The notes under the pieces: generated by a model
Databases searched by the model: none
Told to the model about the DNA's origin: nothing
The model's input: the letters and a program-made list of their open reading frames with translations, nothing else
Shown: positions 1-64,000 of the stretch, piece by piece
Position numbering within the stretch: the stretch's first letter is position 1
How the letters are laid out: each line of letters opens with the position of its first letter
Translations under genes and position numbers: made by a program
Virus record (IMG/VR): IMGVR_UViG_3300021400_000063
Length of the DNA: 64,000 bases
Source: a virus
Lineage: Duplodnaviria > Caudoviricetes
Reading direction: 5' to 3' (one strand)

Positions 1-322
1 TTGCGATATTTTCATCAGATTTATATTTATTAACATTGATTCCTATATAAAAGAAACTCATAGCATCTAGATTATTATAAAAATATCTTTTATAATGTGC
101 TATTAGATTTAAGAATTCTGTTATAAATTCATTAATATTTTGCTCTGTAAATTTAACATCTTTATCATAATCTATAGCATAAAGATATTTACCCATAATA
201 TAATCAAAATCTAAACAAAAGTAAATAGTTTTTTCAACATCAGTTCGTTTAAAATATAAGTCTAATTCTGAATATTTTATTTTTTGTGAATTAAACATAA
301 TACTTATTAATTCATTACTCAT
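1..322 (-). CDS. Hypothetical phage protein, partial (runs off window start)
   Basis: Manual translation MSNELISIMFNSQKIK...NLIAHYKRYF... is open to position 1; GGAG SD upstream of the ATG at 322; not in the ORF track. Confidence 0.7.
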   Translation of the reverse strand, partial: MSNELISIMFNSQKIKYSELDLYFKRTDVEKTIYFCLDFDYIMGKYLYAIDYDKDVKFTEQNINEFITEFLNLIAHYKRYFYNNLDAMSFFYIGINVNKYKSDENIA

Positions 323-404
323 ATTTTCTCCATGTAACACTAAATGAATATATAATTATATTAAATTACACATATTAATATACATATTCGGAGGGCATTA
401 AATT

Positions 405-626
405 ATGTTATTGAAAATACTTCCCAGTAAGAAAAAGTTATTTGGAAAAGCAAAATACAGTGCAAATGTAACTATTTTAGAAAATAAAAATATTAAATGT
501 ATTAATTGTAAACGAAATATTGAATCTGGTGAACCTGTATTTGAAACTGGAAGGTTTAATAAATATTATTTATGTGAAGCTTGTACAAAAGCTAAAGGAG
601 TTTATAATGAAACAAATAGTAAATAA
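405..626 (+). CDS. Small zinc-ribbon protein
   Basis: CINC...CEAC pair; GGAGG SD upstream. Confidence 0.65.
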   Translation: MLLKILPSKKKLFGKAKYSANVTILENKNIKCINCKRNIESGEPVFETGRFNKYYLCEACTKAKGVYNETNSK

Positions 627-906
627 ACATACTATTATTAGATTAATTAAACCAGAAAATAATAGTGTGGAAAGTATCAAAAAAGAAATCAATAAAAATA
701 TTGATGATTTATTTAATCGTGTTATGGGAAATTCAGATAATGAAAATTTTCAAATATCTGAATTATCTATTAAACGTTTTGATGACAAATTAGTATTGGA
801 TGATAATTTATATTATGTTCCTGAGTTAGAATCTTATAAAAAACTTGAAAAAGAGTATCGTATCGAGATAACAGCAAATGTTATACGAAATGATCCAGAT
901 CAATAA
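607..906 (+). CDS. Hypothetical protein (start revised to MKQIVNK)
   Basis: AAGGAG SD at 595-600 before ATG 607; terminator follows. Confidence 0.65.
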   Translation: MKQIVNKHTIIRLIKPENNSVESIKKEINKNIDDLFNRVMGNSDNENFQISELSIKRFDDKLVLDDNLYYVPELESYKKLEKEYRIEITANVIRNDPDQ

Positions 907-920
907 TTTTATAATAATTT

Positions 921-951
921 TGTCTGTAGTCTTCGGGCTACAGATATTTTT
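921..951 (+). terminator. Intrinsic terminator with cUUCGg loop
   Basis: tgtctgtagtc-TTCG-ggctacagata followed by T-run. Confidence 0.8.
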
Positions 952-978
952 ATTTATATACTTATTTAATGATTTTGA

Positions 979-992
979 AACAGTATAGTATA
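979..992 (+). promoter_or_regulatory. Late-type promoter AACA-N6-TATA
   Basis: AACA gtatag TATA upstream of 1016; matches the AR9 late consensus AACA-N6-TA. Confidence 0.55.
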
Positions 993-1015
993 AATCTTAT
1001 TGGAGGAAAATTTAA

Positions 1016-1912
1016 ATGTATGAACCTTTAAAAGATACCAAAAAACTTATAGAAAAACTTAAGAAAGTTTGTACAGCTATGAGTAAATATAATTTAAACT
1101 CACCATGTTTATTACAAATGATAAGAATGAATGGTACTTATGAATTTATTCTTTCTCATAATCCGAAAAATGGTGATAATTTTGATTATTATAAAATTTT
1201 TAGCACTGTAACATTTGATGAATTTTATATTAGTGAAGAAGATCAGAAATTATTTGTAGACAATGATGAACGTGTTTCTATACCAATTGTAGTATCATCT
1301 TGTGATTTGTTAGGAATTAAATCTCTTATGAGTCACGATGACATTATAAAAACATTCTTAACTAAAACTTATGATGTGTGTTTGGATTCTTGGTATATTT
1401 TTCCAAAACTTATGTTACAAGCTATTAAGGAAGAAGTTATTTTAGGTTTTGAAGTTATGAATCTTCCTACACCTAGAAGAATAAATCAATATTTATTTCA
1501 AATAAATATTAAGTTTAACCCACTCGATAGATATAAACATACATTATTTATAGCAAATTCTGAAAGACTTGATAAGATATTTAATCTTAAAGTTCTTCCA
1601 TTAGAAAGAGAAAATGCGGTAACTGATATCCTTTTCAATTTGTATTTAGATTCAAATGTTTCTTATTTAACTTTAGAGCCTAAAGCTTGGGAAGAAGTAT
1701 TTGAAAAAAATAAATATATGAGCGGAATAAGATTAAATGGATTCAATAATCATCCATTATTAATCTATCATAATGATTTCATGCAAAAGAAAATAGTTTC
1801 GGGTTTTGTATCAAAAAGCTATGATGAACGAAATATTGTAACATTGAATTTTGATATAGAATTAACTGGTGGAATACATACATATTTTAAATACAAATAT
1901 TACGAAATATAA
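1016..1912 (+). CDS. Hypothetical protein
   Basis: 298-aa ORF, GGAGG SD. Confidence 0.8.
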   Translation: MYEPLKDTKKLIEKLKKVCTAMSKYNLNSPCLLQMIRMNGTYEFILSHNPKNGDNFDYYKIFSTVTFDEFYISEEDQKLFVDNDERVSIPIVVSSCDLLGIKSLMSHDDIIKTFLTKTYDVCLDSWYIFPKLMLQAIKEEVILGFEVMNLPTPRRINQYLFQINIKFNPLDRYKHTLFIANSERLDKIFNLKVLPLERENAVTDILFNLYLDSNVSYLTLEPKAWEEVFEKNKYMSGIRLNGFNNHPLLIYHNDFMQKKIVSGFVSKSYDERNIVTLNFDIELTGGIHTYFKYKYYEI

Positions 1913-1930
1913 TAAAAGGAGAAATTTAAA

Positions 1931-2095
1931 ATGGAACTTTTTGAAAGATTAGGTTTTAAATCTGAAGAAGATTTTAATAGATTTAAAGAAACATTTGGAA
2001 ATTATTGGGGTGTAATGCTGCTGATGATGGATCCAGCATATTATGGAAAACTAATATCTAGAGAATTTAATATTGAACGACCAACATTCGATTGA
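1931..2095 (+). CDS. Small hypothetical protein (54 aa, MELFERLGFK...)
   Basis: AGGAG SD, fills the gap between genes; below the ORF-track cutoff. Confidence 0.65.
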   Translation: MELFERLGFKSEEDFNRFKETFGNYWGVMLLMMDPAYYGKLISREFNIERPTFD

Positions 2096-2128
2096 ATTAT
2101 TAATTATAAACAAAATATAAAGGAGTAA

Positions 2129-2641
2129 TTGATGAAAAATTTAATTAATGATCGTCTTACTGAAGACGAAATTAATGAACTTAATAAAGTTTTAACTGAT
2201 AAGAATATCGATTTTGATGATGGTGATAAACGAATTGATGATAAGTTTATTCGATCTGTAGATTATTTCTTTAAACATCAGAAAACATTTAGTAAAATGT
2301 CTCTTGTTGATGTTTTTAAATGGTTTTATTATCTTGGAGTTAATACTGAACCTGATTCTAAAGAAATTTCTATGGAAGAAGTTATGAAAATGATCGACGA
2401 TCAAAATTTCATAGAAATGGTATCGAACTTTATTAAAAATCCGATGGCTAGCGAAAAATATACAGTCGATATCAATGCTGCAGATAATGTAGTACGCTTG
2501 ACACAAAATTGTATAGGATCGGAATGTTCTTGCTCTCCACAACGAGAAGATTGTTGTAAAAATAATTGTGGCGATAAATGCTCTATTATAATTCCGATGT
2601 CTAAATTTAATGAAATGATAAACTTTAAGGAGATCAATTAA
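2129..2641 (+). CDS. Hypothetical protein with Cys-rich C-terminal segment
   Basis: AAGGAG SD; CIGSECSCSPQREDCCKNNCGDKC. Confidence 0.75.
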   Translation: MMKNLINDRLTEDEINELNKVLTDKNIDFDDGDKRIDDKFIRSVDYFFKHQKTFSKMSLVDVFKWFYYLGVNTEPDSKEISMEEVMKMIDDQNFIEMVSNFIKNPMASEKYTVDINAADNVVRLTQNCIGSECSCSPQREDCCKNNCGDKCSIIIPMSKFNEMINFKEIN

Positions 2642-3325
2642 ATGAAAATTGAAAAAATATTAGATACGATAATGGATATGTATAAGAAAAATACATTAAA
2701 TAATAGAGATCATTTAACTATTAAAAGCAAAGATAAAACTTTTATTGGCGCTCGTTTTACTGATTTTTCCTATAATATTTGGTTTGATACATATCACTAT
2801 CTTGTTTTTGATATTATAAAAAATATTGATTTTGATATGAATATAACTTATCTAAATTCTGATGATTTGAATAAAACATGTGTAATGGATATTGACATGA
2901 AATTAAAAGACTATAAAAAACTTGTTCGTCTTTTACATTTATTAGATGATAGAATTAGATTTTTAAAACGTTTGGAATATTATAAACGGTGTATAATTTT
3001 TATGAATGATATTTCAAAAAGATATAATTATGATTTAAAAAATGATGATAAATTATTTAAACGTTATGGGTTTGTTTTCGATGGCTATATGTTTAATTCG
3101 AATCTTATTTCTAGACCATCCGATATTCAATCTATAACATATGAAAAATTATACAAAATGCCTAAATTATATAGAAAGCTTTTATTAAAGAATAAAAAAA
3201 TAATAAAATCTTTAATACATAAGTATTGGCCTAAGTATTTAAATCGTAAAGATATTAAACGACTTATATTTTCTGTAAATGATTATTATTTTAAATATAT
3301 TGAAACGGGATTAGTTTATAGATAA
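2642..3325 (+). CDS. Hypothetical protein
   Basis: 227-aa ORF with SD, abuts the previous gene. Confidence 0.7.
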   Translation: MKIEKILDTIMDMYKKNTLNNRDHLTIKSKDKTFIGARFTDFSYNIWFDTYHYLVFDIIKNIDFDMNITYLNSDDLNKTCVMDIDMKLKDYKKLVRLLHLLDDRIRFLKRLEYYKRCIIFMNDISKRYNYDLKNDDKLFKRYGFVFDGYMFNSNLISRPSDIQSITYEKLYKMPKLYRKLLLKNKKIIKSLIHKYWPKYLNRKDIKRLIFSVNDYYFKYIETGLVYR

Positions 3326-3370
3326 AAAAATAAATTATTTATATAGTTTGAGTTAAAGGGGGATTTTAAA

Positions 3371-5161
3371 ATGGGTAAATATATTTTGAATTCCATGTAT
3401 TTGAAAGCTAGATGGAGAAAAGCTGATAAAATTAATCCTTTCTCGGATTTCAATATGGAAAAAATATCAGACGATTGTTTGATACAAATTATAAAAGATG
3501 ATGAAACTAATACATCAGAAATTCAAATTATAGAAAGACCAACGATTGAATATTATACAGTTATAGATGAACAAAATTGTAAACCTTACAATCAAATGTA
3601 TATTGATCGTGATTTGGTTGAACCACATACAGTTGAATATTCAAAACGTGAAGGAGATATTTGTAAATATCTAGGAATTTACGATGAATACAAACGTTTA
3701 AAAGCTGAAGCTAATAAATATCATACAGATCCTGAAATGGCTAAAATGGATAAGATGAACTTTAAGAAATTTATGAATAATAAAGTTTATATGAGTCCAC
3801 TTATCTATGAGGCAGATTTGGCTATTGAAGATTATTATAAAACTGCTTTTATGAAAAAACATGGTAGTAAACTTCCTCGTGTTCTCAATATAAGTTATTA
3901 TGATATCGAAACCTTTATCTATCGTTTTAAAGAGCAGGTAGATCAGAATAATCCATTGGCTCCAATTTCAATTATCACATATTACAATAATAAACAGAAT
4001 CATTTCTATGCACTTTGTTTATTCTTAGATGAAATTAGAGAAGTTCAGCAAGAAGTTCAGAAAGATATCGATGGATACATTAATGAATATATTCGTGAAG
4101 ATTTTGAAAAGATTCCTGATTGTAAAATCAATATTAAATTCTTTGAATCTGAACGAACTATGTTACAGGCATTCCACCAATTGATTCAACAGGATAAACC
4201 AGACTTTGCAATGGCTTGGAACAGTAATTATGATAATAAATACATGTTGGGTCGTGAAAAGATTCTTGGTTTGGATATTACAAATCTCTGGTGTCATCCT
4301 GATGTTCCAGAACAGTATAGACAATTCTCATTCAATGAAGATCCTCAGAGAAAAGAGAAAGTTTATAATGCTGGTGGAGATTCTGGAAATAAGAAACACT
4401 TCTCGAGATTGTGGGATTGGATTGTTGCTCCAGGTTATACAACTTACATAGACCAAATGTCGTTGTATAGTAATTTGCGTAAACGAAGTATTGAACGAAG
4501 CTACAAATTGGATGCTATAGCTGAAAAAGAAATTCATGCTAATAAAGTAGATCTTTCTGATTTTGGATATAACATTCGTAATGCTATCGTTAAAGATTTT
4601 AAAATATTCTTAAAATACTCTATGCGTGATACTGCATTACTTCATTTACTTGAAGAACGTAACCACGATTTGATCACTTATCTATCTCTTGCAGATAATA
4701 CAGATACAAAGAATGGTGTAAACGTTAGTATTATTATTAAGAATGCATTCTACAATAGATTCTTGGATAATAATCAAGTTATGGGTAACACTATTGATTA
4801 TGGTGTTAAAGAATCAATCGATGGTGCTTTAGTACAAGATCCATTATTATTGGAAGTTCCTCCAGTAGAAATTAATGGGCATAAAACTAAAATATTCCGA
4901 AATGTTGTAGATTGGGATGCCAAATCACTTTATCCATCTCTAATGTGTCAACATCAAATCGGTCGAGAAAATCAGAGATATAGAATTCTCAATATTACAG
5001 ATCAGTATGGTAATTTCATAATGACTGGCCAGGATTATAATCAATATCTTCAAACTAAAGATGTTAGTATTATTGATCTTTGTCATGAACTATACGATTT
5101 ACCAAATATCGAAGATATTCTTAGCGATGTTGAAAACCAATTAAAACGAGTTTGTGCTTAA
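3371..5161 (+). CDS. Split family-B DNA polymerase subunit (3'-5' exonuclease plus motif A)
   Basis: ExoI YDIETF, ExoII WNSNYD, ExoIII YSMRD, YKLDAIAEKE, motif A DWDAKSLYPS; motifs B and C absent before the stop. Confidence 0.85.
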   Translation: MGKYILNSMYLKARWRKADKINPFSDFNMEKISDDCLIQIIKDDETNTSEIQIIERPTIEYYTVIDEQNCKPYNQMYIDRDLVEPHTVEYSKREGDICKYLGIYDEYKRLKAEANKYHTDPEMAKMDKMNFKKFMNNKVYMSPLIYEADLAIEDYYKTAFMKKHGSKLPRVLNISYYDIETFIYRFKEQVDQNNPLAPISIITYYNNKQNHFYALCLFLDEIREVQQEVQKDIDGYINEYIREDFEKIPDCKINIKFFESERTMLQAFHQLIQQDKPDFAMAWNSNYDNKYMLGREKILGLDITNLWCHPDVPEQYRQFSFNEDPQRKEKVYNAGGDSGNKKHFSRLWDWIVAPGYTTYIDQMSLYSNLRKRSIERSYKLDAIAEKEIHANKVDLSDFGYNIRNAIVKDFKIFLKYSMRDTALLHLLEERNHDLITYLSLADNTDTKNGVNVSIIIKNAFYNRFLDNNQVMGNTIDYGVKESIDGALVQDPLLLEVPPVEINGHKTKIFRNVVDWDAKSLYPSLMCQHQIGRENQRYRILNITDQYGNFIMTGQDYNQYLQTKDVSIIDLCHELYDLPNIEDILSDVENQLKRVCA

Positions 5162-5165
5162 TTAT

Positions 5166-5196
5166 AAAAGTGTGGATATTTATCCACACTTTTTTT
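5166..5196 (+). terminator. Intrinsic terminator
   Basis: aaaagtgtggata/tatccacactttt followed by T-run. Confidence 0.8.
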
Positions 5197-5223
5197 ATAT
5201 ATTATATTTTTGAAGAGGTATAT

Positions 5224-5394
5224 ATGGAAGAAATAAAAATTGATCCGAAAACTTGTTACACTAGTTATGCGGAACAAGAAATAGAGGATGATAACCCTCC
5301 AATTCCTGAAAAACTTTACAATAAAATAAAATCTAAAGGCTATGAGTCTCTTAGAGAATATGCTTTTTATGAGCATGGTGTAATAATGCCTTAG
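5224..5394 (+). CDS. Small hypothetical protein (start revised to MEEIKIDPK)
   Basis: GAGG SD before ATG 5224; terminator at 5401-5430. Confidence 0.65.
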   Translation: MEEIKIDPKTCYTSYAEQEIEDDNPPIPEKLYNKIKSKGYESLREYAFYEHGVIMP

Positions 5395-5428
5395 TTTTTA
5401 AAATAGGATCAATAGCGATCCTATTTTT

Positions 5429-5460
5429 TTGCAAATGGTTTATGATGCTTGATATATTAT
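5429..5460 (+). promoter_or_regulatory. Early-type promoter TTGCAA-N18-TATATTAT
   Basis: Same motif and spacing at 5732, 8043 and 52262; resembles phiKZ/AR9 early TATATTA(C/T). Confidence 0.65.
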
Positions 5461-5466
5461 AATTAT

Positions 5467-5733
5467 GGATAAAAGATAGAGAGGGGTGTTCATGCACCCC
5501 TCTCTAAATATAGCTTTTACCAAGGAGGTGAAAAACTATGGAAGGTAAACAATTGTTTACATACCATTATAGTGTAAACTATAATGGTTTTCCAGTCACT
5601 AAGACCAAATTAGTGACAAGACAGGAATTTATTTCCGTTACAGGAATAGACCCTGTCACAAACAAATGTATATTTTAATTGTTAATATACATTTATTAAA
5701 TATAGAAGAGGGATTAATCTCTCTTCTTTTTTT
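5467..5733 (+). ncRNA. Highly structured transcript (seven consecutive stem-loops plus terminator), possibly dual-function
   Basis: Stems at 5477-5506, 5511-5538, 5545-5560, 5563-5588, 5595-5617, 5620-5657, 5664-5694; terminator 5704-5733. Confidence 0.5.
5538..5678 (+). CDS. 46-aa small ORF MEGKQLFTYHYSVNYNGFPVTKTKLVTRQEFISVTGIDPVTNKCIF
   Basis: AAGGAGGTG SD 7 nt upstream of the ATG; lies within the hairpin array. Confidence 0.5.
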   Translation: MEGKQLFTYHYSVNYNGFPVTKTKLVTRQEFISVTGIDPVTNKCIF

Positions 5734-5763
5734 GTAAAAGGTTTATATTATTTGATATATTAT
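5732..5763 (+). promoter_or_regulatory. Early-type promoter TTGTAA-N18-TATATTAT
   Basis: Conserved motif and spacing, directly after a terminator. Confidence 0.65.
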
Positions 5764-5842
5764 AATAATGAATAAAGGAAGTTAAAAATGTTAAATAAGT
5801 AAAAAGAATAAAACATTTCTCCTTTATTCAAGGAGAAAAATT

Positions 5843-6034
5843 ATGAATGAAGATATTATGAAGAAGTTTAAGGATGCTATGAATTCCTTAAACGATGAAG
5901 ATATGGAGATTGTATCAACCAATCTCCATAAAAACAATATGAGAATTGAAAGAGATATTCGATTTTCATATTTAACAAGAGAATCATCTCAACCAACTAA
6001 TAAAAGAAGTTATACTTCTATGAGAGTTGGCTGA
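5843..6034 (+). CDS. Small early hypothetical protein
   Basis: AAGGAG SD, own promoter and terminator (6039-6073). Confidence 0.7.
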   Translation: MNEDIMKKFKDAMNSLNDEDMEIVSTNLHKNNMRIERDIRFSYLTRESSQPTNKRSYTSMRVG

Positions 6035-6131
6035 GATTAAGAGATAGGAAATTAAGTTTCCTATCTTTTTTTTAATTATATATTTTCTCCTTAACAAGAA
6101 AGTGTACATATTCTTTGGAGGATTAAAAATA

Positions 6132-7745
6132 ATGGCTAAGTATTTACAAACAATTAGTGTAACTGAAGATGAGGTTAATAAAGCAAGGTTAGAACCTTTT
6201 GAAGAAAGAAATAAAAATATTGTTGTAGAATTTGATAAGATTTTTACAAATGAAAATTTTAATGTTTACAATAAGTTTGTTACAGGTATTGGTAAGAAAC
6301 GCGTTTATTCTTCCATGGCTACAGATATATGTAATGATAACAACATGATTCTTAATCAATGTGACCCACAATTGAAAATGAGAATTCTTTATTCTTATTT
6401 CACTATTAAGAAAGCAATCGATCTTAAGAAATTTGTTAAGGTTGATGATGAAAGTGCTTTACAACAGTATGGTGCTGAAGCACACAGAGACTTTGGTAAA
6501 TATGAAAACTTTATCAACTTCCTCATTTCAACTTTATTTACAGTTGATTTTATTGAAGCTATTAAATCTTATGTTGAAGAACATTATGAAGTTTCTGTAG
6601 ATGAAAAAGAATCTGCTAATTATGCTGAAGCTACAACATTTACAAATGAACATTTGAAACTTATCTATACAGCATCTTATATGACTAAATTTGCAATCCC
6701 ATTATGTACACATTATATCTTTATCAACTCTGATCTCAATATCGATGTATTCAATTTCATGTACACTATTTTTGATGCTATCTTTAAGATTATCGTTGTT
6801 GGTACAAATTGTTCTAATTTGATGAATAAACTCTATCAATATTGTGATAGAATTGTTTCTCGAACAGAATCTTCTAATAAACGTATTTGGGATAGTTTCC
6901 CTATGTTTAATAAAACTCGCGAATCAATTGTTGACGAATTGGTTATCAAAATTGTAACAACAATTATTCCTAAAGCCGATCTTAAGAAATCAGTTATTAA
7001 ACTTATTGCAGTTGTAGCTCGCATGAGTATTATGGAATTCCAGATCCGCGCAAACAATCCTTACGATTGTTATAGAATTAATGATAGTGATAATTCATCT
7101 GATGATGAAGATAAATTGTCAGAAAATGATATCTTCGATATGTTCTATCGTAATACTGATGAATCTATTGTTATTCTTAATAGATATGCTAATGATGATG
7201 CTATTGAATGTATCTGTAGAAGAAATAATGTTTACATTTCTCAGGAAGAATTTGAATTCTATAAAAAGAATTATCAGTTGCATTATTTCACAGTAAATAT
7301 TGTATCTACTGTATTTGCTAGATTCTTCTCTGGTGTAGATAATGTAAGATCTTGTACATTTGATCAGTTTGTTAAATTGGTAATCGTATTAATTCATAAG
7401 ATGAAAGATCTTGGTATTGAATATCTTCCACATTTCGTAACAGCAACACGTGCAAGCTATTCATTTACTAGAGCTCCATCTGTAAGTGTATTAAAACAAC
7501 TTAAGAATGATTATGATTACAATCAATTGATTGAAATCAAATATCGAAATATCAGAAGTGTATTTGAAATTAAAACAAGTACGTCTGATGAAAGAAATCC
7601 TATCAAAGATATGATTGTAAGCCTTATTCATAATGATTACATTTATAATGATTTTGGTGGAAAACACAATGGTGAAAAGATTCCTGTTGATGAATCCGCT
7701 ATTGTAAAAGATGTAATCAAAGTTTACAAACAAATGTTGATTTAG
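6132..7745 (+). CDS. Probable nvRNAP promoter-specificity (sigma-like) subunit, phiKZ gp68/AR9 gp226-like
   Basis: Start revised to MAKYLQ (GGAGG SD); size and the segment TFTNEHLKLIYTASYMTKFAIPLCTHYI recall this family; nvRNAP subunits present in the window; not confirmed by search. Confidence 0.5.
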   Translation: MAKYLQTISVTEDEVNKARLEPFEERNKNIVVEFDKIFTNENFNVYNKFVTGIGKKRVYSSMATDICNDNNMILNQCDPQLKMRILYSYFTIKKAIDLKKFVKVDDESALQQYGAEAHRDFGKYENFINFLISTLFTVDFIEAIKSYVEEHYEVSVDEKESANYAEATTFTNEHLKLIYTASYMTKFAIPLCTHYIFINSDLNIDVFNFMYTIFDAIFKIIVVGTNCSNLMNKLYQYCDRIVSRTESSNKRIWDSFPMFNKTRESIVDELVIKIVTTIIPKADLKKSVIKLIAVVARMSIMEFQIRANNPYDCYRINDSDNSSDDEDKLSENDIFDMFYRNTDESIVILNRYANDDAIECICRRNNVYISQEEFEFYKKNYQLHYFTVNIVSTVFARFFSGVDNVRSCTFDQFVKLVIVLIHKMKDLGIEYLPHFVTATRASYSFTRAPSVSVLKQLKNDYDYNQLIEIKYRNIRSVFEIKTSTSDERNPIKDMIVSLIHNDYIYNDFGGKHNGEKIPVDESAIVKDVIKVYKQMLI

Positions 7746-7796
7746 GTTATTCCAGAGCGTCGTTGACGAATTCTGTATAACATACTTTAAGCCATT

Positions 7797-7832
7797 GGAG
7801 GGAACGTTGTTAAGTGCGTTCCCTCCTTTTTT
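7797..7832 (+). terminator. Intrinsic terminator
   Basis: ggagggaacg/cgttccctcc followed by T-run. Confidence 0.8.
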
Positions 7833-7848
7833 ATTAAGGAGAATTAAA

Positions 7849-8010
7849 ATGGAATATAAACCTACAACGGAAATAGTTTTACCTAGAGGAAATGGTAAAT
7901 CTATGGAATGTCTTAAAGGATTATGCAAATTCTTTTATAAAAAATATTACGGTTTTGAAAAATATGAATATATTAAGAAACATGTTTATGAATTGGTTAA
8001 AAAAAAGTAA
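7849..8010 (+). CDS. Small protein with P-loop-like LPRGNGKS
   Basis: AAGGAG SD before ATG 7849; terminator 8019-8044. Confidence 0.6.
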   Translation: MEYKPTTEIVLPRGNGKSMECLKGLCKFFYKKYYGFEKYEYIKKHVYELVKKK

Positions 8011-8042
8011 ATAAATAGAATAGGGATTTGTATCCCTATTTT

Positions 8043-8074
8043 TTGTAAACCTATTATTCTTTTTTGTATATTAT
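8043..8074 (+). promoter_or_regulatory. Early-type promoter TTGTAA-N18-TATATTAT
   Basis: Conserved motif and spacing. Confidence 0.65.
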
Positions 8075-8143
8075 AACAATGAGTGTGGATGACTATAAAC
8101 TCTTAATAAAAATAAATTTAATTATAGTCAAGGGATAAGTTAT

Positions 8144-8530
8144 ATGAAAAAAGAACAGATTCTTAAAATGGCTGCTAAAACAGCTGAAGATTTTAATGAA
8201 GGAGATTTCTTCATTGGTTGCACTATTGAAGAAATTCTTCCTAATAAGAACAAGACTACACTTGTATGTGTAGACTGTTCTTGGTTAAAACCAGGTCAAC
8301 AAGCAATTGTTGATCGTAATGACCTCGATGAAATTGAAGAGAAAAATTTCTCTTCGATAAAAGTAGACACTGACTTTAATGAGTTAGTGTTTACAAAATG
8401 GTGTGATATGGTAGATGAAGATGGTGATACCCACCATTGTAAAATTGAAAGTTTTGCGGAGGTGTCCGATAATATCTATCAACCTGTGGAAACAGATGAG
8501 ATTGATTGGGTAGTTTATATCGAAATCTAA
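8144..8530 (+). CDS. Acidic early hypothetical protein
   Basis: 128-aa ORF downstream of an early-type promoter. Confidence 0.75.
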   Translation: MKKEQILKMAAKTAEDFNEGDFFIGCTIEEILPNKNKTTLVCVDCSWLKPGQQAIVDRNDLDEIEEKNFSSIKVDTDFNELVFTKWCDMVDEDGDTHHCKIESFAEVSDNIYQPVETDEIDWVVYIEI

Positions 8531-8646
8531 ATCATCTCTCTTTTTAAAACAGAAAATTCGAAAGGGTTTTCTGTACCAGATTGCTCTGGTTTCTTTTTTT
8601 CATTTATATATTTTAACTATGAAACTAATAAGGAGGTATTCTAATT

Positions 8647-9318
8647 ATGACAATTAAGGAATACAATGAAGATGGTTCAGTATCAACTGAATTCAACGGA
8701 TCTCAGTATGAGTATGAACGTTGGCTTGAAAAAAGAGAGAAAGAAAAGGAATCTTCTTTTACAACCACTGTAAAAAGACCAAAGGTTGTTATTCAGGAAA
8801 ATGTTGAGAAAGTAACAAAATATGATGTTAAAAATGTTGTATTTTCAAAAGATGATGTGAAAGAAGCTTTCAAAAACAATCCTGAAAAATTACAGGAAAT
8901 CTTGAAAAATAAGCTTGAAGAAGGTGGAATTTCGAAGATGGATTATGATATTCCGATTACAGAAATCAAAGAAATCTTTAAGAAGAATCCTGAAAAATTG
9001 CAGGAAATTCTTGAAGCCGATATTTGTAACTATGGTAGATTCTATACAAAATTTACAGAAAAAGATATCAAAGATATTTTCCATGATGATCCAAACCGTT
9101 TACAGAAAGCAATTGAAACTATAAATGAAACACGTAGATTGGAAGCTGAAACTGAAAAAATGAGAGTCGCTTCAAATAGATCTATCATTAAAGGCATTTC
9201 AATTGGTGTTGGTGTAGGATTAGCAAGTATTGGTATTGGATGTACCATTTATGGTCTTGTTAAGAGAGACGTTATTCCATCTCCTAAAGAAGCTTGGTTA
9301 AAAGGAAAGAATTCCTAA
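8647..9318 (+). CDS. Membrane-anchored protein with three internal repeats
   Basis: Repeats VKEAFKNNPEKLQEIL / IKEIFKKNPEKLQEIL / IKDIFHDDPNRLQKAI; C-terminal Gly-rich hydrophobic helix; AGGAGG SD; terminator 9341-9369. Confidence 0.75.
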   Translation: MTIKEYNEDGSVSTEFNGSQYEYERWLEKREKEKESSFTTTVKRPKVVIQENVEKVTKYDVKNVVFSKDDVKEAFKNNPEKLQEILKNKLEEGGISKMDYDIPITEIKEIFKKNPEKLQEILEADICNYGRFYTKFTEKDIKDIFHDDPNRLQKAIETINETRRLEAETEKMRVASNRSIIKGISIGVGVGLASIGIGCTIYGLVKRDVIPSPKEAWLKGKNS

Positions 9319-9467
9319 ATCAAGTTTTATTAGTAGCATAAAAGAAGGAGTTAAACTCCTTCTTTTTTTTATTTTTTTATTTACAGAGTTACAAACAAAT
9401 ATATTTATTTTCTTGTAAAATATCTTTAATTATATATTTTTCTTTTAACAAATAGGAGAATCTGCGT

Positions 9468-11435
9468 ATGGTAAATGAAGTTAAGAAACTCGTAGATGAA
9501 CTAAACGGTTATAGAATGAAATATTATAATGGTGAAGATACAGGTGTGACTGATGAGGAATTCGATTTTAAAGAAAGAAGATTAAAAGAATTGGATCCGA
9601 ATAACCAGTATTTTTATCAAGTTGGAGCGAAGACACAGACTAGAGATATTCCTGTCGAACATGAATATCCAATGCTATCCATGCAAAAAGAACAAACCGC
9701 TGAAGCTGTAGTAGATTGGTTTTTCGATATACAACAGAAATTTCCAAATCTTTATTTTGAAGATGGTATACCTTCATTATGGTATGAACCTAAGTTTGAT
9801 GGTATTTCTGGAAAAATCGTTTACGATCAAGATGGAAATTATAAATTAGCTTCAACACGTGGTGATGGAACTGTTGGTGCTCTTATACCATTTGGAATAA
9901 AGATTAAAGGAGTTATTCCTAAATATATTCCGAATTCAGAACTTCGTGGGGAATTTATAATTCCTAAACGATATGCTAGAGAATTCAGTGGACCGCTTAG
10001 AAATAGTTGTTCTGGTATTTTGAAAAGAAAAGAAGAATCAGATGAATTGAAATATGTTAACTTTGTAACATACGATGTTCATTATTATGATAATACTTAT
10101 CGACCAAATTTTAAAAATAGGTTAGATAAATTATTATCAATTATTAAAGTTTCTCAAGATTTAAATCATTTTGAACCCATTATGATTCTTCCGAAGAAAA
10201 CAGTTAATATTCCACAAGTTTATCAAGACTATGTTCAGAATCTTAGAGAAAAGTGGGAATATGAAACTGATGGAATTATCTTGACTATTGATGGTGGTCA
10301 GGATAATTATGATATGATAAATTCTAGATATTCTATTACAACTTGTAATAGATATAATATGGCTCTTAAACCGCCAGCAGAATTTGGTTCATCAGAAGTT
10401 ATTAATATCCATTCATCTGTAAATAGAATGAAAATTTCATTTGTTGCACAAATTAAACCTATTTACATTAATGGTGTATTAGTACAAAGAGCAACATTGG
10501 ATAATTATCAGAATATGAAACGAATGAAAATAGGAATAGGATCAACTGTTCTAATGAAACGTTCAAATGATGTTATTCCAAAAATAGTCGAATCGTATAA
10601 TGAAGAAGGTAAAGAAATTAAATTTATTGATATCGATAAATGTCCTTGTTGTGGAACCCCAGTTGTAAAAGTTTATCAAGATATCATGTGTCCTAATGAA
10701 TATGGATGTAAAGATATCTATGCATCTAAATTGGAAGATTTCTTAACAGGATTGAATGTTAAGAATATAGGTCCTTCTATAATAAACGGAATAGTAGATT
10801 ATATTCGTTACAAAGAATGGCCTTATACATTCTTCAGCTTCTTAAAGATGATGAATCTTATAGATTATAAACTTGAATTTGGAATGATGCATTTTAATGG
10901 CGGTAAACGAACTGTAAATTTTATTGATTCTGCTGATTATATTTTCAAGAATATGACAGAATTAAAACTATTAGCCAATTTTAATATTCCTTACATTGGT
11001 GAAGGAATGTTGATAAAAGCCGGATTAACAACTGTTGAAAAATTCTTGAAATATAAAGAAGAACTTGATAAGAAAATAGTTATAGAAGATGTTTTCGATT
11101 CAAGACTTGTCGCTTGGTTTAAAGATAAACGACATATTGAAGATTTGATACAGTGTTATGAACTTCTCAAGCCATATTTCAAAGAGGTTAAAGAAAATAC
11201 TGGTACAGAAATAACTTATTGTATTTCTGGAGAAGTTCCAGGATTTAAGAATAAACAGGAATTTATTAATAAGGTTTCCGAATTAAATTCAAACTTAACA
11301 TTTGTTTCTTCAGTGACATCATCTTTAGATTATTTAGTTTCAGTTGAAACTGGTACATCTAAAGTGTTGAAAGCTAAGAAATATAAAATTCCAGTATTAA
11401 GTCCTGAAGAATTTATAGCAAAATTTACAAAATAA
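9468..11435 (+). CDS. ligA: NAD+-dependent DNA ligase
   Basis: EPKFDGIS adenylation motif, TRGDG, ELRGE, ETDGII, Zn finger CPCC...C....C, C-terminal BRCT-like domain. Confidence 0.95.
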   Translation: MVNEVKKLVDELNGYRMKYYNGEDTGVTDEEFDFKERRLKELDPNNQYFYQVGAKTQTRDIPVEHEYPMLSMQKEQTAEAVVDWFFDIQQKFPNLYFEDGIPSLWYEPKFDGISGKIVYDQDGNYKLASTRGDGTVGALIPFGIKIKGVIPKYIPNSELRGEFIIPKRYAREFSGPLRNSCSGILKRKEESDELKYVNFVTYDVHYYDNTYRPNFKNRLDKLLSIIKVSQDLNHFEPIMILPKKTVNIPQVYQDYVQNLREKWEYETDGIILTIDGGQDNYDMINSRYSITTCNRYNMALKPPAEFGSSEVINIHSSVNRMKISFVAQIKPIYINGVLVQRATLDNYQNMKRMKIGIGSTVLMKRSNDVIPKIVESYNEEGKEIKFIDIDKCPCCGTPVVKVYQDIMCPNEYGCKDIYASKLEDFLTGLNVKNIGPSIINGIVDYIRYKEWPYTFFSFLKMMNLIDYKLEFGMMHFNGGKRTVNFIDSADYIFKNMTELKLLANFNIPYIGEGMLIKAGLTTVEKFLKYKEELDKKIVIEDVFDSRLVAWFKDKRHIEDLIQCYELLKPYFKEVKENTGTEITYCISGEVPGFKNKQEFINKVSELNSNLTFVSSVTSSLDYLVSVETGTSKVLKAKKYKIPVLSPEEFIAKFTK

Positions 11436-11496
11436 ATGTTTCTGGTGGGTTCATTAAAAACCCACCATTAATCCATAAGGGAGGTTAAAAGTAAAA

Positions 11497-13035
11497 ATGG
11501 CTTCAGCGTTAGAACTTGTTTCCGGTTTTTCATCTAAGAATGATGGAATGTTTAATGATAAATTGATTGTGGAGATCCGTAAAAAAGACGAGATGACTAA
11601 ATATATTGATGATGCTTGTAAAGCAGTTTGTCAATTGATTCCTGAATACGTTAAATATTTAGGATATCATTATCAGGATTCTCGTGGTAAAATGTTGGAA
11701 CGTGATAAAGATGATGAAGGTTCATTAAAGACTGCTAACAAAAATGAAATCAGAATCAATATTAATGATACATTTGCTAAGGAAGCTATATTTGATTTTG
11801 AATGTTCATTTGGAGGTACAACGCTTCATCAGTCATTCTCAATGTGGATTCCATTATTGATTGATAACTCTCACTTCTACATAAGAGGAAACAAGTATTC
11901 TTGTCCACTTCAGATTATTGATGCTATTACATTTACTAAGAAAAATGTATTAGTATTAAAAACAATGACTCGTGCTATAAAGTTCGAACGTCAAAAAACT
12001 ATCATTACTGATATTTTTGGAAAGAAGTATAACACTTCCAAAATCATGATTTATGTTACTCGTAAATGTATTCCAGTTCTTATCTATTTCTTCGCATATT
12101 TCGGTTTTTATAGAACTTTGGAATATTTCGGAGTAGATAAATGGATTAAGTTATATTCATTAAGTGAAAATGAAAAAACTCCAGATTTATCAGCTTTTCC
12201 AACAAATCAATACATATTTAAATTTGGTCAGGTTTATATGGGTGTTGACAAGCAAGCATTTGATGAAAACAATGTATTCCGTACATTTGTAGCTACAATC
12301 CTTGCTTCTCAAAAACGTTCAATGGATATGGATTATATCCGAAATGTTACACGTTGGACAATGCTTTTAGGAGAAAGTATTTCTATTCAGAAGTCAATGG
12401 AAAAAGGAATTGCTCTTCTTAAAACATTTAACAATTCTCTCGATTATCATACTCGTGAGATTATAAGTCAGTTAGTTCCAGGTACAGATAGATCAAATAT
12501 CTATGCTGTGGCAAGATGGATCTTCTGTAATTATGCATCTCTTACATCTAAAGACGATGGTCTTCAGAATAAACGTTTACGTCTTGGTGAATATTTGATT
12601 TCTCCATTTACAGTAATGTTTACAGAAAAGATTTATCGTTTTATGAACACTCCTGACAAACTTAAAACTATGGATGGATTGTTGGATGTATTTAAAATTA
12701 AATCTTCATTGATTCTTAATGCTATTATTGGTAAGATTTCACATCAGGTAACTGGTTTGACTATTGCTAAATTCAGTAGCGAATGTAATGATGATGCTTT
12801 AACAAATACATTGTTGATGGTAACTAAAACTGGTCCTGGATCTCCTTCAGCTAAATCAAAACGAGTTTCTACAGCACTTCGTCAATTCCCAATTGACTAC
12901 ATTGGCGCAATTAACTTTATTGAAGGTCAGTCTGCTGGTGCTCCTGGTTTGAGTCATTTTATCTGTCCATGTAATCAAACATTTGATATGGATAAGATGA
13001 CATTTGAAATTGATCCTGTTCTTATTAAGAAATAA
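11497..13035 (+). CDS. Phage RNA polymerase beta subunit, N-terminal part (probably nvRNAP)
   Basis: IPLLIDNSHFYIRGNKY..LQI (beta FIING-like), LQNKRLRLGEY, GPGS, PGLS; ends mid-beta as in split phage RNAPs. Confidence 0.8.
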   Translation: MASALELVSGFSSKNDGMFNDKLIVEIRKKDEMTKYIDDACKAVCQLIPEYVKYLGYHYQDSRGKMLERDKDDEGSLKTANKNEIRININDTFAKEAIFDFECSFGGTTLHQSFSMWIPLLIDNSHFYIRGNKYSCPLQIIDAITFTKKNVLVLKTMTRAIKFERQKTIITDIFGKKYNTSKIMIYVTRKCIPVLIYFFAYFGFYRTLEYFGVDKWIKLYSLSENEKTPDLSAFPTNQYIFKFGQVYMGVDKQAFDENNVFRTFVATILASQKRSMDMDYIRNVTRWTMLLGESISIQKSMEKGIALLKTFNNSLDYHTREIISQLVPGTDRSNIYAVARWIFCNYASLTSKDDGLQNKRLRLGEYLISPFTVMFTEKIYRFMNTPDKLKTMDGLLDVFKIKSSLILNAIIGKISHQVTGLTIAKFSSECNDDALTNTLLMVTKTGPGSPSAKSKRVSTALRQFPIDYIGAINFIEGQSAGAPGLSHFICPCNQTFDMDKMTFEIDPVLIKK

Positions 13036-13051
13036 AAAAGGTGTGTATATC

Positions 13052-13417
13052 ATGAATAAAATAATTAAATTGTGTCATAAAATATTTAAAAGAACGTTAG
13101 GCATTTATTGTTTGGGTTCGGGAGAAAAGGTTGGAACTGTAATTAGTAAAGCTCTTATAAAAGATGTTTCTATTAATACAGTTGATGTCTTAGAAAATGG
13201 AAAATATTATTTCCATTCCCACATTGAAATCACTACAGTCGATGATCATGTGTATAAAGTAAATACTCATGAGAGTTATGTGAGATACATTCCGGATATT
13301 CCACATAAAATGGGACTGTTTAAATATAACAAATACATAATGAAATTAATAAAAAGTCCATTTTGTGATTATACACTTGAAAACAGATCAGATACTACAT
13401 TTGAGTCTAATTCTTAA
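13052..13417 (+). CDS. Hypothetical protein (start revised to MNKIIK)
   Basis: AAGGTG SD before ATG 13052. Confidence 0.6.
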   Translation: MNKIIKLCHKIFKRTLGIYCLGSGEKVGTVISKALIKDVSINTVDVLENGKYYFHSHIEITTVDDHVYKVNTHESYVRYIPDIPHKMGLFKYNKYIMKLIKSPFCDYTLENRSDTTFESNS

Positions 13418-13420
13418 ATA

Positions 13421-13455
13421 ATATACACTGGAGGAATGAATCCTCCAGTGTATTT
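13421..13455. terminator. Intrinsic terminator hairpin, possibly bidirectional
   Basis: tacactggagga/tcctccagtgta inverted repeat. Confidence 0.75.
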
Positions 13456-13489
13456 ATATTATTTTTTCATTTATATATTTTATTTATGT

Positions 13490-13648
13490 CTAAGAAGAAT
13501 CATAGGTTTACAACCTAGTAGGAGAGAGTCTTGACGCAAGTCCCCGAAAGGGGCAACAGGACATGTAAACCGGTCACGTGAGTGCTCGATTACTAGGTAA
13601 ATGCATAAAATCCGAATGCGTTTCTTATAATTCTGCTTCGATTTTTTT
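13490..13648 (+). ncRNA. Candidate novel pseudoknotted structured RNA
   Basis: GC-enriched island; two crossing 8-bp helices, three GNRA-capped hairpins, closing stem; TTATATATT motif at 13471 and T-run at 13642-13649. Confidence 0.7.
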
Positions 13649-15252
13649 TATACGATCAAATGTTCTATACTGTTTTGGATTTCTTTTTTGTATTTTCCAA
13701 CAAAAACTTCTTTACATAAATCATCAATAGGTTTTAATATTTTTTCTTCAGTATCATGACTAACACCATTAATACGATCATCAATTAATCTATTATAAGC
13801 TTTTGTAAATAGAGACTTACTATTAGATTTACGATTTTGATAAACCTGTTCACTTATAGCAGTTAATTGATCAATTTGTAATTGAATTTGTTTTTTCTGA
13901 TCAGTAGTTAAATGTGTATTAGTTTGAATTTCGTGTACAAGATCAGTATACATATTTTGTAATCTTTGTTTATTTGTACCGTGTACATCATATTCACAAG
14001 TTTCCAAATATGTCTTATAAATATGATATTTATCGTACATACTCATACCATTATTTTTTTCCAAATAATCATCGACTATCGATGATAAGAAACTGTATGT
14101 TTCCGGTCCAAATCCGTATGATGTAGCGAAGATATCTGCGAAAAATTCCCATCGTTTGAAGAATGTTACTTTGGCATAAGTTTTATTTGTGAATCTAGAT
14201 AATGTTAATAATCTAACTAATCTAGTATCCATATTATCAAATTTACGAACCATTCTTTCCCAGAATTCTTTAAATTTACCACCTACTGGTTCTAAGTTTT
14301 TACAATTCTCCAAATATATTTTCCACTCATCTTTATTATTTTTTTCTAGATCTTTAATAAATTTATTACGATCATTATCTTTATTGATGTATGTTAATAT
14401 TTGTGTTGCTTGACTATTTTGTAAACTAGATCTAGTTTTATCATCACCATCATCAATTTTCTCAAGCTGATCTTTCATTCGTAGTGCTGTATTTTTATGT
14501 GCTAAGTTATTAGATAACTTTGCTAATTTTGCACCCAAACCAGAAAGTAAACCGGATGTGAATAAATATTGTGGGAAACATAAATAAGTGAAAATTATAA
14601 ATAAAAATCTGAAACCTACAATCTTAGTTAATCCTTGAATAAATTTAGGCATACTGTTTCTAAACATTTCTACAGCATGAGCACTAGCTGTCATCATTTG
14701 TGAAAATGTTATATCGGCTACATCTTTATAAACTCCAAAAATACCATCTTGGAAACAATGACCTAATTCATGTGCTATTACACCAGCAATAATTTCAGGT
14801 TCACATTTTTGAATTAAACCTTTATTAAGTTTTACACATAAAAGTTTATTTTTACTATTACGGTATTTATAACCTTCAGATGTAACAATGATATCTTCAA
14901 TATCAGCAATTTTATCCAAGTCAATGTTTACATTACCATACTTATCTTTTACAGTTGTGTTTGCTCTTATAAATATAGGATAAGCTGCAGCGTTTAATGT
15001 GTCATCTGGAATTAATAAAAATTTTACACTTTCTGCGTTAATATCTAATTTAACAGCTTCACCAAAATCAATAAGTATTGAATTTATCTTTTTCATAAAT
15101 TCTCTATTTTTGAATTTAGTATCGTCTACATTTTGTATTAGTTCCTTTAACTTATTAGCATAATTAATGAGATCTTGAGATAATGGAGAATCTAAACCAA
15201 AATATGCTTCATTTGATTTTTCCAAACTAGGGAAAAAATTAAAAAAATCCAT
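13648..15252 (-). CDS. Zincin metallopeptidase (M48-like), probable virion protein
   Basis: VIAHELGHCF (HExxH), EFFADIFATSYGFG, HGTNKQRL; hydrophobic segment; late-type promoter; N-terminal SLE/SNE sites. Confidence 0.75.
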   Translation of the reverse strand: MDFFNFFPSLEKSNEAYFGLDSPLSQDLINYANKLKELIQNVDDTKFKNREFMKKINSILIDFGEAVKLDINAESVKFLLIPDDTLNAAAYPIFIRANTTVKDKYGNVNIDLDKIADIEDIIVTSEGYKYRNSKNKLLCVKLNKGLIQKCEPEIIAGVIAHELGHCFQDGIFGVYKDVADITFSQMMTASAHAVEMFRNSMPKFIQGLTKIVGFRFLFIIFTYLCFPQYLFTSGLLSGLGAKLAKLSNNLAHKNTALRMKDQLEKIDDGDDKTRSSLQNSQATQILTYINKDNDRNKFIKDLEKNNKDEWKIYLENCKNLEPVGGKFKEFWERMVRKFDNMDTRLVRLLTLSRFTNKTYAKVTFFKRWEFFADIFATSYGFGPETYSFLSSIVDDYLEKNNGMSMYDKYHIYKTYLETCEYDVHGTNKQRLQNMYTDLVHEIQTNTHLTTDQKKQIQLQIDQLTAISEQVYQNRKSNSKSLFTKAYNRLIDDRINGVSHDTEEKILKPIDDLCKEVFVGKYKKEIQNSIEHLIV

Positions 15253-15273
15253 AAAATTTCTCCTGTTTTAGTA

Positions 15274-15287
15274 TATATAATGATGTT
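15274..15287 (-). promoter_or_regulatory. Late-type promoter AACA-N6-TATA
   Basis: Minus strand reads AACA tcatta TATA upstream of the zincin gene. Confidence 0.6.
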
Positions 15288-15407
15288 TTTTGCTTTAATT
15301 TGTTAAATTGTGTAATATATTAAAATATATTAAATTTGCAGTATAAGGATATTAAAGTAATTTTAATTTATATACTTTTATAAAAATTTAAGTGGAGGAA
15401 TCCTATT

Positions 15408-15827
15408 ATGGACAACAATGTACAATTTATTGCATCCGATCCTATGAAAGGAGCAAGAAGACCTAAAACTACAGGTGTCAGAGTGGATTCTAATGGGGTT
15501 CCATTAGATATTATTGCAAAGCAAAAAGAGAATAAAAAGACCGCACCAGATGATATTACAAATGATCCAGCATTTATGGAAATGTTTGGACACGCTGGTC
15601 AAGAACAAAAGGATCCTTGGAAACAAGGTGGAGATGAAGACAATTGGTTTTCTGGTTCACCTAAACCTGTTAAATTACAACCAACTCAGCAGAATACACA
15701 ACCTACTACAGAACCTGTTGATATGGGTTCTAATGATATTACAAATGATCCAGAATTTGAAAAAATGTTTGGTAAATCGGAGGTGGTTAATAATGAGTCA
15801 GATTCTTCTGACTCTCACATGAAATGA
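15408..15827 (+). CDS. Low-complexity protein with duplicated DITNDPxFxxMFG motif
   Basis: GGAGG SD; DDITNDPAFMEMFG and NDITNDPEFEKMFG. Confidence 0.75.
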   Translation: MDNNVQFIASDPMKGARRPKTTGVRVDSNGVPLDIIAKQKENKKTAPDDITNDPAFMEMFGHAGQEQKDPWKQGGDEDNWFSGSPKPVKLQPTQQNTQPTTEPVDMGSNDITNDPEFEKMFGKSEVVNNESDSSDSHMK

Positions 15828-18631
15828 TTGTGAATGATCAACAAATAGAAGAGGAAATTGTAAAAACGCCAGATGAGGAGGTAGAAGAAATGGCAAAATC
15901 GTTTGATGACGATGATGATTTCGACAAAATTAAACCTGGAACAATCGATGTTGATGATTTGTTCGGGTCTTCAGATGAACCATTTGAAGAAAATGAAGTA
16001 GAAGTTGGTACAGTAAATGATGCTGAATCTACTGAAGATTATTCAGATTATACATTTGATTCTGATGATAAACCTGTAAAGGTTGAAAACGAGGAAGATA
16101 ATTCTGATGAACTATTTGACTTCAGTGAATCTGATGAAACACCAATAGTTGATGAAGAAGAACAAATAGATTCATTTGAAAAACCTGAAATCAATGATAG
16201 TTCTGAACTTACAGACGAAAAGATAGAAGATAAACCTTCTGAATCTGAAGAAAAAGAATCTTATGAAGGTGATACTGTTATAACCGAACAACTTGTTGAT
16301 GATGAAGAAGTTGTTAAAGAAGAAACTGAATCTAATGCTTTAGATGAAACTGTAAAAGATGAGACTGTAACATCTGATGAATCTGAAGAAAAAATTTTGG
16401 AAGATTTAGTTGATGATGGAATGAAAGCTGTTGAAAGTGCATCTATTCCTAAGGAGATTTCTGAACCAGTTGAAGAAAAAACTGAAGAAGTTGAAATTAA
16501 AGATGTCGGATTTGAAGAAGATACTGAAACTGAAATCGATGCTCCTAATACAGAACCTGTTAAGATTGAAGAGGAATCAATTAATATGACTCCTACCAAT
16601 GAAGAAATTCATGAAGAATCAATAGAAAAAGTTAAAGAAGAATCAAAAGAAGAAAAATTTGAAACTGAAAAACTTGAAAAAGCTGTTGAATCGATTGATA
16701 AACAGGAAACTGAACAGGAAAAACCTAATCTGTCACCTGAAGAAAAAGAATATTTTGAAACTGAATCAGATGGTAGTCTTGCAGATTTCATGAAGAAAGC
16801 ATTTAAGAAACGCGTTGCTGAAATTCAGAGTGCGTTTACAGAAAATGCCCTTATCAATTATCTTGAAGGTTATTCATCTAAAGAAGACAGAAAGCTTATT
16901 CAGGAACAGTATTGTTTCGAATATGGTAAATACTACAAGTATGTAGATTTTAAAAATCCTGCTGCTAAAGCTGCACTTTGGATTCTTGTAGCTGGTGAAT
17001 TTGCTGAACTCATTGAACAGAAAAAGTTCAATGGTGAAATCCAGCCAGTTGTTGAAACTTCAAATGTTGGGGATGATCCTAACAATATCGAAGATGAAAA
17101 CATTACAGCTATTAAAGAAAAGCGTCGTAAAGAAGCTGCAGAACAGTCTAAGTATGGAATTGATAGATGTGTTTGGGACATAGATGATAATATCGCTGAA
17201 GAAAATACTTCTATCTTTGATGAACAGAAAGATTTGTTCTCAGAATTCAAGAAAACTGAATTTTATGGAATTCTTACACAGGTAATGGAATCTACAAGAA
17301 TTGCTGATATGTCACAGGTAAGATGTAAAGTTTCTATTAAGGAATCTTGCGGATATTATCCGATCATCGACTTTAGCACAGGCGTTCGTGTAATTTGTAT
17401 TGATACAGAAGATTCTTCTCAGTACAACAATCATCCATTGTTGTTCAATAGAAAACTTCCATTCCAGTTCAAAGTTCCTAAGCATGGTATTAAGACACGT
17501 ATCATTTATAGTGATATTTGTCGTGAATGTGCTATTGCTACAGTTTTCGCTTTGAAGAAATTGATTGCATTTGATTACATTAAACCAAGATATAAGATTA
17601 ACATTGCTAATAACTATGTTATCAGTTACACAACTGAACAGATGTATCTTGATATGTTTGAAAAAGGTGATCCTGATTCTAAACGTCCTGGAAGTTCTAC
17701 TTATTATTCTCCAAAACCAGCAACAAACTTTGTTGGTGTTGTAGTTCTTGATAAGAAAACTGAAAAGGATATTAAATCTGTTCACAGAAATCAGATTTAT
17801 AAAGATCTTAACAGAATGCCTGATATTTCAGTAGATAATTATGATCCACAGTTCATCTTGTCTGCAAGATATATCAGAAATGATTTAAGATTACGCAATC
17901 CAACAATTCCTGCAAATCAGAGATTCGTTGAATATATTATCACACAGTATACAGAATGTAATTCTGTAATTGTTAATGATGGTATTCAGGTTATCTGTGC
18001 TTGTATTATTAAAGAGCATAGATTGAATTATGGTCCAGGAACACCATACTCTATCTCATTCGAATTTGATAGAGATAATCTGTTGACACCAGCAGTAGTA
18101 AGAATGCTTGATAATCATGATGGTTTCGAACTTTCTATGATTAAGAAATGTCAGCCACTTGAATGTATGCAGACATTCATACTTCCACCATCAAGAAGAA
18201 AATTGGATGGAGTTCTTCCATCAGAAAAAGGTCGTCTTGATGTAAGATATTTCTCACCTCAGGGAATTCAGAGTCGTTATCGTGAACAGAGAGATCTCTG
18301 GTCTAGATACGATTTGACAACTCAGCAGGGAAGAAATGAATTTATTAAGTCTCGTGGATTTGAAGTATTCATTTCTCCTAAGTATATGACATTTGATATC
18401 ATGCCTGATTGTTTGATGAATATCGAAAATGGAAACGTTATTAGAAATATTCAGAAAATTTCTATTACTGCTCTTTCTGACAGAAACTCTGATGATACAA
18501 TTAATCTCCTTAATAAGCAGAAAGAAATGGAATACTATAAGTCTCTTGATCAGTCAGAACTTGGTACATTCCAGAAATTCCTTATTAATGCGACTAACAT
18601 CATGTTGGATTTCTTAGGACAAAATAATTAA
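15824..18631 (+). CDS. Large protein with ~300-aa acidic disordered N-terminus and globular C-terminal region
   Basis: Extreme D/E bias at the N-terminus; alternative start at 15890 has a GAGGAGGT SD. Confidence 0.8.
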   Translation: MIVNDQQIEEEIVKTPDEEVEEMAKSFDDDDDFDKIKPGTIDVDDLFGSSDEPFEENEVEVGTVNDAESTEDYSDYTFDSDDKPVKVENEEDNSDELFDFSESDETPIVDEEEQIDSFEKPEINDSSELTDEKIEDKPSESEEKESYEGDTVITEQLVDDEEVVKEETESNALDETVKDETVTSDESEEKILEDLVDDGMKAVESASIPKEISEPVEEKTEEVEIKDVGFEEDTETEIDAPNTEPVKIEEESINMTPTNEEIHEESIEKVKEESKEEKFETEKLEKAVESIDKQETEQEKPNLSPEEKEYFETESDGSLADFMKKAFKKRVAEIQSAFTENALINYLEGYSSKEDRKLIQEQYCFEYGKYYKYVDFKNPAAKAALWILVAGEFAELIEQKKFNGEIQPVVETSNVGDDPNNIEDENITAIKEKRRKEAAEQSKYGIDRCVWDIDDNIAEENTSIFDEQKDLFSEFKKTEFYGILTQVMESTRIADMSQVRCKVSIKESCGYYPIIDFSTGVRVICIDTEDSSQYNNHPLLFNRKLPFQFKVPKHGIKTRIIYSDICRECAIATVFALKKLIAFDYIKPRYKINIANNYVISYTTEQMYLDMFEKGDPDSKRPGSSTYYSPKPATNFVGVVVLDKKTEKDIKSVHRNQIYKDLNRMPDISVDNYDPQFILSARYIRNDLRLRNPTIPANQRFVEYIITQYTECNSVIVNDGIQVICACIIKEHRLNYGPGTPYSISFEFDRDNLLTPAVVRMLDNHDGFELSMIKKCQPLECMQTFILPPSRRKLDGVLPSEKGRLDVRYFSPQGIQSRYREQRDLWSRYDLTTQQGRNEFIKSRGFEVFISPKYMTFDIMPDCLMNIENGNVIRNIQKISITALSDRNSDDTINLLNKQKEMEYYKSLDQSELGTFQKFLINATNIMLDFLGQNN

Positions 18632-18666
18632 CGTTTATATAATTTAATTGTAAGGAGGCCTCGAAA

Positions 18667-19803
18667 ATGGCTATTAACGATGGTAATTCGATAGACCCAA
18701 GTAGAAGAATTCGTGCTGTACTTGGTGAAGAATTTACAGCTAATGTCGAGGCTGACGCTTTGAATAGAATCGTCAGCCAGGCAAATGTTGAAGGAAGTGT
18801 TAAATCTAACAACCCTACAGGTCCAGTTAGAAATGACAATTTTGACGCTTCAGAATATATGAATAGAATTGTACATTCTAATTCTACAAAAGTTGGGGTT
18901 AATGGTGTTAAACCACATCCAGTTACAAATGCATCTCGTAATGAAGCACTTAATAAAACATTCGCACAGTTTAAGTCAACCATTATGATGGAAGACAGAT
19001 CAAAAGTAGCAAAGGTTGTTATGAAACTTACAGGTTTTGATAAAGCAAAATCTCGTGCTGAAAATATTACAAATGCAGGATGTGCACTTGCTAACATCTC
19101 AACAGGTGCCGCACTCCAGTATCTTTCTGATTCTTATCTTCATAAATCGAAAAATTTCAATACTAAGAATATTCTTGGTGTTGGCGTTGTTGGATCAATG
19201 GTTGATTTCGCATCAGCTTATTGGTTCTCAGGAAACAAAGATACTGTAGAAGGTTTGTTTGATCCAAACAATATTTCATCAGCAGAAGCTGATCTTATTA
19301 ATAAAGCAATTAATAAAGAAAAGTTTAAGTATGCTGCTGAACATGTTGGTATCGGATTTGTTACTCCATTTGTAGCATCTAATGCTCTTAATAAATTCCT
19401 TCCAGAAAAAGCTAAGAATAATGATGTTGTAAAAGCATTAACATCATTTGGTACATTGTCTGCTGTAAGTAAAACTGTTCTTCAGAGTGTAAGAAACTTT
19501 AAGGATATTAAAGATCTTAAGTCTATTGATGGATGTTCATATTCTATCACTGAAGGTCAGCCTTGTGAAGCTTATGAAATTATTGCTAAGTATGCTACAA
19601 GAAAATCTATTAATGGACAGCTCGATGCTTCTGTTTATGGAAATATCGGTGGCGTAGCAGTAACTTCAATTTCAAACATGATTAAAAGTAAGAAAGTTGC
19701 TGGAAATACTGAGGTTGTAAAACCAGCAGCTTTACCAAAGCTCGAAGTAAAAGAGCTTCCAACAAAAAAAGAAACTATTAAAAATGAAAAGGCTACAGCC
19801 TAA
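18667..19803 (+). CDS. Ala/Gly-rich hypothetical protein
   Basis: AAGGAGG SD; several small-residue hydrophobic helices. Confidence 0.8.
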   Translation: MAINDGNSIDPSRRIRAVLGEEFTANVEADALNRIVSQANVEGSVKSNNPTGPVRNDNFDASEYMNRIVHSNSTKVGVNGVKPHPVTNASRNEALNKTFAQFKSTIMMEDRSKVAKVVMKLTGFDKAKSRAENITNAGCALANISTGAALQYLSDSYLHKSKNFNTKNILGVGVVGSMVDFASAYWFSGNKDTVEGLFDPNNISSAEADLINKAINKEKFKYAAEHVGIGFVTPFVASNALNKFLPEKAKNNDVVKALTSFGTLSAVSKTVLQSVRNFKDIKDLKSIDGCSYSITEGQPCEAYEIIAKYATRKSINGQLDASVYGNIGGVAVTSISNMIKSKKVAGNTEVVKPAALPKLEVKELPTKKETIKNEKATA

Positions 19804-19823
19804 CAGAAGGGAGGAATTAGAAG

Positions 19824-20750
19824 ATGGAAACAATCAACGCATTCGACAACAAAGGTGATTCGGAAGAAATTAAATATGGTGACTTCAATGCTGAAACAGT
19901 ATATGAAGGTGCTGAAGCACAGCAGGAATCTGTAAATACTGGAGATTCTGATGCTAAAATTATCATGAATCGTAAAAAGAAAGCAGCATTAACATCTGCA
20001 ATTGTAACAACAGGTGTAAATGCTATTCCAGTAATTGCTGATGTATTTAAGCATCGAAAAGATCCTACACCATATCATGTTAACAAAAATGATTTACTTT
20101 GTTTGGGTATTGCTTCCGCATTACCAGTTTTCCAGGCAGTTGATACTATTGCTTTTGGTGGAAAATGCCAGGCTAAAATTGATGAAAAATTGAACGGTGT
20201 TGTGACATTTAATGATATTAGAAACATTGTCAATTTGGTAAATCTTTATACACCAGCACATGCTCTTATTAAGAAAACTATGGATCAGGCTACAGCCAAA
20301 GCTAATGGAATGCAGGTTATGCCTATTGATAGTTTTACAAAGACACGTGCAGCTATCGGTCTTACAACACTTGTTGCACCATTTGTTGCTGATAAATTGT
20401 CAGACGATTCTAAATCAATCGCTGCTAGAATCGGAAGTATTCTTCCTATTCCATTTATCGGTTCTATTGTTAGATCAGTTGTATCTAAATCGAATAATAC
20501 AAAGGTTCAGGGAGTATATCAGATTGCAAACGCTGCAATTAATGTAGCAAATAATGCAAATAGAACACTTACTCCAGCAGTTCGTGCTACATCTTATGGT
20601 AACACTGCTAACAAGATGTCTTCTGAACTTGATACTGCTCTTAGCCTTGCATCTCAGTTGCTTGGTTCTCCACGCGGTAATATTGGCGGTGGAATGTATA
20701 ATGGTGGTAACTACAATTATAACAATGGTTGGCAGAACATGAGCTTCTAA
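19824..20750 (+). CDS. Ala-rich hypothetical protein with Gly/Asn/Tyr-rich tail
   Basis: GGAGG SD; C-terminus GGGMYNGGNYNYNNGW; terminator-like hairpin 20772-20802. Confidence 0.8.
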   Translation: METINAFDNKGDSEEIKYGDFNAETVYEGAEAQQESVNTGDSDAKIIMNRKKKAALTSAIVTTGVNAIPVIADVFKHRKDPTPYHVNKNDLLCLGIASALPVFQAVDTIAFGGKCQAKIDEKLNGVVTFNDIRNIVNLVNLYTPAHALIKKTMDQATAKANGMQVMPIDSFTKTRAAIGLTTLVAPFVADKLSDDSKSIAARIGSILPIPFIGSIVRSVVSKSNNTKVQGVYQIANAAINVANNANRTLTPAVRATSYGNTANKMSSELDTALSLASQLLGSPRGNIGGGMYNGGNYNYNNGWQNMSF

Positions 20751-20826
20751 TTCAATACCAGATTAAATTTGAGGACTAGATTGAAATATATCTAGTCCTT
20801 TTATTTTTATTAATAGGAGAAATGAA

Positions 20827-22326
20827 ATGGGAACAAAATATCTAAGATATCAAAACCAAGAAGCTATTCATTTTGACCAGGTATTGAAAGGGGAAGCTGT
20901 GACTCTATCCAATAAAGATGGTATTAAATTTGTAAAGAAAAAGATTGTTCCTCAGGAAGGTGGACTTTATTCAAATAAAATGGGAAAACTTGTCGATGAT
21001 AATGTTGACCTTAGTGAATATTCTTGTGCACCTAACTGCGGCCATTATGTTGGAAGAATTTGGGAAGGAAAAGAATGTCCGATCTGTCATCAGATAGTAA
21101 AAAATAACTATGATGTTCTGTTTGATAAAAACGGATGGATTAATATCGGAACACATAAAGTAATTCAGCCATCAGCTTATGCCAAGATTAAAGATCTCAT
21201 AGGTCCTTCAACATTAGATGATATAATTTCATTTAACGATAACATTGACCTTCAGGGAAATCTGTTGATTGGTACATCTGAATTCGATAAAAAACATCCT
21301 TTCTCAAAAATTGGAATGACAGAATTCTATAAAAGATATGAAGAAATCATCGCTTATTATGGTAAAATTAAAAGAAAACCTAGAGAAGCTGAGTTTTTAA
21401 TTCATTTCAAAAACAGAATCTGGACATCTAAGATAAATGTATTGTCTCAGGAATTGAGACCGGCATTTATCAACTCTGCTGAAAAAACAATGAGGTATGA
21501 TAAAATAAATTCGACTTATTCGGTTATTATTAACAATGCCTCATTAATTGCTAAATCTGAGATTACAAATCAGTATATGAATATTAATAAGTATCTTTAT
21601 ACTATTCAGCAGTCTCTTTATAGTCTTTATGATATGATTATTCAGAAACTTGATGGAAAGAAAAAGTTACTTAGACGCAATATTCAAGGTACTAAGATGT
21701 CGTGGTCATCACGTTTGGTTATCGCTGCAAATACTGGTGAAACTTATGGTATTGATCAGATTGTTATTTCATATAAAGCATTCTTGGAATTGTATAAATA
21801 TGAAATCATCAACTGTTTGAAACGTGGAGTTACAACCAATGCATTTGTAGATAGAACTATTTATGAAATTACAGAATGGATGGATATTGAGAGATATTCT
21901 CATGAATTAAATCCGGTTCTGTATGAAACCATGAAATGGTTGATAGCCAATAATAAAGATGGATTATGGTGTCTTGTAAATAGACCGCCTACAATGGATC
22001 TTGGTTCTTTACAGATGCTTAGAGTTGTTGATGTTATTCCTAATGCAAGGGAAAATCATATGAAAGTTCCATTAACATCGCTTATTGCATGGAATGGTGA
22101 CTTCGATGGTGATACATTATCACTTTACAGTATTAAAGAACTTGGTGTGTGTGAAGCATTTAGAAATGCATTCTCACCTAGACATCTTATAGTAGATAAA
22201 GTTTCTGGATATAAAGTTTACAATGATGCTTTCGGTTTACCTAAAGATCTTTGTATGTTCTTGTTTGGATTCGTTCCACAGGAAAGTCACAACTTTAGAA
22301 ATCCTGAACTTAAAAAAGAAGCGTAA
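20827..22326 (+). CDS. Phage RNA polymerase beta' subunit, N-terminal/catalytic part (phiKZ gp55-like nvRNAP)
   Basis: Zn finger CAPNC...CPIC, SRLVI, NRPPTM, catalytic WNGDFDGD. Confidence 0.9.
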   Translation: MGTKYLRYQNQEAIHFDQVLKGEAVTLSNKDGIKFVKKKIVPQEGGLYSNKMGKLVDDNVDLSEYSCAPNCGHYVGRIWEGKECPICHQIVKNNYDVLFDKNGWINIGTHKVIQPSAYAKIKDLIGPSTLDDIISFNDNIDLQGNLLIGTSEFDKKHPFSKIGMTEFYKRYEEIIAYYGKIKRKPREAEFLIHFKNRIWTSKINVLSQELRPAFINSAEKTMRYDKINSTYSVIINNASLIAKSEITNQYMNINKYLYTIQQSLYSLYDMIIQKLDGKKKLLRRNIQGTKMSWSSRLVIAANTGETYGIDQIVISYKAFLELYKYEIINCLKRGVTTNAFVDRTIYEITEWMDIERYSHELNPVLYETMKWLIANNKDGLWCLVNRPPTMDLGSLQMLRVVDVIPNARENHMKVPLTSLIAWNGDFDGDTLSLYSIKELGVCEAFRNAFSPRHLIVDKVSGYKVYNDAFGLPKDLCMFLFGFVPQESHNFRNPELKKEA

Positions 22327-22344
22327 AAATGGAGGAACTCGAAA

Positions 22345-23022
22345 ATGAGTGAAATGACAATGGAAGATAAAATCTTCGTTAAACAGTGTTTGGATGAATA
22401 TAATTATCATACGTACAACAGCATTATTCCTTTTACAGTTATCAGACGTATTCCTGGTGCTGCTATGAAAGGCGATGAACTCAAAGAATTGTCTGTAATA
22501 ACAAGATCTAGTTTGATGAATTCATCATCTGACATTTATAAGCTTTTCAATGCTTATAAGAACAAATTCAAGCCAAATGCTTCAATTAAAGAAATTGCTG
22601 AAGAAATCGCTAAGGAACATCTTAAAACAATGAATCCTGAATATTCACGTAATGTTCCTGATCCATTCTCAAAAGCAATTTCTAGTGTAAACAGTGCACT
22701 TAGAACAATCAACAATCAGATTGAATTTATTCGTGCAAGCTATAAGGTTGCAGATTCAAACGATGAACGTTTCAATAAAGCAACTGTTAAATCAATTCTT
22801 AAAGAAGATACAGTTTCTTCTTACGATTCAAGTTGGTCGGAAATTGAAAGAATTGAAGCTGAACTCAATACTAAAAAGGTTGATCCTTATTCTCCAGAAT
22901 ATGGAAAACTTATTATTAAGCGATTAAATTCATTCAAAGCTGATATTATTTCAGCATTTAACAAATACTTTGGTAAAAACTCAGTATTTGCTGAATTTAA
23001 TCTTAGCGATATGCTTCGCTAG
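22345..23022 (+). CDS. Hypothetical protein
   Basis: GGAGG SD; terminator 23041-23075. Confidence 0.8.
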   Translation: MSEMTMEDKIFVKQCLDEYNYHTYNSIIPFTVIRRIPGAAMKGDELKELSVITRSSLMNSSSDIYKLFNAYKNKFKPNASIKEIAEEIAKEHLKTMNPEYSRNVPDPFSKAISSVNSALRTINNQIEFIRASYKVADSNDERFNKATVKSILKEDTVSSYDSSWSEIERIEAELNTKKVDPYSPEYGKLIIKRLNSFKADIISAFNKYFGKNSVFAEFNLSDMLR

Positions 23023-23090
23023 AATTAAATTCTGAAATATAAAGAATGGTATCAAAATGATACCATTCTTTTTTAGGAGGATTATAAAAT

Positions 23091-24452
23091 ATGGCTTATA
23101 TTAATCCATTACTAGATGGTTTTGTAAATTATTCAAGAATTAAAGATGAAACTTTGTTAAATGAAACAATTTTACCTAAAACAGATAAAGAAGGTTATTT
23201 TAAATGGGAACAGGATAAAAAATGTTTTAAGAATAAGGATATAGAATTTTTTAAAAAAATATGTCTCGGTATTATTCATTATAATGATAACGTGAATGAA
23301 TTTGAATTTCCCGAACCAACCGATCCTGATGGACTTTTTGCAAGATTTGAACAGTTTATAGTACGTCGTGAAGTATCTAAATTTTTATTTAATAGTAACT
23401 TTTTAGAAAAATTTTATAAAACGTATGCTAAGATCTATTATTCAAAAATGGCCTCTACAGTTCGGAATTATACTGTAGAAGCTATTTCATTAAAATCTGC
23501 AATTTTTCCATTCGAAGCTGCTTTTACAGATTTTATAAATCAGTATAGCGAGTTCGATGATGCTATAAATGATATAACAACAAATGTTTTATATATTTGT
23601 ACAAAAAAATTTATACGTTTTCATCATTATTGTTATAATGTAAATAAACATAAAAGATGTAATATTTCGTTTTATGATTTATTTTTTAGACCAAATTATG
23701 CTTCTAAAAAACTTTGTAAAGCAATCTCCATTAATAATAAATTTAAATTTGATAAAGTACCATCATCTATTATAGTTGATGATATTAACTACAATGCTTT
23801 AAAATATTATATTAAACATGATGCTTTTGATGAAATTAATTTGAAAGATTGTAATATTAAAGCATCATCTTTAGTATATACTGTTATCAAACGTTCGATT
23901 AGATATGCATTTGTTATACAAATGAAACGATTATTCGGGTTGTATTTGGTTAATAATAAAGAAAAATATCCAGAAATCAAATCAATTATTTCTGATACAA
24001 ATCTTTATCATACACAAGATCTTATCAATGTTAAACAAAACATTAAGTATCTTAAAAACGTTATCACATTCTGCGATTCTATATTGAGTATTAAACGTAA
24101 AAGAAAAGCTATTATGAATAAAACTGATAATGTTAAAGATTTTGCACAATATGTTAAATCTATTGTTGAACATATGCGTTCATACAATAATGTAGCTATG
24201 AATATTATGGGAGATCTTAAAAATTTATACATGATGTGTTTTGATAAAAATCAATCGCAGTCAGTTGTATATAATACTGAAATGTATAAGACACTTAAAA
24301 CAATAAGTGAATATTTTTGTATTAGAAATGAAACAAAATTAACTAAAATGCAAAGGTATAATTTTAGTGATAAATGGTATATAACTGTAGAAGAAGATAT
24401 AATAATCGACCCTATCAATTATGTTGAATTTAGAATAATTAAGGAGTTTTAA
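23091..24452 (+). CDS. Hypothetical protein
   Basis: 453-aa ORF with SD. Confidence 0.75.
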   Translation: MAYINPLLDGFVNYSRIKDETLLNETILPKTDKEGYFKWEQDKKCFKNKDIEFFKKICLGIIHYNDNVNEFEFPEPTDPDGLFARFEQFIVRREVSKFLFNSNFLEKFYKTYAKIYYSKMASTVRNYTVEAISLKSAIFPFEAAFTDFINQYSEFDDAINDITTNVLYICTKKFIRFHHYCYNVNKHKRCNISFYDLFFRPNYASKKLCKAISINNKFKFDKVPSSIIVDDINYNALKYYIKHDAFDEINLKDCNIKASSLVYTVIKRSIRYAFVIQMKRLFGLYLVNNKEKYPEIKSIISDTNLYHTQDLINVKQNIKYLKNVITFCDSILSIKRKRKAIMNKTDNVKDFAQYVKSIVEHMRSYNNVAMNIMGDLKNLYMMCFDKNQSQSVVYNTEMYKTLKTISEYFCIRNETKLTKMQRYNFSDKWYITVEEDIIIDPINYVEFRIIKEF

Positions 24453-24453
24453 A

Positions 24454-26211
24454 ATGGTAAAAGAAACTAGACAAATAATTTATAATTTTGTAAGTATCAT
24501 TAATGATAAACTATATGCTAAATCATTATATGAACGAGCAAACAAACATTTTTCGAATAAAACATCTGATGAAGAATATTTCGCTGGTACATTAAATAAT
24601 TGTGAATATTTTAAACTCAGTAAAAAATATAAGAAAAATAATATTGCTGTACTACCTGTGCATTATGATCAGGATATTGATGAATTCAATAACTCTAAAG
24701 ATTGGATAATTGATAAATTCTTAGTACCAATTGTTTCAAAATTAATGAGTATCGTATTTGATGATTATTTCAGCATCAATTTATACAATGCATTTAAATG
24801 TAAATATTTCATTCCTATTCTTGAAGCAGAATATTCTAGAATGACTAAAGAAGATTTGGATTATAATAATGAAAAACCGTTTATTATTTGTATCGAATCT
24901 GCAATTTCTAATTTCCTTTCTGATGAAGAATATGTAAAATCTATTTCTGATAAAGTTTTAACTAAACTGAAGAAATCTCTTAAGAACTTTAAATTTGTTC
25001 CAGTTACAACATCGAATACCGGAGCAAATTTAATCGGCGATTCTTTAAAATTGCTAGATTATTTTAGTATATATAACACTTCTTTAGGCGAATATAACAA
25101 AATAAATCGTAATGATCAGATTTTGGTTGATGTGTCTAATACTAGAGCAGCTGATCCTACAAAAGAATACTATATTAATCTCGAAATAACAAATTTTACA
25201 CTACCACATATTTTAGATTACATTTCAAGAATGTGTTACATCGAAATAATTAGAAAGTATTCTAAGTTAGATGTATCTGCAAGTGTTACAGATGATGTAA
25301 TTGAAAACATTAGAAATGAACTTTTCATTTATAATTCTAGAACCGCTAAAGTTATTAAAGATTATTTGATTAAGTTCAAATCAAATTATGGTTATTTCTT
25401 TTCTTTACAAACTGAACAATCATCTTATAAATTGATTACAGATATGCTTACTGATATCGAATCTGGTGAAAAACATTTATATAATGATGGTAATCCGATT
25501 AAAAAATATTTAATCAAAGATCCAGTATCTACAAGTATAACTGCTACAACCAAACTTTATTCAATGATTTCTACTATAGAATCTATGAATAGAGATTATA
25601 CAAGATCTAATAGTTTTATTGTAGATGCTAATGCTTTACATAGTGTTTTCGAAATGATATCTAAGAATATGAAAGATATTGTAGAACTCCGTAATGAATT
25701 CTTTAATTTGATTTATATGAATCCTGATATTTTCTTAAATAAATGGTATCCTGATAATAAACAATTTGAATCATATAAAATGACTAAAAACTTTTTCTAC
25801 CATTGTGTAAATTTAGCCTCAACGTATGGAAAAGTTGATACTGCGTTTAAAGAAAATATTATACATCATTTGGTTGAAGAATTTAAATGTCTTTATTTTA
25901 ATAAACAACAATTTTGTGATACAATAATTTATGATAAGGAAACTGGTTTCGACTCTTCAAAATATGATAAAACTATCGAACATGTATTTTCTATTATAGA
26001 AAAGTTATCTTCAGATATCAAAAATATTAGTTCGTTGTATCTCGAAAATATTTTACAGGATATTCAACATTGGTCAGCTACTATGGAAAATAATGTTAGA
26101 TATTATCAATTCTTCGACCCTGCAAATGAATTTGATCATTATAATTCTCGTATAATTGCAAGTAAAGAAGATTTTGATTTCTACACATATAATTTCTATA
26201 AAAGAGCTTAA
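24454..26211 (+). CDS. Hypothetical protein
   Basis: 585-aa ORF, AAGGAG SD; hairpin 26234-26260 follows. Confidence 0.75.
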   Translation: MVKETRQIIYNFVSIINDKLYAKSLYERANKHFSNKTSDEEYFAGTLNNCEYFKLSKKYKKNNIAVLPVHYDQDIDEFNNSKDWIIDKFLVPIVSKLMSIVFDDYFSINLYNAFKCKYFIPILEAEYSRMTKEDLDYNNEKPFIICIESAISNFLSDEEYVKSISDKVLTKLKKSLKNFKFVPVTTSNTGANLIGDSLKLLDYFSIYNTSLGEYNKINRNDQILVDVSNTRAADPTKEYYINLEITNFTLPHILDYISRMCYIEIIRKYSKLDVSASVTDDVIENIRNELFIYNSRTAKVIKDYLIKFKSNYGYFFSLQTEQSSYKLITDMLTDIESGEKHLYNDGNPIKKYLIKDPVSTSITATTKLYSMISTIESMNRDYTRSNSFIVDANALHSVFEMISKNMKDIVELRNEFFNLIYMNPDIFLNKWYPDNKQFESYKMTKNFFYHCVNLASTYGKVDTAFKENIIHHLVEEFKCLYFNKQQFCDTIIYDKETGFDSSKYDKTIEHVFSIIEKLSSDIKNISSLYLENILQDIQHWSATMENNVRYYQFFDPANEFDHYNSRIIASKEDFDFYTYNFYKRA

Positions 26212-26273
26212 ATTTATTTGATAAAAATGATAAATAGACAGGGTTTTATACCCTGTCTATATTCTTATTCGAA

Positions 26274-26287
26274 GACATTAATATATA
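26274..26287 (+). promoter_or_regulatory. Late-type promoter GACA-N6-TATA
   Basis: GACA ttaata TATA upstream of the structural operon. Confidence 0.6.
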
Positions 26288-26314
26288 GTTTTTATTAATA
26301 AAAAGGGGTTATTT

Positions 26315-29300
26315 ATGAGTGTAATTCTTACAGAAAGTAACTATACCATACTCCGAAACAACGATCCCTCTTGGCAAGCAATGACTCGTGTATCAGATGC
26401 TAATAATGTATTTGATGTACGTCAAGAGTATGTAAAACGTGGTAATGTTAGAAACGATTTTAAAACCCAATTAAATTTATTTGATAATAACAAAGGTCTT
26501 CTTAATGACGGAACTTATATAGATTTAACTCAATTTTTTATGGATACTTCTAAAGTATCTGATAAAGAAATTCAATCTGTATCAGTTCCTTATTTTAAGT
26601 TTAAGACTAATGCTGTAATCAATAGTAAATATGTTAATTGTGGAACAGTTAGAACTAATGATAAAAGTTGTTATAAAAATGAAATTTCTGATACTTATAT
26701 CACTAAAAAACATTTTTATTCAGCTACTTCATTGAATTCTACAGTAGATCCAGAAACAAATACGGTAATTCAGCATTTTGGCGATAAAGAAATACTTGAA
26801 AAAGATATTAGCTCATTTCCATTACAACGAGTCGATAAACTTGTTGTAAATGAATTTGCTTCTCTTTTTATATATGTAAATGGTTTAAAAATACCGGATA
26901 ATGAAGTATTTGTTTATTCAAACAAAATGTATACAGATGTATTTATTCCTAAAAAATACATTCCTGGAAATATTTATGACGATAATTCTAATATAGATTG
27001 TGTATTTACGATCGATTATAGACAGTCTGGATCAGAATGTTTATACCATCGTGGTAAAATTAATGGTAGTTCTATAACTATTGATTTAACCGAAAGTCAA
27101 TATAAATATGATGATCATCGAAATTTAGAAATTATAAAAGAGAAAATATTAGCTTTTGTTAATGGTGAAGAATTCATTGTAGATTCTATTAGTAAAGATG
27201 GTAATTTATTGACTCTTAATTTCCCAGTATCTTTCGTTTCAGGTGATTTGGAATTTTATATTCTCAATGATGTAATTTACAGATATAAAGTTCCTACAAT
27301 TACACATGTTGATGAAGATACAAATAAATTACACTTTTATATCAACGACGATTATAAAGTTGATATTATTTCCGGTCCTATTACAAAATCTGCCCTTTCT
27401 TTTTTCTATGATGGTAAGAGGGTGGATGATTCGAAAATAATTCAAACGTCCAGATTTTCGTTTGAATATTCGATAACAGAAACTGATTTTGACGAAAATA
27501 AAGTAGATTTCTTTATTGAAGATATTGGTAAGAAAGTTGATGATGCAGCATATTCTTCTTATGGAGATGATTATTATCTTCTTAATATGCTTGGTGTAAA
27601 ACGATGTGTTGATAGAATGCGCGGTCATTATACATATTCAATTTTTGATGATACAAAATATCAAACTAGTTTTAAAGAAGTTTTGTCTAATAATGGTGAT
27701 TTATTTGATGTACAAAAAGCTATTAATAAATATGATAAACTTAAACTAGAAAGAAATACTGCTACATCTAGAGCTAAAGAATTGATTACTGAACGTCCTA
27801 CACTTTTAAGACGTCTCATGGAACAATGGAAAAATCCTAGTAAACGTTTCTTAGTTTACGGAAATGCTGAAGATGTAAAAGTTACATCAGTAAGTAAAAT
27901 TGAAAATATAAATCAAAATGTTTATTATAAAATTTACGTTAACCATCAATTAATTGATTTTACAAAATATACGACAGACCGTGAAACAGATATAGATTAT
28001 ATCACAATTGATAAATCTTGTTTTGATCCATTAGTACAAGATGAAACTGGTAAATATATTTCTGGTGTAAATACTGTAGAAATATTTCAGTTTGATTTAA
28101 CTTATCGTGAAAAATCGATTTATAGAACTAATCTGTCAGAATTTAGTGAACTTGGTTATGATGAAGAAGGTAATAAAGTTTATTCTAAACGATTTACCTA
28201 TGATCAACTTCCATTTGGTGAAACATTCCTGACGGATGATGTTTGTGCTATCGAACAAGTTTGTAAAAAATGGTATGATTCTACTCAAGATGAATATTAT
28301 TTAGTTTATCCAACAAAAGACAATATTGGTTATAGAATGGTTAAAAAATTCTATATAACTGATAGAGATGATACTGGATTAACAATTAATGTACAATTGT
28401 ATGAAGCTGAAAAAACAGAAGGATATTTCTTTATTCTCATTAAGCAATATAATGTAATTGAAGAATTAATTTATTCAAATATCGACCAGTCTTACATGTC
28501 TGATAACGATTTGATTATACCTATTTATTCTAAATACATTATTTATAATCATACTACAAAACTTAATAGTAATGGTAATTCATATGATGAATTAACAGGT
28601 GTTAATGAAGTAATTGATTTTATTCCTTATATCAATAACTCTGAACCTATTATTAGTAAAAACGGATATGAGTTGATTTATGGAAAAGATTATACATTTA
28701 TTAATCCTGAAAAAAATAAGGCCATTGCTTCATCATTTATTGTTTTGAAAGCTCAGCCTACTACAAATGATATTTTCACAGTTCAGTTCAACTCAACTAA
28801 GACAAACATTCTTATTGTCGGTTATGATGATCTTGTAATCAATAATAGATATGGTTTAGTTTATTTATCTGAATTAAAATATCCAGTTTCTACAGAATAT
28901 ATGAATATTTTTATCAATGGAAATAAAATGTCGGCTTACGATATTGATATTTTGTCTGATAAACTTATTCGTGTACATAATATTACAAGACCTATAAGAA
29001 CTATTCTGATTACTACTAATTTACAATATAAGGAATCGGAAATTCAAGACTATATAGATCTTTATCAACCTACAGCTTTCGAAAAACTTTTGGAAGAAAT
29101 ATTCTGGAACTGTGATCCTTCTAAACCTAACGAAGCCAATAGACCTAATATAGATTTCGTTTATAAAATGAATCCATATTATTCTGATTTTGTTGGCGAT
29201 GATGGAGAAAATTATTCTAATCAGTATTATAAAGAATATACCGATTATATAATTGCTCATGGCTATGATATTCTACCAACTGATAATTTTGAAGATATAA

Positions 29301-30280
29301 TTCAGAAACCTTCTAAATCTGAAGAAGAACAATACGAAGCTTGGCAAAAAGCTAAAGTTTTCTTTGAAGCTTATAAAGGAAATCACGGATTTGTTACAGA
29401 TGTAGACAGTGTTAAACAGATTGAAAATCCTGAAGAAACTGGAGAATCTGAAAATGCTTTTTCAGATACTTTAGAATTAATGTATATCAACTGGTTAGCT
29501 AATTCTGGAAAAACAAGAACTCAAGGTTTTAAAGATATTGATATAGACCCTATAGTTCTTAAATACTTCTCAGTATTTGAAAACGTAATCATTAATGATA
29601 GATTGGATATCGTTATAGATGCTAATCGTTTTTATGATGGTATGATGCCTGACGTTATAAATCCTATCAGAGAAGTAAATGTAGTTGATGGAACTGTAAA
29701 ACATATTTATCCTGGCTCAACAATAAATCTTAGAAGAAGTTTCTTCTATGCTATTTTACTCGATACTTTTGATAATTCTGAAGATGATCTATTTATCGAT
29801 TCTACAACAGGAGAAGATAAATTAGTTCAAGCCATGTGTCAAAATAAATTATCTAATATACTGTATCCTATAGATTTTCCATTAGCTCCTGATAAAAAAG
29901 GAATTAAATGGACTGGAACAGATGTAGATATTGTTAATTTTGATTATGGATGGAATTCAGAAATATTAGAAGATGCTTGTGAAAAAGTTCTTATGATAAA
30001 AGCTAAAAAATATGTTGAAGATTGTTCTATTCTCAAATATTTGGGAATTAGATATATACTTAATAAAATATATCCATTGAAGTATGTATACAATATGGAT
30101 TTCGATGCTGAAGATGGATACTATGCATCCATTGAAAATGCATTAATAAAATTCCTTTCATCAAAAGATGGATTAGGTGATAATTTGGACAACGTTCAAT
30201 ACGATATTTATAAAGCTTTAGCTAAACGTAAAGCTAAAGAGTTGATAAATATTATTTATCCTAATACATTTAAACTCTAA
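26315..30280 (+). CDS. Large probable virion structural protein (tail/baseplate)
   Basis: 1321 aa; recurring beta-rich units (IYVNG, AFVNG, FYDG, IFING) typical of jumbo-phage virion proteins; late-type promoter. Confidence 0.6.
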   Translation: MSVILTESNYTILRNNDPSWQAMTRVSDANNVFDVRQEYVKRGNVRNDFKTQLNLFDNNKGLLNDGTYIDLTQFFMDTSKVSDKEIQSVSVPYFKFKTNAVINSKYVNCGTVRTNDKSCYKNEISDTYITKKHFYSATSLNSTVDPETNTVIQHFGDKEILEKDISSFPLQRVDKLVVNEFASLFIYVNGLKIPDNEVFVYSNKMYTDVFIPKKYIPGNIYDDNSNIDCVFTIDYRQSGSECLYHRGKINGSSITIDLTESQYKYDDHRNLEIIKEKILAFVNGEEFIVDSISKDGNLLTLNFPVSFVSGDLEFYILNDVIYRYKVPTITHVDEDTNKLHFYINDDYKVDIISGPITKSALSFFYDGKRVDDSKIIQTSRFSFEYSITETDFDENKVDFFIEDIGKKVDDAAYSSYGDDYYLLNMLGVKRCVDRMRGHYTYSIFDDTKYQTSFKEVLSNNGDLFDVQKAINKYDKLKLERNTATSRAKELITERPTLLRRLMEQWKNPSKRFLVYGNAEDVKVTSVSKIENINQNVYYKIYVNHQLIDFTKYTTDRETDIDYITIDKSCFDPLVQDETGKYISGVNTVEIFQFDLTYREKSIYRTNLSEFSELGYDEEGNKVYSKRFTYDQLPFGETFLTDDVCAIEQVCKKWYDSTQDEYYLVYPTKDNIGYRMVKKFYITDRDDTGLTINVQLYEAEKTEGYFFILIKQYNVIEELIYSNIDQSYMSDNDLIIPIYSKYIIYNHTTKLNSNGNSYDELTGVNEVIDFIPYINNSEPIISKNGYELIYGKDYTFINPEKNKAIASSFIVLKAQPTTNDIFTVQFNSTKTNILIVGYDDLVINNRYGLVYLSELKYPVSTEYMNIFINGNKMSAYDIDILSDKLIRVHNITRPIRTILITTNLQYKESEIQDYIDLYQPTAFEKLLEEIFWNCDPSKPNEANRPNIDFVYKMNPYYSDFVGDDGENYSNQYYKEYTDYIIAHGYDILPTDNFEDIIQKPSKSEEEQYEAWQKAKVFFEAYKGNHGFVTDVDSVKQIENPEETGESENAFSDTLELMYINWLANSGKTRTQGFKDIDIDPIVLKYFSVFENVIINDRLDIVIDANRFYDGMMPDVINPIREVNVVDGTVKHIYPGSTINLRRSFFYAILLDTFDNSEDDLFIDSTTGEDKLVQAMCQNKLSNILYPIDFPLAPDKKGIKWTGTDVDIVNFDYGWNSEILEDACEKVLMIKAKKYVEDCSILKYLGIRYILNKIYPLKYVYNMDFDAEDGYYASIENALIKFLSSKDGLGDNLDNVQYDIYKALAKRKAKELINIIYPNTFKL

Positions 30281-30314
30281 ATGATGAAATTAAATATAAC
30301 GTAAGGAGAACAAA

Positions 30315-32267
30315 ATGGCTGAAGAAATTTCAGATACAAGTCCTGATAGACAGGCTTATACACAGCTTTCTAGCGAAGGATATAAAGGACGTTTTGCAGC
30401 TAATATTGCTGATATTCGTTTATTTAAAGATAATCCATATATTGCAGATCTCGATCAAGCAGATCGTCTCGAATTAAATAAATCGTTATTAACACCATAT
30501 GATGGTGAGCAATTTTATGATGACGATAGATATGTTTATCTTTGTAAACTTGTTAAAGATGCTATTACTGGTGAAGAACGCTATGTTTATACATCTAAAG
30601 AAAAAGAAGTTAATGAACGTTTAGCTTATTATGAATCTCAGGGTGTATTAAATCAGTTAATGTCTGCTTATAATAATGGACGTATTTACACATTGTATAT
30701 CGACAGATCAAATCTTATGATGTATCCTAATACATCATTGACTTGGCCTGAAGATTATGCTTACTATACAGTAAAAGCTCAAAAGCTTAATGAAGATAAT
30801 AAACCTATTTATGTAGCAGGTATGATTCAAGATAATAATCTTGTTGGTAAAAATATCGGTATGGTTACACAGCGTGATGATGCTGTTGGAACAGCATATA
30901 CTCGTATGCTTCCTGCTAAGATTTTCGCTACAGAAGAAGTTGATCCTATTAGACAGACCGAAGTTATTAAAAATAATGAATTCTATCAGGTAGATTTCTT
31001 TAACAGTAATGGAACTTTACTTGGTACAAGATTATTCCAGGCTGTAGATTCTACTGTAACTGATACAGAAGTTCCTTCACAGTCTATTTCTGATATCAAT
31101 ATTACAGTTCTTCGTAATAATATTTCTCAATCTTCAGCTAACGGTGTTTATCCTGTACAAGCTGGAGAGGATGTTTCAAATACACTTTCATTCGTAGTTA
31201 GAGTTGTATTTAATGATGGAACTAATAAACTTGTTTCTCTTAATTCGCCTAATCTTGATATTGAAGGTCTTGATAACTGGAGTACAGAAAATAAAGCTCA
31301 AGGTGAAACTCATGACGTTGTAATTAGATATTACGCCAACGTTGATGAATTTAACCAACCTTATGGAACATATGTTGAAAAGACAATTAAGTTCCAGATC
31401 GTAGCTAATACTACAGAAACTATTTATAAGATCCTTCCAGTAATGTGGCAAGAACAAGGAACTAGTGTAGATTCTTCTATTAAGAATAGAATTTACAGAC
31501 TTAAAGTATTTACTATTAACAGTGATGGTGAAGTTGAAAATAAAACTAGAGCTTTCTTTAATACATTCAAGAAAATAGATAGTGACGGTTCATCTGTTGA
31601 ATTTACAGATTGTCCATATATTTTCGACACATATGACCAGTCAATGGTATTTACTTGTAAATCAGATTATACAGTTGGTAGCGATACTACATTTGGATTT
31701 ACTCTTTATACAAATGGTTCTTCTAAAGAATTCCGTTTCGTTGTTAAGTTCGGTGCAGATGCTAGTTCATTTAATGGTGCACTTATTACTAATTATGGAT
31801 CTGTTAGTTCATATGGATATGAAGATGGTGGTGCACTTACAACTCTTAAAGAAACATATGATAGATCATCTGTTAATTTAAGCAATATTGCAAAAATTTA
31901 TAGACTAGATAATACACTTACTATCCAGATTACAAATCCTCAAGGACTTATCGGAAAGACTAAATTTGTCGATAGATATAAGCGTAAGATTTCTGCAGAT
32001 GGAACTTATTTGCAGCCTAATAGACTTCAGGTATATTCTGTTAAAGATTCGACTTATACAAAACTTATTTCAGATTTCCCAATTAATTCTGGTGATACTG
32101 ATACTGGAAGAATGGCACCTATTAGTGAACGTTCAGTTTCTATCCTTGTAAACGATCTTCAAGATTATGATTTCATTTTAACAAAATGGGTAAATGATAC
32201 AAATGGTGTTTTAACAACAACAGATATCGATGTTTATGTAATTAATCATGAACAGACTAGTCTTTAA
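30315..32267 (+). CDS. Probable virion structural protein
   Basis: Beta-rich, Ig-like segment VRVVFNDGT; within the late operon. Confidence 0.55.
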   Translation: MAEEISDTSPDRQAYTQLSSEGYKGRFAANIADIRLFKDNPYIADLDQADRLELNKSLLTPYDGEQFYDDDRYVYLCKLVKDAITGEERYVYTSKEKEVNERLAYYESQGVLNQLMSAYNNGRIYTLYIDRSNLMMYPNTSLTWPEDYAYYTVKAQKLNEDNKPIYVAGMIQDNNLVGKNIGMVTQRDDAVGTAYTRMLPAKIFATEEVDPIRQTEVIKNNEFYQVDFFNSNGTLLGTRLFQAVDSTVTDTEVPSQSISDINITVLRNNISQSSANGVYPVQAGEDVSNTLSFVVRVVFNDGTNKLVSLNSPNLDIEGLDNWSTENKAQGETHDVVIRYYANVDEFNQPYGTYVEKTIKFQIVANTTETIYKILPVMWQEQGTSVDSSIKNRIYRLKVFTINSDGEVENKTRAFFNTFKKIDSDGSSVEFTDCPYIFDTYDQSMVFTCKSDYTVGSDTTFGFTLYTNGSSKEFRFVVKFGADASSFNGALITNYGSVSSYGYEDGGALTTLKETYDRSSVNLSNIAKIYRLDNTLTIQITNPQGLIGKTKFVDRYKRKISADGTYLQPNRLQVYSVKDSTYTKLISDFPINSGDTDTGRMAPISERSVSILVNDLQDYDFILTKWVNDTNGVLTTTDIDVYVINHEQTSL

Positions 32268-32280
32268 TGGAGGAAACTAA

Positions 32281-34416
32281 ATGGCTGATTTTGTTTATAG
32301 TGAAACAATAATCAACCGTGCACCTTCTGAAAAAACTTGTTTTGATCCACAAACAGTTGTATTTGTATTTGATAAGGGTATCGCTCCGATAGCTATGTCG
32401 CTCGATACCCTTTTATTAAGACAGAAACGTACTAGAACGGTAGATATTTTTAATTTCGAATATTCTGCAGATCCTGATGAAAAAGAATCGCAGATTCTTA
32501 TTGGAGCCGACAAAGAAGTGATTAGCTCAATGGAAACTTATTTAGATATGGTAAAATATCTATCGTTTAAATACGGATTGAAACATGAATATTATAAGAA
32601 TTTGCATGGTATCTGGATTAATATGGGAATGATAAGGCCTCAAATGGGTGTTACCAACCATGGAATTTTTACATCATTAGTTGGAAATATCGATCCTGAC
32701 GATTATGTTTTAGGCAATACTACATATGAAAAAGTATGTGATAGTCTTTTATTTAATCAGGATAATCCTGTATGGAATACATTTAAAGTACAAGATATTT
32801 TCGATGTTCCTGAAACAGTTTATTACGATTCTGATAATATTGAACATCATATTAAACGCGGTGACGGTCAATATAATCTTGAATCTGTTCCGTGTAAAAT
32901 ATTTGAAGAATCTAATAGATGTGTAAGAAATAATGTACATAATGATTTTGGAAAATTCACATATCGTTTAGGTAATTATGAAACAAATGTATTTGCTACT
33001 GGAAACTATAGCGATAATAATCATCATATGTTTGATGATCTTGTTTTAACATTTGTTAATAGTGATAATACCCCATGTTCGGATTTAGACAATATGTTTA
33101 TTGTTTGTAATGGACTTATTGTAGATTACAAACGTTCTGAATTTTCTGAAAATCAAATATTTATTCCAAATGTAATTAAATATGCTACATATCAACAAAC
33201 ATCAATGAAAGAAGGAAAAAATCCCAATGCTTACCTATCTAAAACAGTTAATGATGCTGGTATTTGTATTTGGAATTTTAATATTCCTTATGAATCTCGT
33301 GGATATTCTTATTTCTTCGATATTAAAATTTATAAATGGGAAAATGTTATTGTTTCTCATCATCTTGCTCCTTTATCTGTTGGAAATCTTCTTAAGAGTG
33401 AACCTGCAGAACCATCAAAATCGGTTTGGCTTACAACTAGACTCAATTTTTCAAATGCTATAGATAAGAATAAAACTATTTTGATTTGTAACAATCAAAT
33501 AGTTTCTAAAACTGATTGGGATGTAGACCCATCAAAATCTAATTCTATTATTTTGAAAAATATATCAATCGAATTTGATATTTTGTATGCTGAATTATAT
33601 GCTAAATTGAAAAAATATTTGGAAATCATTATAGGTCATCGCGTAGAAACATTACCTACAGTATCAGAGTTTATTAAACCTGATAAGACTTATACTGATG
33701 AAGAATTTGTCGAATTGATGGAAGAATATCAGGAAGCAATAAAGAATTATTACGGTGTAGAAGAATTCAATTATCATTTCGTTTCATCAGCTATAAATGT
33801 TGTAAATGCTCAATTTAAAGATCGTATTTACAATATTATCCAATTTGATACTGCTACTCCAGTAAGTTATGATATTGAAGTTATTGAAAATAGAAACGAT
33901 ATATTATTCGATAAACCTGCTAAAGATTGTATGCGTAATAAACATTGGACTCCAGATGATATCTTGGTAATCAATGGAAATGTACATACTTTCGAAAATG
34001 TATATGCTGATGTATTTAAACCAGTACGTCGTTGGTATTTGAATAATATTGATGGTGTATTCGAAAATGCCGATGGGTATAAATTACAGGTCGTCAGACT
34101 TAATAAAAAATCAAGCAACTATATGAAGCTTAATTATCAGATGATGATAAATGGTCAAATCGATGGCTATAGGTATTTCACATATAATTCTGAAAAAGAT
34201 GAATATATACCTTATAATTCTGCAGTTAAAGACTTTAAAGCTAATTATATTCAAATTGATACAGCTTCTGAAGCATTTGATTCTAAGATGACTTATTTTA
34301 TAAAAATAGGAACTACTTATCAGAAAGTTGCTCCTAGTAGTTTGAATGGGTTTGATGATGGAGTCCAATATTTCAGAAAAGAATTTGTTCAAGATATTTA
34401 TGTTTTGAAAAAATAA
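32281..34416 (+). CDS. Probable virion structural protein
   Basis: IVCNG/LVING units, Tyr-rich C-terminal repeats; within the late operon. Confidence 0.55.
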   Translation: MADFVYSETIINRAPSEKTCFDPQTVVFVFDKGIAPIAMSLDTLLLRQKRTRTVDIFNFEYSADPDEKESQILIGADKEVISSMETYLDMVKYLSFKYGLKHEYYKNLHGIWINMGMIRPQMGVTNHGIFTSLVGNIDPDDYVLGNTTYEKVCDSLLFNQDNPVWNTFKVQDIFDVPETVYYDSDNIEHHIKRGDGQYNLESVPCKIFEESNRCVRNNVHNDFGKFTYRLGNYETNVFATGNYSDNNHHMFDDLVLTFVNSDNTPCSDLDNMFIVCNGLIVDYKRSEFSENQIFIPNVIKYATYQQTSMKEGKNPNAYLSKTVNDAGICIWNFNIPYESRGYSYFFDIKIYKWENVIVSHHLAPLSVGNLLKSEPAEPSKSVWLTTRLNFSNAIDKNKTILICNNQIVSKTDWDVDPSKSNSIILKNISIEFDILYAELYAKLKKYLEIIIGHRVETLPTVSEFIKPDKTYTDEEFVELMEEYQEAIKNYYGVEEFNYHFVSSAINVVNAQFKDRIYNIIQFDTATPVSYDIEVIENRNDILFDKPAKDCMRNKHWTPDDILVINGNVHTFENVYADVFKPVRRWYLNNIDGVFENADGYKLQVVRLNKKSSNYMKLNYQMMINGQIDGYRYFTYNSEKDEYIPYNSAVKDFKANYIQIDTASEAFDSKMTYFIKIGTTYQKVAPSSLNGFDDGVQYFRKEFVQDIYVLKK

Positions 34417-34421
34417 AATAT

Positions 34422-34447
34422 TGTAGGTGGAGATATCTCCACCTACA
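34422..34447. terminator. Bidirectional terminator between convergent genes
   Basis: Perfect 26-bp palindrome tgtaggtggagatatctccacctaca. Confidence 0.75.
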
Positions 34448-34453
34448 GTTTAT

Positions 34454-35230
34454 TTATACACATATTTGAATTAATGGTAGTATAAAATTTATATAATTAC
34501 TACTTTTGTCTAAAATACAATTTTCCGATTCGGTTAATGGTACATCACTATAAACCGGTCTACCATCAACAATATATTTTAACATATTTTTATTTTTAAT
34601 ATCTCTAAATATATCAATATTTGTGTTTGTAAGATATTGTAATCTTATTTGTTTTAATCTACGTAAAGTTTCAATTCTATCAACATTTACAGAATCATCG
34701 ATTATACAACAAATCTTTTTCAATACAATTTTAACGAAATCGTATTTATTTGTTTCCTCTTCTTGACCTACGCCTTTAATACGTAAACGTTTTGTTACTC
34801 TATCGAATAAAATATATTCAGTTTTAGATATATAGAATAATGATGTATAACTGATACCTTCTTTACATCTAAATGTAGCAATATTATCAAACACAGTAGT
34901 TGATGCTATTTGATTAGCAATTAATAAACTATCTGGTGTGCTTCCTAAAAAGTTTGTTTGTGAAATATTATTTACTTTTAAGAATTTGTTAAATAACTCA
35001 AGAATTTTAGTATCTATTTGCTTTCTTAATAAAGGATTTGCTTTTATTAAATTACCAATTCTTATAGTATATTCACTTTTTGGAAGTGAACTTAATGATG
35101 TAAAAGTTGGATCATTTGGATATAATAATGCTAAAACTGTTGGATGCGCTTTTCTAAGATCGTATTCTGTTATATTACTCCCTATAATTGTATTAGAAAC
35201 GTTATTATTTATAAGTCTAATTAATTCCAT
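34454..35230 (-). CDS. Minimal divergent family-B DNA polymerase-like protein
   Basis: EYDLRKAHPT (motif A-like), LGSTPDSLL (motif C-like), LRIKGVG (KG motif); no exonuclease domain. Confidence 0.55.
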   Translation of the reverse strand: MELIRLINNNVSNTIIGSNITEYDLRKAHPTVLALLYPNDPTFTSLSSLPKSEYTIRIGNLIKANPLLRKQIDTKILELFNKFLKVNNISQTNFLGSTPDSLLIANQIASTTVFDNIATFRCKEGISYTSLFYISKTEYILFDRVTKRLRIKGVGQEEETNKYDFVKIVLKKICCIIDDSVNVDRIETLRRLKQIRLQYLTNTNIDIFRDIKNKNMLKYIVDGRPVYSDVPLTESENCILDKSSNYINFILPLIQICV

Positions 35231-35335
35231 AATTTTACCTTTAAATCTCTTTATTCTCCTAAAAGAGTATATAAATCATTAAAAATTAATTTATATTATA
35301 ATATACTTACATTTATAAGGAGTTAAAAGATAATT

Positions 35336-36505
35336 ATGAGTGCTTATAATTCTTTTTTAATTAAACATTTTTATGATAAAAATGACAATTCAAAAGCTGC
35401 GGTTTGTAAAGTAACTGGAATTATACCTACAAAGGATAATAAAGGTGCACTTTATGTATTCAATAATGAAGCTCATGTGGCTTTAAATGATAGAGAAACA
35501 GTTAAAAATTTCTTTATCAATATTTTAAAAAACGGATACTGTAATGGAATTCCTCAGGAAATTGGTAGTGTAGACGATCGAACTATTACATCGTTTATGA
35601 TTGATTTGCGAAAAATTAATGAATATGAAAACTTTGCAAATGATGTAATTATAGCATATAATGAAGCAAAAAATTCTATTAAAGAAGAATCTAAAGCTAT
35701 TCTTGCTAAAAATTTCGAACCTGCAACTGCTGTTATTTCTATAATTAAACATGTAAAATCTGATTATTCTGAAAAACTTGGTGATGTTCAGATTATTTAT
35801 TTTGATGTCTATACATCTGGATATTGTGATGGATATCTTACAATGGTTTTGGAAGGTAAAAAATATCCATTTATAGATTTTGAAAAAATGACTGGATTCA
35901 GTACATCTGAAGATCTTAAAGTTGCAGGGAGTTTAACTAATGGAATTAATGCTGGTTTCATTAAACCTGCACCATTTACACTTGGTCCTGTCGTATTTAA
36001 CCCAATTGGTAACGATAGTGTAGATCTTGATTCTAACGGAATGATTATTAATTATATTGGTTTGCTAAGAAATAATCCTACTAATTTTAAAGAATTCCGT
36101 ATTTATGCAACTCTTAAATTCTCTCCAAAAACACAGGATGGTAAATTTATCGGAAGATCTCTAGAGGCATATGATAAATTTGTTGAATTTATTAAGCTTA
36201 CCAATGAACAATCTAAAACTGGTAAAGAACTTTCTGAAATAGTTTATCTTCCATTCTTATTCGATAGTGTAAAAATCGAAATTCAGGGAACAAATCCGGA
36301 ACATGTAAAAGCTATAGATATTGCTACAATTTTATATAAAGCATTTATCAATCTTACAATTGAAAATTTTGAAGCTTTATCTAACGATTCTATTATCGAC
36401 CCTTCAAATATTATTGTGGAATCTGATGATGTTTGTACTATAAAATTTAAAACCGAAAATAGTGTATATCTTACACCAATTTTTGAAAAAACATCTATAA
36501 AATAA
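35336..36505 (+). CDS. Hypothetical protein
   Basis: 389-aa ORF, AAGGAG SD; hairpin 36515-36548 follows. Confidence 0.8.
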   Translation: MSAYNSFLIKHFYDKNDNSKAAVCKVTGIIPTKDNKGALYVFNNEAHVALNDRETVKNFFINILKNGYCNGIPQEIGSVDDRTITSFMIDLRKINEYENFANDVIIAYNEAKNSIKEESKAILAKNFEPATAVISIIKHVKSDYSEKLGDVQIIYFDVYTSGYCDGYLTMVLEGKKYPFIDFEKMTGFSTSEDLKVAGSLTNGINAGFIKPAPFTLGPVVFNPIGNDSVDLDSNGMIINYIGLLRNNPTNFKEFRIYATLKFSPKTQDGKFIGRSLEAYDKFVEFIKLTNEQSKTGKELSEIVYLPFLFDSVKIEIQGTNPEHVKAIDIATILYKAFINLTIENFEALSNDSIIDPSNIIVESDDVCTIKFKTENSVYLTPIFEKTSIK

Positions 36506-36573
36506 TTTGCATTTTTGTACTGAGCTAATTTATATTGGCTCAGTACAATAAATAAATATTTAAGGTTTAAAAA

Positions 36574-37323
36574 ATGAAAACTGAAGAAAAGTCATTAACT
36601 ACAATTATTGAAACTACAAATAATTTGCAAGTTCAAGTAGATGATGATGTTATTAATAAAGATCCGTTTGATCCTAAATTCCATATAACAGATTCTAATA
36701 AGTCTGAAATGATTAAGTATTTTGAAAAAGAAATACGTGATTCATTTGAATATAAATGGCTTATAGATATGTTTAAACGTGTACTCGATGTTAAATCTTG
36801 TGTATTTTTTAAAGGCTATAGTCTTGAAAATGGAATGAAATTAGAATTTCACCATCATCCGTTTACACTTTATGATTATGTAGAAGCTGTTGTTAATAAA
36901 CAAATGGATAATCATCAGGATAACTGGGTTTTAGAAAATGAAGTTGAAAAAGAAACAACATTGATTCATTATAAACTTATGGTTGGATTAGTACCTTTAA
37001 ACCCAACAGCTCATGCTCAAGTTCACGATCATGTTTTGGATATACCTCCAGAATTAATTATTGGAGATTATGATCGTTTTTATAAAGAATATGAAAAATT
37101 TATTCCTGAAACTACGAAAATTAAATTTAAAGAATATCTCGAGAATTATCCTAAAGGACATGAACTCGAATATCCTGAGAATTTTAAATATAAACCTACT
37201 ACTATTATAGCAAATAATAAAAATCTTATCACTCAAGAAAAAATAGATCAATTATTACTTGGTGATAGATTAAATAATATAAACAATGAGTTTATAACTA
37301 AATACTTAGAGGAGAATAAATAA
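36574..37323 (+). CDS. HNH/His-Me-finger-like protein, paralog 1
   Basis: C...LEFHHHPFTLYDYV...VPLNPTAHAQVH. Confidence 0.55.
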   Translation: MKTEEKSLTTIIETTNNLQVQVDDDVINKDPFDPKFHITDSNKSEMIKYFEKEIRDSFEYKWLIDMFKRVLDVKSCVFFKGYSLENGMKLEFHHHPFTLYDYVEAVVNKQMDNHQDNWVLENEVEKETTLIHYKLMVGLVPLNPTAHAQVHDHVLDIPPELIIGDYDRFYKEYEKFIPETTKIKFKEYLENYPKGHELEYPENFKYKPTTIIANNKNLITQEKIDQLLLGDRLNNINNEFITKYLEENK

Positions 37324-37325
37324 TT

Positions 37326-37766
37326 ATGAAAGTATTTCTTAGAATTTTAACAGAAATTTGGCAACTTCCACAACATATCATCGCATATGTAATAATGCTT
37401 GTAAATCGTAAATCGATTAAGCCAATGGTTAGTAAAGATGGTATTCTTTATTATTTAGTAGATCATTTATTTGATTGTGGAGTTTCTTTGGGAAATTATA
37501 TTTTCTTAGATATTGATGGAAATTATGATTATATAACAGTTAGACATGAACATGGGCACCAGATTCAAAGTTTAATATTTGGTCCATTGTATTTAATATT
37601 TATCGGTTTACCATCAATTATAGGAAATATTGTAGATAGAATTAAATATAAATATTTTAAAAAATATTACGATCCTGATTTTTATTATAAACAACCTTGG
37701 GAAGCTTGGGCCAATAAATTAGGCGGAGTTATTAGAAAAACTAGTAATAATGTAAAAGGAATTTGA
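37326..37766 (+). CDS. Small membrane-associated zincin-like protein
   Basis: VRHEHGHQIQS (HExxH), hydrophobic GPLYLIFIGLPS, QPWEAWA. Confidence 0.65.
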   Translation: MKVFLRILTEIWQLPQHIIAYVIMLVNRKSIKPMVSKDGILYYLVDHLFDCGVSLGNYIFLDIDGNYDYITVRHEHGHQIQSLIFGPLYLIFIGLPSIIGNIVDRIKYKYFKKYYDPDFYYKQPWEAWANKLGGVIRKTSNNVKGI

Positions 37767-38437
37767 TTATGATTACAGAATGGGATCAATATAATAATCC
37801 TAGTAAAGGAAGATACAGAGATCCTGAAATAGCATTACAGAATTTAAAAAATTCTGGAAATTGTGGTAATAAATATACACTTTCACCATTTGGTTTCATT
37901 GATGAAAAAGATAAATCTGGAAAAATTATTAAAAAGATAATTTTTCCTAAGGAATATGAAAAACGTTATTCTGAAACCGATGGTGAAAATTGGCAAGAAA
38001 TCTGTTATAATGCTTTACAATGTGCTGCTAATAGACATTTCTGGTTTTTATTAACACTTAAGCAAAAATATGATCTATGTAAGTTTCTTAAAAAACATAG
38101 AACTGATAAAATGTATAAAATGGCTAAAGCAAATTATACATTTGGAGATCTGTATTGTGATTTAGCAAGTTATCATTTTACTGAAGATAGTGATGAATTT
38201 ATTTCATACATTCTAAATGATGATGTTGAAAAAATAAAACAATATGCTTTTGCTAAATATGTTACATATGGAAAAGATTATTTTGTTTTGACTAGTATAG
38301 AAATGTGGTATGATTTTACATATGATAAAATTAAAGATAGATTAGTTATTGTTGATGTAGATGATAGACCGATTTATATACATGATGGACAGTATATAAT
38401 CAATTTTCAAGATCCATATGGACAAAAAGGGAGATAA
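37763..38437 (+). CDS. Hypothetical protein
   Basis: 224-aa ORF within operon. Confidence 0.7.
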   Translation: MIMITEWDQYNNPSKGRYRDPEIALQNLKNSGNCGNKYTLSPFGFIDEKDKSGKIIKKIIFPKEYEKRYSETDGENWQEICYNALQCAANRHFWFLLTLKQKYDLCKFLKKHRTDKMYKMAKANYTFGDLYCDLASYHFTEDSDEFISYILNDDVEKIKQYAFAKYVTYGKDYFVLTSIEMWYDFTYDKIKDRLVIVDVDDRPIYIHDGQYIINFQDPYGQKGR

Positions 38438-38439
38438 AC

Positions 38440-39273
38440 ATGACTATAACTTTAATCGATATTGTGATAATATTTGTTGTCACAATACTATTTAATTTCT
38501 TATTTGGAAATATTATAGATTCATTAAAATCTAAATTATTCCATAAAAAAGACAACTCTCCAGTTATAAGTGTAACTCCTGAAGAAAAAGAATCAGATAT
38601 GTCATTAATTTATGAAGCATTGGATATTTTTATTCTGAAAGAGTTACATAATTTTTCAACAAAAGATTTTACTTTTAGTAACGATTCAACTATAAAAGAA
38701 CTTTACAAAAACAATTACAGATCTTTGATTAATTGTTTATTAAGTCCAAATCAATTCATTGAAATTGAATTAACTACTGGAAAAGAATACAGATCATTTT
38801 TTAGTATTTTTGTTAATAAGATTTATTTAAATTATGTAGCAGAAACTTCTAAAAATATTAAATCTCTATTATTTAAGTATTATTCAGGTTATACTAAAGA
38901 AGATTATTTTAATGAAGATAAAAAAGTAAAACGTCCAGAACCATCATGTTTACCATTCATAATTAACTATGTGCGTAATTATCTATGGTGTCGATATGAG
39001 GAAAATGAAAATGCTGAACAAAAGCTTCTTGAAACAATTAGGGCTGGTCAGAATCCATTAGGAGCTGATACATATGAAAAAGCTCTTAAAAGATATGATG
39101 AAGCTTGTTGTCGAAAACTTACTTTAAATATATATCATGCTAATGATATTGTGGAAGTTTCGGCAAATAAACCTTCTACTAAGTTAGAAAGGATTAATAA
39201 TGTCGTGCCTAAAACAATAAGCGACTTTGGTCTTAAGACTACTACAGAAAAATTAAATGAAAAGAAAGAGTAG
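38440..39273 (+). CDS. N-terminally membrane-anchored hypothetical protein
   Basis: Hydrophobic N-terminus IVIIFVVTILFNFLFG; GGGAG SD. Confidence 0.75.
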   Translation: MTITLIDIVIIFVVTILFNFLFGNIIDSLKSKLFHKKDNSPVISVTPEEKESDMSLIYEALDIFILKELHNFSTKDFTFSNDSTIKELYKNNYRSLINCLLSPNQFIEIELTTGKEYRSFFSIFVNKIYLNYVAETSKNIKSLLFKYYSGYTKEDYFNEDKKVKRPEPSCLPFIINYVRNYLWCRYEENENAEQKLLETIRAGQNPLGADTYEKALKRYDEACCRKLTLNIYHANDIVEVSANKPSTKLERINNVVPKTISDFGLKTTTEKLNEKKE

Positions 39274-39286
39274 GAGGTAATTTAGA

Positions 39287-40816
39287 ATGAGTTTTCTTCT
39301 AAATACTGTTAACAAGGTGAATGATACTTTTGCAAAAGCAGGAAGTTTCAATTCTGAATTTGGTATGATGACAGGTATGACACCTATCGATATTCTGTCA
39401 TGTAACTTTGAACGTTCTTTCCTACATGATGAAACTATTCTTAATGGTGGGTTGTTTAACTTTCCATATACAGAATTAGGTTTGTCAGCATCTGGAAAAA
39501 CAACATTATGGTTGCAGTTGGTTGGTGCAGCTATCGATAACTGGTGTAAACTTTATGGACCAGTATCAGAAATGATTTTCTATAATGTAGAAGGTCATAC
39601 TACAACTAAACGTATTCAAGATGTAACTGGTTGGGATGATTGGCAGCTTCAGGAAAGATGTCGTATTATTTCTAAACCATGGTCAATCATTGAAATCTAT
39701 AATGATCTTGCCGTTTTGGCTAGAAATAAAATTGCACATAGAAAAGAATTGGAAATCAACACTGGTATAAAATCTATTACTGGTGATACAATTAAAGTAC
39801 TTCCAACAACTTATGCTCTTATCGACTCTATTGCTGCAGTTCGCTCTAAAACAGAACTTGAATTTGATAAAGAAGGAAATATTAAGAGTACAGATACAAT
39901 TGCAGGTACATCTAATATGGATGCTATGCAGATTGCTAAAGATAACACAATGTTTATTAATGAAGTTAAGAAACTTTGTGAGGAGGCAAAGATCTGTCTC
40001 ATAATGATTAACCATCTTGTAGAAATTCCAGTTCTTGATCGTTATAACCCACCAAAGCCACAGCTTCCTGGTATGAAATATAATCAGAAAGTTAAGGGTG
40101 GTACAGAATTACTTTATCAGTCATTCTGCGTTGGTCAGCTCTCAGTTAAAGAAAGATTATTTAATGAAAAAACAAAGATCTTTGGAGATGCTGTTCATGG
40201 TATCATTGCATTTATGGATTGGCTTAAAAATAAGAATGGTCCAGAAGGCGTAAGATATCCAATGGTATTTGATTCTGCTACAGGATACAAACCAGAACTT
40301 ACAGACTTTGAAATTCTTTATGAAGAAGGTCAGTGGGGTATTTCTGGTAATCCTATGGGTATGTATCTTGACATTCTTCCAGAAATCAAGTTTACACGTA
40401 AAACTCTTATGGATTTGTGTCATAAAGATCCAATTCTTGCAAGAGCTCTTAGCTTTACAACCCGTTTGTATCTGATAAGTAAAGTATTACTTCATCAGTT
40501 ACCTCCAGATATTAAAGCTCTTGGTGAACTTGATTTTGAAACACGTATCTATTTGATTCTCCATTATTCTATGGATTATCCAGGATACGAAAATCATGGT
40601 TGGATTGTTGATAGTGAATATTTTGAAATTCATGATATGGTAGCTAATGGTTTCGAAAGAGTTGAGAGATATACAAATACTCTTGGTGAAGACGAAATTG
40701 TGATGCTTACTGAATTCGACGAACCATATATTGATAACAAAGTGGAAATACCAGTTTATTCAACTAATGAAATAAAAGTTGGTGAAACCGAATATCTCTG
40801 TGGCGATAACTGGTAA
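39287..40816 (+). CDS. uvsX: UvsX/RecA-like recombinase, jumbo-phage type
   Basis: Walker A GLSASGKTT, Walker B ALIDS, MINH, KVKGG, LKNK; long C-terminal extension; terminator 40836-40865. Confidence 0.85.
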   Translation: MSFLLNTVNKVNDTFAKAGSFNSEFGMMTGMTPIDILSCNFERSFLHDETILNGGLFNFPYTELGLSASGKTTLWLQLVGAAIDNWCKLYGPVSEMIFYNVEGHTTTKRIQDVTGWDDWQLQERCRIISKPWSIIEIYNDLAVLARNKIAHRKELEINTGIKSITGDTIKVLPTTYALIDSIAAVRSKTELEFDKEGNIKSTDTIAGTSNMDAMQIAKDNTMFINEVKKLCEEAKICLIMINHLVEIPVLDRYNPPKPQLPGMKYNQKVKGGTELLYQSFCVGQLSVKERLFNEKTKIFGDAVHGIIAFMDWLKNKNGPEGVRYPMVFDSATGYKPELTDFEILYEEGQWGISGNPMGMYLDILPEIKFTRKTLMDLCHKDPILARALSFTTRLYLISKVLLHQLPPDIKALGELDFETRIYLILHYSMDYPGYENHGWIVDSEYFEIHDMVANGFERVERYTNTLGEDEIVMLTEFDEPYIDNKVEIPVYSTNEIKVGETEYLCGDNW

Positions 40817-40884
40817 TCAAATTATCAATTTATACAAAGGGAGTATCTCACTCCCTTTATTTTTTAAGTGGATATTATACAAAT

Positions 40885-41847
40885 ATGCATAAATATGATA
40901 ATGAATGTTTAGCTAATTCAATACAATTATTTATAAAACTTAATAATGGTAAACCTTTTGTTTCATTTGTATTTTGTTGTGAACTACAAATAGAATTAAT
41001 TAGATATCCATTGAATAAAGTTTGTAAAGATTTTGATAAATATTTTTTACAATGTGTTAATATATTGAATAAAGGAAAATTTTGTTCAAAATGTAATCAT
41101 TATAGTAAATATGACATGTCCGATCCTAAAGAATACATTGTAACAAATGGTACAAATTTTATTTGTACTCAAAAATGTACATTTTGTGGTTCATGTGATA
41201 ATGTTTCTAATCCTGAAGAATATACACGATATTCGAATAAATTACTAAATGCTATATCGAAAACAAAACATGTATTTAAAGTAGTCCCATCTTGTCAAGG
41301 TGAACCATTTGAAGATAAATATATTCGTAATGAATTTTTATTCAATTTACATAATTCGAATATCAGATATATTAGATTCTTAACTAATGCGGCACATGCA
41401 ACAAAAAGTTACATCGATAAACTTTCTAAATATTTTAAAGAAAATGGAATTGAATGTTCATTTTTAATAAATTGTGCAGGTTTTAATAAAGAAACTTATG
41501 AATCATATTGTACAAGTAAATTTGATTTTGTTAAAAATAATATCGAGAATTTATCAAATGTATTTGGTAAAGAAAATATAACTATTCTTTACATCATTAG
41601 TAAACATAATTATAAAATTAAAAAACCCGATGTTATAAAACAATTTAAAGAATCTTTTCCGTATTTAGATCCTTATAAGAATTTACAAATTATTATGGAT
41701 TGGAAAAGTTGGACTGATGAAGAACGTTTAAAATATAATGCAGAATTTAGAGACGAACCGGATAACTCTGAAGCTTATAACTTAAAACCATTGATAATAA
41801 ATAGTTATCAATTTAATATAAGAACACCATCACCTGTTGAGGAATAA
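40885..41847 (+). CDS. Radical SAM protein, paralog 1
   Basis: CTQKCTFC (CxxxCxxC), GEPF, FLTN, KETYE; extra N-terminal FCC...CSKC. Confidence 0.85.
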   Translation: MHKYDNECLANSIQLFIKLNNGKPFVSFVFCCELQIELIRYPLNKVCKDFDKYFLQCVNILNKGKFCSKCNHYSKYDMSDPKEYIVTNGTNFICTQKCTFCGSCDNVSNPEEYTRYSNKLLNAISKTKHVFKVVPSCQGEPFEDKYIRNEFLFNLHNSNIRYIRFLTNAAHATKSYIDKLSKYFKENGIECSFLINCAGFNKETYESYCTSKFDFVKNNIENLSNVFGKENITILYIISKHNYKIKKPDVIKQFKESFPYLDPYKNLQIIMDWKSWTDEERLKYNAEFRDEPDNSEAYNLKPLIINSYQFNIRTPSPVEE

Positions 41848-41850
41848 AAT

Positions 41851-42795
41851 ATGGAATATAATACTAAATTTAATTGTTACGGTCAAGTTATTGAGATCGA
41901 TTTTTTTACTAAAAATGATGAATTGTATATATTGTTCGATTTTTGTTGTAGATTGCAACGTAGATTGTTAATCTATCCAATTGATGAAGTTTGTAAAGAT
42001 TTCGATAAATATTATTTAAAAGCATTAAACATCGTAAAAGAAAAAAAAATATGTGAAAGATGTGAGATATATAATGGATTTAAATTGGATGATTATGTAG
42101 GTCTTAATTATGGATTAAATCTTGTTTGTTCACATAATTGTATATTTTGTGCTGCTAAAAGTCAACAAAATGAATTAAAAAATAAATTAAAGTTGTGTAA
42201 TAAATATAGTGAACAAGTTTTAAAAGCTATATTAAAAACTAAAGTTGTAAAAAGAATTTCACCATCTTGTCGAGGTGAACCATTTGAAAATCCATACATT
42301 CGTGATATTTTTTTATTTAATATTCATAAAACATCTATAAACAGTGTTACATTTTTAACAAATGGAATTAAATTAACAGATGTGAATTATTTAAATAAAT
42401 TACATGAATATTTTAATAAGCATAATATAGAATACACATTTATTATTAATTTATCAGGTTTTGATAAAGAAACTTATGAATCTTATTGTTCTGGAAAATT
42501 CGAAGTTATTAAACAAAATATAAAAACATTGGTTTCTGTATTTGGTAATGAACGAATTTTTGTTCATTATATTATAAGTGATTATAACAAACATTTATCT
42601 AAATCATTTGTAGATCAACAATTTAAACTTAATTTTCCAGATATTCCTATTCAACATTTAGAGTATATTATAGATTTTGTTTTAAGATGGGATGATACCG
42701 GTATGGATAAAGTAAAGAAAGAATATTTGACGGATGAATTATCAATATTTGATAATGCACCTATACCTATATCTATAAAAAATATAAATAATTAA
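41851..42795 (+). CDS. Radical SAM protein, paralog 2
   Basis: CSHNCIFC, GEPF, FLTNG, KETYE; extra N-terminal FCC...CERC. Confidence 0.85.
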   Translation: MEYNTKFNCYGQVIEIDFFTKNDELYILFDFCCRLQRRLLIYPIDEVCKDFDKYYLKALNIVKEKKICERCEIYNGFKLDDYVGLNYGLNLVCSHNCIFCAAKSQQNELKNKLKLCNKYSEQVLKAILKTKVVKRISPSCRGEPFENPYIRDIFLFNIHKTSINSVTFLTNGIKLTDVNYLNKLHEYFNKHNIEYTFIINLSGFDKETYESYCSGKFEVIKQNIKTLVSVFGNERIFVHYIISDYNKHLSKSFVDQQFKLNFPDIPIQHLEYIIDFVLRWDDTGMDKVKKEYLTDELSIFDNAPIPISIKNINN

Positions 42796-42849
42796 AAAAT
42801 GTATTATATATTAATATAAAAATTCGATTTATAATGGGAGAAACATCAT

Positions 42850-43158
42850 ATGAATGAAGTAAATGAAAAAACTGAATCAAAAGAAGTCGTTAAAGGAAAT
42901 AGTAACGATTTCGTAAAGAAAGCTGAAGCTGTCGATAAGAAGCCAGTTGCTAAACGTATTATTAAAACAATTAACAAAAAACCTGCTGCTAAAACTGAAA
43001 ATAAACCTGGTTCAGATAAAAAAGAACCACCTAAGGTTAAGAAGCCACTGACTCGTGCACAAATTGCTGAAAAGAAATATGGTGTAGAATCCACATGGCG
43101 TCCATTTGAAGCTTTCTTCAATAAACAGAAAGAAGAAACTGAAAAATCAAATAAGTAA
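42850..43158 (+). CDS. Lys-rich low-complexity protein
   Basis: KKP repeats; GGGAG SD; UUCG-loop terminator 43188-43219. Confidence 0.75.
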   Translation: MNEVNEKTESKEVVKGNSNDFVKKAEAVDKKPVAKRIIKTINKKPAAKTENKPGSDKKEPPKVKKPLTRAQIAEKKYGVESTWRPFEAFFNKQKEETEKSNK

Positions 43159-43262
43159 CCATAAATAATTAAAATATTATTTGTTAGCTGGATGATTTCG
43201 GTCATCCAGTTTACTTTTTATTTATATAATTATAAAACAATATCATAATGGAGGTTAATATT

Positions 43263-43490
43263 ATGTTTAATGCTAAACGTATTCGTAAACTAATGGTTAA
43301 ATCTAAACTTAGAAAGATTGAAAATTACATTGAAGAATGTGCTAAATCAGGTTGTGATTCTACATCTGTAAATACTCGTCTCAATATGCCATTCGAAATT
43401 GATGATAAAACGATTAAAGTCTTGCAATCAAAAGGATTTAAAATATCCCGTGATAAAAAACAATCTGATATTGTTACGATTTCATGGTAG
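43263..43490 (+). CDS. Small hypothetical protein (start revised to MFNAKR)
   Basis: GGAGG SD; LQSKGFKI...TISW resembles common small phage proteins. Confidence 0.7.
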   Translation: MFNAKRIRKLMVKSKLRKIENYIEECAKSGCDSTSVNTRLNMPFEIDDKTIKVLQSKGFKISRDKKQSDIVTISW

Positions 43491-43512
43491 ACAGAAATAG
43501 GAGGTCAAGAAA

Positions 43513-46095
43513 TTGAATAGTGCTAATATTACTGAAGAGGAAATGAAATATCTTATTGAGCAATATTCTGGCGAAAATATTAATAAAGTATTTTCAACAG
43601 GTTTGTTGTCTCATCCATTTCATGCAGCAGGACCACGACAACATATGTTTAGTGTCCATTATACACAACATTTGATGTTGGATAATCCTGAGAGTCCTAG
43701 AAACTTTACAGGTTGGGAAAAACAATTTGGTAAGTATCTTAACTCTTATATGAAAGCCGATAAGAATCTTGAAATTGTTGCAAAGATTAATCGACATTCA
43801 TCATTTCAGGATATGTCGTATGTTCTCGTCGTACGTGAGCAGGGTACAAAAAATTACGATGTTATTAAAGTTTCACATTATGAGAAACTTTCCGATCAAC
43901 ATGGTTTTCTTAGACCATTTTCTTATAACGATGCAAAAGGACCAGGTTCATATATTACAAAAGACGATGTAGTTTATAAAGCTAATTCTCTTGATGAATT
44001 TGGAAATTATCGTTATGGGATTAATGCAAAAGTAGCATTTATGTTAATTCCTGAAGTAAAAGAAGACTCAATTGTAGTTTCAGAATCTTTTGCTAAACGT
44101 GTTATGTTTCATACTGTAACCAAAACAGAATATGTTATTAATAAAAATGATGTTCTTCTCAACATTTATGGTAATAATCAGGAATATAAAGTTCTCCCTA
44201 TGGTAGGAGAATATGTAAACTCTAAAGGTATATTATTTGCTACTCGCAAAATGGATAAGAAAAATATATCTGCAGATTTTACAGATATGGCTTTACAGAC
44301 TCTTCATATCACTGATAATAAATTCGGTGCTTTTGGTCAGGTAGTCGATATCGATATTAAAGTAAATGATGTTGATGAACTTAATTCTGATCCACACAGA
44401 GAGCAGTTACAACAGATTTATAATGATCAGTTGCGTTATAATCAGGAAATTGTAAATGTATTACAGCCAATTGTAAATGATGAATCTAATCATATTACAG
44501 ATCGTTTGGAGCAGTGTCTTTTTAATGCAAGAAATTATATAACTCCAAATATTAAGTATTCTTCAAATACAGGTAACTTTGAATTTGCACATATTACAAT
44601 TTATACTGCTGAAGAGCAGCGTCTTACATCTGCTATGAAACTTACTAACAGATGTGGTGGAAAAGCCGTAATTGGTAAAGTATGGCCTGATGAATTTATG
44701 CCTATCGACAAGAATGGTGTACGTGCTGAAGTTATATGTTCTTCTGCAGGTCTTGTTGGACGAACAAATCCAGATCAGTTGTTTGATCAGACTATAAGTT
44801 ACATTTCTGATGAAATTCTTCGTAGAATGAAGAAACAGAAAACTATGGAAGATTCATATAAGCTGTATTTCGAATATCTCAAAGATATGAGCCCTGAATG
44901 GGGTCAGTATTGGCAGAAGTATTATAACAATATTCCTCATAGAGATAGAGAAGAACTTCTTAATAATCTTTATACATCTCCTTTAGGAATAATGATGTAC
45001 AATCCTCCAGCACACAATGCTATCGGATGGGAAATTCTTAAAAGAGTTGCAAGGAAGTATAAAATAAAAACTTCTAAAGTTAAGATGTGTAGAACTTATC
45101 ACGTTTCTCCAGAATTAGCAGCAATGTATGATTCAACAGAAAATATTGATACTGTAAAGGAAATTGCTGATAACTACGTATTCCAAACAGTTGATAAAGT
45201 TATCAAAACCAAAGATGGTAAGAAAACAAAAACAACTGTAAAACATGTTACAGATGAAGTTGGAATTTTACACATTAATGATAACAAAAACGTTCTTAAA
45301 CTTCCTAAAGATGTTTATAACGATAATAAATGGGTAGATGATTATGTTTGGACTGATGGTGAAATTGCTGAATCAGATATCGGTGATGAATCATTCGAAC
45401 CTGATGATTTAGTAAGTTACATTAATAATATTCAGGCATATGAATCTGAATGGAATTCAGAAGAATTCAAAGAAAACCAGCTTGATAAACACAATTCTTT
45501 CGATACTACTAAAGCTCGAGTATTCAAGAAAGATGATCATACATTGGTTCGTGAATTCACATCTCAGCATGAAATTATTATCGCTGATGTTTATATGATG
45601 GTTCTTAAACAGATGCCTGATGCTGCTTTCTCTGCACGTTCATTAGGTTCTGTTACTCCACTTGGACTTCCTAACAAATCTGTTAAGAAATCTGAAGTTG
45701 GTAGACCATTTGGTGATACTTGTAACCAGATGTCTGATATGGATAATAATGACCTTAAAAATCTTGTCGATCCAGAAAAGGTTAATAGATTCTATGCTGT
45801 ACAATCTACAAATTCACAATTAAGATCTGATATGGCTAGGTCATTAATGTTTGAAGATCCTACAAGACTTCATGATCTTCCTTTAGCTGATGATGAAGTA
45901 ACTGATAATATACCTGCAAAGATGTTGAATCAGTACTTATCAGCAATTAGCTTGGAAATCGGTGATACTGATGAACCTGATCCATATGAATTCTTGGATG
46001 ACGTTAAATATACATCATTACCAGATCTTATGAAGAAAGCTGGTGTTACAGTAGATAATAATCCATTTGTTAATCATCAGAAAATTCCTTCATAA
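43513..46095 (+). CDS. Phage RNA polymerase beta subunit, C-terminal part (phiKZ gp71-73-like nvRNAP)
   Basis: RQHMFSVH, YGINAKVA, EDSIVVSES, KLTNRCGGKAVI, GRTN, YMMVLKQ, FSARS; TTG start with AGGAGG SD; terminator 46103-46137. Confidence 0.88.
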   Translation: MNSANITEEEMKYLIEQYSGENINKVFSTGLLSHPFHAAGPRQHMFSVHYTQHLMLDNPESPRNFTGWEKQFGKYLNSYMKADKNLEIVAKINRHSSFQDMSYVLVVREQGTKNYDVIKVSHYEKLSDQHGFLRPFSYNDAKGPGSYITKDDVVYKANSLDEFGNYRYGINAKVAFMLIPEVKEDSIVVSESFAKRVMFHTVTKTEYVINKNDVLLNIYGNNQEYKVLPMVGEYVNSKGILFATRKMDKKNISADFTDMALQTLHITDNKFGAFGQVVDIDIKVNDVDELNSDPHREQLQQIYNDQLRYNQEIVNVLQPIVNDESNHITDRLEQCLFNARNYITPNIKYSSNTGNFEFAHITIYTAEEQRLTSAMKLTNRCGGKAVIGKVWPDEFMPIDKNGVRAEVICSSAGLVGRTNPDQLFDQTISYISDEILRRMKKQKTMEDSYKLYFEYLKDMSPEWGQYWQKYYNNIPHRDREELLNNLYTSPLGIMMYNPPAHNAIGWEILKRVARKYKIKTSKVKMCRTYHVSPELAAMYDSTENIDTVKEIADNYVFQTVDKVIKTKDGKKTKTTVKHVTDEVGILHINDNKNVLKLPKDVYNDNKWVDDYVWTDGEIAESDIGDESFEPDDLVSYINNIQAYESEWNSEEFKENQLDKHNSFDTTKARVFKKDDHTLVREFTSQHEIIIADVYMMVLKQMPDAAFSARSLGSVTPLGLPNKSVKKSEVGRPFGDTCNQMSDMDNNDLKNLVDPEKVNRFYAVQSTNSQLRSDMARSLMFEDPTRLHDLPLADDEVTDNIPAKMLNQYLSAISLEIGDTDEPDPYEFLDDVKYTSLPDLMKKAGVTVDNNPFVNHQKIPS

Positions 46096-46196
46096 ACCGA
46101 TTAAAAAAAGGATGAGTTTAAAAACTTATCCTTTTTTGATTAATATATTATACTAATAGAATACTAAAAATATTTTTATCATATAGGAGGAAAAAT

Positions 46197-47042
46197 ATGA
46201 TAAATCACGCTTTTTATAAAAAAGCATCGCCAGTTGTTAAAGACGCAACAAAACTCTATTTCAAAGGATTGGAACCATCATCTAAAATGGTTATTGATCG
46301 ATTTGAAGCACCTATTCAGACAATTAGACGTATTTTAGGTGATGATTTTTACGATTTTGAAAATTCGAAAGAAGATCTTATCAACCTTGAAATTACAGAT
46401 TCTGCTTCATTTAATATTGAAAGTATCAAGAATGATATAGCTTCGAATAATTTCAATCTGATGAATGATATTTCTGTATTTGTGGTTTCTATTTATGATA
46501 GATTTGCCAGAATGTATGGAAATAATGTCATTGGTAAAGATTTTGAAGAAGTTAAATTTAAAGTAGCTATTACAAGTCCTACAAAAGGTTTGATTTGTAA
46601 AGAATTGTCTATTAAAGATTTTGCTCCATTGTCTACATTTGATGATTCTGGAAATGTTACAGGATTTATTGGCAGCCATGAAATTATTGAATTGCAATCA
46701 GAACTTGATGCTGCTGATCAGGCTGCTAAGAAACTTCGTAACACTGGAGGCACAGCTACTAATGCTGCAGTTGAAACTATTACTAAGAAAATTCAGGATC
46801 TTAATGAAAAACTGATTTCTAAGTATATGGCTATCGTTGAAACATTCTTTAATCTTATTAAAGAATGGGGTGAAGTCGAAAAAACTTCTGATATTTTCGA
46901 TGCTACCTTCATCTTCAATCTTATCATTGTTGATGATAGTTCAACTGAAGAAAATAGAGAGTCAATTGTTGAAATGGACATTTGTTCACTTCATGATATT
47001 GCTCATAAACATCTTGTTGCACTGAAAACTAAATTTGATTAA
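46197..47042 (+). CDS. Hypothetical protein
   Basis: 281 aa, AGGAGG SD, TATATTAT upstream. Confidence 0.8.
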   Translation: MINHAFYKKASPVVKDATKLYFKGLEPSSKMVIDRFEAPIQTIRRILGDDFYDFENSKEDLINLEITDSASFNIESIKNDIASNNFNLMNDISVFVVSIYDRFARMYGNNVIGKDFEEVKFKVAITSPTKGLICKELSIKDFAPLSTFDDSGNVTGFIGSHEIIELQSELDAADQAAKKLRNTGGTATNAAVETITKKIQDLNEKLISKYMAIVETFFNLIKEWGEVEKTSDIFDATFIFNLIIVDDSSTEENRESIVEMDICSLHDIAHKHLVALKTKFD

Positions 47043-47068
47043 TCAAAACTAAAAAAGGAGGGGAATAA

Positions 47069-47305
47069 ATGGTTGATGGTGATTATTTCTTATTCGCTTT
47101 ATTAGTCGTTTATTGCGCTGTATCTTTATTTATATTTGCTGAAAAGTTAATATATTTTATCAGATGTATTTATGATTCTAATTTTAGGAAAAAACAACCT
47201 GCTTTATGGAAAAAAGCAACTATACAAGATATGATTTTATCAATCACATTTACATGGTTGCCAGTGCTTACCATCAAAGTAATTGTTGATAGTCTTAAAA
47301 GCTAG
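47069..47305 (+). CDS. Small two-TM membrane protein
   Basis: Two hydrophobic segments; AGGAGG SD; terminator 47327-47356. Confidence 0.7.
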   Translation: MVDGDYFLFALLVVYCAVSLFIFAEKLIYFIRCIYDSNFRKKQPALWKKATIQDMILSITFTWLPVLTIKVIVDSLKS

Positions 47306-47367
47306 CCGATTAATTAAACTAAACTTAGAGAGGGATTTAATCCCTCTCTTTTTTTTCTTTAAAGCTC

Positions 47368-47381
47368 GACATTTAAATATA
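47368..47381 (+). promoter_or_regulatory. Late-type promoter GACA-N6-TATA
   Basis: GACA tttaaa TATA. Confidence 0.6.
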
Positions 47382-47399
47382 AATTTTTGAGGTAGATTT

Positions 47400-48134
47400 A
47401 TGGCTAAATTAACTAATGTAACACCAGATTTACCAGCTACAACTAATAAAATGGTTAATATCATTTCTAAAGAAACCTCAAATGGAACTGTACAAGTTTG
47501 TATGGAAGATGCTCAATATTATTATCTTCCATTTGACAAATCACCATTAGATTTATCAGATTCTAAAATTCGTGAAAAATTTATTAAATCTGTTGAAAAT
47601 AGAGTTAGAAGATCTAAACTTTATAAAGCTTATGTAGCATATCTCAAAGTAGATTGTAAGTTAGATCGATGTTCTATTTTTGGAAATATTAAATCTGAAA
47701 AAGGTGATAAAACTAAAATAGAAATGCATCATGGACCAATTTTTACATTGTATGATTATGTTTCTATTGTACTTGAAAAACATTTGCGAGAAAACGCTAA
47801 TGATATAAACACATTTGATATTGCAGCTGAAGTATTAGATTTACATAGACGAAAACTGGTACAAACTGTAATGTTATCGGAGACTGCTCATAAATCCATG
47901 GATAATCCTAAAATAGCACCATTCTTGTCACTTGATATGACTTTTGGTGATCTAGTAGGTTTTATTAAAGAATATGGGCAATATTTCTCTCCAAAAAATA
48001 GATCTGATCTTAAGAATTATTTTATTCATTATCAGACTAATTTGGAAAATAATAAATTAAATGTATTTAAACCTGTATTCACTCAATACAATATTAAATA
48101 CGTAACTTCTAAAGCGGAGATACCGAATATATGA
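47400..48134 (+). CDS. HNH/His-Me-finger-like protein, paralog 2 (late operon)
   Basis: C...IEMHHGPIFTLYDYV...MLSETAHKSMD. Confidence 0.55.
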   Translation: MAKLTNVTPDLPATTNKMVNIISKETSNGTVQVCMEDAQYYYLPFDKSPLDLSDSKIREKFIKSVENRVRRSKLYKAYVAYLKVDCKLDRCSIFGNIKSEKGDKTKIEMHHGPIFTLYDYVSIVLEKHLRENANDINTFDIAAEVLDLHRRKLVQTVMLSETAHKSMDNPKIAPFLSLDMTFGDLVGFIKEYGQYFSPKNRSDLKNYFIHYQTNLENNKLNVFKPVFTQYNIKYVTSKAEIPNI

Positions 48135-51106
48135 GTTTTGAGAACGTCTATCGCTCCGAAACCGGAGCCGCAGAAATTGAAAAGATAGCAGACTTTATTG
48201 GAAGTTTAGTTATCAAAAATAAATATGAAGCTAATAGAAAAGAAACTTCGGAATCTATAGCAAATTATTATGCATATTATGGTGCATATACTAAAACTGA
48301 TCATTTTAGTGATTATGATAAAGATGATCGAAGAAAATATAAAGAATATGTACATGTTTATTTATCTTCAGATAAATCTAAATCATATGTATATAATGAA
48401 TTAGTTTTAGATATGTTGACCGAATCTTCTTTTAAAGATTTAGAAGATAATAAAGATAAAGAACTTTATAAAGATTATTTAACAGCTTTACGAATATCTA
48501 GAGTTTATTTGTATGAAGAACGAAATGAATATTATAGACAGTTCATGGGAGTTCCAAATTCGAATGCTGAAATTGTTTATTTAATAAATATTGATAAGGG
48601 TGAAATGGGTTATAGTTTAATTGAAGATTATTCTACGCCTCCTGATCCATATACTCAATATTATTATTACAATGAAGAAGATAAATTATTTTATCCTCTT
48701 AATTTTTATTTAACAACAGGTTCATGGGCTCCAGCTTTAGCAATTCATGATAAACTTTATACAATTAATTTGGTTAAAGCTCATGATATTAATAGTACAG
48801 ATTATCCGTTGACATATTCGTATTATATACTTCAAGGTCATATTGATGAAGTAATTGAAAAATATCCTAATTATAATTATTTAAAATTTATTGGTGAATC
48901 TTATACACCATTTAAATTGAGAATGATGGGAAATTATGATATCATTAAATATAAAAAGAATATTTTATCTAATACAGAATTGACTTATTTTTTCAAAGCA
49001 TATAATAAAGCTAAAACTCAAGTTTTACTCGATTATATAGATGGATTTGATAGTAAACAACCATTGTATAATATTCTTATGATTGAAAATCTTTTGTATT
49101 ATACGATTATCAATTATTCAAATTCGTATATTGAAAAATATTCTTTAGGTATTTATACTGAAAAGAATCTTAATGATATTCTTAATTCACATGGATATTC
49201 TTCTTTAACTAAAATTAGTGATATAAACTTAAAAGAACGTGTTGTTAAAAATCTAAATGATTTGATTGCTAATAAAGGAAATAACTACGTTCTTAATCTT
49301 ATTCTTGAAAAAATTCTTGAAGATCCTAATGTACAATTAAAACGTTATTATCTTGAAAAGAAATATAGAACTGATGATGATGCTTCTATAAGTATTGATA
49401 CATCTAGAGGTTTGGAAAATTCTATAGATTTAGTATTTAGAGAAGTTTCTGCTACAGATGTAAATACTAAAACATCTGAAGATGTTATTCATGATTATGA
49501 TATTTTTGTTAATGAAGATAAATTATGGGGCGGCTGGTCTGAAGACGATACCAATGATTCAAAAGCTAGTAAAAAAGAAGTTCTTAAAAAAGAATTACTT
49601 GCATTGAACTTTAACTCAATCTTAACACGCTATATCACATTAACAAGAACTGTAGATATTTTGGAATCACAACGTCAAATTAGAGATTTACTTTATTTGA
49701 TGTTAAAATTCTTTGATCAAAATGATTCTCCAGAATTTTTTGAAATTAAAACGGCTTTTAATTCTAATATATCTGTTCCACCAGCCGCATTATTTGGTGC
49801 AATGTGTTGGTTACAACAAATGAAGAATTATTCAAATCCTGATGTCATTATTAAGGATAATTGTGTTATAAATTCTACAGCAGTTTTTAGACAACTTGGA
49901 AGATTTGCTCTAGAAAAAACTTCATTTGAGAATAAAGTTATTGTAGACGGTCGAGTTGTAACACAATATGATATTTCTCCAGAAATTGCAACTTGGAAAG
50001 TTGTAGATTTTATTAAAGAAAATCAAGAAGATTTTAAAGATTTCTTTGTTGGAGTTGATGGTGAAAGGATTGAAACTGTAAGGATTAAAGATATTGTATC
50101 ATTGGATAAAATTCCAGCTGATGGATATAAACATCTCGATGTAGATGATGAAGATCTTTCAGATTATATGACTATATACAGATTCTATTCTAATGGACAA
50201 CAGCTTGGTGAATTCACAAGTGATACTACATTTGAAGAATTGGTAGATGACTATAAAAATCAATATCCTAATCTTCTAAAACGCATTACTTGGAAATTAA
50301 GAAATTCTTATGATTTTAGAGAATTCCAAGCCTGGACTTATATTCTTAATCAATCTAGAACTAATAATAGTATTTATTTCATTTTTAGAAATTGTACCAC
50401 ATTTACTGAATATTTAACTAGTTTAGAAGCTGATAAACTTAAAGTTTATATACTTGACAAATTAGGAAATAATCCTACTAATGTAGAAATAACAAAGTTA
50501 CAAAATGAAATTATCGATGTATTTAAGCAATGGGTAAACAATTCGTTTTCAAAATTAGTATATGAAGCTGAAAATTCAGATACATCTGGTTCATCTTCAG
50601 ATTATATCAATGATATGATCATTTTGTTTAATGAATTCTTATCGGTATTCTCAGAACTTTATTCCATCGATTATCGTTATACATTTGGTGATAAATCTTA
50701 TGAAGGTTTGGATATTCAATTATTCTATAATCCGATTAATGTTTGGCAAACGTATAACCCGGTTGATAAAATTGAATTACGCGAATATATTAAATCTTCT
50801 ATGAATGTAGATTTAGATAGTGATAAATTTGAATTATTATATACATACTATTTAAATGCTTTCAATATTATTTACGATAATATAAATAATGATATGAAGA
50901 TTGAAAATTCAACAATTCAATATATAGATGACCAATTTAAATATGATCCAATATTAACACAATGTACTTGTAAAATATTAGATTTATTTGAAATGAGACA
51001 TCAATTATCTATAAATATTAAATCGTCTGTTACCGATTCGATAAGTTTATCGGATGGTAAATTAACGATTGAAACTTCTACAGGAGAAACTAAAAATTAT
51101 GCGTAA
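48131..51106 (+). CDS. Probable baseplate/virion structural protein
   Basis: 991 aa; YEERNEYYRQFMGVP and NLNDLIANKG recall jumbo-phage baseplate proteins; late operon. Confidence 0.55.
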   Translation: MSFENVYRSETGAAEIEKIADFIGSLVIKNKYEANRKETSESIANYYAYYGAYTKTDHFSDYDKDDRRKYKEYVHVYLSSDKSKSYVYNELVLDMLTESSFKDLEDNKDKELYKDYLTALRISRVYLYEERNEYYRQFMGVPNSNAEIVYLINIDKGEMGYSLIEDYSTPPDPYTQYYYYNEEDKLFYPLNFYLTTGSWAPALAIHDKLYTINLVKAHDINSTDYPLTYSYYILQGHIDEVIEKYPNYNYLKFIGESYTPFKLRMMGNYDIIKYKKNILSNTELTYFFKAYNKAKTQVLLDYIDGFDSKQPLYNILMIENLLYYTIINYSNSYIEKYSLGIYTEKNLNDILNSHGYSSLTKISDINLKERVVKNLNDLIANKGNNYVLNLILEKILEDPNVQLKRYYLEKKYRTDDDASISIDTSRGLENSIDLVFREVSATDVNTKTSEDVIHDYDIFVNEDKLWGGWSEDDTNDSKASKKEVLKKELLALNFNSILTRYITLTRTVDILESQRQIRDLLYLMLKFFDQNDSPEFFEIKTAFNSNISVPPAALFGAMCWLQQMKNYSNPDVIIKDNCVINSTAVFRQLGRFALEKTSFENKVIVDGRVVTQYDISPEIATWKVVDFIKENQEDFKDFFVGVDGERIETVRIKDIVSLDKIPADGYKHLDVDDEDLSDYMTIYRFYSNGQQLGEFTSDTTFEELVDDYKNQYPNLLKRITWKLRNSYDFREFQAWTYILNQSRTNNSIYFIFRNCTTFTEYLTSLEADKLKVYILDKLGNNPTNVEITKLQNEIIDVFKQWVNNSFSKLVYEAENSDTSGSSSDYINDMIILFNEFLSVFSELYSIDYRYTFGDKSYEGLDIQLFYNPINVWQTYNPVDKIELREYIKSSMNVDLDSDKFELLYTYYLNAFNIIYDNINNDMKIENSTIQYIDDQFKYDPILTQCTCKILDLFEMRHQLSINIKSSVTDSISLSDGKLTIETSTGETKNYA

Positions 51107-52109
51107 AATTGTTAAAATATCTGATGGATTAATTACTCCAGATGATTTAGATATTAAACAGAATCAAACAGGTTTTGATACATGTGTTGTTATTACTGCT
51201 AAAAACTGTAAAAGTGAAGGATCACAGGAAATTAAAGTTTGTAAAAACAAAACTGTTCTTTTAGGACGTACAAAGTTACTAGAAGATAATTTCCCTATTA
51301 AACCAGATATGTCTCAACATTTGTTCATTAATAGCAATGTTCTTGGTGAATATGATCCTGCTACTGGAGATTCAGTTCCAACAGTTGTAGCTCATAATGA
51401 TAGATTACCTTCTGATCTTTTTAGAAGAAGAAAGGTAGAATATTGGTGTGCTGGTGATGGTGCTATTAATGGAACAGTTTATAATACTTCATGGCCTCCT
51501 CATTCTACAGACAATAAACTTTATAATATGATTCCTTTCCGCTTTATTCCAGTAAGCGATACACTTCCTAATGATATTAGAAGTCAGTATAAGATGGAAA
51601 TTGTTTATCCATCAAATTCAAGATTTGCTGGTTGGAAAGGTTATTATTTCAAGAAAATCAACTTCAGTGATACTGATGGTATTCAAATGATGGTTGATGG
51701 AAAACCTTATACTCCGATGTGGGCTGATACCGCTAAAGATCCAAATGCTGAAACTGTTGGCGGTTATGTTAACTCATTTAAAGGTGACAAAGTTCAAACT
51801 AACTACATCGATATGGGTATGAAGATTAGTGCTGAAGAATTTAAAGAGTGGTTTACATTCATTGATAAATCACTCGAAAATGCAAGTATTTCTGAAATCG
51901 GTCTTATTATCGGTTTAGATGCTTTCAAAGATAGTGATGACGTTCTTACTCCAGTTGAAGATTTGTCAGAATCAACAGCTAACTTATCTAACATTAAATT
52001 GAATTCAGAAATCTATGATGCAGAGTTGTTTGCACACTTAACATTTGACCCTTATTCGGTTGCTCGCGATAACTCAACTATAGATTTCCAATACAGAATT
52101 TATTCATAA
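51099..52109 (+). CDS. Probable baseplate/tail protein (start revised to MRKIVK)
   Basis: NKTVLLGR, IPFR, YYFKK, ISEIGL, LFAHLTF, C-terminal YRIYS pattern. Confidence 0.55.
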   Translation: MRKIVKISDGLITPDDLDIKQNQTGFDTCVVITAKNCKSEGSQEIKVCKNKTVLLGRTKLLEDNFPIKPDMSQHLFINSNVLGEYDPATGDSVPTVVAHNDRLPSDLFRRRKVEYWCAGDGAINGTVYNTSWPPHSTDNKLYNMIPFRFIPVSDTLPNDIRSQYKMEIVYPSNSRFAGWKGYYFKKINFSDTDGIQMMVDGKPYTPMWADTAKDPNAETVGGYVNSFKGDKVQTNYIDMGMKISAEEFKEWFTFIDKSLENASISEIGLIIGLDAFKDSDDVLTPVEDLSESTANLSNIKLNSEIYDAELFAHLTFDPYSVARDNSTIDFQYRIYS

Positions 52110-52228
52110 ATTAAAACTAATTGCTCTGCTTTTGCATATATGTCTTTTGAGTCCGTTTCTTTGTGTAACGTACTTTTTTTGTCATGTTAAACTCCTACTT
52201 TTGCCTGAATAAGTCGTACTTATTTATT

Positions 52229-52263
52229 GATACAGAGGGTCGAACCCTCTGTATCTTTATTTT
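52229..52263 (+). terminator. Intrinsic terminator
   Basis: gatacagaggg-tcgaa-ccctctgtatc followed by T-rich tail. Confidence 0.8.
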
Positions 52264-52293
52264 GCAAATAAAATCTTTTTTTTTATATATTAT
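52262..52293 (+). promoter_or_regulatory. Early-type promoter TTGCAA-N18-TATATTAT
   Basis: Conserved motif and spacing. Confidence 0.65.
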
Positions 52294-52379
52294 TATAATG
52301 AATAAGATATTAGATTGACTTCACTTATTAAAAAAAAGAAAATCCTATAAATTTTTAATAGCCATAAGGGGGTAAGAAA

Positions 52380-52901
52380 ATGGCAAAAGTATCTTATGTT
52401 ATTTCAAAGAATTCTTCAGGAAATGGAAAATCAAATTTCCATTTCGATGGTAATGCTGGATCTGGAAAATGGTTCAGTAAGATCTTTAACAATGGAAAAG
52501 AAGAACATTCTTCCGATCCAAATGAGATCACTGATCTTCTTTCTAAGCTTGTAGTAGATGGAGACTATTCCATCTCTAGAAACTCAGAAACTCGTATTGA
52601 GTTCGAAGGATCTACTGAAGAAATTAAGGAATTTGCAACCTGGTCAATTAACCAGGTAAAGGCTGAAGCTGGAACCCTTAAGGAACTTGCAGCATTTTTG
52701 AAAGAATACTGCAGAGCAATCGTAGATATGTTCAAAGGTATCTTCGGATACACTGAGCATGTTGAAGAAATTCAGTCAGAACGTGATAAGTTCGAAGCTG
52801 AAAATTTAAGACTCACAAAGGAGATGGATGATCTTCGTGAGAGCTTAAAGAAAACTACAGCAGCTAAAAAAGGAAATGCTACTGATTCTAAAAATCAGTA
52901 A
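52380..52901 (+). CDS. Early hypothetical protein with C-terminal coiled coil
   Basis: Own promoter, SD and terminator (52922-52959). Confidence 0.8.
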   Translation: MAKVSYVISKNSSGNGKSNFHFDGNAGSGKWFSKIFNNGKEEHSSDPNEITDLLSKLVVDGDYSISRNSETRIEFEGSTEEIKEFATWSINQVKAEAGTLKELAAFLKEYCRAIVDMFKGIFGYTEHVEEIQSERDKFEAENLRLTKEMDDLRESLKKTTAAKKGNATDSKNQ

Positions 52902-52967
52902 TTCTTGATTAGCAGTTGAAAAAAGGAGGTGGGTCTTAAATGACTCATCTTCTTTTTTTCTAAAAAT

Positions 52968-52981
52968 GACATTTGAATATA
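52968..52981 (+). promoter_or_regulatory. Late-type promoter GACA-N6-TATA
   Basis: GACA tttgaa TATA. Confidence 0.6.
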
Positions 52982-53005
52982 ACTATTTGATAAAGAGGTT
53001 GTCTT

Positions 53006-54283
53006 ATGAATGCTGTAGATAACTATGGTGTATATAGAAAACTTGAATGGGATAAAATAAAAGACGATATTTTAAAACTTGCAGACCCTAAAAATGTTAC
53101 TCGTTCTTTTTTAACTGAATTATTTTCTCGCGGAGCACAGACTCAAGATGAAGATGGTAATATTACTATGAGCCCCGCAAAATATAATGTGACTGATTAT
53201 TTCGATTTACCAGCAAATATTCTTTTAAATCAACCTAAAGCTATTAAAGATACAACTATTGGAGTTTTTATTTTTAATGCATTTATTATAGCAAATGCTT
53301 TTGGTAATAAGTTTGAATATATGAATGTAACAATGGGTAAAGATAATTTTGGTAAACTTAATTCTAAATTAGGCATGCTTCTTATGGAAGGTAAAATATC
53401 AGTTGATGAATTCGCAGTTTATCAAAATACTGTATGTTGGATGGGATATAATACTGAAATTTTTACACCTGGTGTATCAGCAGCATTAATTATTCCTAAT
53501 CCAGAAGTTAAGAAATTAAAAGAACAGTTGCTCAAAGAACATCCAGAATTTCTTAAGAATGAAGTTATTGATAATAACGTTATTGCTAATTATAAAAAAT
53601 TAATCGAAGACCCATTAGTAAATAAAGCTAAAGAAGAATTAGGAAAAGATCCATCGTTCCGACTCTATGAAGTTAAGAAACCTAATTTTGGTAATAACTA
53701 TAAGAACTCTGTTATTGAAAATGGTCCTATGATGGATTTAACAACTGGTAAATTCCGTATTAATAATAATGCATTTAATGATGGAATTACTCCTGAAAAC
53801 TTTGACCTTATTGCAAATAAAGCTTTGTATGCTTCATATTCTCGTGGTGTTAATACTGCTAAAGGTGGTACATTTGCTAAATATACAAACGGTATGATGC
53901 AAACTGTAATACTTGATGTTAAAGGATCAGATTGTGGTTCACATGGCTATTTAACTTATGATGTTGAAAAAGGAAATTGGCAAAGTATTTTATTTAGATA
54001 CGCATTGATTAATGGTAAAGAAGTTAGATTAACATCTGATATATTACAACAGTTAATTGGTAAAACAATTAAAATTCGTACACCTTTATATTGTAAAGGG
54101 AAGAAAGCCGTATGTAATAAATGTGCTGGAGATTCATTTTATATAATGAATATTAAGAATATTGGATTAACATCTAGTATTCCAATGAATGCTTCTCTTA
54201 ATAAATCTATGAAAAAGATGCACGATTTAACTATCAAAACATACCCTGCAAATATGAAGAAATTTATTCAATTTGATTCATAA
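53006..54283 (+). CDS. Phage RNA polymerase beta' subunit, C-terminal part (probably virion RNAP, phiKZ gp80-like)
   Basis: Bridge helix SRGVNTAKGG, DCGS, IRTPLYC...VCNKCAG Zn site, trigger-loop-like SMKKMH; late-type promoter; terminator 54288-54319. Confidence 0.85.
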   Translation: MNAVDNYGVYRKLEWDKIKDDILKLADPKNVTRSFLTELFSRGAQTQDEDGNITMSPAKYNVTDYFDLPANILLNQPKAIKDTTIGVFIFNAFIIANAFGNKFEYMNVTMGKDNFGKLNSKLGMLLMEGKISVDEFAVYQNTVCWMGYNTEIFTPGVSAALIIPNPEVKKLKEQLLKEHPEFLKNEVIDNNVIANYKKLIEDPLVNKAKEELGKDPSFRLYEVKKPNFGNNYKNSVIENGPMMDLTTGKFRINNNAFNDGITPENFDLIANKALYASYSRGVNTAKGGTFAKYTNGMMQTVILDVKGSDCGSHGYLTYDVEKGNWQSILFRYALINGKEVRLTSDILQQLIGKTIKIRTPLYCKGKKAVCNKCAGDSFYIMNIKNIGLTSSIPMNASLNKSMKKMHDLTIKTYPANMKKFIQFDS

Positions 54284-54362
54284 AATATAAAAGAGAGGGT
54301 TAAAATCCTCTCTTTTTTTATATTAATCGATACATACATATATACTTTAAAAGGAGAAATTT

Positions 54363-54659
54363 ATGAATATATTTCTTAAAATATACATCATAGTAATGGC
54401 TTCATTTGGTACAATTATTACATTATGGTTATTTTTAGGTTTAATATATATGATCTTTAAAAACGTTAAAGTTCGTAAAGAAACTAAAAAACAACTAACA
54501 GAATTTAAAGAAGCTATTGCTAAATCTGGTATGGGTAAAGATCTTAATAGACCTTTAACAGAAGATGAAAAAGAACTTCTTAAGAAAACTGGTAAATTAG
54601 AATTTACTGAAACTTTAGATATGGAAACACTTAATGTAAAGAAAGAGGTTAAAAATTAA
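54363..54659 (+). CDS. Single-TM membrane protein
   Basis: Hydrophobic N-terminus; AAGGAG SD. Confidence 0.7.
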   Translation: MNIFLKIYIIVMASFGTIITLWLFLGLIYMIFKNVKVRKETKKQLTEFKEAIAKSGMGKDLNRPLTEDEKELLKKTGKLEFTETLDMETLNVKKEVKN

Positions 54660-54868
54660 TGTCTAAATTTACAAGTGAAAATGCTTTTGATAAATATAAT
54701 GATTTCGATAATATTTGTAATAATTCTTTGAAAAAATCTAATGGTTTAACAGATTTTTTAAAAGTTACAACTTCAAATGGCGATTCAGATGTCTATGACG
54801 GTAAAGGGAATAGATTATCTTTTAAAAATGAAAAAGAAATGTATAACGAATTATGTTTTAGAACATAA
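54659..54868 (+). CDS. Small hypothetical protein
   Basis: Coupled TAATG overlap, GAGG SD. Confidence 0.6.
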   Translation: MSKFTSENAFDKYNDFDNICNNSLKKSNGLTDFLKVTTSNGDSDVYDGKGNRLSFKNEKEMYNELCFRT

Positions 54869-54922
54869 AATCAATTATATATTTTTACAATAATTAAGAC
54901 TGAGAAAAGGTAGGTAAGTAAG

Positions 54923-57340
54923 ATGGCTAAACGTAAAATTCCAAAGAACGTTTTAGGTTTCAACATTCCTGAAGATTTTGAAGAAAAATATGATAAACAA
55001 GAAATGTATAAAACTATTATACAAAATAAGAAAATATATGCAATTACAACTTTTGCACGTGCTGTACCATATGAAAAAGATGGTTTGATTGATATTTATC
55101 GTAGAAGTCTTTGGGATATGATTTTTAATGATAATAGACATAATAAACCATATTGTAAATCAGCAGAAATTGTCGGTGGTATTCTTGGTAAATGGCACCC
55201 TCATGGAGATGCTTCAGCTTATCAGGCAATGGTTACATTAGCAAAAGATTTTACAAATAACTATCCATTAATAGATGGTGCTGGTAACTGGTCTAAAGTA
55301 ACTGGTGACCCTGCAGCGGCTGCACGTTATACAGAATGCCGTCTTAGTAAATTCTTTGATGACGTTTGTGAAGATATTCGTCCAGAATGTGTAGACTTTC
55401 AGCCAAATTATAATGCTAAATATCAGGAACCTTGTTATATCCCATTTAAGATTCCTATGTTACTTGTAAATGGTTCATATGGAATTGCTGATTCTTATAT
55501 GACTTCCGTAATGCCTCATAACTTAAATGATGTTGTAGAAGTATGTAAGAAATATATCAGAGATAAATCTATTGATTTGATTGAACTCTGTGAAGATTTT
55601 TATCCAGATTGTCCTAATTACGGAATTATCACAAATGCTGAAGAAATTGAAGCTTGTTATAAATTAGGACTTCCAGCAAATGTAAAGATGAAAGCAACTC
55701 TTGAAATTAATAGGGAAGAAAATACGATCGTAATTAAAGATCTTCCTTATGGAATGACAGAATTGGATGTTTTAAATGCTTTGAAAACTCAAAACGAAAA
55801 GAAACATGCTGTTCTTAGTAAAGTTATTAAACTTATCGAAATGAAAACAGAAAGAGAAGGTGAACTTCATATTGAGTATGATGTTGAATTCGATAAGAGC
55901 GCTAACATTCTTGAAGTTGCTAGAGATCTTGAAAAATATTGTCTTTGTAAAACTGTTCCATGTTCAATGATTGAATTCGACGGTTCATTTGTTCATAATG
56001 TTTCTATTAAGAAAATCATTGAAAAATGGTATGAAACATTATATACAACGAAGACACGAAAAATTCAGTATCAGTATAATAATATTGCTACTAGAAAACA
56101 TATTATCGAAGGTATGATTAAGATTTATGATCATATTGACGAATATATTAATTTCGTAAAAACATCTTCTGGTCAGGAAGATTGTATCAGATATCTTACA
56201 AATAAACATGGACTTACTGATATCCAGTCTAAAGCTATTACAGAAATGCAGAGTTATAAGTTTAGTAAACTTTCTAAACAAACACTTATTGATCAAGTAG
56301 CAGAGCTTCAGACAAAACTCGATGAACTTGATGGAAAACTTCTTGTAATAGATGATGAAATTATTGCTGATCTTGATAAAATTAAAGCAGCTTATGGACG
56401 TCCTAGAAGAACATTAGTACAGGATAATGATGAATTTGATGAAGCAAAATCATCAACAATTCCAATGTCTAATGGTGCTGTAATTTGGACAAGAAATCAA
56501 TATTCAATCTTTGATTTAAATGGTTTACTTAATAGTAAAAATCTCATTAATGGATTACGTTCTGTTAAAGTTGATGGTAAAGCTGTAAAAGAAATTATAG
56601 GTTTGAATAATGTTAATTCGGATCTTAATTCAATTATTATGTTTACAAATGATGGAGCAGCTAAACGTATTGATGTTTCTGAAATTGTTGGTACTAATAG
56701 TTGGATTACAATTTCTGATGAGCCTATTATTAAATCAGTTATTCCTGTATCATCTGAAGATGAAAAAATCATTATCGTATCTGATGATTCTAAGATTCGT
56801 ATAACAACAGTAGATCAGTTTGGTAAACAATCTGTAAAGGTTGGAGGAGTTGCTCTCGCTCAGAAATTAAATCCAAATTGTGATTATGTAATCTTTATGA
56901 ATTCTAAAGGTGCTTATCATCTTATTAAGATTTCGGATATACCTGAACTTGGAAGATCTGCAAGTGGCGTAATGATTGATTTCAATGATGATGTTAAAAA
57001 TGTTGAAATGGTTCAGATTGAAAGAGATTCTGATGAAATGCTTATTTGTAGTGTAGTAGATACATCTGATGGATCTACATATGTTATGAAAGGTGAACAG
57101 AGTCTTCTTGAAGATACTAACCGTGTTAATAAACCTAAGAAGTTATTCGAATTGGATAACAATTTTAAAGTTACAAATGTAAATAAAATTGATATATCTG
57201 ATAAGAATATGAAAAATCTTCTTATTGGTAAAAACAACACCGCTACTTTAGCTAATCTAACAGTTCGTCTGTCAGATATGGGTAAGGTTCCTAAGAAAGT
57301 ATCAACTGATACAGTTGGTATTGTTAGTTATAATCTATAA
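54923..57340 (+). CDS. gyrA: Type IIA topoisomerase subunit A (GyrA/ParC-like)
   Basis: RAVP..DGL, KSAEIVG, HPHGD, AAARYTECRL (catalytic Tyr), LLVNGSYGIA, PHNL, pinwheel GRSASGV; terminator 57347-57380. Confidence 0.9.
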   Translation: MAKRKIPKNVLGFNIPEDFEEKYDKQEMYKTIIQNKKIYAITTFARAVPYEKDGLIDIYRRSLWDMIFNDNRHNKPYCKSAEIVGGILGKWHPHGDASAYQAMVTLAKDFTNNYPLIDGAGNWSKVTGDPAAAARYTECRLSKFFDDVCEDIRPECVDFQPNYNAKYQEPCYIPFKIPMLLVNGSYGIADSYMTSVMPHNLNDVVEVCKKYIRDKSIDLIELCEDFYPDCPNYGIITNAEEIEACYKLGLPANVKMKATLEINREENTIVIKDLPYGMTELDVLNALKTQNEKKHAVLSKVIKLIEMKTEREGELHIEYDVEFDKSANILEVARDLEKYCLCKTVPCSMIEFDGSFVHNVSIKKIIEKWYETLYTTKTRKIQYQYNNIATRKHIIEGMIKIYDHIDEYINFVKTSSGQEDCIRYLTNKHGLTDIQSKAITEMQSYKFSKLSKQTLIDQVAELQTKLDELDGKLLVIDDEIIADLDKIKAAYGRPRRTLVQDNDEFDEAKSSTIPMSNGAVIWTRNQYSIFDLNGLLNSKNLINGLRSVKVDGKAVKEIIGLNNVNSDLNSIIMFTNDGAAKRIDVSEIVGTNSWITISDEPIIKSVIPVSSEDEKIIIVSDDSKIRITTVDQFGKQSVKVGGVALAQKLNPNCDYVIFMNSKGAYHLIKISDIPELGRSASGVMIDFNDDVKNVEMVQIERDSDEMLICSVVDTSDGSTYVMKGEQSLLEDTNRVNKPKKLFELDNNFKVTNVNKIDISDKNMKNLLIGKNNTATLANLTVRLSDMGKVPKKVSTDTVGIVSYNL

Positions 57341-57419
57341 ACGATTAAAAGATGGGAAGTATTATTCCCATCTTTTATTTATATATTTTCATAAAAATAT
57401 AGAGGAGGTTTAGTTATAT

Positions 57420-58574
57420 ATGAAATTACCATTTTGTGAGAGTGCTCCGAAGTTTGGTTCTTCGGTAAAAGATGTAGATGGTTTTAAATCATATAACAGA
57501 TTTATAGTATTGTCGTCCGTGACTTCAACTACTATTCCAAATATTCTTGAAATGTTATTTAGTTTGACGCCATTTGGTACAAGTTCTTTTGCACCAAATA
57601 CAAAAAAGACAAGAGTATTAGTTATTAATACATCAGAGGTTTATGGTTCCATTCACGGTATTGTTGATACTAGAAATAGAAATGTTTTTATTCATCATGG
57701 TGTAGCCGATTGTGATATTGAACAAATTGATGGCGATACACCTATATTGTTTACAGACATTGACTGGAATGTTATAGTTGATAAACCTGATGAAATTATG
57801 AGTGGTCCTTCTTATAAAGGATTAACAACAGTTCAATTATCATACGATATCACTTCACGAGGATATGAAATTACTCGTGAAAGTTCAAGAGATCGAGATA
57901 TTTTGATTCCTTTACCAGAATACTATGATGAAAAAGACATGATTATGCTTGGTGGAATTGAAGAATCATACGGACAGCATTTGTTCGATTTAAATGAAGA
58001 GCAGTATGATATGAGTACTGAACAGTATGTAAATTCTTTACATAAAACAACATTGAATCAGTTGATGGATGACCATACTAAAGTATATAAATTGAATATT
58101 CGTATAGAGAATCTTTCATCTAAAATAATTACAGATGTAAGTTATAATGAGCAATTGAATAATACTATTACTGAAATTTGTAGTGAACTTAAATATGGTT
58201 TGGAACATAGCGGATATTCATATGCTGAAATTATACTTAGTGGAAAACAAGGATATAATATAACTTTTGAAAAATTAAGGTCATATTTAAATTTGTCTCC
58301 TATCGAAGTCCGTGCTAATTTTATGATGTTATGTGGAGATGTTGATAGAGTTAATGAAATATACATGTGCGATCAAAATGATTATTCGTTATTAATCACA
58401 ATGGATCATGCAAATGTAAAAGTTTGTATTGTTGATTTAGCTCCAAATATTAACACATTTAATGTTAATAAAACAGATTCGAATGTTAAAGGTCTTTCAG
58501 AGCAATTAAAATTTAATAATCCTGGTTTATGTGAATTTCATGCTGCTATGGATAGAGATCATTCTACTTTTTAA
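57420..58574 (+). CDS. Hypothetical protein
   Basis: 384 aa, GAGGAGG SD, TTATATATT upstream. Confidence 0.8.
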   Translation: MKLPFCESAPKFGSSVKDVDGFKSYNRFIVLSSVTSTTIPNILEMLFSLTPFGTSSFAPNTKKTRVLVINTSEVYGSIHGIVDTRNRNVFIHHGVADCDIEQIDGDTPILFTDIDWNVIVDKPDEIMSGPSYKGLTTVQLSYDITSRGYEITRESSRDRDILIPLPEYYDEKDMIMLGGIEESYGQHLFDLNEEQYDMSTEQYVNSLHKTTLNQLMDDHTKVYKLNIRIENLSSKIITDVSYNEQLNNTITEICSELKYGLEHSGYSYAEIILSGKQGYNITFEKLRSYLNLSPIEVRANFMMLCGDVDRVNEIYMCDQNDYSLLITMDHANVKVCIVDLAPNINTFNVNKTDSNVKGLSEQLKFNNPGLCEFHAAMDRDHSTF

Positions 58575-58611
58575 ATGATTTATATATTAAGAATTTAAAG
58601 AGGAGTAAAAT

Positions 58612-59739
58612 ATGAAATTAAATACTTGGAACAAACCGACACAATTTTTAAACAATGTCGGGTTTGAATTAGAGCAAAGTAATATCTTAGAAGCACATCG
58701 ATACATCTATCTATTCTTTGCTCCAGAAGACATATTGAATCATCAAAACAATACAAACATTCCGCATAATCAGATTTATGGAAAAGCTATTCAAATAAAT
58801 TTGGCTATAGCGGGATCTGATGAAGAAATCAGTGTAGTTCCATGGATGAGGTGTACAAATGGAACAACAATGTATGCTTGTATGTATACTTATGATGTAA
58901 TGTTTGATACAGATATATCTAACTTTGTAAGTGCAAAATTTACATTGTTAAATGGTATGGCGGTATCATCTACAAATGATTATTCATTACATAAAACAAT
59001 GTCTAATGGTTCAGCATTATATTCTAAAGATTTACGTGATAAACCTGATATGAAAACTTTATTAGCAGCTAAAACTTTGGAATATGCTCCATCAGTTCCA
59101 CCTCCACAGTATTATACACCAACTCATCAGAATCTTTCAGAAAATGAAGTATATTGTATAACATCATTGGAAACAGCAATTCAATTTGAAGGACAAGAAC
59201 TTCTTGATGATTATACAAGAATTTCAGTAATGAATGTTTTGGATATTGATACTATGGAAAATAAAATGCGTGATAAATTGTATCAGATTAGGGCTGCTAG
59301 AAACAATCCATTATCAGGTGTAACCACTTATGATAGTACAGCTTTATCTGATCAATTATTGTTCCAGGAATTTGAATCCATGCAAAATGGTTATACTTAC
59401 ATTTATGATACTAACATGGGTGTAAATATAATTAAAACTGGAAAAGCATTTATTCCATTTGGTAAATGGCAATTCCAAGAAAAAATGGTTAATGATCTTG
59501 AAACTACATTGGATAGAATTAAATTCCATTGTAAACAGATAGAACGTGAACATGGTCCTGTAAGATTAATGTTCACACCATTGTATTTTGGAGATAAATT
59601 GGATGCGGTGTTTAAGGATTATAATCCCGACAATCAACCAATTTTAAAGAATAATGTAAATATCGATAATGAATCGAAAATTAAGAATGAAATATCTACT
59701 GAAATTTTCGATGCACAACAATTTCAAGAAGAGGAGTAA
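58612..59739 (+). CDS. Hypothetical protein
   Basis: 375 aa, GAGGAG SD, TTATATATT upstream. Confidence 0.8.
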   Translation: MKLNTWNKPTQFLNNVGFELEQSNILEAHRYIYLFFAPEDILNHQNNTNIPHNQIYGKAIQINLAIAGSDEEISVVPWMRCTNGTTMYACMYTYDVMFDTDISNFVSAKFTLLNGMAVSSTNDYSLHKTMSNGSALYSKDLRDKPDMKTLLAAKTLEYAPSVPPPQYYTPTHQNLSENEVYCITSLETAIQFEGQELLDDYTRISVMNVLDIDTMENKMRDKLYQIRAARNNPLSGVTTYDSTALSDQLLFQEFESMQNGYTYIYDTNMGVNIIKTGKAFIPFGKWQFQEKMVNDLETTLDRIKFHCKQIEREHGPVRLMFTPLYFGDKLDAVFKDYNPDNQPILKNNVNIDNESKIKNEISTEIFDAQQFQEEE

Positions 59740-59742
59740 AAT

Positions 59743-59961
59743 ATGCCACCAGAAGAAGTACTTACAAAAGAATTGTCTTATGAAGAATCTATAAGAAAAG
59801 ATGAACGACAAAAAGTGTATGAGGAGATTATCAAATATTGTGAAGAACAAAAATCAAAATTGATGAATCTCTCCATACCTATTAGAAACATGCCAATTTC
59901 CGTATTAAATAAAGTTATCGAATTTTGTTGTGATAATGAAACTGATGAAATTAAATGCTAA
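59743..59961 (+). CDS. Small hypothetical protein
   Basis: GAGGAG SD; IRKDERQK. Confidence 0.7.
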   Translation: MPPEEVLTKELSYEESIRKDERQKVYEEIIKYCEEQKSKLMNLSIPIRNMPISVLNKVIEFCCDNETDEIKC

Positions 59962-59977
59962 GTTATAGGGGGATAAA

Positions 59978-60952
59978 ATGGCTTACAGAACTAAATACCA
60001 CAATCTTATTTGGAATAATTATCTTAATAAAGTATTTGACTTTATTGGATTAACAACTGAAAGTTCGAGCGGATGTTCAAGAATTAAATGGGTTGGTTGT
60101 GATTATACAAAAAATAATAAACCTGTTCCTGCTTACTTTATTACTACAAAATATGATAAAGATAACAAAGTTGATGTTCAGAAAATCAATGTTCTTATTA
60201 AATCGCAGGATGAATTCTTTAACTATAAAGCTAACAAAGATCATTATGAGTATTTCAATCCAATTATTAAAAATAAACAGATGTTGAAATTACTTCTCAT
60301 GATGACACCAATTATCTATGAAAGATATTGTATTACTGAAGATTCTGATGATGATTTGAAAGAACTTGTAGACATGATTGTTTCTGATGAACGAACTGTA
60401 ACTCAGGAAGAAATTGTAAATCATGTTAATGTAAAACAATATCCTTCTGTTACAGGAGATGATGGTGAATTAGTGTATTCATTTGGAATGGATATAACTC
60501 GTGATAATGGTGAAACGTGTCATTTTACAGCATCAAGTAAAAACAAAAGTGTTGCGATTCTTCTCCTCATGATAAAGACTATTGAACTTATCGATGGCGA
60601 AGGTCCAGATCTTGATGAAAGTTATTTCGAACCAATTGAAACTGAAATTGAAGAACTATTTGAAGAATATGCTAAAGAAAGAGAACGTAACTATAAAGAT
60701 CTCAAGAATGTTGTAATTGAGAAAGAAGTTACAGATTTCTCTCAAGATCTTTCTGAAGATGATATCGCATTTGTTAACGATACAGATGATCTCATATCTC
60801 CTAATATGTCAGCTGAAACTGAAGCTAAACTTGTTGAAGAAAATACTGATAAAACTGGAACTATTAGCCTTTCTAATGTTTATCAGAATGTTATTCCAAT
60901 TATGCCAAAAGATTCAGATGATGAACCTGAAATGGATTTTGCATTTATCTAA
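59978..60952 (+). CDS. Acidic hypothetical protein
   Basis: 324 aa; terminator 60961-60999. Confidence 0.8.
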   Translation: MAYRTKYHNLIWNNYLNKVFDFIGLTTESSSGCSRIKWVGCDYTKNNKPVPAYFITTKYDKDNKVDVQKINVLIKSQDEFFNYKANKDHYEYFNPIIKNKQMLKLLLMMTPIIYERYCITEDSDDDLKELVDMIVSDERTVTQEEIVNHVNVKQYPSVTGDDGELVYSFGMDITRDNGETCHFTASSKNKSVAILLLMIKTIELIDGEGPDLDESYFEPIETEIEELFEEYAKERERNYKDLKNVVIEKEVTDFSQDLSEDDIAFVNDTDDLISPNMSAETEAKLVEENTDKTGTISLSNVYQNVIPIMPKDSDDEPEMDFAFI

Positions 60953-60999
60953 TAATTAACAAAAGAAGTAGGAGATTAATTTCTCCTACTTCTTTTTTT

Positions 61000-61013
61000 A
61001 ACAATTTAATATA
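61000..61013 (+). promoter_or_regulatory. Late-type promoter AACA-N6-TATA
   Basis: AACA atttaa TATA. Confidence 0.6.
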
Positions 61014-61057
61014 TCATTAATTTGATTAATAACTGAAACCGGAGATTTACTAGAGTT

Positions 61058-62032
61058 ATGAATACTTTATTTTTGCAAACTACGACACCTAATCCTATTA
61101 GTTCAGAAGCTATTAATCAAGTCCAATCTATCGTGAATACAATGGCATCTGATGCATTTCCAAAAGCATTCGGATTCTTGTGTTTAATTGTAGTAATTAT
61201 TTTTTTATTTTTAACTTTTGTTGCTAAGATTTTTGAAAAACTTCTTTCAAAAACTGAATACATTAAACTTGGCTTTTTAACATTTAAAAATAAAAAACAT
61301 ACAGATAATGAAACTAAAATCAATAATCACGAAATTGATATAAATATATTTATTCGAATACTCGATGTTATAATGACTGCTGAATTAGAAAAATTCTCAT
61401 CTGAAATTATAACAGCTACAAAAGATATTCGAAAAATAGAAGATACTTACGACGATCAAGCACACAATATTTTTAACAAAACATTAAATACTGTTAAAAC
61501 TGAATATCACGATAGATTATTAGTTGTTGCTATGAACACAACTGGATTTGATTTACTTAAGATTAAAAATAGTAGAGAATATTTCTTTATCTTAGACTTA
61601 CTGCGAGATTTTGAAATAGATTGGCTTAAGTGTTCAAAAGAAATAACTAGACGAAATGGGTTTGTCGAATTTTTAAATGATAAAAATAAATCTAAAGATT
61701 ATATTGAGGAATTGCAAGAATGTATCTTTCAATGTATAGATTCTCGTAAACTTGATATGACTGAAATTAAACGTGATGAACTTGAAGAATCATTAAAAAC
61801 TGTAAATACAGAAATGTATAATTCTCTTGAAAAGATGTTTACTAATTTAGCTAATCTTAAAAAATCAATGTTATTAAAACGTGAAGCTAAATTGAAATAT
61901 ATTGATGATACTGTTAAAAATTCAGCTACAAATATAATTACAATAATTAAAACACGTATTTTAAATAATATGATTAATGACACTTTACAGCTACAACATC
62001 ACGAAACTTCTAAGAATAATACAGATTTATAA
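61058..62032 (+). CDS. Late single-TM membrane protein
   Basis: TM segment FGFLCLIVVIIFLFLTFVA followed by a helical soluble domain; terminator 62051-62084. Confidence 0.7.
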   Translation: MNTLFLQTTTPNPISSEAINQVQSIVNTMASDAFPKAFGFLCLIVVIIFLFLTFVAKIFEKLLSKTEYIKLGFLTFKNKKHTDNETKINNHEIDINIFIRILDVIMTAELEKFSSEIITATKDIRKIEDTYDDQAHNIFNKTLNTVKTEYHDRLLVVAMNTTGFDLLKIKNSREYFFILDLLRDFEIDWLKCSKEITRRNGFVEFLNDKNKSKDYIEELQECIFQCIDSRKLDMTEIKRDELEESLKTVNTEMYNSLEKMFTNLANLKKSMLLKREAKLKYIDDTVKNSATNIITIIKTRILNNMINDTLQLQHHETSKNNTDL

Positions 62033-62091
62033 ATATAATAAATTCACACTGATCCTAGCTTTATGCTAGGATCTTTTCTTTTTTAGGCGTT

Positions 62092-62105
62092 GACAAACCT
62101 ATATA
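62092..62105 (+). promoter_or_regulatory. Late-type promoter GACA-N6-TATA
   Basis: GACA aaccta TATA. Confidence 0.6.
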
Positions 62106-62125
62106 TTTATATAATGGAGTTTATT

Positions 62126-64000
62126 ATGGGTATTAATACAAACTCATTTGAAAATTATAAAAATACTGTTGAAGCATCTGAAAAAGGTGGTTTTTTAAGT
62201 AAATTAAAAGGCTTCGGATTAGATTCACTTGGTGGTCTTGACTCATTTATGGGAAAAGACATCATAAATGCAAATAAATTATTAAAATCTTTTAAAGGAT
62301 TTAATCTCTCTGATATTCTTTCGAATTTAGGAGGATTTTTCCAAAACTTAGCGCTTTCAGCATTAGATATGTTGAAAGATATGGGTATGGATGCCCTGAG
62401 ACAACTTCAAAATGCTTCTATAAACTTTGCATCAAATCTTGTAGAAGATTTGTATAATAATGTACGTTCGATGATGTATATTCCTGATAATGCTTTTGCT
62501 TTAACATTACAAGGTTTATATGAAGCTGGTGCAGATTTAGCATATAACGATCATTATATTCGTTCTTCAGCTTTACAAAGAGATTGGACTATAAGTTTAA
62601 AATTTATAGATGATCAATATGGTATAGATTATAATATTCGAGATTATAAAGATCTTGAAAAAGATTTAGCTATATGTGCTGAACATTCATGCGTTAATAA
62701 TTTGTACTATATATTCCGTAAAATATACGATCAATTAAATGATGTTCGATCTGATATAGTTGTATCAGAAACATCTTTAAAACCATATTCAAATACTATT
62801 AAAGGTTTCAAGCTTGTATCTTATGATGAAATACCTAATTGTGATAATCTTTATGTACAAATTGGTGAAGAAAAAACTAAAATTAATAAAGATACTGAAC
62901 AAGGTATAAACTTTATTCAAAATCATAAAGATATGGATTATTATACTGAAACTATAATCGATTATGAAGGTATAGCTAATGGTTTGTATTTAGGTTATAA
63001 CTATGAAACAATTGAAACTAAAAACGATGTTGAAGCTAAATATAATGCTTATTTAGAGAATGTTAAACTTGTAAAAAATATAGAACGTTTAATGTTAGTT
63101 TATTTTAAATCATTAATAGTTCATAGTTATACATATTTAAATGCTTCTTCTGTACAAAAATTCTTTTCTGATTTTGATACTGTTCTTTTACCTAAGTATT
63201 ATGGAAAAACTGATGATAAATATAATGGAACATACGCTTTTACACAAAATGATTGTTTAATAATGATGCCTGATTATAAAGGCAATGATGTTACTAAAAG
63301 TGATATGTATACCCAAGAATTATTAACTCAAAAAAATAATGAATATATCGCTGTATCAGGTGCTAGATCAGAAGCTTCTAAAGCTGCTATGGAAGCATTG
63401 GAAGCTAAAAATGCTGCTAAAACAACTACAGCTTCTGCAGCAGAAGCTGGTACCACTGGAGCTATAGCTAAAATTAAAGCATTTAGAGCAAATGCAATGG
63501 AAGCCGTAGCAAAAAATCAAAATGTTTCATATACAGCTAATATTAAGAATGGAATATCTAAAACACTTCAAAATAATTCTAACAGTTTATGGAATAGATC
63601 TGGAAGTGGAATTAATGCTAAACAAGATAGTAAACGTATTTCTTCTATGTATGATCGTGATGTTGTTAAAAAATATGAACTTGTTGGAAGTTTATCTGAT
63701 GCATTGGATGAGATAGATTTTTTAAATAAAGATACTGAATATATTGTTTTAAGAAATAAAAATATTAAACAAATTTATGCTCTTTTAGCTAATCCTACTA
63801 TTTATGGTAATAATAGAATGGTTAATGATTATTTCTATAAACGTTGTCAGATAAAAACAATGAATACTTTAAATCAATCATTAGCTAAGGCTGGAAGTAT
63901 TTTAGGTTCATCTTACGCTGTACAAGCGCTATTTGATCTCGAAAATGCTGTTGATTCATCAGCATATGTATATCTTAAGAAAGTAGAAAACTATCTTTTA
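62126..64000 (+). CDS. Large late protein, probably virion, partial (runs off window end)
   Basis: GGAG SD, ATG 62126 (MGINTNSFENYK...), frame appears open to the window end; late-type promoter. Confidence 0.7.
   Translation, partial: MGINTNSFENYKNTVEASEKGGFLSKLKGFGLDSLGGLDSFMGKDIINANKLLKSFKGFNLSDILSNLGGFFQNLALSALDMLKDMGMDALRQLQNASINFASNLVEDLYNNVRSMMYIPDNAFALTLQGLYEAGADLAYNDHYIRSSALQRDWTISLKFIDDQYGIDYNIRDYKDLEKDLAICAEHSCVNNLYYIFRKIYDQLNDVRSDIVVSETSLKPYSNTIKGFKLVSYDEIPNCDNLYVQIGEEKTKINKDTEQGINFIQNHKDMDYYTETIIDYEGIANGLYLGYNYETIETKNDVEAKYNAYLENVKLVKNIERLMLVYFKSLIVHSYTYLNASSVQKFFSDFDTVLLPKYYGKTDDKYNGTYAFTQNDCLIMMPDYKGNDVTKSDMYTQELLTQKNNEYIAVSGARSEASKAAMEALEAKNAAKTTTASAAEAGTTGAIAKIKAFRANAMEAVAKNQNVSYTANIKNGISKTLQNNSNSLWNRSGSGINAKQDSKRISSMYDRDVVKKYELVGSLSDALDEIDFLNKDTEYIVLRNKNIKQIYALLANPTIYGNNRMVNDYFYKRCQIKTMNTLNQSLAKAGSILGSSYAVQALFDLENAVDSSAYVYLKKVENYLL

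Follow-up and report, generated by a model that had tools for sequence, protein, structure and literature searches.

The early transcription units of AR9, a PBS1-like phage, are among the closest described counterparts of the locus reported here. AR9 early promoters are used by the injected virion polymerase and follow the consensus AAATATATATTAT-(6N)-G+1; the phage also carries small, functionally uncharacterized early genes that end in terminators of their own, pieces of a multisubunit RNA polymerase, a family-B polymerase that is split, and an NAD ligase (PMC5312081). The same traits recur in the window, by which we mean the whole 64,000-nucleotide stretch of viral DNA analyzed here, including the ATATATTAT core, the six bases that follow it and the G start of the early units. 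The cassette described below does not match the upstream AAAT of the AR9 consensus, and its early start is a predicted one. Tiling of early coding regions with hairpins goes unmentioned in the AR9 paper, where the words “hairpin” and “stem-loop” occur 0 times (PMC5312081).

Precedents for structured message ends exist in Bacillus, namely the aprE 5' stem-loop and the polypurine stabilizer of phage SP82 (Hambraeus 2002, Hue 1995; both cited in PMC3997798). Firmicutes 5' stabilizers, among them also the ermC stall site, resemble the cassette in combining a stem-loop with a polypurine SD-like run in the first ~40 nt, followed by a strong ribosome-binding site. They are confined to the 5' end, whereas the structure of the cassette extends across the whole coding region and over the stop codon, and its leader is near-invariant.

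The cassette was also compared with short coding RNAs, toxin-antitoxin loci and T4-type phage cassettes. RNAIII/hld, SgrS/SgrT and SR1/SR1P are short structured RNAs that encode peptides of a few dozen residues; in them, coding and regulation mostly occupy different parts of the RNA and the base-pairing targets are known, whereas in the cassette coding and structure coincide codon for codon. Type I toxin-antitoxin systems such as hok/sok have a small ORF, a start region that is paired in the mRNA and a constitutive antisense RNA. The cassette is like hok/sok in its small ORF, its paired start region and a possible antisense RNA, but its peptide is a hydrophilic one with a predicted beta-beta-alpha fold, and the putative antisense RNA would span the whole gene and be made late. 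Membership of the type I class was rejected, as neither the peptide sequence nor its predicted fold contains a hydrophobic membrane-spanning segment. Arbiol et al. 2010 are said to have described T4-type PeSL cassettes, in which small novel early ORFs lie between repeated promoter/stem-loop modules and the neighborhoods shift. In T4 the repeated modules are central, whereas in the present case conservation, multiple copies and structure are features of the gene body itself. RNA structure overlapping a coding sequence, 5' stabilizers and phage early cassettes are thus known kinds of arrangement; a literature search for hairpin-tiled or hyper-structured early genes or messages of jumbo phages found none.

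A one-gene early cassette in an AR9-like jumbo phage

The window has a GC content of ~28%. Its genes include, at 3371-5161 (phrog_3011), a fragment of a family-B DNA polymerase that comprises the exonuclease together with part of the catalytic domain; at 6132-7745 (phrog_25005), one piece of a multisubunit phage RNA polymerase; and an NAD-dependent ligase. To judge from this gene content, which agrees with that of AR9, the phage that carries the cassette is an AR9-like jumbo phage. A 276-kb viral contig, estimated to be 99% complete, encodes a polymerase protein 98% identical to that of the window, and relatives are present in sequencing runs of bovine and sheep gut. A DNA search of a phage collection with positions 5150-6100 as the query returned no match.

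Between the polymerase fragment and the RNA polymerase piece, positions 5467-5733 carry the sequence signals of a one-gene early cassette: a promoter, a 70-nt leader, a 46-codon ORF, a stop-codon hairpin and a terminator. The predicted early promoter (5449-5467, plus strand) matches the consensus of the AR9 virion polymerase, with ATATATTAT at 5452-5460 followed by six bases and a predicted start at G5467; the core, the spacing and the start base agree with AR9, and the four upstream bases (AAAT) do not. The earlier note had recognized an early-type transcription unit, which this match supports, and had proposed for it the promoter TTGCAA-N18-TATATT(AT). That sequence is present, but TTGCAA (5429-5434) is not conserved among relatives. 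Across 19 loci TATATTATAATTATGGATAAAAG is near-invariant and the -35 region is variable, and the core is retained in every locus of the family. Because TATATTATAATTATGGATAAAAG is conserved and TTGCAA is not, a promoter for a phage polymerase fits better than a sigma-70 promoter. The same promoter motif precedes the neighboring small genes at 5198, 5756 and 8067.

Both borders of the cassette are formed by a terminator-promoter joint of ~50 nt (5424-5466 and 5727-5766), the two being ~80% alike by eye. Upstream, the joint begins with the terminator of the 56-codon early gene that precedes the cassette (5400-5433, plus strand), which consists of an 11-bp stem, a perfect inverted repeat of 5400-5410 with 5417-5427, and a T run. 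The cassette's own predicted intrinsic terminator, H8 (5704-5733, plus strand), has a 10-bp stem with 4 G-C pairs at 5704-5727, followed by a T run. Folded alone, it reaches -12.5 kcal/mol (z -3.1), and it is compensated in locus L001.

The encoded 46-residue protein

The ORF at 5538-5678 (plus strand) encodes a mini-protein of 46 residues, for which homologs, substitution rates and structure prediction agree. Homologs fall into 21 clusters at 59-98% identity, and a profile search added 12 distant representatives, 11 of them with 43-73 residues and one (P0028) a 655-residue repeat protein; there are ~30 homolog clusters overall. The protein family alignment has 14 invariant columns. The median pairwise dN/dS is 0.24 (112 pairs) with synonymous sites near saturation (dS ~1), and column entropy at codon positions 1, 2 and 3 is 0.51, 0.47 and 0.84, so that variation is highest at the third. 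With the family alignment, AlphaFold predicts a beta-hairpin at residues 7-26, a helix at 28-35 and a short strand (mean pLDDT 91.1). The peptide is hydrophilic, has no hydrophobic stretch or membrane segment, and is predicted to form a soluble beta-beta-alpha fold.

These comparative data indicate that the ORF is a real gene whose product is under purifying selection, in keeping with the proposal of the earlier note. They contradict the reading of the locus as a pure non-coding RNA with a fortuitous 46-codon frame, for which the shortness of the frame and the lack of a Pfam or PHROGs match might speak. The dN/dS at saturated synonymous sites, the three-base periodicity of the variation and the confident fold prediction all point the other way, as do the SD and ATG, which are conserved in all loci, and the frame, which is kept in relatives down to 30-40% identity. 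We regard a non-coding origin of the frame as exceedingly improbable.

Neither Pfam nor PHROGs contains a match to the protein, and a literature search for a description of the family found none. Foldseek against the PDB and a wide VIA-align search gave no convincing fold match (best Z 3.0); p56, the phage inhibitor of uracil-DNA glycosylase, reached Z 2.5 against the model and was set aside as noise, and a sequence-profile match in the PDB was due to chance. The ESM Atlas contains the sequence, with no usable neighbor. Our guess is that, early in infection, the protein binds to some factor of the host.

A chain of hairpins from leader to terminator

The unit 5467-5733 folds far better than its composition predicts, at -100 kcal/mol against a dinucleotide-shuffle mean of -48.6 (sd 4.6; z -11.15, with 0/200 shuffles as good). 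The complementary strand folds about equally well (z -11.45). Structure also exceeds what the protein demands: taken on its own, the coding region scores z -5.0 relative to synonymous recodings that preserve the peptide, and 0/150 recodings are as good. These two controls correspond to those put forward in the earlier note, and the native sequence surpasses both by a wide margin. When 267-nt segments were scanned along the 64-kb window, the lowest GC-corrected residual fell on 5467-5733 (z -5.2), making this unit the strongest structural outlier within the window.

The predicted fold is a chain of eight local hairpins that leaves ~29% of the bases unpaired, and all inverted repeats listed in the earlier note were found at their positions. 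H1 (5477-5506, plus strand) is a perfect 12-bp leader stem that begins 10 nt from the predicted 5' end and pairs 5477-5488 with 5495-5506 (-24.7 kcal/mol, z -6.9 alone); its 5' arm is purine-rich, its 3' arm CU-rich and its loop variable. H2 (5509-5540, plus strand; -8.2 kcal/mol, z -3.2 alone) holds the ribosome-binding site. Its SD (5522-5530) places AAGGA in the loop and GGUG in the stem, as an SD within a stem-loop had been described, and the AUG at 5538-5540 pairs with UAU at 5509-5511 in the outer stem.

Within the coding region, the palindrome H3 (5545-5560) and the 11-bp stem H4 (5563-5588), which has a GUAA loop and covers the codons for YHYSVNYNG, together reach -18.3 kcal/mol (5545-5588, plus strand; z -5.8). 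They are followed by the 8-bp stem H5 over the codons for PVTKTKLVT (5595-5617, plus strand; -9.9 kcal/mol, z -6.4) and by H6, a GACAGG/CCUGUC composite over the codons RQEFISVTGIDPV (5620-5657, plus strand; -14.6 kcal/mol, z -4.3). H7 (5661-5697, plus strand; -7.7 kcal/mol, z -2.4), a stem of 11-14 bp, pairs the last codons, NKCIF, and the stop codon at 5676-5678 with the 3' UTR; its 14-nt arms are 93% complementary, and its loop contains the family-invariant TAATTGTT. The stems of the window's copy rely on codons that are rare in the phage, such as GTC, GTG, TCC and AAC.

The earlier note had regarded this density of hairpins as peculiar to the ORF among the genes here, a view that the rest of the window contradicts. 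The early gene at 5843-6034 is also highly structured (transcript z -9.0), as are 8144-8530 (transcript z -7.9) and 52380-52901, which are comparable. In the synonymous-recoding test, four small genes with the same promoter type have z <= -4, against 1/38 of the other genes, and the excess structure of small early genes as a class is supported by a Mann-Whitney test (p 0.03). Some other genes behind early promoters are not structured, among them 5224-5394 (z -1.8), 46197 (z -0.9) and 34454 (z +1.2). Since such unstructured genes exist, armoring by hairpins is not a general rule for early genes.

Hairpins are rebuilt as the protein diverges

The cassette was extracted from 19 loci, of which 16 are distinct and make up the alignment. 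All 19 loci present the same series: a leader hairpin, a ribosome-binding-site hairpin, three to four coding hairpins, a stop-codon hairpin and a terminator. In the recoding control the peptide was fixed and codons were drawn from the phage's own usage; no recoding equals the native folding in 16/19 loci (z -2.7 to -5.2). In the others, one recoding is as good in L027 (z -3.0), the effect is weaker in L013 (z -2.1), and the paralog L019 is indistinguishable from its recodings (z -0.8). Five distant homologs at 40-50% identity (L042-L046) give z -2.3 to -5.2. Altogether, coding regions beat their synonymous recodings by 2-5 SD in 22/24 loci.

Pairing is retained in 83.7% of the cells of the 16-sequence alignment, compared with 37-50% after partners are shifted by 1-3 columns. 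Both sides have changed at 20 pairs, and the covariation score is matched by 0/500 shuffles, in a test that used related sequences and a consensus derived from their own folds. H2 is paired in 95.8% of cells and H4 in 89.8%, the latter with C-G/U-G alternation. The clearest covarying helix is H5, where 5/9 pairs are compensated by swaps of U-A/C-G (9:5), C-G/G-C (6:6) and G-C/A-U (9:4). These swaps coincide with T/S, K/R and V/L replacements (PVTKTKLVT versus PVSRYKLLT), so that amino acid replacements move together with pair partners. As a natural example of overlapping constraints in a DNA phage, the gene is unusually clean.

Elsewhere, hairpins are rebuilt from different sequence. H3 is peculiar to the window's copy, and relatives have another small hairpin in its place. 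In L013 the stem over YSVNY is replaced by ATTTTTAT/ATAAAAAT. For H6, relatives carry a register-shifted hairpin, with GATCAAT/ATTGATC or AACTG/CAGTT instead of GACAGG/CCTGTC. In the subfamily ending in NPNN, H7 is a perfect 14-bp stem over that subfamily's own stop codon, built around the same TAATTGTTA.

The earlier note had suggested comparing homologs for conservation of pairing versus peptide, and relatives keep both. The cassette is a conserved structured RNA that beats composition and coding controls and shows compensatory changes in its relatives. The pattern of substitutions argues that the fold of the message is selected independently of the protein, its hairpins being rebuilt, not lost, as the protein diverges.

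A near-invariant leader related to cow-rumen-4

From promoter to AUG, 16 close sequences are almost identical, with a mean column entropy of 0.12; the loop of H1 stands out at 1.21, and its stem is invariant or compensated. The leader is therefore more conserved than the third codon positions (0.84) and also than the second (0.47), and it is common to paralogs whose proteins are only 54-57% identical. Both leader helices are paired in >95% of cells in these 16 sequences. Distant homologs retain the purine-rich 5' arm and an SD-presenting hairpin, and in L042, L043, L044 and L046 the H1 stems are wholly different in sequence and still paired (AAGAAGGGG, AAGGAAGGGTG, GAGAGGTGTGTG and TAGGGAGAGTGG, respectively).

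A cmscan search revealed that positions 5476-5532 (plus strand) resemble Rfam RF02948, cow-rumen-4, across H1, a UAAAUAUA linker and a hairpin that carries AAGGAGG at the loop. The alignment spans model positions 1-64 and includes all three elements, with 31.8 bits and an E-value of 0.0013; the gathering score of 48.5 is not reached. Copies in the related genome score 33.2, 28.9 and 25.2, and L013 scores 34.8, all below 48.5. RF02948 is an orphan metagenomic “sRNA” with the same order of elements, namely a GA-rich/CU-rich hairpin, a CUCUAAAUAUA linker and an AAGGAGG-presenting hairpin, and it shares with the leader much sequence and a habitat in ruminant gut runs. The leader differs in its shorter second hairpin and in that it clearly precedes a protein gene, as its 5' leader, downstream of a phage early promoter, and is not a free-standing RNA. 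Cow-rumen-4 is the nearest curated relation of the cassette, and the likeness covers only the first 57 nt. We read the leader as a relative of cow-rumen-4 and, by the curated test, not as a member. A literature search for papers on cow-rumen-4 found none. The resemblance gives this orphan motif a biological home, its relatives being the 5' leaders of a family of early mini-genes carried by AR9-like jumbo phages that live in the ruminant gut.

In a search of viral contigs with the leader pattern, 8/9 matches were true, and all eight are followed by this ORF family; the remaining match, L033, was a chance one. A pattern derived from the cow-rumen-4 consensus had no match in viral contigs.

Near-invariance over 70 bases exceeds what a stabilizer would need and points to a sequence-specific partner. 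One explanation is that the RNA has a dual function and that, besides coding, its fold or its invariant leader would itself be the effector. It would be made from several copies of the gene as infection begins and would act as decoy or sponge for a host protein that binds RNA, associates with ribosomes or serves in defense. Such a role would fit the conservation of the leader far above that of second codon positions and its sharing among divergent paralogs, its likeness to a recurrent metagenomic motif, curated by Rfam as an RNA in its own right, the multiple copies of the gene and, by eye, a similarity of the CU-rich arm of H1 to the anti-SD tail of 16S rRNA. The decoy idea is weakened, however, because sequence is conserved only in the leader and the coding stems drift freely by compensation, varying in sequence and register among relatives so that they offer no fixed binding surface. 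The eight true leader matches that precede this ORF family likewise fit a role in cis. We consider an effector RNA quite improbable.

Message, antisense transcript or DNA element

The equal folding of the two strands raises the question of which molecule is under selection. The plus strand is more stable in 16/19 loci, by a mean difference of 3.5 kcal/mol. With stems taken from plus-strand folds, G-U and A-C oppositions number 142:69; with stems taken from minus-strand folds they number 56:81, the answer following the defining strand. With this reversal and the equal folding, the plus-strand RNA is not proven to be the selected molecule. The placement of hairpins at the 5' end, the SD and AUG, the stop codon and the terminator, and their persistence through saturating synonymous divergence, favor RNA.

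Late promoters of AR9 have the consensus AACA-(6N)-TA/G, and AR9 produces late antisense RNAs from such promoters (PMC5312081). A possible late antisense promoter of this type lies on the minus strand at 5671-5683, with N7 spacing in the window's copy (AACAATTAAAATA). The motif AACA-N6-T[AG] occurs at the homologous minus-strand place in 15/19 loci; the spacing is N7 in the window and L001, and L027 is without the motif. At the other end, the complement of H1 with its tail UCUUUUAUCC (5476-5467) scores as a minus-strand intrinsic terminator. Upstream of genes in the related genome, the motif is found 29 times in sense and 22 times in antisense orientation, about the background rate, and in view of this weak genome-wide enrichment it is not established as the late promoter of the phage.

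Plasmid copy-control antisense systems work through stem-loops with kissing complementary loops. By analogy, the cassette could be a sense/antisense timing switch, in which the early mRNA is met by a late antisense RNA of ~210 nt running from the H7 loop to the complement of H1. Stems would then be kept because both RNAs need stable stem-loops with kissing loops, and the outcome would be a rapid and complete shut-off of the mini-protein. The conserved motif, the minus-strand terminator, the equal folding of the strands and the known antisense RNAs of AR9 are consistent with such a switch, as is TAATTGTT, which is invariant in 16/16 aligned members, even in the subfamily whose changed C-terminal codons still pair beside it; the switch would also account for the conserved GGATAAAAGA. 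It is at odds with the N7 spacing in the window's copy, the absence of the motif from L027, its bare enrichment upstream of the relative's genes and, by eye, its absence from the hyper-structured early genes 5843-6034 and 8144-8530. Moreover, the loops are mostly of 4-5 nt, which is short for kissing. A switch of this kind, which is compatible with an armored message, appears unlikely to us.

Selection could also act on the DNA itself, through cruciforms or single-strand hairpins used in recombination, replication or packaging. A variant of this explanation needs no RNA function at all: template switching would “correct” quasi-palindromes, and paired changes would arise in one event. The stems are mostly perfect Watson-Crick ones, the strands are equivalent in stability and mismatch spectrum, and the repeated terminator-promoter joints with varied neighborhoods are as expected of recombination-prone modules. 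The stability advantage of the plus strand and the exact coincidence of hairpins with RNA landmarks speak against a DNA-level role, and the rebuilding of hairpins from other sequence over dS ~1 is unlike a mutational by-product. We judge a DNA-level role distinctly improbable.

As one form of it, the earlier note had suggested a cruciform-rich origin near the polymerase gene. Cumulative GC skew climbs monotonically through the region, and the sole direct repeat is one pair of 8-mers. With four dispersed copies in the 98%-identical genome and varied neighborhoods in other phages, so that the location is not unique, and with no iterons and no turn of the GC skew, the proposal of an origin is unsupported.

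Proposed role of the cassette

The reading that we prefer, to which we would give an even chance, is that the cassette is a self-contained early gene whose hairpin chain serves as nuclease armor and as control over translation start. The injected virion RNA polymerase would start at G5467 and stop at 5704-5733, producing a message of ~267 nt for one 46-residue protein. The chain would armor a short, AU-rich message that is made from the single incoming genome, probably without coupled ribosomes. Our guess is that the host enzymes to be withstood would be endonucleases of the RNase Y/E type, which are specific for single strands, and a 5'-exonuclease of the RNase J1 type. H1, with its 12 bp and polypurine arm, would act as a 5' stabilizer, and H7 and H8 would shield the 3' end. 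In H2 the SD is partly displayed in the loop and the AUG is paired, and this pairing of the AUG suggests that translation start is gated. Later in infection the gene may be silenced by the late antisense transcript that would run from the H7 loop to the H1 complement. Among the options offered in the earlier note, the tightly repressed small-protein mRNA comes nearest to this proposal of a small-protein mRNA under control.

Armor in its simple form is opposed by the early genes without structure, by the paralog L019, which has no excess, and by the conservation of the leader beyond the need of a stabilizer. A bolder and, in our opinion, rather unlikely extension would posit a class of “double-coded” jumbo-phage mini-genes new to the literature, in which each cassette of ~270 nt gives an early hairpin-chain RNA and an equally folded late antisense RNA, the leader is a specific handle for a factor of host or phage, and RNA and protein are both effectors of host take-over. 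If the armor proposal is true, the cassette could be used as it stands to design short mRNAs that are stable in AT-rich Gram-positive systems; if the timing switch or the decoy is, it would add a new layer to early regulation in jumbo phages. The multi-copy, highly conserved early protein is a target worth testing under any of these readings.

Copies and neighborhoods

The 276-kb relative contains four intact copies of the cassette, at 32.2, 193.0, 238.4 and 259.7 kb. Three of the four occupy five of the six most structured 200-nt segments of that genome, and copy A (193 kb), the counterpart of the window's cassette, has z -3.7. Two contigs from RNA libraries touch the family. One, of 4452 nt, spans 5150-5485 in continuation of the polymerase gene and may represent DNA or read-through; the other, of 194 nt, comes from a type B paralog. 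Both are without a visible start, end or strand and were not counted as evidence of expression.

The cassette is multi-copy and occurs in differing neighborhoods. In the window and in L011 it lies between the polymerase fragment and the RNA polymerase subunit, in L008 and L009 it follows a YunG-like gene, and in L013, L027, L029 and L042 it adjoins unrelated minus-strand genes. At the leader, metagenome contigs break and sequencing depth increases, the behavior expected of a repeat.

Hyper-structured genes and structured regions

The mini-gene, a 46-codon ORF in an early cassette, is not the only part of the window in which folding against shuffles or synonymous recodings reveals hyper-structure, as this is also found at 5770-6080, 8080-8600, 52380-52901, and the start of 48131-51106. 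These further hyper-structured genes are mostly small and carry the same early promoter type upstream. Transcript z-scores reach -9.0 (5770-6080) and -7.9 (8080-8600), and against synonymous recodings the coding z-scores of the four other structured genes of the window are -4.1, -5.1, -6.1, and -5.7. Among the early messages of this phage, some may form a class marked by hyper-structure. In the 276-kb relative (G002), a 200-nt window at 33.8-34.0 kb ranks second for structure (z -4.26); no family member was detected there, and it lies approximately 1.7 kb from copy C, one of the four family copies of that genome.

Promoter-like motifs and terminator modules

A second promoter-like motif, TTTATATATTTT, which differs from the TATATTATAAT class of early promoters, is repeated in the window (6079, 8605, 9433, 13472, 54876, and 57380), 30-50 nt 5' of larger genes that include an RNAP subunit, a ligase, and others. 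The 128-codon gene is followed by a two-hairpin terminator at 8549-8600 (ACAGAAAA...TTTTCTGT, then ACCAGATTGCTCTGGT), and an almost identical module closes the type-B mini-gene copies at loci L002 (1740-1790), L016, and L017. Terminators seem to be shuffled as whole units.

Leader hairpin and assembly breaks

At the innermost pair of the leader hairpin H1, which closes its loop (window 5489/5494, columns 23/29 of alignment A2), 6 sequences have U-G, about 8 have C-A, and one has U-A. Because U-G and protonated C-A wobbles are isosteric, this alternation may represent covariation overlooked by standard counts; alternatively, it could be mere lineage signal. Within the leader, at window 5453-5534, metagenome contigs from sequencing runs X5 and X6 stop or change partners, and the summed depth exceeds flanking depth several-fold, which is consistent with a multi-copy repeat disrupting the assemblies of these phages.

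Associated proteins

The family-B DNA polymerase encoded at 3371-5161 ends past motif A (DWDAKSLYPS); the remaining catalytic domain must be encoded elsewhere, a split resembling that of AR9 gp132/gp152. In P0028, a 655-aa protein from the profile search with the 46-residue family, eight separate stretches match family-profile residues 27-43 (LTRxEFIxxTGIDPVT). These matches may be low-complexity noise, or the repeats might reveal the binding target of residues 27-43.

Follow-up and report, generated by a model that had tools for sequence, protein, structure and literature searches.

A conserved, separately promoted structured RNA gene of an apparently undescribed family in a clade of AR9/PBS1-related jumbo phages

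The window, i.e. the whole 64,000-nt stretch of viral DNA analysed here (IMGVR_UViG_3300021400_000063), has as its closest whole record the 276-kb virus contig G002. A 512-aa gene at 11497-13035 encodes a protein ~27% identical to a subunit of the AR9/PBS1 non-virion RNA polymerase, while phiR1-37 and jumbo phages of Listeria and Staphylococcus gave weaker matches. Further along lie a 121-aa ORF (13052-13417, + strand) and a terminator-like hairpin of 13 bp that reads on both strands (13423-13453); homologous loci also have a hairpin there. The ORF has like-sized counterparts in loci L010, L012 and L016 and none in L001 and L009, so its position is a variable insertion site. On the opposite strand, a convergent gene (13648-15252, - strand) encodes a 534-aa M48-like zincin (Pfam PF01435, 22.8 bits against a cut-off of 20.3). 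Its HEXGH and downstream EFFAD motifs are near-invariant in 26 homologs, and a tblastn search of GenBank phages with this protein gave no match.

Between the 121-aa ORF and the zincin stop codon lies a real RNA gene of this AR9/PBS1-related jumbo phage, on the + strand at about 13488-13649 (~162 nt). The model R2, built from the window's own sequence, matches 13488-13650, and a contig from an RNA library covers 13496-13649. The initial annotation had described a stand-alone, plus-strand structured RNA in a GC-enriched island, and every motif that it listed is present where it was placed; the G+C content is 51% in the RNA core and 29% in the whole window. Two perfect 8-bp helices cross each other (13505-13512 with 13564-13571, and 13513-13520 with 13591-13598), and 13488-13649 contains no further perfect 8-bp helix. 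A crossing pair of this kind occurred in 13 of 5000 dinucleotide shuffles, but when the AT-rich window was divided into 789 overlapping tiles of 162 nt, 30 of them had one too. Because of this tile frequency, and since the folding z-score is only about -2.1, the single sequence is suggestive rather than conclusive, and we regard the comparative evidence as the decisive one.

The RNA is found at the same place in nine other loci. Eight of them (L001, L009-L013, L015, L016) were reached via relatives of the zincin with 55-98% identity, and L018 was added by a pattern scan. Compensatory changes among homologs, which had been proposed as a check on the element, do occur: in the alignment of the ten copies 96% of cells in helices are paired and 11 pairs are changed on both sides, a number reached in 0 of 500 shuffles (a test inflated by kinship) and compared with at most 4 in slid controls. 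With no more than about seven independent lineages, the covariation stays below R-scape grade. In the zincin tree, a 100/100 branch sets the RNA-bearing loci apart from the rest. In six divergent loci the 92-nt RNA core is 75-91% identical, against 49-54% at the four-fold sites of the zincin gene, whose synonymous sites are saturated near 50%. At the level of sequence comparison, this demonstrates purifying selection on the predicted nested fold (helices P2, P3, P4, P6, P7 and P8). The gene is conserved, single-copy, folded and separately promoted.

The distribution of the RNA is narrow. Loci whose zincins are 34-36% identical carry ordinary genes at the corresponding place and no RNA. Neither sequence nor structure models matched the RNA in G003 (94% complete), AR9, phiR1-37, LPJP1, PB50, BpSp or T4, and across 18 related virus records, most of them fragments, and five cultured phages they found nothing beyond G002. 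The first-look filter let through only 0-1 candidates in four phage records; given this and the many fragments, absence is soft. Pattern scans of viral and metagenome contigs matched only G002 and the one further close copy, L018, and BLAST of the RNA against phages and plasmids gave chance matches or none. A genome scan returned three matches, about the chance expectation, of which two fall within coding sequence and the third in a CRISPR spacer; this spacer, in an array of a Sphingomonadaceae MAG (L041:1900-2330), has ~21 bases in common with the P6 hairpin region, which is chance level. A looser scan gave nine matches, none of which scored with R2; it was built for a 6-nt P7 loop and is blind to the window's own variant. 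Three protein-derived loci end too near the gene to reveal the RNA. Its lack in related phages implies that the RNA is either dispensable for the core cycle of the lineage or has diverged past detection there. A literature search for the core sequence found no match, the viral catalogue of Fremin 2023 being outside its scope. The family therefore appears to be undescribed and its predicted fold new, known from one clade of uncultured jumbo phages from gut samples; "new" refers here to the fold and family and not to function.

The structure was derived from MFE folding from the predicted transcription start together with the alignment of the ten copies. An end-closing helix, P0, is predicted between 13496-13506 (the prediction reaching as far as the +1 G) and the region 13624-13649, which ends in a T-run (13642-13649). 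P0 is predicted in nine of ten homologs despite very different sequences and is absent from the prediction for L010. Concerning the two perfect crossing helices of the initial annotation, both are present in the window, and the second one (P2, 13513-13520 with 13591-13598) covaries strongly, with double-sided changes in six of eight pairs and 96% of cells paired. The first one, however, retains only a core of 3-5 bp and shows no covariation. In its place we suggest a shorter pseudoknot, PK1, in which the invariant UUUAC (13507-13511) pairs with GUA(A/U)(A/U): UAC/GUA provides three invariant pairs, and one or two more may form, each of the remaining two being U-U in two homologs. PK1 is plausible rather than proven, and the G+G ends of the original 8-bp helix are also claimed by P0 and by the putative PK2.

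A purine-rich internal loop and the 5' strand of P3 (13521-13526) follow P2. P3 pairs GAG with CUC (13585-13587) and becomes AAG/CUU in L011, a G-C to A-U compensation. The inner domain (13528-13562) consists of P4 (6 bp), P5 (2 bp, RYAA loop), P6 (4 bp, GNAA loop) and a CAR joiner; P4 and P6 are 100% paired, with one-sided changes only, and P6 is invariant in the alignment. The letters of the annotated GAC-GCAA-GTC hairpin are in place; at most two of its pairs form, one of them broken in L015, since the GTCTTG helix also uses its first G, and the CCCC hairpin its last C. The joining strand (13565-13573) carries the 3' strand of PK1 and then (C/U)GG, the putative 5' strand of PK2. It is followed by the P7 hairpin (13575-13584), whose GNRA-type loop is GUGA, GUAA, GCAA or AUAA among homologs, and, beyond the 3' strands of P3 and P2, by P8 (13599-13623), with double-sided changes in three pairs. 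A second short pseudoknot, PK2, is plausible and would join (C/U)GG to CC(G/A) in the P8 loop (13612-13614). As its third pair, six copies have C-G, two have U-A and two have C-A, and between the sister loci L009 and L012 both partners are changed; this hints weakly at such a pairing. Variants in metatranscriptomes keep the fold: GUGA is changed to GUAA, and run X4 has C-G where P0 otherwise has a C-A mismatch.

The initial annotation saw in this arrangement an echo of HDV-like ribozymes, with an enlarged P3 domain and self-cleavage 5' of G13505. HDV-like ribozymes (HDV, CPEB3, drz and the theta ribozymes of gut phages; PMC10879173) are likewise small with crossing helices, and share with our RNA a hairpin before the 3' strand of P2 and a GG that follows the first pseudoknot strand and could pair with CC. 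The strand order in the window is similar, with a 7-bp G-started helix followed by GG, a hairpin and a CGA joiner. However, in the ten homologs examined there is no P3/L3 stem that directly follows the 5' strand of P2 and directly precedes the 3' strand of P1, and a generous descriptor gave no sense-strand match in any of them while detecting 10/10 synthetic controls; no HDV family matched at E<=10. The joiner CUC pairs with GAG: C13585 is invariant and paired, and C13587, in the would-be C75 position, is replaced by U with a compensating A in L011, a C-to-U change that inactivates HDV-like ribozymes (PMC10879173). The 7-bp candidate for P1 has all its pairs in the window clade, is shortened or interrupted in L009-L015, and competes with P0. 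The GG is invariant with no L3 to form a P1.1, its best CC partner lying in the loop of the 3' hairpin P8. The proposed cleavage site falls inside the end-closing helix, and contigs from RNA libraries cross it, which hints in the same direction. Nor is the RNA fused to the 3' end of a tRNA. The HDV-like reading is thus largely refuted already, and such a ribozyme seems highly improbable here.

The view that the RNA matches no known family held up against the covariance models of Rfam 15: no family matched the window at gathering score or at E<=10, and in L009-L011 only a neighbouring tRNA-like gene was recovered. There is a likeness to the glycine aptamer (RF00504), with GGAGAG after the outer helix and a CCGAAAGG-like stretch; the match does not rise above noise (14.5 bits, E 5.1; cut-off 32), G002 gave none, the pairing is different and no plus-strand gene lies downstream. 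Bacterial RNase P RNA (RF00010/RF00011) has a similar strand order of closing helix, crossing helix, inserted domain and hairpin, and is twice as large. Its bulged-U helix P4 and its CR-I/CR-V consensus are absent from our RNA (alignment A2), and RF00011 did not match G002 at E<=10, whereas the controls worked. Resemblances to SRP helix 8, group I introns and twister fail on strand order or consensus. As phage-encoded intergenic RNAs of unknown function, the stable species 1 and 2 RNAs of T4 (rnaC, 139 nt; rnaD, 119 nt) and misc_4 (PMC4848604) of phiR1-37, a related phage, resemble our RNA; most copies of our RNA, by contrast, are outside tRNA clusters. No listed match of R2, run with filters off, overlaps rnaC or rnaD, and the plus-strand region of misc_4 had no model match.

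The gene appears to be transcribed on its own. In AR9, early promoters read AAATATATATTAT-(6N)-G and late ones AACA-(6N)-TA/G (PMC5312081). An early promoter of this type, used by the virion RNA polymerase, is predicted at 13472-13488 (+ strand). Its TATATATT motif, followed by eight bases and G, has the exact AR9 spacing in all ten copies of the RNA gene, which places the predicted start at G13488; at the motif level, the RNA gene is an AR9-type early transcription unit. Many genes of the window are preceded by this motif as well, and of its 11 intergenic plus-strand copies 10 have a purine at +1. There is no same-strand gene downstream and the upstream gene differs among homologs, so the RNA is not a leader. 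The hairpin at 13423-13453 would insulate it from upstream transcription and probably also ends the antisense zincin mRNA. Contigs from four metatranscriptomes of four studies touch the locus; they carry no information on strand or abundance and could partly stem from DNA. In run X9, a gut metatranscriptome, a single 154-nt contig corresponds exactly to 13496-13649; it aligns over its full length and is the run's only contig on the stretch, a weak hint of expression within the bounds of the gene. Contigs of runs X1 and X4 start at 13501 and 13461 and continue through the zincin gene, which would be expected of antisense read-through or of DNA, and X2 yielded fragments only.

That the RNA abuts the zincin stop codon and is antisense to the zincin 3' UTR, as the initial annotation had noted, was confirmed, the T-run abutting the stop in 8/8 homologs checked. 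The zincin gene has an AR9-type late promoter (AACA-N6-TA) in 11/11 loci, and the only terminator-like site near the RNA gene lies beyond it as seen from zincin, so that the late mRNA of the zincin gene probably extends across the RNA gene in antisense. Convergent type I antitoxins with overlapping 3' ends are known from Bacillus (RatA/txpA, SR4/bsrG). The RNA has the same geometry, with its 3' end overlapping the mRNA of a convergent partner, and one could imagine that, made early, it mainly prevents early expression of the protease from the late zincin mRNA. The partner, however, is a large protease rather than a short toxic peptide, and our RNA has a conserved tertiary-type fold. Moreover, antisense pairing is automatic and needs neither conserved sequence nor pseudoknots, yet the core is nearly invariant, and the phages with the 34-36% identical zincins do not carry the RNA at this position. 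We consider such a cis-antisense regulator quite unlikely as the main role.

Its own early promoter and T-run would also suit a trans-acting sRNA that pairs with host or phage mRNAs. A 19-nt complement of the RNA 5' end, with one mismatch, is found in the window at 8043-8061 (+ strand), the best of 60 shuffles reaching 17 nt; it sits just after a terminator hairpin. But this complement uses the variable strand of P0 and is not found in the loci of G002, and the conserved bases belong to helices or pseudoknots. Those conserved strands that lie outside the nested helices complement one another and hence leave no long free seed. A base-pairing sRNA is thus improbable. Still less credible, and very improbable in our view, is a DNA-level element or a replication primer instead of a free RNA. 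Transcripts do prime replication at the T4 and ColE1 origins, and the early promoter adjoins an AT-rich tract, but G-U pairs are tolerated, conservation of the GNRA loops is confined to the plus strand, and this strand folds more stably than the minus strand (-41.9 vs -34.2 kcal/mol).

Compact multi-junction RNAs with conserved GNRA loops and short pseudoknots are often riboswitch aptamers, ribozymes or RNP cores. The reading that we favour, tentatively and at somewhat less than an even chance, is that of an early, end-protected, protein-binding RNA which is silenced late in infection, when transcription of the convergent zincin gene runs through it in antisense. The injected virion RNA polymerase would make the RNA early, as inferred from AR9; P0 would pair both ends and thereby protect them from exonucleases; and the joining strand would fold back into two short pseudoknots, with the GNRA loops helping to form a compact globule. 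Since there is no downstream gene, the ends are paired and no free seed is left, the RNA may act in trans through its shape, possibly as a host-protein decoy or scaffold during takeover or counter-defence. Later, zincin mRNA crossing the gene in antisense up to the shared hairpin could switch it off.

A core that binds a ligand or is catalytic would account just as well for the invariant helices and short pseudoknots, and a late off-switch by read-through is compatible with such a core as it is with protein binding. Alternatively, then, the RNA may bind a small molecule, as a free aptamer or as a sponge for some metabolite or nucleotide signal, or be a ribozyme whose class is undescribed; we rate this as rather unlikely. 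Its multi-junction fold, invariant core and two short putative pseudoknots are shared with riboswitch aptamers and small ribozymes, and the faint glycine-aptamer resemblance points the same way, but there is neither an expression platform nor a downstream gene, the glycine family finds nothing in G002, both ends are paired, contigs span the whole element and no known catalytic motif is present. It is unlikely, but would be the most far-reaching outcome, that the RNA founds a new class that acts in the first minutes of infection, either as a double-pseudoknot ribozyme or as a free aptamer soaking up a host immune or stress signal, the RNA counterpart of sponge proteins.

New orphan motifs turn up in large numbers. 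Here, an own early phage promoter places the RNA in host takeover or counter-defence, and phage RNAs with a known role there are few. With 162 nt and ten natural variants, synthesis, probing and structure solution are cheap; genetics is not yet possible in this narrow, uncultured clade.

Directly upstream of the RNA homolog in L011 lies the tRNA-like gene mentioned above (L011:3065-3131, - strand; Rfam tRNA, 51.7 bits), which has its own early promoter, was missed by ARAGORN, has a 3-bp anticodon arm with a 6-nt loop and is preceded by GNRA-capped hairpins. TRNA-shaped genes without a normal anticodon are also found in G002 (L051:670-738, + strand) and G003 (L052, ~644-704, + strand); among these genes, one has the arm CAG-GAAA-CUG and another, of 61 nt, has no such arm. 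A two-base anticodon was called at L051:478-552.
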